Shown here: positions 1 through 26,332 of the stretch, piece after piece
How positions within the stretch are numbered: position 1 is the first letter of the stretch
Layout of the letters: each line of letters begins with the position of its first letter
IMG/VR virus record: IMGVR_UViG_3300027279_000002
DNA from: a virus
DNA: 26,332 nucleotides
Reading direction: 5' to 3' (one strand)
The notes under the pieces: model-generated
The model's input: the letters and a program-made list of their open reading frames with translations, nothing else
Told to the model about the DNA's origin: nothing
Database searches by the model: none
Program-made: the position numbers and the translations under genes

Positions 1-127
1 ATGAGGTTTTGAAAGAACTTGAAATTTTAACTGATGAAATAAAAGCCAAAACGAGCAAAATTGATGAATTTGAAAAGCAGTTAAATAGTGTTACCGAAGA
101 GATAGCAAAAATAAAAACACTGACAAT
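1..127. repeat. Terminal overlap, identical to 26206-26332 (circular closure or terminal redundancy)
   Basis: Base-by-base comparison: window nt 1-127 (atgaggttttgaaagaactt...aacactgacaat) reappear exactly at 26206-26332. Confidence 0.95.
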
Positions 128-1064
128 CACAACACCTGAAGGAACAAAAGAGAAAGCAAAAAAGGAATTCGGGAGTTACATTAAAAAAGCGGTTACGACG
201 GGCTCTACTGGAGCTGAGTTTGTTTTACCTGTAGAAATATACAGCGAAGTGCAGGACATGATAAATAACTATGGCGTTGTTGCTAAGCTATCCAAAAATA
301 TACCAATGGCTAGCAAAACGTTAAAGGTTCCAGTTTCGGGGGCTGTGGATGTATATTATCCAGACGAGGGCGTGGATATAACCGAAAGCAATAACATTTT
401 CAGCAATGGCTTAACACTAACAGCAAAGAAACAGGCAGCATTGGTAAACATATCAAGAGAAATGTTACAGTGGAGTGAGGTTCAGCTTGCTAACTATGTC
501 TCCGAACTGATAGCAAGGGATATGGCTAAAGAGGAAGACAGACAGGCACTTTTGGGAACAGGTGCACCATTCAGTGGTATTGGATACAATACAGGCGTTC
601 CAGCAGTTGTTGGCTCCACTACTGGTTATAACTGGATAGACAGCGAGCAAATAATAAATGCTATCGGTTTAGTAGATAGTGACTACCAAACCAGTGATGT
701 TGTGTTGATAATGAATAGCGTTGTATTCTTTAGCATATTCCAAAAGCAAAAGAAAATAACAAGTATGACAGGTGGCTACATCATTGACGCGATGGTTGGT
801 CTTAATCCACCAACAATAGCGGGTTACAGGGTATTTTTCTCTAAGGTTATGCCGAACTCCACCACTGGTAGTAACTTACCTTATGTTGTTATCGGTAATT
901 TTGCAAACGGACACTTAAGAGGTATCGGACAGGAAATAACAGTAGAGATAAGCAAGGATTATAACTTTGCTAAAGACTTAATAACGATAAAAGCGACAAG
1001 ATTACACAGTGTTGGAAACATAATACCGAAGGCATTTGCTAGAATGGTAAGTGCTAATTCATAG
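9..1064 (+). CDS. Major capsid protein, HK97-like (5-prime end lies across the junction at 26202)
   Basis: 351-aa ORF immediately after the prohead protease gene. It has an N-terminal coiled-coil delta-like segment followed by a capsid-sized body. The TTG start at 9 is a linearisation artefact: the in-frame ATG at 26202 has a GGGGGT SD. Confidence 0.8.
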   Translation: MKELEILTDEIKAKTSKIDEFEKQLNSVTEEIAKIKTLTITTPEGTKEKAKKEFGSYIKKAVTTGSTGAEFVLPVEIYSEVQDMINNYGVVAKLSKNIPMASKTLKVPVSGAVDVYYPDEGVDITESNNIFSNGLTLTAKKQAALVNISREMLQWSEVQLANYVSELIARDMAKEEDRQALLGTGAPFSGIGYNTGVPAVVGSTTGYNWIDSEQIINAIGLVDSDYQTSDVVLIMNSVVFFSIFQKQKKITSMTGGYIIDAMVGLNPPTIAGYRVFFSKVMPNSTTGSNLPYVVIGNFANGHLRGIGQEITVEISKDYNFAKDLITIKATRLHSVGNIIPKAFARMVSANS

Positions 1065-1074
1065 GGGGTGAACG

Positions 1075-1257
1075 ATGATAGTTAAAGCATTAGCAAGTTT
1101 TTGGTATAACGGAAGACTAGTGCAAGCAGATGAAGAGGTGGAAATAAGCAAAGAAGATTACGAAAAACTAAAAAACATTGTTACCTTGCTAGTTGTTAAT
1201 TCACCTACGGTAACAGCACAAGAAGACAAAATAAAAGAAAAGAAGAAAGAAAAATAA
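1075..1257 (+). CDS. Small hypothetical protein with a Lys/Glu-rich tail
   Basis: ATG preceded by GGGGGTGA SD; followed directly by a strong hairpin terminator. Confidence 0.5.
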   Translation: MIVKALASFWYNGRLVQADEEVEISKEDYEKLKNIVTLLVVNSPTVTAQEDKIKEKKKEK

Positions 1258-1286
1258 AAAAGGGAGGTTTAACCTCCCTTTCTTTT
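1256..1286 (+). terminator. Intrinsic terminator after the capsid gene block
   Basis: AGGGAGG (1261-1267) pairs with CCTCCCT (1273-1279) around a TTTAA loop. It is flanked by an A-run upstream and TTCTTTT downstream. Confidence 0.6.
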
Positions 1287-1295
1287 GGGGGCTTT

Positions 1296-1838
1296 ATGAC
1301 AACGATTTTGGACACTGTTAAAAACATACTAAACATAACGGACAATAGCCAAGATGATTATCTTTTAGCACTTAAGGAAAAAGTGTTAAAGGACTTGGAA
1401 AGTGATTATACAAACCCTCTTCTAACTACCTACACATATGAGTTTGATAATCTACTTAAAAACACAAACTTAATCTTCTTTAAGCGTTTTGATGTTAATT
1501 TTCAAATTTTGTCCGTTACCGTTACGGATACTAACGGTGTTACAAGCACCCCCGAATACACTTATACAAATGGCGTTTTGTATTTTAAAACCAAACCAAT
1601 GGTGCGAGTAAGGATAGTATTCAAGAGGGGTTACTTAAACGAAACTGACATGGATATTCACCTAATGCTTTTAATTTCCAAACTCATTTTTTTGGAGTAT
1701 TACGAAACCAAATACGGTGGGCTTGTTAGTAGTGAACAGAGCGTGGATGGTGTAAGAAACACTTACAAAGATTTTAACGAGCAAAGAGCAAGTATTATTT
1801 ATCAAATCAAAAGCAAATTAGGATACTACGGCGTATGA
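1296..1838 (+). CDS. Head-tail connector/adaptor (gp6-like, mostly positional)
   Basis: GGGGG SD. The position after the capsid gene and an N-terminal pattern (ILNITDNSQDDYLLALKEKV) are typical of head-tail connector proteins. Confidence 0.45.
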   Translation: MTTILDTVKNILNITDNSQDDYLLALKEKVLKDLESDYTNPLLTTYTYEFDNLLKNTNLIFFKRFDVNFQILSVTVTDTNGVTSTPEYTYTNGVLYFKTKPMVRVRIVFKRGYLNETDMDIHLMLLISKLIFLEYYETKYGGLVSSEQSVDGVRNTYKDFNEQRASIIYQIKSKLGYYGV

Positions 1839-2368
1839 GTTTAGAAAGTGATTTAGAGGAAATATTCAGTAAAGCGAGGTTGAGGATAATAATTAACGAA
1901 GCAATTAATATTGCTAAAAGAGAATTCACAAACTACATGAAAGTTAGAACAGGCTTCTTAAGAAGAACACTTGACTATAACTATAACGAAATAACAAAGG
2001 GAATACGAATTTATAGCCAAACAGTTTACGGAAGAGCACAGGAATTTGGAGCAGAGATAACACCAAAGAAAACTAGGCGTTTATGGATACCATTACCACC
2101 TAACCTAACTAGTGCAGGGGTGATAAGGCAGACACCAAAAGATGTTTTTGATAAGGGGTTTATAAAGAAAGACATTTTTTATCTTAAGCAAAACGATAGT
2201 ATTATTCCTTACTTTGCGCTAAAAAACCAAACGAAAATAAAACCAAAATTGTGGATAAAACGAAGCTTAATGAAAGTGGATAAAAAAACAGTAGAAGAGA
2301 AGACAAGGCAGTTAGTAAAGAATGCGCTAAAAAACGATTTAAAAAATATTATCAAAAGAATATTTTAA
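1835..2368 (+). CDS. HK97 gp10-like head-tail joining protein
   Basis: ATGA overlap with the upstream gene. The VRTGFLRRTL motif resembles the TG-x-L-R signature of the HK97 gp10 family. Confidence 0.5.
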   Translation: MSLESDLEEIFSKARLRIIINEAINIAKREFTNYMKVRTGFLRRTLDYNYNEITKGIRIYSQTVYGRAQEFGAEITPKKTRRLWIPLPPNLTSAGVIRQTPKDVFDKGFIKKDIFYLKQNDSIIPYFALKNQTKIKPKLWIKRSLMKVDKKTVEEKTRQLVKNALKNDLKNIIKRIF

Positions 2369-2380
2369 CGGGGGTGTAGG

Positions 2381-2743
2381 ATGGATTGGGTTAGTGAAGA
2401 GATAAAAACAAGAATAACACCATTACTAAATGCTTATGGAGTAAGGCTAGTAGCGTTGGAAGACTTTTTAAACACACAAGACAAGCAAATCGCTTGTCTT
2501 TCTAATACGGAAAAATATATTCAAGATGGCAGAGGCTTGGTTTGTGAAATTGCTTTATTCTTAAAAGTTAAGGATAATCTTCTTACCTTTGATAACTTCA
2601 ACGAGTTTTTAAGACAGTTAAGCGCGATAAGAGACAATAATTTTGCAGTCACAAGAATAATAAATATCACAAGAACGAAAGATGAAAAGTTAAAACTTTC
2701 GGTTTTGGAAGTTAGTTTTGAAATTGTTTATTTGTTCTACTAA
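2381..2743 (+). CDS. Tail completion/terminator-type protein (positional)
   Basis: GGGGGTG SD; 120 aa; lies between the connector genes and the major tail gene. Confidence 0.35.
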   Translation: MDWVSEEIKTRITPLLNAYGVRLVALEDFLNTQDKQIACLSNTEKYIQDGRGLVCEIALFLKVKDNLLTFDNFNEFLRQLSAIRDNNFAVTRIINITRTKDEKLKLSVLEVSFEIVYLFY

Positions 2744-2772
2744 CGGTTATTATTTTTTTAAGGGGGTGAAAG

Positions 2773-3384
2773 ATGGCAAGCAATGTTTTAACTGGTTCGT
2801 ATCGTGTGTTTTTTAGCACGTATACGTGGACATCTGCAAACGTGGATAGTGCTGTAGGTGGAACAATACCAAACTCTGTAACATGGAAACAAATATTCAC
2901 AAACGGCGAAGCAAAAATAACAATCTCCAGAGACTTACTAGACTTACAAACCGACCAAGAGGGTATAAGGAAAAGAATAATTAATGGTGTGGACAAGGTG
3001 GAGGTAGAAATTCCTATTGCGGACATTAGTTACGAAATACTTGTTAAGTATTTCCAAATCAACCCTACCAATGTTGATACTGCTGGTGGTGTCAAGGCAC
3101 TAAAGGGTTCCTACAGGGGAACTGAGATAACTAATTCCTTTACTTTATTGCTTTATCACACTAGCTATGACCCTTCTAATCTTACTGACACACCAAGATT
3201 TGGAACTGGTAGCGACCCTACGGCTATACTTCTTTTTAAGGTAGTTTCGGCTAGCGGGTTAGAAATTTCCTATAACCCAAGTGGACAGCAAATTCTAACT
3301 CTTAAACTTCAGGCGTTAAGCGTAGATGGCGCTGATAATAAAGGTGTTTTAGGTGTTATTGGAACATTAAACAGTGGCTCGTAA
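2773..3384 (+). CDS. Major tail (tube) protein
   Basis: GGGGGTGAAAG-ATG SD; 203 aa; located two genes upstream of the tape measure; no sheath gene is present. Confidence 0.55.
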   Translation: MASNVLTGSYRVFFSTYTWTSANVDSAVGGTIPNSVTWKQIFTNGEAKITISRDLLDLQTDQEGIRKRIINGVDKVEVEIPIADISYEILVKYFQINPTNVDTAGGVKALKGSYRGTEITNSFTLLLYHTSYDPSNLTDTPRFGTGSDPTAILLFKVVSASGLEISYNPSGQQILTLKLQALSVDGADNKGVLGVIGTLNSGS

Positions 3385-3950
3385 TGTTGGCATTCTTAGA
3401 TAAGGTAAAGATTTTCACCTGGGAGGGGGTAAAAGTTAAAATTTTTAAAAAGGGTATACGGGAGGTTTATTTACTCCTGTATATCCTTAACAAAACTAAA
3501 GCAATAAGTGGCGACTTACTAACTTTTTTAATTAAACAAAATCAAGTAGAGTTTAGGAAAATTAATAACATCACAAAGCGGCTTTTTTCTTCCTTCTTTG
3601 CTTTTTACTCGTTTAAGGATAAACTTAAGTTTTTGTTAATGCGAAGAGACAAAAAACTAAAGTTGTTCCAGACTGTTTACCAAGAAATTTTAAACTACAA
3701 CGTTGGTAGCGAAGGAAACAAAAGTGAAGAGAGCAATTTTGATTTTGACAGTTTCACAAGAAACATGTATTATTCTGTTTCGCAGTTGTTTTTCTATTCG
3801 GGGCGTTCTTTGGAAGAAATCTTTAATCTTACCTTTGAGGAGTTGAGAATTCTTTTAGTAAATCTAAACTACCATCGTTTTAACATTGCTGTGGATAGTG
3901 CGGGGGCTTGGAATTTAGAAGAGTTTAAAAGGGCTTTAAGGATTTATTAA
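3384..3950 (+). CDS. Tail assembly chaperone (positional only)
   Basis: TAATG overlap with the major tail gene; lies immediately upstream of the tape measure gene. I found no frameshift extension. Confidence 0.35.
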   Translation: MLAFLDKVKIFTWEGVKVKIFKKGIREVYLLLYILNKTKAISGDLLTFLIKQNQVEFRKINNITKRLFSSFFAFYSFKDKLKFLLMRRDKKLKLFQTVYQEILNYNVGSEGNKSEESNFDFDSFTRNMYYSVSQLFFYSGRSLEEIFNLTFEELRILLVNLNYHRFNIAVDSAGAWNLEEFKRALRIY

Positions 3951-3958
3951 AACCTCAA

Positions 3959-3994
3959 GTTCTATAATATATACATATAGAATATATGACATGC
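3959..3994 (+). promoter_or_regulatory. Conserved AT-rich element, copy 1 (TATAAT 3963-3968, ATAGAATATATG 3977-3988)
   Basis: GTTCTATAATATATACATATAGAATATATGACATGC, intergenic, upstream of the tape measure gene. Member of a five-copy family. Confidence 0.5.
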
Positions 3995-4027
3995 TTTTTG
4001 AAACACTAATCATAAATAATTCAATTC

Positions 4028-7000
4028 ATGGCAGGTGATATCCAAGTCATTTACGAAATCAAAGCAGAAGTGGATAATGCTGTTAAAAACATAGCCACTG
4101 TGAATGAAAAAGTTAAGAGTATTCCGAAGGAAGCGGAAAATGCAAGTAGAGGTTTAGCTAATATCGGTAACTCCATAGTTGGCGCTTTGGGTAAAATTAT
4201 GTTAATCGTGGAAGCGTTTAGGCAGTTAACAAATGCAATCAAGGGGGCGATAGAAAAAGAAAGAAACCTTAAGCAATTAGAAGTAGCCTTATTGGGGATT
4301 GGTAAAAGCAAAGAGGAGATAAAAGCAATAACAGAGGAACTAGACAAGTTTTCGGTGGAGTTATCCAGGTTAACCGCGATTGATGATGATGCTATTATGG
4401 GAGTTGTTAAGCTTGGTATTCAGATGGGTATGACAGCAGAGCAGGCTAAAGAGTTAACTAAACTTGCAGCAGGTATTAGTGCAACTTTTGGAATGGATTT
4501 GCAAACAGCTTTTATACAACTTAATAAACAACTCACAACTGGAGAAAGTTCACTAACCCGTTATGATGCTAATCTTAAAAACTTAACTAAAACAGCAAAA
4601 GATAACACTGAAATAATAAACTACCTTGTTAAAACATACGGTGGTATGGCTGAAGCACAGGGGAAAGTGGATAGTTTAACTAAAGCACAGATTGCTTTTA
4701 ATAACATTCTTAAATCCATTGCTAAAATAATTTTACCGATTTTGGATGTTGTGAGTGATTTAGCAACAAGACTAGCGGATACATTAGCACCTGCTTTTGA
4801 AAAAGTTGGTGAGGTGGTAAGAGGTTTAGAACCTGCTTTTAAAGCATTAATGAACATCTTGTCACAAGTATTAAGTTTTGTTATTAATGTTGCAACTAAC
4901 ATTACAAAAGTATTCCAAAACCTACTGGAGAATATCGGCATTTTAGAAACCAAAAATGTAGAAAAGTTAGCAAAAAGACAAGAAACATTAATTAGTGAGG
5001 CTAGAAGGTTAATTTTCCAATACAGTCGTAAAGAGGTTGGTGAAAGCTTCATAAGAGCATTGTTTACTGGCAGTGTCGGAGCTGAAAGTGAGTTTAGGAA
5101 GATAATAAGCAATTTATCACCCGCCAATGCTAATGAATTATTAAGCAAAATCGTGTCACTAAAGAGTGAGTATAACGAAATTGGTAAGAAGATAAAGGAA
5201 ATAAACATTGATGGTGAAAGACAGGTAAAAATAAACACTACTACGCTAGCAAGCATAAAAGCGATTAAAGAAGAGGAAGAGAAAACAAAAACAAAACAAA
5301 AAGACACTTTGGATTTGTTAAAGGAAAGACTAACGGCTTTGGAAAAACTTGTAGAGTTCCTAAAAGCAAACAATGCTTTAACAGAAGAAAACAAAAAGAA
5401 AATACAAGAACAGGTGGATAGTTTGCTTAAAACACAACTAGCCGTAGGGGATTTAAAGGGTAGTTTTGGAGAAATTGTGGATAAACTAAAAACTAGCAAA
5501 CTAACAGCTGAAGAGTGGCAGGCAGTTTTGGAAAATGTAGACTTAACAAGGGTGGTAGAGGATTTGGATAAAGTAACAGAAAAATTAAATGAAAGCAAAG
5601 ACAACTCGGAGGAACTTAAAAGAGCTTTGGAGGAAATTAAGAAAACGATTAGCGATGTTGTTAGAGTATTGGATGCTTTAATAAGCGGGTTAGAAAAAAT
5701 CGGTGCAATTAGTAGTGCAACGGCTAGTTCTTTAAAAACTTATATTTCCTCTATTCAAGAACTCGCAACGGGTATCATGTCTGGAGACACCACTTCGGCA
5801 TTGGTTGGTAGTATTACTCTTCTTTCACAAGTAGTTTATGATATTACCAACATTATTTCTTTTTACAACCAGCAAACCAAAATGGCTATTTCTAACGCCA
5901 ATCAGCTTAAAGCAGAGCTGGAAGAGATTAACAGAAGGCTTGAAGACATAAAGGATAAAATGCGTGACATTTTTACTAATGAAGACATGGAAATAGCACT
6001 AGATGAGTTGACAAAAGCATTAGATGAAAAGTTTAGAAAACAGTTAGACATCGTAAATGAATATTATCGCAAACAAATAAACGAAACACAAAGCGAGATA
6101 GAAAGACTACAAAAAAGACTTGTTACTTTGAATTCAGAATTAACAGCAGGCGGTAGAGGTAGGAATGAGTTTTATTTGAAAAAAGAAATAAGAGAAACGG
6201 AAGAGCAAATACGAAGACTACAGGAAAGACTAGCAAATCTAAACCAATCTATCTTGATAGTTAACAAAAACCTCTCGGAGATGACTAAACAAGAAAGAGA
6301 AAGAGAAGCGGAGAGAGTAAGAGCAAGTATTAGTTCGCTACAACAACAAAAAGGTAAGTTAGAAGACTTCCTGAGGTGGCTACAGGAAAACCAGGGTCAA
6401 TTTAGCACAGGGGCTTTTGGAATTAATATTGTTGCTAGCCGTGAGGCTTGGAATATCTATGCTGGTATTGTAAACGAACTAGAAAGAATGGGGATTATAA
6501 CAGCAAAGCAAAGACAATTGTTTTTGGATAATGCAGGAGTTACACAGGACATTAAAGACATTATAACGATAATAAACAATCGCGTTAGTGACTTAAATAG
6601 TGCGATAGCAAATCAAAGAGCGCTTCTGGATACCTTAACCAAATACGACGAGGTAAGGCTCCAGACGGTGGAGGATTTAGCAAAGAACCATGATGCCTTG
6701 GTTAGGCTTTATGACTTACAAGGACAAAAGGAAAAAGCAATTTTGCAACTACAGGAAAAAGCAAATTTTTTGCAAAGAGAAATAAACAAAGCAAAAGCGA
6801 ATGGAATAAATACAGTGCAGTTAGAAATTGAGTATTACAAAACCATAAATGATATAACCGAAAGGCAAAGGAAACAACAAGAAGAGATAAACAAGCTGAT
6901 AAACGAAAGAATAAACAAATTAAAACAGGTGGTGGAACTTGGCGGACTGGATGTAGAGAACTACAAAGACATACAAACGATTACGAAGATACTAAAGGAA

Positions 7001-7270
7001 AGTGGGCTTAAAGGGATGGACTTCCTTAAGACATTAAAGGACATTGGAGTTAACATATCAAGCGAGTTTTTACCAAAGAACTTACCCGATGTTGCTAGTT
7101 TGCTAAAGGAAGTATTAACAAATCCAGTTGTTAGTAATAGCACAACAAACCAGACTAATATAAATCAAAGCAATAATGTAGTTAATAACATTAATTTTAA
7201 TGCGAGCTGGGATATGTTTAATCAATTACTAAATCGTTTCCGTAATTTCTTCGGAGGGGGCAGAAGATGA
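4028..7270 (+). CDS. Tail tape measure protein
   Basis: 1080-aa, highly coiled-coil, Lys/Glu/Leu-rich ORF downstream of the tail tube and chaperone genes. No SD upstream of the ATG. Confidence 0.85.
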   Translation: MAGDIQVIYEIKAEVDNAVKNIATVNEKVKSIPKEAENASRGLANIGNSIVGALGKIMLIVEAFRQLTNAIKGAIEKERNLKQLEVALLGIGKSKEEIKAITEELDKFSVELSRLTAIDDDAIMGVVKLGIQMGMTAEQAKELTKLAAGISATFGMDLQTAFIQLNKQLTTGESSLTRYDANLKNLTKTAKDNTEIINYLVKTYGGMAEAQGKVDSLTKAQIAFNNILKSIAKIILPILDVVSDLATRLADTLAPAFEKVGEVVRGLEPAFKALMNILSQVLSFVINVATNITKVFQNLLENIGILETKNVEKLAKRQETLISEARRLIFQYSRKEVGESFIRALFTGSVGAESEFRKIISNLSPANANELLSKIVSLKSEYNEIGKKIKEINIDGERQVKINTTTLASIKAIKEEEEKTKTKQKDTLDLLKERLTALEKLVEFLKANNALTEENKKKIQEQVDSLLKTQLAVGDLKGSFGEIVDKLKTSKLTAEEWQAVLENVDLTRVVEDLDKVTEKLNESKDNSEELKRALEEIKKTISDVVRVLDALISGLEKIGAISSATASSLKTYISSIQELATGIMSGDTTSALVGSITLLSQVVYDITNIISFYNQQTKMAISNANQLKAELEEINRRLEDIKDKMRDIFTNEDMEIALDELTKALDEKFRKQLDIVNEYYRKQINETQSEIERLQKRLVTLNSELTAGGRGRNEFYLKKEIRETEEQIRRLQERLANLNQSILIVNKNLSEMTKQEREREAERVRASISSLQQQKGKLEDFLRWLQENQGQFSTGAFGINIVASREAWNIYAGIVNELERMGIITAKQRQLFLDNAGVTQDIKDIITIINNRVSDLNSAIANQRALLDTLTKYDEVRLQTVEDLAKNHDALVRLYDLQGQKEKAILQLQEKANFLQREINKAKANGINTVQLEIEYYKTINDITERQRKQQEEINKLINERINKLKQVVELGGLDVENYKDIQTITKILKESGLKGMDFLKTLKDIGVNISSEFLPKNLPDVASLLKEVLTNPVVSNSTTNQTNINQSNNVVNNINFNASWDMFNQLLNRFRNFFGGGRR

Positions 7271-8697
7271 TAAGAACAGGACATTTAAAGTATAAGTTTG
7301 TAAGAAACAATAAAATTACTAACAAATACTATCATTCCATTTTCAAGCAAGATATCGTTGGCTACCCTGATTATGTTTATTTAGCCGACACTACAGAAGG
7401 CTGGGTATGGCACACAAAAGATGATTTACAAAATATTTTTAATGCTGTTTATAACAATTACCAAAACTTAAGTGGTTTTAGCATAAGGTGGCTATCAACG
7501 GCAGGGAGTGATAGTAATAATGGAACTTATGCTAATCCTGTTTTGTCTCTGGACAGGGTAAAAGCACTAACTGGAAACAATCCAACTCTGGTTTTAATTA
7601 AGGACACAAGCGATGATTATGTTTATACTTACTCTTCTTCTAGTAATTTAACAAAAGACTTTTCCAATATAGTGTTTTTTGGTGGTAAGTTTAATAATAG
7701 CTTGCAGTGCGTGAGTGTTGTAAGACCAACTATAATACTGCAAGCAACAGCATCGGTCACTTATACACTAAACTTTAAAGAAATCCACAATGTTAAAATT
7801 ATTAAGTATATAAACTTTCCAAACTACCCAAGCATGACAATAAACACAGACAGCACAAACGAACAGTATTTTAATACCATTTTTCAAAATCTTTTCATGA
7901 CCTGGGTACCAGTAGATACTGTTAACATGCAAAAACCGAGATGGTGTTATTTTCATTTAGCACACAATACGGATGGACCAATAAGCTTCAACGAATACAT
8001 CTATACGGGTAGCAGGTATGCTAGTGTTACGGTTTATACTAATTATTTTTCTTTTGTTTATGATTTTTATAACAACCTAATCTATGCTGGGAGTAGTAGT
8101 GACTATTATTCGTTAAGAGACACGATAATGAACTACCTGTTGAGTAGCGAAACGGTAGCTAAAGACATGTTTGTTGTTTCCAATTTAACGGTAGGAGATT
8201 GGAAAGTAATAAATGCAGAGGTGGAAAATAGAATAATACTACGAAGAATTGGACTTATTAATGATTTTGTTAACGAGTATGTTATTACATTAAAACCCAA
8301 CTTTTATAACAATTACCCTCAATTTCTAAATGGATACTGGCTAGTGGATAGGAACGAGGATTATAGTAATTTTCTAAACAAAACAGTAAACCAAATAACA
8401 ACAGATTACTTAACAGGTTTAAATGAAAACTTTTTGTTACTAGTTCAAGACACTTCAGATAGCACTTCCTACAATATCGCTTTAGTATTTAACCAAAACG
8501 TATACAACACCGTGTGGAGCGTGAGTGATTTAATCGGTGAGGCTTGGAAATGGAAAGTTATTAATGTCTTTCAGGTTTGGCAGTTGTCGGAGAGTGTTAA
8601 TTTCAAAAAATATGCGGATAACTCATACGAGGCGGTTTTGGTGTTTAGGAATTATGATAATGAAATAGTAGATAAATCAAAACCATTAATCTTATAA
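7267..8697 (+). CDS. Tail tip / tail spike-like protein with a possible beta-helix domain
   Basis: ATGA overlap with the tape measure gene. The segment RWLSTAGSDSNNGTYANPVLSLDRVKAL resembles the N-terminal signature of right-handed beta-helix (pectate-lyase-like) proteins. Confidence 0.45.
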   Translation: MIRTGHLKYKFVRNNKITNKYYHSIFKQDIVGYPDYVYLADTTEGWVWHTKDDLQNIFNAVYNNYQNLSGFSIRWLSTAGSDSNNGTYANPVLSLDRVKALTGNNPTLVLIKDTSDDYVYTYSSSSNLTKDFSNIVFFGGKFNNSLQCVSVVRPTIILQATASVTYTLNFKEIHNVKIIKYINFPNYPSMTINTDSTNEQYFNTIFQNLFMTWVPVDTVNMQKPRWCYFHLAHNTDGPISFNEYIYTGSRYASVTVYTNYFSFVYDFYNNLIYAGSSSDYYSLRDTIMNYLLSSETVAKDMFVVSNLTVGDWKVINAEVENRIILRRIGLINDFVNEYVITLKPNFYNNYPQFLNGYWLVDRNEDYSNFLNKTVNQITTDYLTGLNENFLLLVQDTSDSTSYNIALVFNQNVYNTVWSVSDLIGEAWKWKVINVFQVWQLSESVNFKKYADNSYEAVLVFRNYDNEIVDKSKPLIL

Positions 8698-8710
8698 GAG
8701 AGGTGATTAT

Positions 8711-10213
8711 ATGTTACTGTATGGCTTAAGTAGGGAGACAGTAATAGAAGGAAACAGCTTAATTGTTAAAGACTTCTTCGGTGTTAGTTACTCAAATGTT
8801 TCTACACCGAAAATCAAAAACGGCTTGTTTTGTGATACGGGGTTGGCAGTTTATAGTAACGATGACAACGCCTACTCTTTGGAATACGAAAATACTTCTT
8901 TTCCTTTTGCTGTTAGTATTCAAACAAAATCGGAATACTCGGGTGGAGTATGGGTAAGGTTTTATAATGCCAGTGCTTATTACGAAAACAAAAATGGAAT
9001 TGGCGTAGAAGACTTAAGCATAATGGTAAACGACACTAATGAACTTGCTTATTATGTTTATTATTACTACTTATTAAAAAACATTGTGCAGTTTAAAAGT
9101 GTAAAGTATTTACCACCGTTAAGTGTCGTTTCTGGCGATGATGGAAACCAATACAAAACAATAACCTGCGAAGTGGAGAATGGGGTTTATTATTACATAG
9201 CGGTAAGAAGAGAAAACTTTGAAACTTTTAAAAACAATGTTACAGTAGAATACTTTAAAAATACTAATGCATTAGTGGGTGATGTTGTTAATGTTGTTTT
9301 GGCTAACAATCTTGGTTTTCCTATTAGCTTTCAAAACTCGTTTTTGGGAAAAATAGTAAACCCGAAAAGCCATTGTTTCCGAACGTGGGTTTATGAAGAT
9401 GATAATACTCTTGTTTCCACACTTAACAAAAAAATAGTTCCTACCATCATTCAGCAAGGTAACGTTGGCGGTATTACCGTTCAGCAGTTGTATATTTATG
9501 GTAGTGAGTATGCTAGGAACAATAAAGTGTTGTTTATGTATCCACCAAGTGCGGAGTTAATTAATACCTATAGTGGTAGTTTTGTTATTTCCACCGCTCC
9601 TCCCACAACTAGACATCACTACACTACTACAACCTTTTCACCTACTATTTCACTAAACTTACAAAGAGATGTATTAATGACCTTTTACTATACTAGTGCT
9701 AATACTAACATAATCTGTAAAGATGGTTGGAAGTTTTATAGCGAAATGGGAATTACAAGAGGCGGGGTAGTATGGAAATATTCACCATCCACCAACGTTT
9801 TAGATGTAAGGCTAATGGTGGAATGGAATAACCTTGTTCCAACTCCATATCTTCATATTCTCCAATTCCGTTTACCTACTCCTGATTTTGTTTACACTGT
9901 AGAAAATCTAGCTTATAGCCAAAACACAACTTACCTAATCACCGAACTACCTATAATTCCATCGTTTTTGGAAGTATGGATTTATGCAAATGGCACAGAG
10001 TTTGGTAGCCAAAACTACTACAGTGAGGATATTCTATTATGGCAACACGAAACCGATGCATCATTGGTTCACGTGGGTTTTAGTGGTAGTGTGATGGCAA
10101 AGGTTATAAAAAGAGAAAACAATAAAATAAACCTTTACTTAAAAACATTTAGTGCACCTGTTTATTCACAGCTTAGTAGTTTTAATGTTTATGTGCGTGC
10201 TTGGTGTGGGTAA
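8711..10213 (+). CDS. Tail fiber / receptor-binding protein (positional)
   Basis: AGAGGTGA SD; 500 aa; Tyr/Asn/Val-rich beta-type composition; last structural gene before the lysis genes. Confidence 0.4.
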   Translation: MLLYGLSRETVIEGNSLIVKDFFGVSYSNVSTPKIKNGLFCDTGLAVYSNDDNAYSLEYENTSFPFAVSIQTKSEYSGGVWVRFYNASAYYENKNGIGVEDLSIMVNDTNELAYYVYYYYLLKNIVQFKSVKYLPPLSVVSGDDGNQYKTITCEVENGVYYYIAVRRENFETFKNNVTVEYFKNTNALVGDVVNVVLANNLGFPISFQNSFLGKIVNPKSHCFRTWVYEDDNTLVSTLNKKIVPTIIQQGNVGGITVQQLYIYGSEYARNNKVLFMYPPSAELINTYSGSFVISTAPPTTRHHYTTTTFSPTISLNLQRDVLMTFYYTSANTNIICKDGWKFYSEMGITRGGVVWKYSPSTNVLDVRLMVEWNNLVPTPYLHILQFRLPTPDFVYTVENLAYSQNTTYLITELPIIPSFLEVWIYANGTEFGSQNYYSEDILLWQHETDASLVHVGFSGSVMAKVIKRENNKINLYLKTFSAPVYSQLSSFNVYVRAWCG

Positions 10214-10220
10214 AAAATTT

Positions 10221-10260
10221 TAGACTACTATAATATATACACATAGAATATATGCATTGT
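10221..10260 (+). promoter_or_regulatory. Conserved AT-rich element, copy 2 (TATAAT 10229-10234; core CATAGAATATATGCA 10242-10256)
   Basis: TAGACTACTATAATATATACACATAGAATATATGCATTGT, immediately upstream of the endolysin SD. Confidence 0.55.
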
Positions 10261-10272
10261 AGGGGGTGAAAG

Positions 10273-10800
10273 ATGGATGAGAGGTTTAACAGACTTTTTA
10301 AGGACATATTAAAGCACGAAGGCGGGTATGTAAATGACCCAAACGATTTGGGGGGTGAAACGAAGTATGGAATTTCCAAGCGTTCCTACCCGCATTTGGA
10401 TATTCCAAAACTCACCGAAGAGCAGGCTAAAACAATTTACTATTACGATTACTGGGAGAAATACCACGTTGACAAACTAGCAAAAGTGAGTTTTCAGGTG
10501 GCAAGTAAATACTTTGATTTTCTTATAAACGCGGGTGAAAAGAATGCTAAAAATGCGCTTATTAAAAGCATTAATGAACTTGGCTATAATGTTACGAACG
10601 ATAGAGATATGAACGAAGACATTTTGCTATCAGTTAAGGAAATTGTTATGACAAACAAGAAAGAAGTGTTAATAAACAACTTTATTAAAAACCAAAAGCA
10701 GTATTATATAACAATAGCAGAGAAGAGACCGCAGAACAAAAAATTTCTAAATGGCTGGTTAAGAAGAGCGGAATACAGAGGGGTTACAGACTACGGCTAA
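10273..10800 (+). CDS. Endolysin, glycoside hydrolase family 108-like with a C-terminal PG_binding_3-like region
   Basis: N-terminus KHEGGYVNDPNDLGGETKYGIS matches the GH108 signature. The C-terminus FLNGWLRRAEY matches the usual GW-x-x-R end of the associated peptidoglycan-binding domain. Confidence 0.8.
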   Translation: MDERFNRLFKDILKHEGGYVNDPNDLGGETKYGISKRSYPHLDIPKLTEEQAKTIYYYDYWEKYHVDKLAKVSFQVASKYFDFLINAGEKNAKNALIKSINELGYNVTNDRDMNEDILLSVKEIVMTNKKEVLINNFIKNQKQYYITIAEKRPQNKKFLNGWLRRAEYRGVTDYG

Positions 10801-10859
10801 AAGTGCTTGCAAGTTAATTCCAAAATCCTTTAATAAAAACGGTTAAGGAGGGTACTAAA

Positions 10860-11153
10860 ATGGAGGTTATTTTAGTTATGGGTAATATAAAAATTGGAGA
10901 AGGAAAACATATAACACTAGACCCTAGAGAAATTACACAGGAATTACTTAAAAGAGAAGACTTTATAAAACTCATAACAGACTACTTAAGAGAAAAATTA
11001 CAGCCAGATATTTTAACAGTAGCACAACATATTAATTTGGGTGAGGACGGAAACGATACCTGTTACAAAGTAACAGTTTATTTGGAAAAATGGACAGCAA
11101 AACCACTCGAAACTAATAACATACTAAAGGAAATGGGGGAAATAGGCTTGTGA
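10860..11153 (+). CDS. Hypothetical protein in the lysis cassette
   Basis: AAGGAGGG SD 7 nt upstream of the ATG; no TM segment. Confidence 0.5.
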   Translation: MEVILVMGNIKIGEGKHITLDPREITQELLKREDFIKLITDYLREKLQPDILTVAQHINLGEDGNDTCYKVTVYLEKWTAKPLETNNILKEMGEIGL

Positions 11154-11401
11154 TGGAGGGTAAGGAAAAAGTGACAAGAAATAAGACACTAGACATAATA
11201 CTAAAAGAGTTGGGGGAAATAAAAAACATTCTTTATTCTGTAGATAAGAAAGTTACAGAACACACGGTTAGAATTACCAGGCTTGAAGACTTCGAAAAGG
11301 AAACAAGAAGTAACCGAAATTTAACAATCACAGCACTAATTACAGCGGTTTTATCTTTTGTTACTAGTTTTGTAATGCATGTTTTATCCAAGATTAAGTA
11401 A
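11150..11401 (+). CDS. XhlA-like lysis-associated membrane protein (the start may be ATG 11153)
   Basis: About 83 aa: an N-terminal coiled coil plus a single C-terminal TM (LTITALITAVLSFVTSFVMHVL), the architecture of XhlA-type proteins. Overlaps the upstream stop codon. Confidence 0.45.
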   Translation: MMEGKEKVTRNKTLDIILKELGEIKNILYSVDKKVTEHTVRITRLEDFEKETRSNRNLTITALITAVLSFVTSFVMHVLSKIK

Positions 11402-11633
11402 AATATTCTCGAGGAAATTTTTTGTTTTTGTTGTTAACTTTATTAGTGCTTTCTTTCTTAAGTATTTTTCCAAAATTAGTGATGAAACTTATTTAATAAT
11501 TGTTCTTTCCGTTTCTCTTGTGTATCTTTTCGTGGAGGGGGTTTTAGATTTAAAAAGTTTAAGTATCAAAACAAATAGTCTTAATCTTAAGTTTAAGGAG
11601 GGTGAAGATGTGGACTATAAAAAAGATAGCTAG
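11379..11633 (+). CDS. Putative holin (2 TM, charged C-terminus)
   Basis: Two hydrophobic segments (FFVFVVNFISAFFL, YLIIVLSVSLVYLFV) and an acidic/basic tail. No clear SD, so the start is uncertain. Confidence 0.4.
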   Translation: MFYPRLSKIFSRKFFVFVVNFISAFFLKYFSKISDETYLIIVLSVSLVYLFVEGVLDLKSLSIKTNSLNLKFKEGEDVDYKKDS

Positions 11634-12195
11634 CATGTTAAGTGTTTCACATAACACTGTTAGGAAAGTAGTAAAAGAGATGTTCCCAGAAAAGATTAAA
11701 AACGGTGTCACAACAGTATTAAATGACGAAGAACTAGTAAAAGTTATAAGCGAAGTTAAACACAGAGGAATTATAAATCTTAATAGCAACCTTACCAAAA
11801 CTGGTAAGGTAGATAAGGCTAACCTTACCAAAATTGGTAAGGTGGATGAACAACTGGCAAAACTGGAAAGGATGACCGAAAACATGGTTGTTTTGGCTAA
11901 GGAACTTTCCTACATGTTAAACAAGGCATTTTCTTATTCCGAAAGACTACTACTAAAGGAAAACAACAATCTGCCAAATCCACGAAAAGAAATTTGGGAG
12001 GCGGTGAATGACTTTAAGCATGTAAACGGTTTAGATAGTGCTAGTAGGGATATACTACTAGATTTAGCGGAGAAATATCAAAAGGAAACAGGTAATGTAA
12101 TAAAAACTAATAATGATTACGAAGCGATAATAAGAAACCTAATTCTTAAAAACAAAGTTAGCGACTTCGTTAGGTGGGTCAGGAACAGACTATGA
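11608..12195 (+). CDS. HTH DNA-binding protein (ORF track start is 11602; ATG 11608 is preferred)
   Basis: AAGGAGGGTG SD. The N-terminus IKKIASMLSVSHNTVRKVV is helix-turn-helix-like. Contains the duplicated NLTKxGKVD peptide encoded by the tandem palindromes. Confidence 0.5.
   Translation: MWTIKKIASMLSVSHNTVRKVVKEMFPEKIKNGVTTVLNDEELVKVISEVKHRGIINLNSNLTKTGKVDKANLTKIGKVDEQLAKLERMTENMVVLAKELSYMLNKAFSYSERLLLKENNNLPNPRKEIWEAVNDFKHVNGLDSASRDILLDLAEKYQKETGNVIKTNNDYEAIIRNLILKNKVSDFVRWVRNRL
11788..11843. repeat. Two tandem 22-bp palindromes, ACCTTACC-N6-GGTAAGGT, 33 bp apart
   Basis: Copy 1: arms 11789-11796 and 11803-11810. Copy 2: arms 11822-11829 and 11836-11843. All arms are perfect 8-bp matches with AAAACT / AAAATT spacers. 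Confidence 0.9.
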
Positions 12196-12590
12196 AGTAT
12201 CCAGAACTAGAGGCAATCCTGGATACAATAAAAACAGTCTACAACCTTGATTGGGAAAGAGAATATTATTTTGCTTACCCTAAATACAAATACCGATTTG
12301 ACTACGCCATACCAGCCATCAAGTTGGCAATAGAAGTGGAGGGGGGCGTGTGGAACTACGGAAGGCACAATACACCTACAGGTTATCAAGAGGACTGTAT
12401 TAAATACACTTTAGCAAGCGTTCTCGGCTGGACTTTGTTAAGATTTACAACAATACAGATAAAGAAAAATCTTTTTGTGTATCCTACCAGAGAAAAACCA
12501 AACCGAGACTACATTAGACTAGATGATTTTGTTTTAAAATTTATTAAAACAAAACTGGAGGGTAAAGAATGCGATTTATCTTTACTTTAA
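12192..12590 (+). CDS. PD-(D/E)xK superfamily endonuclease (DUF559/Vsr-like)
   Basis: ATGA overlap with the upstream gene. FDYAIP...LAIEVEGGVWNYGRH...YQEDCIKYT...GWTLLRFT matches the D...E-x-E/D-G...K...GW-x-x-LRF layout of this family. Confidence 0.5.
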   Translation: MKYPELEAILDTIKTVYNLDWEREYYFAYPKYKYRFDYAIPAIKLAIEVEGGVWNYGRHNTPTGYQEDCIKYTLASVLGWTLLRFTTIQIKKNLFVYPTREKPNRDYIRLDDFVLKFIKTKLEGKECDLSLL

Positions 12591-12988
12591 TAATACTATC
12601 AATGCTAATATTAGCTTTGTTTGGAGGTTTTATGCTTTGTAAGTTTTTTCTATCTAACCTATCTCCTTTAGTAAAACACACAACGAATTACATAACAAAC
12701 ACAAAAGTGGTTACGAAAATAAGTTATAAAACTAACTATATTACTAATAACAGTGAGGTAGTAAAGGAAATAACAATAACGGAGAAGGAAAGTGTAACAA
12801 ATACGGTTTTGTATCCATACCATGTTAAGAAAGATAACACTATCGGTTTAGGGGTCAATAATTCAGAGGGTATTATAATATATACACATAGAATATATAG
12901 CGATTTTTCTCTTGGTGCTGGCTTAAGATTTAACTATTTTACTTTTACTAACTTTGCCATTTATGTCTTCTTATCATATTCTTTTTAG
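12569..12988 (+). CDS. Membrane protein with an N-terminal TM anchor and a C-terminal outer-membrane beta-signal-like end
   Basis: GGAGGG SD. N-terminal TM FIFTLIILSMLILALFGGFML, a TNYITN internal repeat, alternating beta-like C-terminal strands, and an ending of VFLSYSF with a terminal Phe. Confidence 0.45.
   Translation: MRFIFTLIILSMLILALFGGFMLCKFFLSNLSPLVKHTTNYITNTKVVTKISYKTNYITNNSEVVKEITITEKESVTNTVLYPYHVKKDNTIGLGVNNSEGIIIYTHRIYSDFSLGAGLRFNYFTFTNFAIYVFLSYSF
12871..12900 (+). promoter_or_regulatory. Conserved AT-rich element, copy 3 (intragenic)
   Basis: 12874-12898 (TATAATATATACACATAGAATATAT) is identical over 25 nt to 10229-10253. It lies inside CDS 12569-12988, about 95 nt upstream of the next gene. 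Confidence 0.5.
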
Positions 12989-12991
12989 TGT

Positions 12992-13318
12992 ATGCTAGTA
13001 GTCTATTTAGCACATAAATTCAACATGGAAAAGTGGCGTGTGGAAGAGATAAGGGATTTTATCGTTAAGGCTTATCAGGTTAGAAAAGACATTGTAATAA
13101 TTAACACACCAATTCTGTTTGGCTGGAGTGGAATAAGTGAAAAACAAGCAATAAAGAAGAGTTTAAAACTCTTAAGTTTATGCGATGTTGTTTGGGTTTA
13201 TGTATTTAGCAAAACAGATTTTTTCACAAGTAAAGGACTAAAGAAGGAATTAAGACTTGCTAGAATGTTACATAAACCTGTTAAGATAATAACAAGTGTG
13301 GAAGACATAAAAACTTGA
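12992..13318 (+). CDS. Nucleoside 2-deoxyribosyltransferase-like (DUF4406/DUF1937-type) protein
   Basis: The layout VVYLAHKF ... INTPILFGWSG ... LSLCDVVWVY ... SKGLKKELRLA ... KPV resembles the Rossmann-like core of this fold family. Assigned by eye only. Confidence 0.35.
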   Translation: MLVVYLAHKFNMEKWRVEEIRDFIVKAYQVRKDIVIINTPILFGWSGISEKQAIKKSLKLLSLCDVVWVYVFSKTDFFTSKGLKKELRLARMLHKPVKIITSVEDIKT

Positions 13319-13912
13319 TAAAACTATACATTTTTAGCCATTTTTGTTACCAGGAATGCTTATTTCTCCATCAAAAAAATGCTAGTTTTTTATATCAAAA
13401 TTAAGCGTTTTTTAATCATTTTTAGTGGTTTTTATCACCAAAAAGTATTAAAAAAGCGTTAAAAAATGCGTATTTTTCTTATCAAAAAGTGGCTATTTTT
13501 TAACTATTTTTAACATCAAAAAACTACTCAAAAACTATCAAAAAATATCAATTTTCCTATCAAAAATGAGCGATTTTTTAACATTTTTTGACTATTTTTC
13601 TATATCTAAAAGTGTTCAAAAATCTTATTAAAAAGTGGCGTTTTTTGGCATTTTTGAGGGGGTTTTTTGCACAAAATCGGGGGTTTTTGGTGAGATTTAC
13701 GGTAATATAATATCTATATATATTTATATAATAATATTATTATATACCGAAAATCTGTTCAAAAAATATAGGTTTTTGTGTAAAAAAAATAGGGTATTTT
13801 TTATCAAAAAAGCGGGGTTTTTGTTAAGATTTTTAACACTTTTTTTACTCTTAAAAGTCTTTACAAATGTTTATTTAATCATCCATAATTAATCTCCCTA
13901 AGGGGGGTATGT
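13319..13912. other. Non-coding iteron/A-tract field with an all-AT core: putative replication origin plus early control region
   Basis: Nine (T)ATCAAAA motifs (ATCA at 13369, 13393, 13433, 13480, 13514, 13536, 13546, 13558, 13802). About ten A(4-8)-N(5-8, G-containing)-T(5-6) units. 13701-13748 contains only A and T. Confidence 0.5.
13859..13888 (+). promoter_or_regulatory. Candidate sigma70-type early promoter
   Basis: TTTACA (13859-13864), 18-nt spacer, CATAAT (13883-13888), about 25 nt upstream of the first early gene and its GGGGGG SD. Confidence 0.35.
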
Positions 13913-14134
13913 ATGGAGAAAATTTGTAGGAATTGTAAGTTTTGGAACAGTAAAGGGCAGTTTTGGGACTGGATGAAAATTCCAGTAACTGTGGGGGACT
14001 GTGAAATGATTTTAACTTATGTTAGTAGAAATATGCCAAGTGATAGAATTATAGCGATGTCGGAAACTATGTTTGTTGCTTTTACTGGTGAAAACTTCGG
14101 CTGTATTCATTTTCAACCAAGAGAAAACAAATAA
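13913..14134 (+). CDS. Small Cys-containing hypothetical protein (CxxC at the N-terminus)
   Basis: GGGGGGT SD. 73 aa with CRNC near the N-terminus plus two further Cys residues. Confidence 0.5.
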   Translation: MEKICRNCKFWNSKGQFWDWMKIPVTVGDCEMILTYVSRNMPSDRIIAMSETMFVAFTGENFGCIHFQPRENK

Positions 14135-14169
14135 CCTTTCGTTAACCATTTTCCTTTAAAATAAATGTT

Positions 14170-15435
14170 ATGGCTTTGGAAATAGTTTATGTTAGTGCTA
14201 ATGAGTTAAGAGAAAGTGAGTATAACCCCCGTAGATTCCCGAAAGAAACAAAAGATAAACTTAAGGAAAGCATTAAAAAATTCGGTTTCGTTAACCCCTT
14301 GATTGTCAACTCTAACCCCGAAAGAAAAAACATCGTAATCGGCGGGCACTTTAGGCTTTTGGTTGCAAAAGAACTAGGTATTAAAGAAGTTCCAGTCGTT
14401 TATGTTAATGTGGATAAGGAAAAAGAGAAAGAGTTAAGCTTAAGACTAAACCGTAACACTGGTGAATGGGACTGGAAATTGTTAAGAATGTTTGAAAGTG
14501 ATTTTTTAAAAAGAATTGGCTTTTCGGATAGAGATTTGGAAAAGATTTTCACAAGAACGAGAAAGGTATTAAGTAAAGATTTTATCGTTCCGCCGTTATC
14601 GGTTCTGGATGCTAGGAAGCAAACATGGATAACAAGAATGACAGAATGGGAAGAACTCGGGTTTGATGGAACAAAAGGAAGACCAACGAAGCTCTTAGGG
14701 ATTTCTAAGCAAGTTGGTGGCGGTGAAGGAACTTCCAAGTTTGACCCAGTATTGGCGGAGATTTGTTATAGGTGGTTCAATACTGAAAATGGTATTATTT
14801 TGGACCCGTTTTCTGGTGGTGTTACGAGGGGGTTTGTTGCTGGCTATCTTGGATACGAATATTGGGGAGTTGATATAAGCGAAGAACAGATAAAAGCGAA
14901 CTTGGAGCAGGTAGAAGAGTTACAGCATTTACTAAAAGTAAAACCTAAATACATTATTGGCGATAGTTATGAAATAGATAATCTTATCCAAAAACGTGAA
15001 TTTGATTTAATTTTTACATGCCCGCCCTACTTTGATTTGGAACGTTACACTGATAACCCGAATGACTTAAGTAACATGAGCTGGGAGAGATTTAGAGAAA
15101 GATATAAAGCAATAATTAAAAAATCCTGCGACTTATTAGCGGAAAATAGGTTTGCTGTGTTTGTTGTGTCAGAGGTTAGAGACAGGGACGGGGTTTATAG
15201 AGGACTAGTGGAACTAACAAAAGAAGCATTTAGAGAAGCGGGGTTAAAATTCTACAATGATATTGTTTATCTTAACGCAGTAGGAAATGCAGCAGTTCGT
15301 GCTAGAAAACAAATGAAAACAAGGAAAGTCGTTAAAGTGCACCAAAATATTTTGGTTTTCTATAAGGGTGATACGGAAAGAATAATGGAATTTTTCGGGG
15401 AAATAAAAAACGAAAGTGATGAGGAAGATTATTAA
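14170..15435 (+). CDS. ParB-like N-terminal domain fused to a SAM-dependent DNA methyltransferase
   Basis: ParB/Srx-like N-terminus (NPRRFP...SIKKFGFVNPLIVN...VIGGHFRL...ELGIKEVPVVYV). Motif I-like ILDPFSGGVTRG, followed about 70 aa later by motif IV-like DLIFTCPPYF. Confidence 0.75.
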   Translation: MALEIVYVSANELRESEYNPRRFPKETKDKLKESIKKFGFVNPLIVNSNPERKNIVIGGHFRLLVAKELGIKEVPVVYVNVDKEKEKELSLRLNRNTGEWDWKLLRMFESDFLKRIGFSDRDLEKIFTRTRKVLSKDFIVPPLSVLDARKQTWITRMTEWEELGFDGTKGRPTKLLGISKQVGGGEGTSKFDPVLAEICYRWFNTENGIILDPFSGGVTRGFVAGYLGYEYWGVDISEEQIKANLEQVEELQHLLKVKPKYIIGDSYEIDNLIQKREFDLIFTCPPYFDLERYTDNPNDLSNMSWERFRERYKAIIKKSCDLLAENRFAVFVVSEVRDRDGVYRGLVELTKEAFREAGLKFYNDIVYLNAVGNAAVRARKQMKTRKVVKVHQNILVFYKGDTERIMEFFGEIKNESDEEDY

Positions 15436-15441
15436 AAACAC

Positions 15442-15470
15442 TTGACAAATTAAGTTTTAATGTTTATAAT
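15442..15470 (+). promoter_or_regulatory. Consensus sigma70 promoter
   Basis: TTGACA (15442-15447), exact 17-nt spacer, TATAAT (15465-15470), upstream of the gene starting at 15502. Confidence 0.7.
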
Positions 15471-15501
15471 ATATATGTAAAAAAAGAAAAAGGAGGGGTT
15501 T

Positions 15502-15840
15502 ATGAAAGATTATAAAGCTTCGTGGATAATACTTTTAGATGAGGTCATAGCCAGCATGCCTGGCTATGAAATATCTGAATATAAGAGTAACTGGGGCTAC
15601 TGGACCAATGTTTATATCCCCATCATAAAATCTCCAGATGGTTTCGAGTTCCCATTTGCTATGATAAAATACAAATATGGTAGTGCAATTCTAATACATC
15701 CCAGGGATTTTTGCATAACCCCTAAAATTATAAAAAGGGTAGAGTGGTTTTACAGAAGTGATTATTCATATGAGAGTATATTAGTAATAAGGCACCATAA
15801 AACTGGAGATGTTATTAATATTTTACCTAAAAATTTTTAA
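15502..15840 (+). CDS. Hypothetical early protein
   Basis: AAGGAGGGG SD; 112 aa. Confidence 0.55.
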   Translation: MKDYKASWIILLDEVIASMPGYEISEYKSNWGYWTNVYIPIIKSPDGFEFPFAMIKYKYGSAILIHPRDFCITPKIIKRVEWFYRSDYSYESILVIRHHKTGDVINILPKNF

Positions 15841-15850
15841 ATAGTTTTTC

Positions 15851-15876
15851 AAGGGAGCTTCGGCTCCCTTTGTTGT
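15851..15876 (+). terminator. Hairpin with TTCG tetraloop (terminator-like)
   Basis: AAGGGAGC (15851-15858), TTCG loop, GCTCCCTT (15863-15870), then TGTTGT. The U-tract is weak. Confidence 0.45.
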
Positions 15877-15892
15877 ATCTGAACCATGTGGG
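15873..15892 (+). repeat. 20-nt leader repeat TTGTATCTGAACCATGTGGG, copy 1
   Basis: Identical to 16354-16373. Sits between a hairpin and the SD of the next gene. Confidence 0.9.
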
Positions 15893-15908
15893 ATGAAAGG
15901 AGGTGCTT

Positions 15909-16304
15909 ATGAATTTGAAGAAACTTTTTAGTAGAAGGGATTTCTACGTAGTAGAAATCCCAGAATTTGACGGCAACATTGAAGAGAAGAGCAAAATTTC
16001 GGAAATTTTCATACTCAAAACGGTAAAACAATATTACCCCCAGCATATTCTAATACCATGCTACTTGAATGATTTTCAGATAATTTCGAGTGTCGTTCAG
16101 TTGTGGTTAATCGACAACTGGGGATACATCACCAGTTGTCGAACTACAAAAAACAAAATGATAATCGGGGTAAGGCATCCTAGTTTACCCAAACGAGGGG
16201 GTAAAACGATAATACTCAAAAAGAACAACAAGATAATAATTAAAACAGAGCTATATTCTGTGTATAGTTTTATTAAAAACGCTATCCTTAACGAAGATGA
16301 ATAA
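15909..16304 (+). CDS. Hypothetical early protein (ATG 15909 preferred over the GTG at 15903)
   Basis: AAGGAGGTG SD at 15897-15905. Confidence 0.55.
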   Translation: MNLKKLFSRRDFYVVEIPEFDGNIEEKSKISEIFILKTVKQYYPQHILIPCYLNDFQIISSVVQLWLIDNWGYITSCRTTKNKMIIGVRHPSLPKRGGKTIILKKNNKIIIKTELYSVYSFIKNAILNEDE

Positions 16305-16308
16305 ATTA

Positions 16309-16333
16309 AGAGGAGCTCTGTCTCCTCTTTTTT
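16309..16333 (+). terminator. Intrinsic terminator
   Basis: AAGAGGAG (16309-16316), CTCTGT loop, CTCCTCTT (16323-16330) running into a T-run. Confidence 0.6.
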
Positions 16334-16353
16334 CAACATCTATCTTTTCTTTC

Positions 16354-16373
16354 TTGTATCTGAACCATGTGGG
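16354..16373 (+). repeat. 20-nt leader repeat TTGTATCTGAACCATGTGGG, copy 2
   Basis: Identical to 15873-15892. Again lies between a terminator hairpin and an AGGAGGTG SD. Confidence 0.9.
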
Positions 16374-16386
16374 CTAGGAGGTGCCT

Positions 16387-16668
16387 ATGGAAAACATTGA
16401 AACTTTAGTTTATAAGTCCCTGCCATACAGGCAGGGACTTGTGTATCCCGAAAGGAAAAGAATACTAGATAGCCCTTTCGGGAAAAAGGCGCCTGCTTGG
16501 ATAGTCTCTATATGGGACTATTCAAGTAGACTTTTTCTTACTGACAAGGAGATTACTATCGTCAAAAACATCCTTCTTAGAATGTATTATGAAACACCGA
16601 CTGAGAGTGAGGTTGAATTATTCCTAGCCTCACTCAAGAGGCTAGGTGCTTCAAGAGATCAAGCTTAA
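16387..16668 (+). CDS. Hypothetical early protein (ATG 16387 preferred over the GTG at 16381)
   Basis: TAGGAGGTG SD. Contains a perfect 9-bp-stem hairpin at 16623-16646 near its 3-prime end. Confidence 0.55.
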   Translation: MENIETLVYKSLPYRQGLVYPERKRILDSPFGKKAPAWIVSIWDYSSRLFLTDKEITIVKNILLRMYYETPTESEVELFLASLKRLGASRDQA

Positions 16669-16679
16669 TTATTATTAAA

Positions 16680-16703
16680 GGGAAGAGGCTTAAACCTCTT
16701 CCC
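16680..16703 (+). terminator. Stable hairpin without a U-tract
   Basis: GGGAAGAGG (16680-16688), CTTAAA loop, CCTCTTCCC (16695-16703). Confidence 0.35.
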
Positions 16704-16736
16704 TACAACAAATTCAAATGGAGATGAGGAGGAAGA

Positions 16737-17093
16737 ATGGTAAGAAACAGAGCAATAATAGAAGTCCGAAACAGCGATGAAAGATATTCGCTTTTTAAGA
16801 CAATTTACGAAAAATTTTCTAAATGGCTTAAAGAAGATTTGGGCGACGAGTATGAATGCAAACTTTATTCCAATAGCGAGTCAATGTCAATCATTATAGA
16901 GCGCAAGGATGGATACCGTAAGGAAATATTAACCGCCAAACACATGGGTAGGTGTTTACTGCTGTTAGAAACATTTAGTCCCATTATCCTTTTTCTTATT
17001 GGAGATATCGTTAAAAAAATCCCCAAAAATAGAGTTCATAAGAAACGAAACAGGAAGAGATTTAAAACAATCCAATTTTTTATGTTAATGTAA
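16737..17093 (+). CDS. Hypothetical early protein with a basic C-terminus
   Basis: GAGGAGGAAG SD; 118 aa; KKRNRKRFK tail. Confidence 0.5.
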   Translation: MVRNRAIIEVRNSDERYSLFKTIYEKFSKWLKEDLGDEYECKLYSNSESMSIIIERKDGYRKEILTAKHMGRCLLLLETFSPIILFLIGDIVKKIPKNRVHKKRNRKRFKTIQFFMLM

Positions 17094-17115
17094 TTTTTTT
17101 TAAAGGAGGTGCGTT

Positions 17116-17925
17116 ATGGAAAACAAAAATTACATAACAACAGTTTCTAATGGGATTGAGGTTTCTCAATCCCAGCTCCAAGCGTTTAAGGAGAGACTGG
17201 AGGAGGTTAAGCAATTTCACAATTTTATTAAAAACCTCCTCCGTGAAGGGGAGGATTTCGGCACCGTTGAAGGTGTAAGCAAACCCTTTCTATTCAAAGC
17301 TGGCGCGGAAAAAATAACTTATGCACTTGGCTTAAGAATATCAGTAGTCATACAGGACAGAAGAGAAAATGACAACGAAATATCTTACACTATTAAATGC
17401 CAAATACTAGACAAAAACGACAAGGTGGTTTCAGAAGGTTTCGGAATTGCTAGTAGTAACGAAGTTAAGTATTACCTACAAATCCAAAAACTTATTAACA
17501 AAAATATTCCTCAAAGTGTAGCGGTTAAATCTTTAGCGAATACTCTACTTAAGATGGCGGAGAAGAGAGCCATCGTAGATGCAGTTTTACACATCCTGGG
17601 GCTCTCTAATGTATTTACCCAGGATGAAGACACTATGACTGAACCAGAAGATACCGTAAAAGAAACAACAGTCGTAAACCACCACCAACAAAACCAACAG
17701 CAAAATATTAATTCTAACTCATTAGAGGATATAATAACAGGTGTTTTAGAACAAGATTTTGTTAAATTCATATCAAGTAAGCAAGACATTAATGAAAAAG
17801 CAAGATTAATACATGCTAAGTTAAACAAGCTTATTACCGAAGCTTCGGCTTCTGGTGATGATGAAAGAGTTAAAATGTTAATGACACTAAAGAAAAAAAT
17901 TCAACAAGCAGTCAAGGGGGCTTAA
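17116..17925 (+). CDS. Putative single-strand annealing recombinase (ERF/Rad52-like)
   Basis: AAGGAGGTG SD. The KPFLFKAGAEKITYALGL and LLKMAEKRAIVDAVLHILGLSNVFTQDED blocks resemble conserved blocks of phage ERF/Sak-type annealing proteins. Has a Gln-rich linker. Confidence 0.4.
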   Translation: MENKNYITTVSNGIEVSQSQLQAFKERLEEVKQFHNFIKNLLREGEDFGTVEGVSKPFLFKAGAEKITYALGLRISVVIQDRRENDNEISYTIKCQILDKNDKVVSEGFGIASSNEVKYYLQIQKLINKNIPQSVAVKSLANTLLKMAEKRAIVDAVLHILGLSNVFTQDEDTMTEPEDTVKETTVVNHHQQNQQQNINSNSLEDIITGVLEQDFVKFISSKQDINEKARLIHAKLNKLITEASASGDDERVKMLMTLKKKIQQAVKGA

Positions 17926-17943
17926 TGCTCCCTTTGTATTTTT
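17914..17943 (+). terminator. Intrinsic terminator overlapping the stop codon
   Basis: AAGGGGGC (17914-17921), TTAAT loop, GCTCCCTT (17927-17934, one G-U pair), then TGTATTTTT. Confidence 0.5.
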
Positions 17944-17956
17944 AAGGAGGGCACGT

Positions 17957-18433
17957 ATGAAGGTAAGAGAGTTTATAAAACAAACAAAAAAATTATATTT
18001 TCCCACTTTTTCGTCAAAGGTGGCGTTCCTGGTGGGGGTTTTGACAAGAGAAAATGAGTGGGCAGTAAGGGAAAGCGAAGAGTTAAACCAATTCCTTAAC
18101 TCACTATTTACCAACACTAATACAATTCTAACAAAAACTACATTTCGTAAAGTTATAGATGTGCTCATAAGACTAAAGAGAAAGACAAACGATTTTCAAA
18201 CGACTATGTTAAATTATATCATTAAGGCGATGTTACTTATTAAAGATTTAGATAGGCATTTTCTTAAAATAGAGACAGGTTATTTCCTTTCTGGCTACAT
18301 GCTAGGTTTGCGTGAATTTTATAAATTCCTTAAACAAATTAACGATAAAGAACGAGAACAAGACAAATTCCTTTCAGAACAAGAAAAAGCATTAAAAAAG
18401 TTCCTATCATCAAAGAAAAATTTATTAAGGTAG
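17957..18433 (+). CDS. Hypothetical early protein
   Basis: AAGGAGGG SD; 158 aa. Confidence 0.5.
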   Translation: MKVREFIKQTKKLYFPTFSSKVAFLVGVLTRENEWAVRESEELNQFLNSLFTNTNTILTKTTFRKVIDVLIRLKRKTNDFQTTMLNYIIKAMLLIKDLDRHFLKIETGYFLSGYMLGLREFYKFLKQINDKEREQDKFLSEQEKALKKFLSSKKNLLR

Positions 18434-18446
18434 GGGGGTATAGGTT

Positions 18447-19499
18447 ATGATGAAACAAATACGAAAAATTATAAAAAATCTAACGGGGGCTTATATGGAG
18501 GAAATAAACAAAGTTTTAAGAATGTTCAGAGATAAGGAATTAGAGAAAAAAGTGTTAACTTATATTCTACTGTTACAGGAACAAGGGGAACTAAATAGTT
18601 ACGAAGACATGGACATTCTTAAGGATATCCTTATTTCTTTTGCTTTACAAAAAGCAAAAAATATTAACACTCAAACTCTTCTAAAAAGCACCTTCCTTGC
18701 GAGGTGCTTTGAGTATAGAAGGGGGTTTTGGGATAAAACAATATCGGAACTCTACGAACTAATCTTTTTACAAACACAACAGCAAACTAAAACCGAAAAC
18801 CAAAACCAAATCAAAATAGAAACACAAGAACAAAAACAAAGTGAAACTGTTAAAGCGGTAGAAGAAATAACCGAAAGAGAAACAAAAGAAAACGAAGAGA
18901 ATAAGGAAAAACTAAACTCTTTGTTTGCGTTTGCTGGTAAAGTGTGGGAAAGGTTAAAAATTCCTGAAAAAATGCCAAAGGAATTCGTATGGGCATTAAG
19001 AGATAAACTGCAAAGTTACAGCGAGGAGGATATCCTAATATTCGTTACAATATTCCGAAAAATAGAGCCAGCAGGCGGCTGGAAACTGTTTATTTCACAG
19101 TTTCATACTCTATCTGTTATTGCTAAATCCTTAAAGAATCAAAGCACTGTTTTAAAATCCAAACTTGTTAATCGTGCATGGGAAACTCTTATTCATAAGA
19201 CTGATTATATTTCGTTAGAGATACTACCAAAACTCGGACAGATGGCTTATAAATTCATAAAATCAAAGATATTTGATTTAAGTAAAAATAGTAGTGATTT
19301 TATACCATCTCTTAATTCATTTCTGGACAAAATTTTTAAAGAGTGGTCGGCGATGACAGAAACAGAGAAAGGAAACTGGAGAAGTAATAGTAAAGAGTTA
19401 ATGCTACAGGATGCGAAAAAGTATAATATTCAGGTCGTTTTAGATAGTAAAGGTGAAATTATAAGTGTGAATACAAGCGGGAACGGTGTTTTGGCTTAG
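18447..19499 (+). CDS. Two-domain hypothetical protein (possible replication organiser, positional)
   Basis: GGGGGGT SD. 350 aa, with N- and C-terminal regions separated by a Gln/Thr/Glu-rich linker encoded by A/C-only low-complexity DNA (about 18786-18841). Confidence 0.45.
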   Translation: MMKQIRKIIKNLTGAYMEEINKVLRMFRDKELEKKVLTYILLLQEQGELNSYEDMDILKDILISFALQKAKNINTQTLLKSTFLARCFEYRRGFWDKTISELYELIFLQTQQQTKTENQNQIKIETQEQKQSETVKAVEEITERETKENEENKEKLNSLFAFAGKVWERLKIPEKMPKEFVWALRDKLQSYSEEDILIFVTIFRKIEPAGGWKLFISQFHTLSVIAKSLKNQSTVLKSKLVNRAWETLIHKTDYISLEILPKLGQMAYKFIKSKIFDLSKNSSDFIPSLNSFLDKIFKEWSAMTETEKGNWRSNSKELMLQDAKKYNIQVVLDSKGEIISVNTSGNGVLA

Positions 19500-19512
19500 C
19501 CGTTCCTGTTTT
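19480..19512 (+). terminator. Weak terminator-like hairpin at the end of the early region
   Basis: GGAACGG (19480-19486) pairs with CCGTTCC (19500-19506) around a 13-nt loop, followed by TGTTTTCC. Confidence 0.3.
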
Positions 19513-19541
19513 CCTTTCATATCTCTTTTTAAATCTCTCTA

Positions 19542-19573
19542 ATGCATATATTCTATGTATTTTATTATAGAAC
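19542..19573 (-). promoter_or_regulatory. Conserved AT-rich element, copy 4 (inverted orientation)
   Basis: The reverse complement reads GTTCTATAATAAAATACATAGAATATATGCAT. The 15-nt core CATAGAATATATGCA (19557 down to 19543) is perfect, and TATAAT lies on the minus strand at 19569-19564. Confidence 0.5.
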
Positions 19574-19605
19574 TCAAAAATCTCTAATCCTTTATAATTT
19601 CACCT
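19570..19605 (+). promoter_or_regulatory. Candidate promoter for a leaderless transcript
   Basis: Perfect TATAAT at 19593-19598, exactly 7 nt before the ATG at 19606. There is no SD, and only a weak -35 (TAGAAC/GAACTC). Confidence 0.4.
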
Positions 19606-20148
19606 ATGAAACAGTGGAAAATTGAGAAAAGAAAAGTAAGTGAACTTAAATTCTACCCTGGTAACCCACGAAAAATTAGTAAAGAGATGTTAGAAAAACT
19701 TAAAAACAGTATTCGTGAGTTTGGAGCAGTGGAACCTTTGGTTATAAATCCCAGAAATGAGGTTATAGGTGGTAACCAACGATTAAAAGCCCTACGGGAA
19801 CTCGGAATTGAGGAAGTGGATTGTATCGTTGTAGATTTACCGAAGTCAAAAGAAAAAGCACTTAATATTGCGTTAAATAAAATACAAGGCGAGTTTGATG
19901 AAGATTTATTAAGGTTATTCTTAATTGACATAGAACTACCAGATTTTGACTTAACTGGTTTAGAGGATGTTTTTAAAGAAAAATGCGGTAACATTGAGGA
20001 GTATTTTTCGGAAATTGAACCTAAGCCATACAAGAAGTTCCATATTTTGCTTTCGTTTGATATTGATGCTTACGTTAGACAGATAGACAAGATAAACGAA
20101 TTTATAAACTCTCTTGAGGGGGTAGAAGTTGAAAAGTCACAAAACTGA
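19606..20148 (+). CDS. ParB-like N-terminal domain protein (paralog of the N-terminus of 14170-15435)
   Basis: Shares with the fusion protein: GNPRKIS, LKNSIREFGAVEPLVINP, VIGGNQRL, RELGIEEV, KSKEKALNIALNK, GEFDEDLL. Confidence 0.7.
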   Translation: MKQWKIEKRKVSELKFYPGNPRKISKEMLEKLKNSIREFGAVEPLVINPRNEVIGGNQRLKALRELGIEEVDCIVVDLPKSKEKALNIALNKIQGEFDEDLLRLFLIDIELPDFDLTGLEDVFKEKCGNIEEYFSEIEPKPYKKFHILLSFDIDAYVRQIDKINEFINSLEGVEVEKSQN

Positions 20149-20698
20149 TAATAGTCACTTTTGGGGTAAAGTTAGGTTAAGAGAAAAAATGATTGAAGAC
20201 CTAAGCGAAATAAATGTTTTGGATTTATACAGTGGGTATGGGACCATTTGGAGTACCATTAAAGAAAGGAATAAAGATAAGAAAATAAATGTTACATCAG
20301 TAGAGAAGGTTAAAGGTAAAAATCCAAATGCTATTTGTGCGGATGCTTTAAAACTTATTCCATCTTTGGATCTTAGTAGGTATGATGTTATAGACATAGA
20401 TGTTTACGGAAACCCATACAAACCACTTAAGGCTATTGTTAAGAATGGTAGTTTTAAGGATGGAGTTAATATTTTTTTAACGGACATTCGGATTGGTTAT
20501 GGAGCGGTTCCAACTGAACTATTGCTTAGCCTTGGTTTTGCGGAGAAACAAATAAAGAAAGCACCAACTATTTTTTATAAGTTTGAACAATTGGCAATTT
20601 TTAACTTCCTTTACGAACTTGGTGTTAAGAAAGTGTTGAAATTTCAGCCGACTTATAATAAAATTTATATAGGTTTTAAATTAAGGAGGTGTTTATGA
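20129..20698 (+). CDS. SAM-dependent methyltransferase-like protein (Trm1/RsmD-like motifs)
   Basis: TTG start 8 nt after a GAGGGGGT SD, overlapping the upstream gene by 20 nt. Motif I-like VLDLYSGYG and motif IV-like DVIDIDVYGNPY. Confidence 0.5.
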   Translation: MKSHKTDNSHFWGKVRLREKMIEDLSEINVLDLYSGYGTIWSTIKERNKDKKINVTSVEKVKGKNPNAICADALKLIPSLDLSRYDVIDIDVYGNPYKPLKAIVKNGSFKDGVNIFLTDIRIGYGAVPTELLLSLGFAEKQIKKAPTIFYKFEQLAIFNFLYELGVKKVLKFQPTYNKIYIGFKLRRCL

Positions 20699-21528
20699 AG
20701 GTAATTTACGAACCAAAGGGGAGAGCTAGGGAATATGCCCCCCTAGCTGTCAACCTTTTTACTGGATGTACGCATGGCTGTAAGTATTGCTATGTTCCAA
20801 GAATTTTAAACAAATCTTACTCAGAGTACATTGTTTTTCAAAAAAAAGACAATATACTAAAAGATCTGGAAGAGGATTGTAAAAAATACTGTTGCTCAAA
20901 ACTATATGTTCAGTTATCTTTCGTAGGGGACCCCTACGATGCAATGGATACGGAAGGAATAACAAGAGAGGCGCTAAAAATACTTTTAAGATACAAAATT
21001 CCAGTTTCAATACTAACCAAAGGTGGTAGTAGGCTATTAAGAGATTTGGATATATTTAAAAAGTTCGGAGAACACATAATAGTTGGACAAAGCTTGACCT
21101 TTATATCCAAAGAAAAAAGCCTTAAGTGGGAACCTAACGCGGCGCTTCCAGAAGAAAGGATTGATACCTTCAAAATTCTAAAGGAAAATGGGATAAGAAC
21201 ATGGGCTAGCCTTGAGCCAACCATTGACCCAGAGGAAAGTTTGGAGTTAATAAAAAGAACCTTACCATATGTTGATTACTACAAGATGGGTAAGGTCAAT
21301 CATATAGGCATAGAAAACAAAATAGACTGGAGATGGTTTGCAATTAGAGCAATCGAAATACTCAATGCTAATGGCAAAGACTTTTACATAAAAAAAGACT
21401 TAAGAGAGGCTAGCGGAGTTGAACATTTGTTAACCCCGAGACAAAAAGATCAGGACGACATGAAGGTTAAACCTTTCCCTTGTGAGCATTGCAACAAAAA
21501 CGATAACAAAGATTTACTTTTGTTTTAG
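20695..21528 (+). CDS. Radical SAM protein, SplB-like (family often annotated DNA repair photolyase)
   Basis: AAGGAGGTG SD and ATGA overlap with the upstream gene. CxxxCxxC in GCTHGCKYCY (first Cys codon at 20767). Downstream ILTKGG..LLRDLD, EPNAALPEERI and SLEPTIDPEES match the usual layout of this family. Confidence 0.7.
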   Translation: MKVIYEPKGRAREYAPLAVNLFTGCTHGCKYCYVPRILNKSYSEYIVFQKKDNILKDLEEDCKKYCCSKLYVQLSFVGDPYDAMDTEGITREALKILLRYKIPVSILTKGGSRLLRDLDIFKKFGEHIIVGQSLTFISKEKSLKWEPNAALPEERIDTFKILKENGIRTWASLEPTIDPEESLELIKRTLPYVDYYKMGKVNHIGIENKIDWRWFAIRAIEILNANGKDFYIKKDLREASGVEHLLTPRQKDQDDMKVKPFPCEHCNKNDNKDLLLF

Positions 21529-21674
21529 TTTAATCTTTTTTCTAAAATAAACCTGTCTTTTACTTCTATTTTACTTGCTCATAACCTACCATATTACTTT
21601 TTATTTCTTTCAATATACCATAACTAATCTTTTTATTACCTCAAACCACCGTAAAATCTTTTATTCTTTAATAT

Positions 21675-22043
21675 ATGCGTAGTGAGAAAAAAGACATAAT
21701 AAAACGACAGATTTTGGAAGCACTAGGCAGTGGACTACCACGCTATAAGGCTTGTGAAAGTGTTGGAATATCTCTATCAACTTTTTACCGTTGGCTAAAC
21801 CAGGATAAAAAATTTGCTAGAGAAGTGGCTGAAGCGGAAGAGGTAGCGGTGATGCTAGTAGAAGATGCTTTGTATGCTAAAGCAATAAAGGGAGATGTAA
21901 GAGCTATGATTTTCTTTTTAACCAACCGAAGACCGAACCGTTGGAAAGTTGCAGGTAATGAGTTAGCAAGTGGCGAGGAAAGGAAAATTGTTTTTGAGGT
22001 GGTAGATGCAAGAAGTGAGAGTGAAAGTAACGAGGCTGTTTAG
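21675..22043 (+). CDS. terS: Terminase small subunit (HTH type)
   Basis: The HTH CESVGISLSTFYRWL and the IFFLTNRRPNRWK block are typical of small terminase subunits. Lies directly upstream of, and overlaps, terL. No SD. Confidence 0.65.
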   Translation: MRSEKKDIIKRQILEALGSGLPRYKACESVGISLSTFYRWLNQDKKFAREVAEAEEVAVMLVEDALYAKAIKGDVRAMIFFLTNRRPNRWKVAGNELASGEERKIVFEVVDARSESESNEAV

Positions 22044-23172
22044 AGAGTTATTAAATAGCAAAGAAGCGGTAATTATAAATGTCGGTGGTGCTAGGAGTGG
22101 TAAAAGTTTTGCAACAATGCAATACTTAATTTACAAACTACTCTCGGAGCAGGATAGATTTGTTCTTATCACCCGAAAAACTTTTCCATCGTTGCGGGTT
22201 TCGGTTATTTTACCGTTTTTGGAAATGTTAAACAAGTTAGGAATTCGTTATCTTTACAACAAGTCAGAGCACTTATTAGCAGTTAATAACAATTTGCTTT
22301 TGTTTTCATCGTTGGATAACCCCGAAAAAATTAAGTCAACTGAGTTTAATTATATCTGGATGGAGGAGGCTAATGAATTCACTTACGAAGATTATCAACT
22401 TCTTAAGATGCGTTTATCCAGACCGACTAACACTAAAAACCAAATTATTTTGACCTTCAATCCTGTGGAGTGCTACATTTCTGAAAGGGTGATGGTGGAG
22501 GAGAAAGACATTAAAATAATTCGTAGTAATTACAAAGACAATCCGTTTTTGAGTGAGGAATACAAAAGACTTTTAGAAGACTTAAAGCACCAAAACCAAA
22601 CTCTTTACAAAATTTATGCTCTCGGTGAGTTTGCTACTCCAGAGGGGCTTGTTTATGACAACTTTGAAATTATCTACAGTTATGAAACAGCCGAAAAAGA
22701 TAAAATCATCTGGGGACTAGACTTTGGTTATAATGACCCTACGGCTTTAGTTAAGTTAGCCGTAAACACAGATACAAAGCAAATAACAATTCTGGAGGAG
22801 TTTTATCAAACACATTTGACAACCACCGAAATCGTAGAAATTGTTAAAAGTAAGATAGCACCGAATAAGTTAGTAGTTTGTGATAGTGCTGAACCCGACA
22901 GGATAAGAGAACTACAACTAGCGGGGATTTGGGCGGTTCCTAGTTTGAAGACAAGAATAACAGAGGAAATAAACTACATTAAAACTTTTAAAATTAAAGT
23001 GCTTAATTACTGTCAAAACACCATAAAAGAGTTAAAAAGTTACACGTGGAAAGAGAAAAACGGAAAATGGCTTGATGAACCTGTTGATTTTGCTAATCAT
23101 GCGTTAGATGCTATGCGTTATGCTGTAACTTATTTAACAAAATCAAGCGGTTTTTATTTCGTTGTAAAATAA
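22006..23172 (+). CDS. terL: Terminase large subunit (PBSX-like)
   Basis: Walker A GGARSGKS, Walker B-like IWMEEANE, and C-terminal nuclease-like DSAEPDRI and HALDAMRY. Confidence 0.85.
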   Translation: MQEVRVKVTRLFRELLNSKEAVIINVGGARSGKSFATMQYLIYKLLSEQDRFVLITRKTFPSLRVSVILPFLEMLNKLGIRYLYNKSEHLLAVNNNLLLFSSLDNPEKIKSTEFNYIWMEEANEFTYEDYQLLKMRLSRPTNTKNQIILTFNPVECYISERVMVEEKDIKIIRSNYKDNPFLSEEYKRLLEDLKHQNQTLYKIYALGEFATPEGLVYDNFEIIYSYETAEKDKIIWGLDFGYNDPTALVKLAVNTDTKQITILEEFYQTHLTTTEIVEIVKSKIAPNKLVVCDSAEPDRIRELQLAGIWAVPSLKTRITEEINYIKTFKIKVLNYCQNTIKELKSYTWKEKNGKWLDEPVDFANHALDAMRYAVTYLTKSSGFYFVVK

Positions 23173-23202
23173 AAATCATCCATAATTAAGTCGGAGGCTA
23201 AA

Positions 23203-25095
23203 ATGGGGCTTTTTGATACTCTTTTTAATGCTTTCAGGAAACTAAAAACATCTTTAATGCTACCTTCCAGTGACATAGAAATATCGGCTGACTATGTTTT
23301 TAGGAATGCTTATTTCGTGGCTGGAGTAGAAGCAATAATTAGGGGTTTACAAAGACTAGAGGTAGAGGTGGTGAACGATAAAGGAGAAAAAACAAAAACA
23401 TTCCTGGATAACATAAACCTAAACGACTTACTTCGTGCTATTATTTACGACTTATACACCTATGGTAATGCTTATGTTTACATTATTAAAGTTGCTAATA
23501 AGATAACAAATCTTTTTTCTTTACCACCTTCAAAAGTGTTAATCAAAACCAACAATGATGGAACGGCTTTGTATGTTTTGGAAGGAAAGGAAATAAACGG
23601 TGAGGATATTTTACACTTTAAGCGTTTTATTCCAAACGAAGCCGACTACTACAGAACCATAAGAGGTGACAGCGTAACAAAAGGGATTGAAGACATGCTA
23701 AAACTAAACTACCTCATTAACTCATCACTAGCAATTAACTTTAAGCGAAACAATCTTCCATCCATTGCGTTAATAAATAAGCAACCAATACCAGCAAGCG
23801 AACGGGAAAGATTTATTGAGGACATGGAGCAAAAACTCATGGGGAATTATTCCTTTTTGTATTTGCAAGGCGACACCGAACTTAAGGAACTTGTAGCAAA
23901 GTTTCCCGAGTGGACTTTAACAGTGAAAGACAAGATAAGAGACGAAGTTTTGGCAGTTTTGGGAGTTCCAAGGCTTTTGGTGGGTGATACGGATAGCGTT
24001 AACTATGCTAATGCTAAACAGCAATATCAAGTCTTCTACACCGAGACGATAATACCACTTGCAAGGCTTTTGGAAGATGAGTTTAACAGTAAAATTTTTG
24101 GTAAACAAGGCTTAAGATTGCGTTTCAGGACTGATGCAATTGAGGTATTACAACAGGATATTAAAGAAAGAGCACAAGCAATGATGATACTTTGGCAAAT
24201 GGGTTATAGTGTTGAAGAGTTAGCCGAAATGTTTAACTTGCCAAAACCGAAGATTAGCGAAAATAACAAAACCAAAGAAGACACAAATGAAGAGAAAACA
24301 GATACTAACATCGTTATAAGGAAAACAATAGATAACATGATGCTAGAAGATGTTAGAATAAAAGCGTTTAACTTTCGTAAGAAGAGCGATAGAGAATTCT
24401 TTAATCTTATTACCAAACTAGTAGCCGAAAACATAAGAGAGTTTGACAGTGAAATGTTTAATAAAGTTCTTTCGGTTCTAAGGGGTGATATGAAACTAGC
24501 TGATTTTGAATACGAATTAGATAAATTTTTCCTAGACAGAAATAACGACTGGATAACAACAACCAAAGACTTTTACATTAAAAATACTTTTACGTTTTTA
24601 AAGGAAGTTCACAGAAAGCAAGTTCAGAAAGATATGTTTAGTTTGTTGGTGGATAATATCATTGACAGGCACGCAAAGAAAATAAAAAAGACAAATGAAA
24701 CGGTGAAAAGACAAATAAGAAACAAAATAAGCAATCTTCTAAACAGTTACGGAAGTGTAAGAGAGTTGAGCGATGAGATTGTAGAGAATATTAAATTATA
24801 CATCATAAAGCCATTCAAGAACCAAAGAGCCAGAGCGATGACAATAGCAAGAACGGAGTTAACAAGCGTAGTTGAAGATGTCAATTTTACCTATCATGAA
24901 GCATATGACTTCCAATACAAAATCTGGGTAACAGCTATGGACGAGGTAGTTAGGGAAAGTCATCAGCACTTAGATGGCATGAAAGTATGGATTGGTGAAG
25001 TGTTTCCTAATGGCTTAATGTATCCTGGAGACCCCCATGCGGTAGACCCAGGCGAGGTAATTAATTGTAGGTGCACGGTGATTTATGAGCCATAA
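23203..25095 (+). CDS. Portal protein fused to a C-terminal MuF/SPP1 gp7-like head morphogenesis domain
   Basis: Portal-like N-terminal part (YGNAYVYII, LAVLGVPRLLVGD). Lys/Glu/Thr-rich linker near 24238-24310. The C-terminus has IARTELTS, VRESHQHLDG, PGDPH and INCRCT, the MuF-type signature. Confidence 0.75.
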   Translation: MGLFDTLFNAFRKLKTSLMLPSSDIEISADYVFRNAYFVAGVEAIIRGLQRLEVEVVNDKGEKTKTFLDNINLNDLLRAIIYDLYTYGNAYVYIIKVANKITNLFSLPPSKVLIKTNNDGTALYVLEGKEINGEDILHFKRFIPNEADYYRTIRGDSVTKGIEDMLKLNYLINSSLAINFKRNNLPSIALINKQPIPASERERFIEDMEQKLMGNYSFLYLQGDTELKELVAKFPEWTLTVKDKIRDEVLAVLGVPRLLVGDTDSVNYANAKQQYQVFYTETIIPLARLLEDEFNSKIFGKQGLRLRFRTDAIEVLQQDIKERAQAMMILWQMGYSVEELAEMFNLPKPKISENNKTKEDTNEEKTDTNIVIRKTIDNMMLEDVRIKAFNFRKKSDREFFNLITKLVAENIREFDSEMFNKVLSVLRGDMKLADFEYELDKFFLDRNNDWITTTKDFYIKNTFTFLKEVHRKQVQKDMFSLLVDNIIDRHAKKIKKTNETVKRQIRNKISNLLNSYGSVRELSDEIVENIKLYIIKPFKNQRARAMTIARTELTSVVEDVNFTYHEAYDFQYKIWVTAMDEVVRESHQHLDGMKVWIGEVFPNGLMYPGDPHAVDPGEVINCRCTVIYEP

Positions 25096-25100
25096 AAACC

Positions 25101-25140
25101 AAGACTACTATATATATATACATAGAATATATGCACTGTG
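25101..25140 (+). promoter_or_regulatory. Conserved AT-rich element, copy 5
   Basis: AAGACTACTATATATATATACATAGAATATATGCACTGTG. Shares AGACTACTATA and CATAGAATATATGCA-N-TGT with copy 2. Lies upstream of the protease gene. Confidence 0.55.
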
Positions 25141-25180
25141 CAAAACAAATCATTTATCATTCTTGTTTAGGGGGTAAAAG

Positions 25181-26131
25181 ATGGCTAACAAACTAAACAA
25201 AAAGGGTTTTGAGTTTGCTAAAAAACTTATAAGCGAAGGTAAATACAAAATAACAAGCGAATGGGAACCACCAACACCTGAAGAGGAAAATGACTACATA
25301 GAGGAAAACGGTTGGGAGGCTTACAGTAAGTGGCACTTAGGCTATGATAGTGAAGTAGAAAACGACGAAACAAAAGCAAAATGGAAATATCCGTTTACAA
25401 GTGATTTTAAAAATGTTGATAGAAGGGGACTGATTGCGATAAGGCAAAGAGCAGGACAACAAGGGGATGATGACATCTTTGAAGCGGCGGGGAAATTACT
25501 AGAAATGATAGACGAAAAAGAAGGAAAAGAGTTTAAAGTTAACATAACTAAACAACAGGATAACACATTTACGGCTATTGCTAGTAAAGAGGTAGTGGAT
25601 AGGATGGGTGATATTGTTAAGATTGCGGGAATTAAAATAGATAACTACCTTAAAAACCCCGTTATTTTGTTTAATCACAATCCTGACAAAATAGTTGGCA
25701 AGTCGGTGGATGTCTTGAAGACAAACGATAGTTTAATTGTTAAAATTCAGTTTGCTAATACGCCTTTAGCACAAGAGATAAAAGAACTGGTGTCAGAGGG
25801 TTTTTTAAATACCCTTTCCATCGGTTTTATGCCACTACAGTATAAGCCAAATGAAAGCGGACAAGGAATGGTTTATGAAAGCGTAGAACTTTTGGAGATT
25901 TCCATTGTCTCCATTCCAGCCAACCCCGAAGCGGTGGTATTAAGATACTTGGAAGACAGGTTAAACGCAAGAGCAATAAAACTACAGAATGCAATATCGG
26001 AGGAGAAAATAAAGAAACTACAATACATTTACGACAGAATAAGAGAAGCAAATAAGAAAAACATTAATGAATACAAAGATAAAGTAATTTTAGAAAAGAT
26101 AAAAGAATTACATAAAAAATTAAAGCAATAA
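25181..26131 (+). CDS. Prohead protease (HK97 family) with an extra N-terminal domain and a C-terminal coiled coil
   Basis: GGGGGT SD. The core (VILFNHNPDKIVG, LSIGFMP, ISIVSIPANPEA) matches HK97-type S78 protease blocks. About 110 extra N-terminal residues and a Lys-rich helical tail. Confidence 0.75.
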   Translation: MANKLNKKGFEFAKKLISEGKYKITSEWEPPTPEEENDYIEENGWEAYSKWHLGYDSEVENDETKAKWKYPFTSDFKNVDRRGLIAIRQRAGQQGDDDIFEAAGKLLEMIDEKEGKEFKVNITKQQDNTFTAIASKEVVDRMGDIVKIAGIKIDNYLKNPVILFNHNPDKIVGKSVDVLKTNDSLIVKIQFANTPLAQEIKELVSEGFLNTLSIGFMPLQYKPNESGQGMVYESVELLEISIVSIPANPEAVVLRYLEDRLNARAIKLQNAISEEKIKKLQYIYDRIREANKKNINEYKDKVILEKIKELHKKLKQ

Positions 26132-26136
26132 AACCG

Positions 26137-26157
26137 TTTTAGCCGTGATGGCTAAAA
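26137..26157 (+). other. Hairpin between the protease and capsid genes
   Basis: TTTTAGCC (26137-26144), GTGAT loop, GGCTAAAA (26150-26157). No U-tract follows. Confidence 0.4.
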
Positions 26158-26201
26158 TGAGAAATAAAACAAAAACAAAAATTTTTAAAGGGGGTATGAA
26201 G

Positions 26202-26332
26202 ATGGATGAGGTTTTGAAAGAACTTGAAATTTTAACTGATGAAATAAAAGCCAAAACGAGCAAAATTGATGAATTTGAAAAGCAGTTAAATAGTGTTACC
26301 GAAGAGATAGCAAAAATAAAAACACTGACAAT
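26202..26332 (+). CDS. Major capsid protein, N-terminal fragment (continues at nt 1 of the window)
   Basis: ATG at 26202 preceded by AAGGGGGT SD. It reads MDEVLKELEILTDE..., in frame with the ORF at 9-1064 once the 127-nt overlap is collapsed. Confidence 0.8.
   Translation, partial: MDEVLKELEILTDEIKAKTSKIDEFEKQLNSVTEEIAKIKTLT
26206..26332. repeat. Terminal overlap, identical to 1-127
   Basis: Exact 127-nt identity with the window start. Confidence 0.95.

What the first reader, a model, noticed from the sequence alone, without database searches (positions are those of the whole stretch)
19606..21528. Translationally coupled ParB-like / methyltransferase-like / SplB-like radical SAM trio next to the packaging genes: candidate uncharacterised DNA modification or repair module
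Three genes are tightly coupled: a 20-nt overlap at 20129-20148 and an ATGA overlap at 20695-20698. They sit between a promoter-like region and terS. Gene 1 is a stand-alone ParB/Srx-type N-terminal domain and a clear paralog of the N-terminus of the ParB-methyltransferase fusion at 14170. Gene 2 has SAM-binding (VLDLYSGYG) and D-I-D-x-Y-G-N-P-Y motifs reminiscent of Trm1/RsmD-type methyltransferases. Gene 3 is a CxxxCxxC radical SAM enzyme (GCTHGCKYCY) with the block layout of the family usually auto-annotated as spore photoproduct lyase-like DNA repair photolyase. No biochemical role is established, to my knowledge, for that family in phages. I recall that protein-family databases describe a conserved but uncharacterised pairing of such three-Cys radical SAM proteins with a partner protein. 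I cannot verify that gene 2 belongs to that partner family. The phage therefore carries one fused and one split ParB+MTase unit, and only the split one recruits a radical SAM enzyme. This suggests radical chemistry on DNA or nucleotides (unusual base modification, anti-restriction, or dimer repair) rather than ordinary methylation.
Basis: partly seen in the sequence, partly recalled or inferred. Interest (0 to 1): 0.72.

Follow-up and report, generated by a model that had tools for sequence, protein, structure and literature searches.

The report
Phage ParB–methyltransferase–radical SAM DNA-modification module
Just upstream of its DNA-packaging genes, this small phage carries a three-gene cassette (a ParB-like DNA adaptor, a new Trm1-like methyltransferase and a spore-photoproduct-lyase-like radical SAM enzyme) that recurs in many phages, mostly of anaerobic bacteria, and probably makes an undescribed chemical mark on phage DNA.

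Summary
There are three co-directional ORFs: g1 at 19606-20148, g2 at 20129-20698 and g3 at 20695-21528. g1 and g2 overlap by 20 nt, g2 and g3 share an ATGA, and both downstream starts have strong Shine-Dalgarno sites.

- **g1** is a ParB N-domain protein, 45% identical to the N-terminus of the ParB-MTase fusion at 14170.
- **g2** matches no family model itself. Its family is a class I methyltransferase whose closest match is the Trm1 catalytic domain (shared DxDx[YF]GxP motif). It is not TcmP.
- **g3** is a radical SAM enzyme of the SplB-like clade. It scores far below the cut-offs for the SPL, PA0069 and Rv2578c models, and is a remote homologue of phage M6 gp53, which acts on DNA.

The trio is a real module. 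Of 80 loci seeded on g2, 77 carry g3 and 78 carry g1. Of 161 loci seeded on g3, 117 carry a ParB and/or methyltransferase partner, and 78 have the same gene order. Relatives of g2 occur fused to ParB (33 of 241) or to small terminase (62 of 241), still next to g3-family genes.

My best reading is a DNA-targeted, two-enzyme post-replicative base-modification system. The chemistry and product are unknown. I found no description of it in the literature I could search.

The parts
19475..19511 (+). Terminator-like hairpin (GGGAACGG / CCGUUCC) with the stop codon of ORF 18447-19499 in its loop, followed by a U-rich tail. It probably separates the trio from the upstream gene.
   Evidence: RNA fold of 19440-19625: -46.1 kcal/mol, z = -4.3, 0 of 200 shuffles fold as well. 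The consensus scan missed it, possibly because its loop looks longer than the scan's 8-nt limit.
19606..20148 (+). g1: a 180-aa stand-alone ParB/Srx N-domain protein with a roughly 60-aa C-terminal region. Proposed DNA-loading or activator subunit.
   Evidence: Pfam ParB_N 38.4 bits against a cut-off of 26.3. phrog_620, E 8.6e-42. 45% identity to the 14170 N-terminus. Conserved N20, G55 and R59.
20116..20148 (+). g1/g2 coupling region: SD GAGGGGG (20116-20122), the TTG start of g2 (20129) and the TGA stop of g1 (20146-20148), giving a 20-nt overlap.
   Evidence: Sequence read. The modal ORF overlaps in homologous loci are -20 and -26 nt.
20129..20698 (+). g2: a 189-aa class I SAM-dependent methyltransferase of a new Trm1-like family. 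Motif I is VLDLYSGYG and motif IV is DIDVYGNP.
   Evidence: g2 itself has no Pfam, NCBIfam, PHROG or PADLOC hit. 13 of 35 homologues hit Pfam TRM. The family profile against PDB gives Trm1 2dul at E 1e-3. The AF2 model has pLDDT 81 and a methyltransferase fold.
20683..20698 (+). g2/g3 coupling region: SD AAGGAGG (20683-20689) and the ATGA start/stop overlap (20695-20698).
   Evidence: Sequence read.
20695..21528 (+). g3: a 277-aa radical SAM enzyme of the SplB-like clade, with cluster motif C27-x3-C31-x2-C34 followed by Tyr.
   Evidence: Pfam Radical_SAM 51.6 bits against a cut-off of 29.5. The best NCBIfam match is PA0069 at 76 bits against 360. The AF2 model has pLDDT 94; the SPL structure 4fhc gives the highest query TM-score (0.63) and among the longest alignments (288 columns; 4k9r, an SPL point mutant, has 290). 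hhalign against M6 gp53 gives probability 95%.
21675..22043 (+). Small terminase (TerS). It is homologous to the TerS domains that are fused to g2-family methyltransferases in other phages.
   Evidence: Pfam Sf6_terminase and HTH_23. An HMM built from this terS hits the C-terminus of 62 g2-family proteins.
22006..23172 (+). Large terminase (TerL).
   Evidence: Pfam Terminase_3, E 6.7e-35, plus Terminase_3C.
14170..15435 (+). Second, fused ParB_N - N6_N4 DNA methyltransferase. This is the architecture that takes the place of g1+g2 near the radical SAM gene in 17 other loci.
   Evidence: Pfam ParB_N and N6_N4_Mtase. phrog_498, E 4e-113. Equivalent fusions near g3 homologues.

Best explanation
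The three genes encode one DNA-directed modification machine, made late and alongside the packaging genes. g3, an SPL-like radical SAM enzyme, uses a 5'-deoxyadenosyl radical to abstract a hydrogen atom from a base in double-stranded phage DNA. g2, a Trm1-like SAM-dependent methyltransferase, adds a methyl group to the same site. g2 most likely acts on the product of g3, because g2 is almost never found without g3 while g3 can occur without g2. g1, the ParB-like protein, is the DNA-targeting or activating subunit that brings g2 onto phage DNA or holds it there. In other phages this role is built into the methyltransferase by fusion to ParB or to the small terminase. The result would be a modified base that plain methylation cannot give, placed post-replicatively on phage DNA before or during packaging.

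**Shown:**
- the gene anatomy
- the family assignments
- the co-occurrence and fusion patterns

**Inferred:**
- that DNA is the substrate
- the order of the steps
- the role of g1
- the existence of a new base

**Unknown:**
- the target base
- the product
For: 1. **Module.** Of 80 loci seeded on g2, 77 carry a g3 homologue and 78 a g1 homologue.
   - Of 161 loci seeded on g3, 83 carry split ParB plus g2, and 78 of those have the order g1>g2>g3.
   - 3 carry a ParB-g2 fusion and 17 a ParB-N6_N4 methyltransferase fusion.
2. **Persistence.** The methyltransferase/radical SAM pair survives rearrangement.
   - It is convergent in L009, L034, L045 and L249.
   - The radical SAM gene comes first in L049, L060, L079 and L246.
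3. **Rosetta-stone fusions place g2 on DNA.** Of 241 g2-family proteins, 33 are ParB-methyltransferase fusions and 62 are methyltransferase-TerS fusions. In L246 the order is g3-family radical SAM, methyltransferase-TerS, TerL, portal.
4. **Partner swap.** In 17 loci the partner near g3 is a ParB fusion whose second domain is an N6/N4 DNA methyltransferase in the fusions I scanned. This points to DNA and to methylation as the shared function.
5. **g3 kinship with DNA-acting enzymes.**
   - g3 is a remote homologue (hhalign probability 95%, E 1.7e-8) of M6 gp53, a radical SAM enzyme shown to rearrange a thymidine modification on DNA (PMC8989533).
   - The solved structure with the highest query TM-score is spore photoproduct lyase, a DNA enzyme (TM 0.63).
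6. **Precedent for g1.** A phage ParB-like protein lacking a DNA-binding domain is an obligatory activator of a post-replicative DNA base-modifying enzyme on dsDNA (PMC13229309).
7. **Position.** The first large ORF downstream of g3 in the surveyed loci is most often a terminase large subunit, from at least four Pfam TerL families.
8. **Genome content.** The 26-kb genome has no other recognisable nucleotide-metabolism genes, so the substrate is probably an ordinary base in DNA.
Against: - No product or activity is shown. Everything about the substrate is contextual.
- The closest homologue of g2's catalytic domain, Trm1, is a tRNA enzyme.
- About 28 loci with enough flank have g3 and no ParB or methyltransferase within 4-5 kb, so g3 does not strictly need these partners nearby.
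- The slot upstream of the terminase genes is, from general knowledge, a hot spot for accessory genes, which could inflate co-location.
- The genome strongly avoids palindromic 4-mers (GATC 8 observed / 109 expected, CCGG 0/61, GGCC 0/43, GTAC 10/121). This argues against a genome-wide protective hypermodification and for a sequence-limited or local mark.
- The surveyed loci were not dereplicated, and the g2-seeded and g3-seeded sets share some contigs.
- No complex prediction could be run.
Confidence: 0.5

Rival explanations
1. There are two unrelated functions that merely share a genomic slot. g1+g2 would be an ordinary split ParB-methyltransferase that methylates DNA for anti-restriction. 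g3 would be an independent accessory enzyme, for example a DNA-lesion repair enzyme in the manner of spore photoproduct lyase.
For: - g3 occurs without any ParB or methyltransferase gene nearby in about 28 well-flanked loci.
- ParB-methyltransferase fusions are a common phage architecture in their own right (bioRxiv 10.1101/2025.10.10.680097; the window's own 14170 gene).
- Databases label g3 homologues 'DNA repair photolyase'.
- The SPL fold gives the highest query TM-score among solved structures.
Against: - g2 is found with g3 in 77 of 80 loci selected on g2 alone.
- The pair survives changes of order, of strand and of fusion partner.
- g2-g3 gaps are mostly under 40 nt, and the two genes share an ATGA here.
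- g3 scores 21.5 bits against the SPL family cut-off of 437.55.
- No Cys other than the cluster triad is invariant in the family (90% or more identical in 120 sequences), so SPL's Cys hydrogen donor is not evident.
- Most hosts are gut or other anaerobes, where UV photoproducts are unlikely.
Confidence: 0.15
2. The module is a packaging-control mark. It would modify only the pac or terminase-loading region, recognised through ParB or TerS. The purpose would be to time or license packaging initiation rather than to protect the genome. Dam methylation of the phage P1 pac site works this way (from general knowledge).
For: - 62 of 241 g2-family proteins are fused to a TerS domain homologous to the window's TerS.
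- The module sits directly upstream of terS-terL here, and upstream of a TerL gene in most surveyed loci that have a large downstream ORF, across at least four TerL families.
- Strong palindrome avoidance shows the bulk genome is still exposed to restriction.
Against: - No repeated candidate pac or parS motif was found around the module.
- ParB-type partners suggest spreading along DNA rather than action at one site (general knowledge of ParB).
- A radical SAM step seems elaborate for a regulatory mark.
- This reading partly overlaps with the best explanation.
Confidence: 0.12
3. The module is an RNA-modification cassette. g2 would be a Trm1-like tRNA or rRNA guanine-N2 methyltransferase and g3 an RNA-modifying radical SAM enzyme (as TYW1, MiaB and RlmN are), retuning host translation for late genes. 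The ParB/Srx fold would serve as a nucleotide-binding module.
For: - The only specific sequence similarity of the g2 family is to Trm1: Pfam TRM in 13 of 35 members, TIGR00308 in 7 of 35, and PDB 2dul.
- Many radical SAM nucleic-acid enzymes act on RNA.
- TYW1 appears among the structural matches (rank 26).
Against: - g2 is only about 190 aa, roughly half the length of the solved Trm1 chains (378-392 aa). The profile match covers only the catalytic domain, so there is no room for an extra substrate-binding domain.
- The family's fusion partners are DNA-binding modules, ParB and TerS HTH.
- In 17 loci the place of g1+g2 is taken by N6_N4 DNA methyltransferase fusions.
- g3's only characterised detectable homologue acts on DNA.
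Confidence: 0.07
4. The module acts on a nucleotide, small molecule or protein. For example, it might make a modified NTP or a SAM-derived metabolite, or modify a packaging or virion protein. g1 would serve as an NTP-binding ParB-fold subunit.
For: - ParB folds bind CTP, ATP or GTP (bioRxiv 10.1101/2025.10.10.680097).
- The top structural matches to g3 include peptide maturases (SuiB, SkfB) and viperin.
- The top structural matches to g2 are small-molecule methyltransferases.
Against: - Those structural matches are generic (TM about 0.5-0.6).
- Nothing in the genome suggests a nucleotide-salvage or precursor pathway.
- The fusions to TerS and the replacement by DNA methyltransferases point to DNA.
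Confidence: 0.08

Closest known systems
ParB-dependent phage thymine dioxygenases (5mYOX/ParB pairs; O'Toole et al., PNAS 2026, PMC13229309)
   Same: - A short phage ParB-like protein without a recognisable DNA-binding domain is encoded next to a post-replicative DNA base-modifying enzyme.
- The clusters often lie near terminase genes.
- In that system ParB is required for activity on dsDNA.
   Different: - The enzyme there is an O2- and 2-oxoglutarate-dependent dioxygenase. Here it is an O2-sensitive radical SAM enzyme plus a methyltransferase.
- The hosts here are mostly anaerobes.
- No activity has been shown for g1.
Pseudomonas phage M6 gp53, a radical SAM isomerase in thymidine hypermodification (Lee et al., NAR 2021, PMC8989533)
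   Same: - Both are SplB-like radical SAM enzymes auto-annotated as 'DNA repair photolyase'.
- They are detectably homologous over the core (hhalign probability 95%, 153 columns).
- gp53 acts on a base in polymeric DNA.
   Different: - gp53 is 480 aa and works within a 5-hmdU, kinase, glycine-transferase and PLP-enzyme pathway. None of those genes is recognisable in this 26-kb genome.
- Identity is only about 20%.
- gp53's neighbours in M6 are a PLP enzyme, a glycine transferase and a kinase, with no ParB or methyltransferase partner apparent.
Phage ParB_N - DNA methyltransferase fusions (PF02195 + PF01555 or Methyltransf_23; surveyed in bioRxiv 10.1101/2025.10.10.680097; the window's gene 14170-15435)
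   Same: - g1+g2 is the split form of a ParB-methyltransferase unit.
- Single-chain ParB-g2 fusions exist (L009, L020, L034, P0124-P0142).
   Different: - The methyltransferase domain is a different, unannotated Trm1-like family.
- That family is almost always accompanied by a radical SAM gene.
Spore photoproduct lyase and the SplB-like (COG1533) radical SAM families PA0069 and Rv2578c
   Same: - CxxxCxxC followed by Tyr.
- A partial TIM-barrel radical SAM fold (TM 0.63 to 4fhc).
- These are the best-scoring NCBIfam models.
   Different: - Scores are far below every family cut-off: 76 against 360, 44 against 430, 21.5 against 437.55.
- There is no invariant Cys that could correspond to SPL's Cys hydrogen donor.
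- The sequence profile does not find SPL chains in the PDB at E up to 10.
Trm1, the tRNA (guanine-N2)-dimethyltransferase
   Same: - A Rossmann methyltransferase with the motif IV signature D-x-D-P-F-G-S-P, aligned to D-L-D-x-Y-G-x-P of the g2 family.
- Sub-threshold Pfam and TIGR matches in many family members.
   Different: - g2 is about half the size of the solved Trm1 chains, and only the catalytic domain is matched.
- g2 itself does not match the models.
- The genomic and fusion context points to DNA.
TcmP (TIGR04474) with its DUF5131 / three-Cys partner
   Same: - A mobile-element pair of a Cys-motif radical-SAM-like protein and a partner protein.
- The DUF5131-like partner shares GC..GC.xCY, ILTK and SFEP motifs with g3.
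   Different: - g2 is not TcmP (no NCBIfam hit; hhalign probability 1%).
- g3 against the TcmP partner gives only 2% probability.

Membership tests
Radical SAM superfamily (g3) | A CxxxCxxC cluster motif and a match to PF04055 above the gathering score | tested here: met
   C27-x3-C31-x2-C34 is invariant in 120 sequences. PF04055 scores 51.6 bits against 29.5.
Radical SAM superfamily (g3) | A partial or full TIM-barrel radical SAM fold | tested here: met
   The AF2 model has pLDDT 94.4. Every Foldseek PDB match ranked 1-42 is a radical SAM enzyme, with probability 1.00.
Spore photoproduct lyase family (TIGR03886) (g3) | A score above the curated family cut-off | tested here: not met
   21.5 bits against 437.55, and only residues 8-68 are matched.
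Spore photoproduct lyase family (g3) | A conserved Cys hydrogen-atom donor outside the cluster motif (C140/C141 in SPL; from general knowledge and the mutant names in PDB 4fhe and 4fhg) | tested here: not met
   Only C27, C31 and C34 are invariant or nearly invariant Cys residues in 120 homologues. Structural equivalence was not checked residue by residue.
Spore photoproduct lyase family (g3) | A Tyr immediately after the third cluster Cys (the Y98 position of the radical relay; PDB 4k9r is the Y98F mutant) | tested here: met
   C34-Y35 is invariant. This was judged from the sequence pattern only.
PA0069 family radical SAM (NF033668) (g3) | A score above the curated cut-off | tested here: not met
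   76.1 bits against 360. GenBank nevertheless gives the Dulem virus 36 homologue this name.
Rv2578c family (NF038135) and radical SAM mobile pair protein B (TIGR04470) (g3) | A score above the curated cut-off | tested here: not met
   44.2 bits against 430, and 38.7 bits against 410.
M6 gp53-type DNA radical SAM isomerase (g3) | Homology to gp53, plus the accompanying 5-hmdU, kinase, glycine-transferase and PLP-decarboxylase genes | tested here: inconclusive
   Homology is detected (hhalign probability 95%). None of the pathway genes is recognisable in the complete 26-kb genome, but many ORFs have unknown function.
TcmP, three-Cys-motif partner protein (TIGR04474) (g2) | A match to the TcmP model or to a bona fide TcmP sequence | tested here: not met
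   No NCBIfam hit for g2 or for 35 homologues. hhalign of the family profile against S. meliloti TcmP (itself 216 bits to TIGR04474) gives probability 1%.
Trm1 / PF02005 TRM (g2) | A match above the gathering score | tested here: not met
   g2 has no hit at E up to 0.1. 13 of 35 homologues hit PF02005, with a best E of 6.4e-6.
Trm1 / PF02005 TRM (g2) | The catalytic D-P-[FY]-G motif IV and a SAM-binding motif I | tested here: met
   D89, D91 and P96 are invariant and G94 is nearly so. The motif aligns to DLDPFGSP of 2dul.
Trm1 (g2) | The C-terminal tRNA-binding domain (from general knowledge of Trm1 structures) | tested here: not met
   g2 is 189 aa and its model is a single Rossmann domain. 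The solved Trm1 chains are 378-392 aa.
Class I SAM-dependent methyltransferase fold (g2) | A Rossmann-like methyltransferase fold | tested here: met
   The AF2 model has pLDDT 81. 41 PDB matches have E up to 1e-3, nearly all of them methyltransferases, with TM about 0.5. The same holds in BFVD.
ParB/Srx N-terminal domain (PF02195) (g1) | A match above the gathering score | tested here: met
   38.4 bits against 26.3, over residues 6-85.
Canonical chromosome- or plasmid-partition ParB (TIGR00180) (g1) | A full-length match with HTH DNA-binding and dimerisation domains, and the GERRxR box II | tested here: not met
   34.7 bits against 58.45, N-domain only. Box II reads GGNQRLKA, with a single conserved Arg.
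Known anti-phage defence systems (PADLOC) | A match of g2 or g3 to any defence-system model | tested here: not met
   No hits for g2 or g3. g1 matches only the ParB-like N-terminus of a Type II methyltransferase model.

The most novel reading that the evidence does not exclude
The module could be an oxygen-independent route to functionalising a canonical base in double-stranded DNA. The SPL-like radical SAM enzyme would generate a base radical; the thymine C5-methyl radical that SPL itself handles is the obvious candidate. That radical would be converted to a new substituent, which the Trm1-like enzyme then methylates. This would be the anaerobic counterpart of the ParB-dependent TET/JBP-type thymine dioxygenases, in the way HemN and BchE are anaerobic counterparts of oxygenases (from general knowledge). 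It would yield a DNA base not yet described, made by phages of gut anaerobes. ParB or TerS would confine the chemistry to phage DNA.
Probability: 0.2. Interest if true: 0.9.

Novelty: new variant of a known kind. Interest (0 to 1): 0.7.

Why it matters
Phage DNA modifications are a source of new nucleic-acid chemistry, of enzymes for epigenetic sequencing, and of explanations for how phages escape restriction and CRISPR.

Only one radical SAM enzyme (M6 gp53) was known to install a DNA modification as of that 2021 report, and I found no later example. ParB-like activators of DNA-modifying enzymes were first demonstrated in 2026.

This module would matter for several reasons:
- It combines both themes with a methyltransferase family that has no annotation.
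- It is widespread. At least 374 confirmed g3 stretches are in IMG/VR, and 179 loci are in species-representative genomes, mostly gut Clostridia and Bacteroidota.
- It is compact, at 1.9 kb and three genes, so it can be tested directly by heterologous expression.

The methyltransferase-TerS and ParB-methyltransferase fusions also suggest a general principle: phages may tether DNA-modifying enzymes to proteins that load at phage-specific sites. That would explain how phage DNA rather than host DNA gets marked.

Tried and rejected
- **Close relatives.** No near-identical phage exists in GenBank (megablast, no match). The only annotated relative with the trio is Dulem virus 36.
- **Direct search with g2.** The word-indexed search found only 3 close proteins. 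I had to build the family from neighbours of g3 homologues instead.
- **TcmP.** Rejected after retrieving a real TcmP from pSymA.
- **SPL, PA0069, Rv2578c and mobile-pair-B membership.** All rejected on curated cut-offs. Sequence profiles do not reach SPL in the PDB.
- **An M6-like thymidine hypermodification pathway.** No 5-hmdU synthase, kinase, aGPT-Pplase or PLP enzyme is recognisable in this genome.
- **A sigma-70 promoter upstream of g1.** No + strand hit, and the count equals that of shuffles.
- **A programmed frameshift joining g1 and g2 into a ParB-methyltransferase fusion.** g2 is in the +1 frame. The overlap GTT GAA AAG TCA CAA AAC TGA has no re-pairing slippery site (read). Ordinary termination-reinitiation with an SD is the simpler reading.
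- **A methyltransferase-radical SAM fusion protein.** None was found among 241 g2-family proteins.
- **Defence-system membership.** No PADLOC hit for g2 or g3.
- **A parS- or pac-like repeat near the module.** Only short AT-rich repeats, plus one 14-nt inverted repeat that looks like an RNA-level feature.
- **Structure searches for g2.** Both PDB and BFVD gave only generic methyltransferase matches.
- **Alignment for the reverse survey.** The full g2 alignment was too divergent for the search for related loci, so I used a closer subset.

Full report
**1. What is there**

The window is a complete phage genome. Its ends repeat exactly over 127 nt, giving about 26.2 kb at 34% GC. All long ORFs are on the + strand.
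- The left 10.8 kb includes a major head protein gene (9-1064) and an endolysin gene (10273-10800); the ORFs between them had no PHROG match.
- ORFs of unknown function fill 10.9-19.5 kb, interrupted by a ParB_N-N6_N4 DNA methyltransferase fusion at 14170-15435.
- The trio follows. After it come terS (21675-22043), terL (22006-23172) and a 630-aa ORF (23203-25095) in the position of a portal gene, which I did not scan.

- g2 starts at TTG 20129, 6 nt after GAGGGGG and 20 nt before the g1 stop.
- g3 starts at ATG 20695, 5 nt after AAGGAGG, and shares ATGA with the g2 stop.
- The TTG start is credible because the most conserved N-terminal residues of the family (TDNS, K14, R18) lie upstream of the first ATG.
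- A terminator-like hairpin follows the upstream gene at 19475-19511 (fold z = -4.3). The sigma-70 scan finds no promoter before g1.
- No hairpin follows g3, so read-through into terS is possible.

**2. What each protein is**

*g1* is a ParB/Srx N-domain.
- It scores 38.4 bits on Pfam ParB_N against a cut-off of 26.3, and E 8.6e-42 on phrog_620.
- A short C-terminal region follows the domain, and no HTH is detected. It falls below the cut-off for partition ParB.
- It is 45% identical to the N-terminus of the 14170 fusion (E 5e-23).

*g2* matches nothing in Pfam, NCBIfam, PHROGs or PADLOC. I therefore built its family from the neighbours of g3 homologues.
- 13 of 35 members give sub-threshold hits to Pfam TRM (Trm1), and 7 of 35 hit TIGR00308.
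- The family profile's best PDB match is Pyrococcus Trm1, with DLDxYGxP aligned on DLDPFGSP (E 1e-3).
- The AlphaFold model (pLDDT 81) is a single class I methyltransferase domain. Its structural neighbours are only generic; Trm1 ranks 23rd.
- D-x-[FY]-G after strand 4 is the signature of methyltransferases that act on exocyclic amino groups (general knowledge). An N-methylation is therefore the most likely chemistry, but that is an inference.
- g2 is not TcmP. A genuine TcmP from S. meliloti pSymA scores 216 bits on TIGR04474, while the g2 profile matches it with 1% probability.

*g3* is a radical SAM enzyme.
- PF04055 scores 51.6 bits. C27, C31 and C34 are invariant and are the only conserved Cys residues.
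- Its best family models are PA0069, Rv2578c, mobile-pair protein B and SPL, all at a small fraction of their cut-offs.
- The model is very confident (pLDDT 94). Spore photoproduct lyase gives the highest query TM-score and among the longest alignments of the solved structures (TM 0.63 over 288 columns). SuiB scores similarly.
- The family profile detects phage M6 gp53 with 95% probability. gp53 is the radical SAM isomerase that rearranges N-alpha-glycinylthymidine on DNA (PMC8989533).
- g3 is thus a new, compact branch of the SplB-like clade. It is not a member of any named family.

**3. Is the trio a unit?** Yes.

*Survey seeded on g3.* This covered 80 IMG/VR loci, 80 loci from species-representative genomes and Dulem virus 36, 161 in all.

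| Partner found within 4-5 kb of g3 | Loci |
|---|---|
| Separate ParB and g2 genes | 83 |
| Single-chain ParB-g2 fusion | 3 |
| ParB fused to a longer partner (N6_N4 methyltransferase in the ones scanned) | 17 |
| g2 only | 11 |
| ParB only | 3 |
| Neither | 44 |

- Of the 83 split loci, 78 have the order g1>g2>g3 on one strand.
- Pfam confirmed the ParB-N6_N4 methyltransferase architecture on nine fusions.
- Of the 44 loci with neither partner, 16 are truncated within 1.5 kb upstream.

*Survey seeded on g2 alone.* Of 80 loci, 77 carry g3 and 78 carry g1.

The dependence is therefore asymmetric. g2 essentially never occurs without g3, while g3 accepts another methyltransferase type or stands alone.

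The pair also survives rearrangement:
- the methyltransferase lies downstream of the radical SAM gene in L049, L060, L079 and L246;
- the two genes are convergent in L009, L034, L045 and L249.

*Caveats:* the loci were not dereplicated, and the two surveys share some contigs.

**4. Fusions that say what the methyltransferase touches**

Architectures among 241 g2-family proteins:

| Architecture | Proteins |
|---|---|
| Stand-alone methyltransferase | 131 |
| C-terminal small-terminase domain | 62 |
| N-terminal ParB domain | 33 |
| Fused to the radical SAM enzyme | 0 |

- The TerS domain is recognised by an HMM built from this window's own terS, and by Pfam Sf6_terminase and HTH_23 in the members scanned.
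- In L246 the order is g3-family radical SAM (273 bits), methyltransferase-TerS fusion, TerL, portal.
- ParB and TerS are both proteins that load on DNA at specific sites (general knowledge).
- Together with the substitution by bona fide DNA methyltransferase domains, this is the main argument that the substrate is DNA.
- In the surveyed loci, the first large ORF downstream of g3 is most often a TerL from one of at least four Pfam families. The position next to the packaging genes is therefore conserved across unrelated packaging machineries.

**5. Mechanism proposed**

A phage ParB-like protein lacking a DNA-binding domain is required for a post-replicative thymine dioxygenase to act on dsDNA (PMC13229309). 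ParB-methyltransferase fusions are a recognised but unexplained phage architecture. By analogy, I propose this division of labour:
- g1 loads or activates the enzymes on phage DNA.
- g3 performs hydrogen-atom abstraction on a base. This is the chemistry that SPL and gp53 carry out at the thymine C5-methyl or methylene position.
- g2 methylates the resulting group.

The order 'g3 then g2' is inferred only from the asymmetric co-occurrence. The target base and the product cannot be deduced.

Hosts named in the genome records are mostly gut and other anaerobes: Christensenellales, Oscillospiraceae, Lachnospiraceae, Bacteroidales, Megasphaera and Akkermansia, with a few taxa I take to be aerobic (Saprospiraceae, Mucilaginibacter). 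This fits an oxygen-sensitive enzyme. It also argues against UV-photoproduct repair.

**6. Evidence that limits the claim**

- The genome purges palindromic tetramers to an unusual degree. The seven lowest observed/expected 4-mers are all palindromes (CCGG 0/61, GGCC 0/43, GATC 8/109, GTAC 10/121, TCGA 16/106, ACGT 36/100, AGCT 86/229). The DNA is evidently still exposed to Type II restriction.
- Any modification is therefore probably sequence-specific, partial or local rather than a blanket hypermodification. That keeps the packaging-control rival alive.
- g3 without partners in about 28 well-flanked loci keeps the 'independent functions' rival alive.
- No activity, complex or product has been shown.

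**7. Novelty**

Full-text searches found no description of this combination. The terms covered ParB with radical SAM, PA0069, SplB-like enzymes in phages, and radical SAM with DNA hypermodification. The components' kinds are known, namely radical SAM enzymes acting on DNA, ParB accessory proteins and ParB-methyltransferases. New here are their combination, the methyltransferase family and its TerS fusions. I rate it a new variant of a known kind, with a one-in-five chance that it encodes new DNA chemistry.

Noticed in passing
window 1-127 and 26206-26332: The two ends of the window are an exact 127-nt direct repeat. The window is therefore a complete, circularly assembled phage genome of about 26,205 bp at 34.4% GC.
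   Followed up: partly
whole window: Palindromic tetranucleotides are avoided to an extreme degree. The seven lowest observed/expected 4-mers are all palindromes (CCGG 0/61, GGCC 0/43, GATC 8/109, GTAC 10/121, TCGA 16/106, ACGT 36/100, AGCT 86/229). CTAG and TTAA are not depleted. This implies strong Type II restriction pressure despite two methyltransferase genes.
   Followed up: partly
L246:5001-6053 (protein P0197); also P0152, P0162, P0176, P0177, P0185 and others: 62 of 241 g2-family methyltransferases are fused at the C-terminus to a small-terminase domain homologous to the window's TerS. In L246 the fusion sits between a g3-family radical SAM gene and TerL. I found no description of methyltransferase-TerS fusions in the papers searched.
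   Followed up: partly
window 19451-19464 and 19592-19605: A perfect 14-nt inverted repeat (AGGTGAAATTATAA / TTATAATTTCACCT) encloses the terminator-like hairpin and ends exactly at the g1 start codon. The predicted RNA structure has z = -4.3. It may control g1 translation or transcript processing.
   Followed up: partly
window 19593-19606: TATAAT lies 7 nt upstream of the g1 ATG, and g1 has no Shine-Dalgarno sequence, unlike g2 and g3. g1 may therefore be translated from a leaderless or near-leaderless transcript. No -35 element was found.
   Followed up: no
L022:624-1481; protein P0247; protein P0336: Other decorations occur in the g2 family: an N-terminal HNH-containing extension (L022; the single HNH hit is probably this member), a C-terminal HNH domain (P0247), and an intein with a LAGLIDADG domain inserted after the methyltransferase domain (P0336).
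   Followed up: no
L164:14221-15039 and L164:15075-16322 (S. meliloti pSymA): The protein encoded next to TcmP shares the motifs GC..GC.xCY, ILTK and SFEP with the g3 family in the hhalign alignment, although the probability is only 2%. It also scores 72 bits on 'radical SAM mobile pair protein A'. DUF5131-type proteins may be very distant relatives of the g3 clade.
   Followed up: partly
L247:1-36: The phage contig that carries the radical SAM + methyltransferase-TerS pair also encodes a 418-aa DUF5131 protein a few kb upstream.
   Followed up: no
window 22006-22043: terS and terL overlap by 38 nt.
   Followed up: no
L105 (Zongyangia hominis NSJ-54) and L143 (Bacteroides pyogenes DSM 20611): Two loci come from named cultured strains and carry g3 homologues, in both cases without ParB or g2 within 5 kb. 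They could serve as experimental handles for the radical SAM enzyme alone. I did not check whether the regions are prophages.
   Followed up: no
window 18447-19499: The 350-aa ORF directly upstream of the trio has a Q/E/K-rich low-complexity centre and no convincing family match.
   Followed up: no
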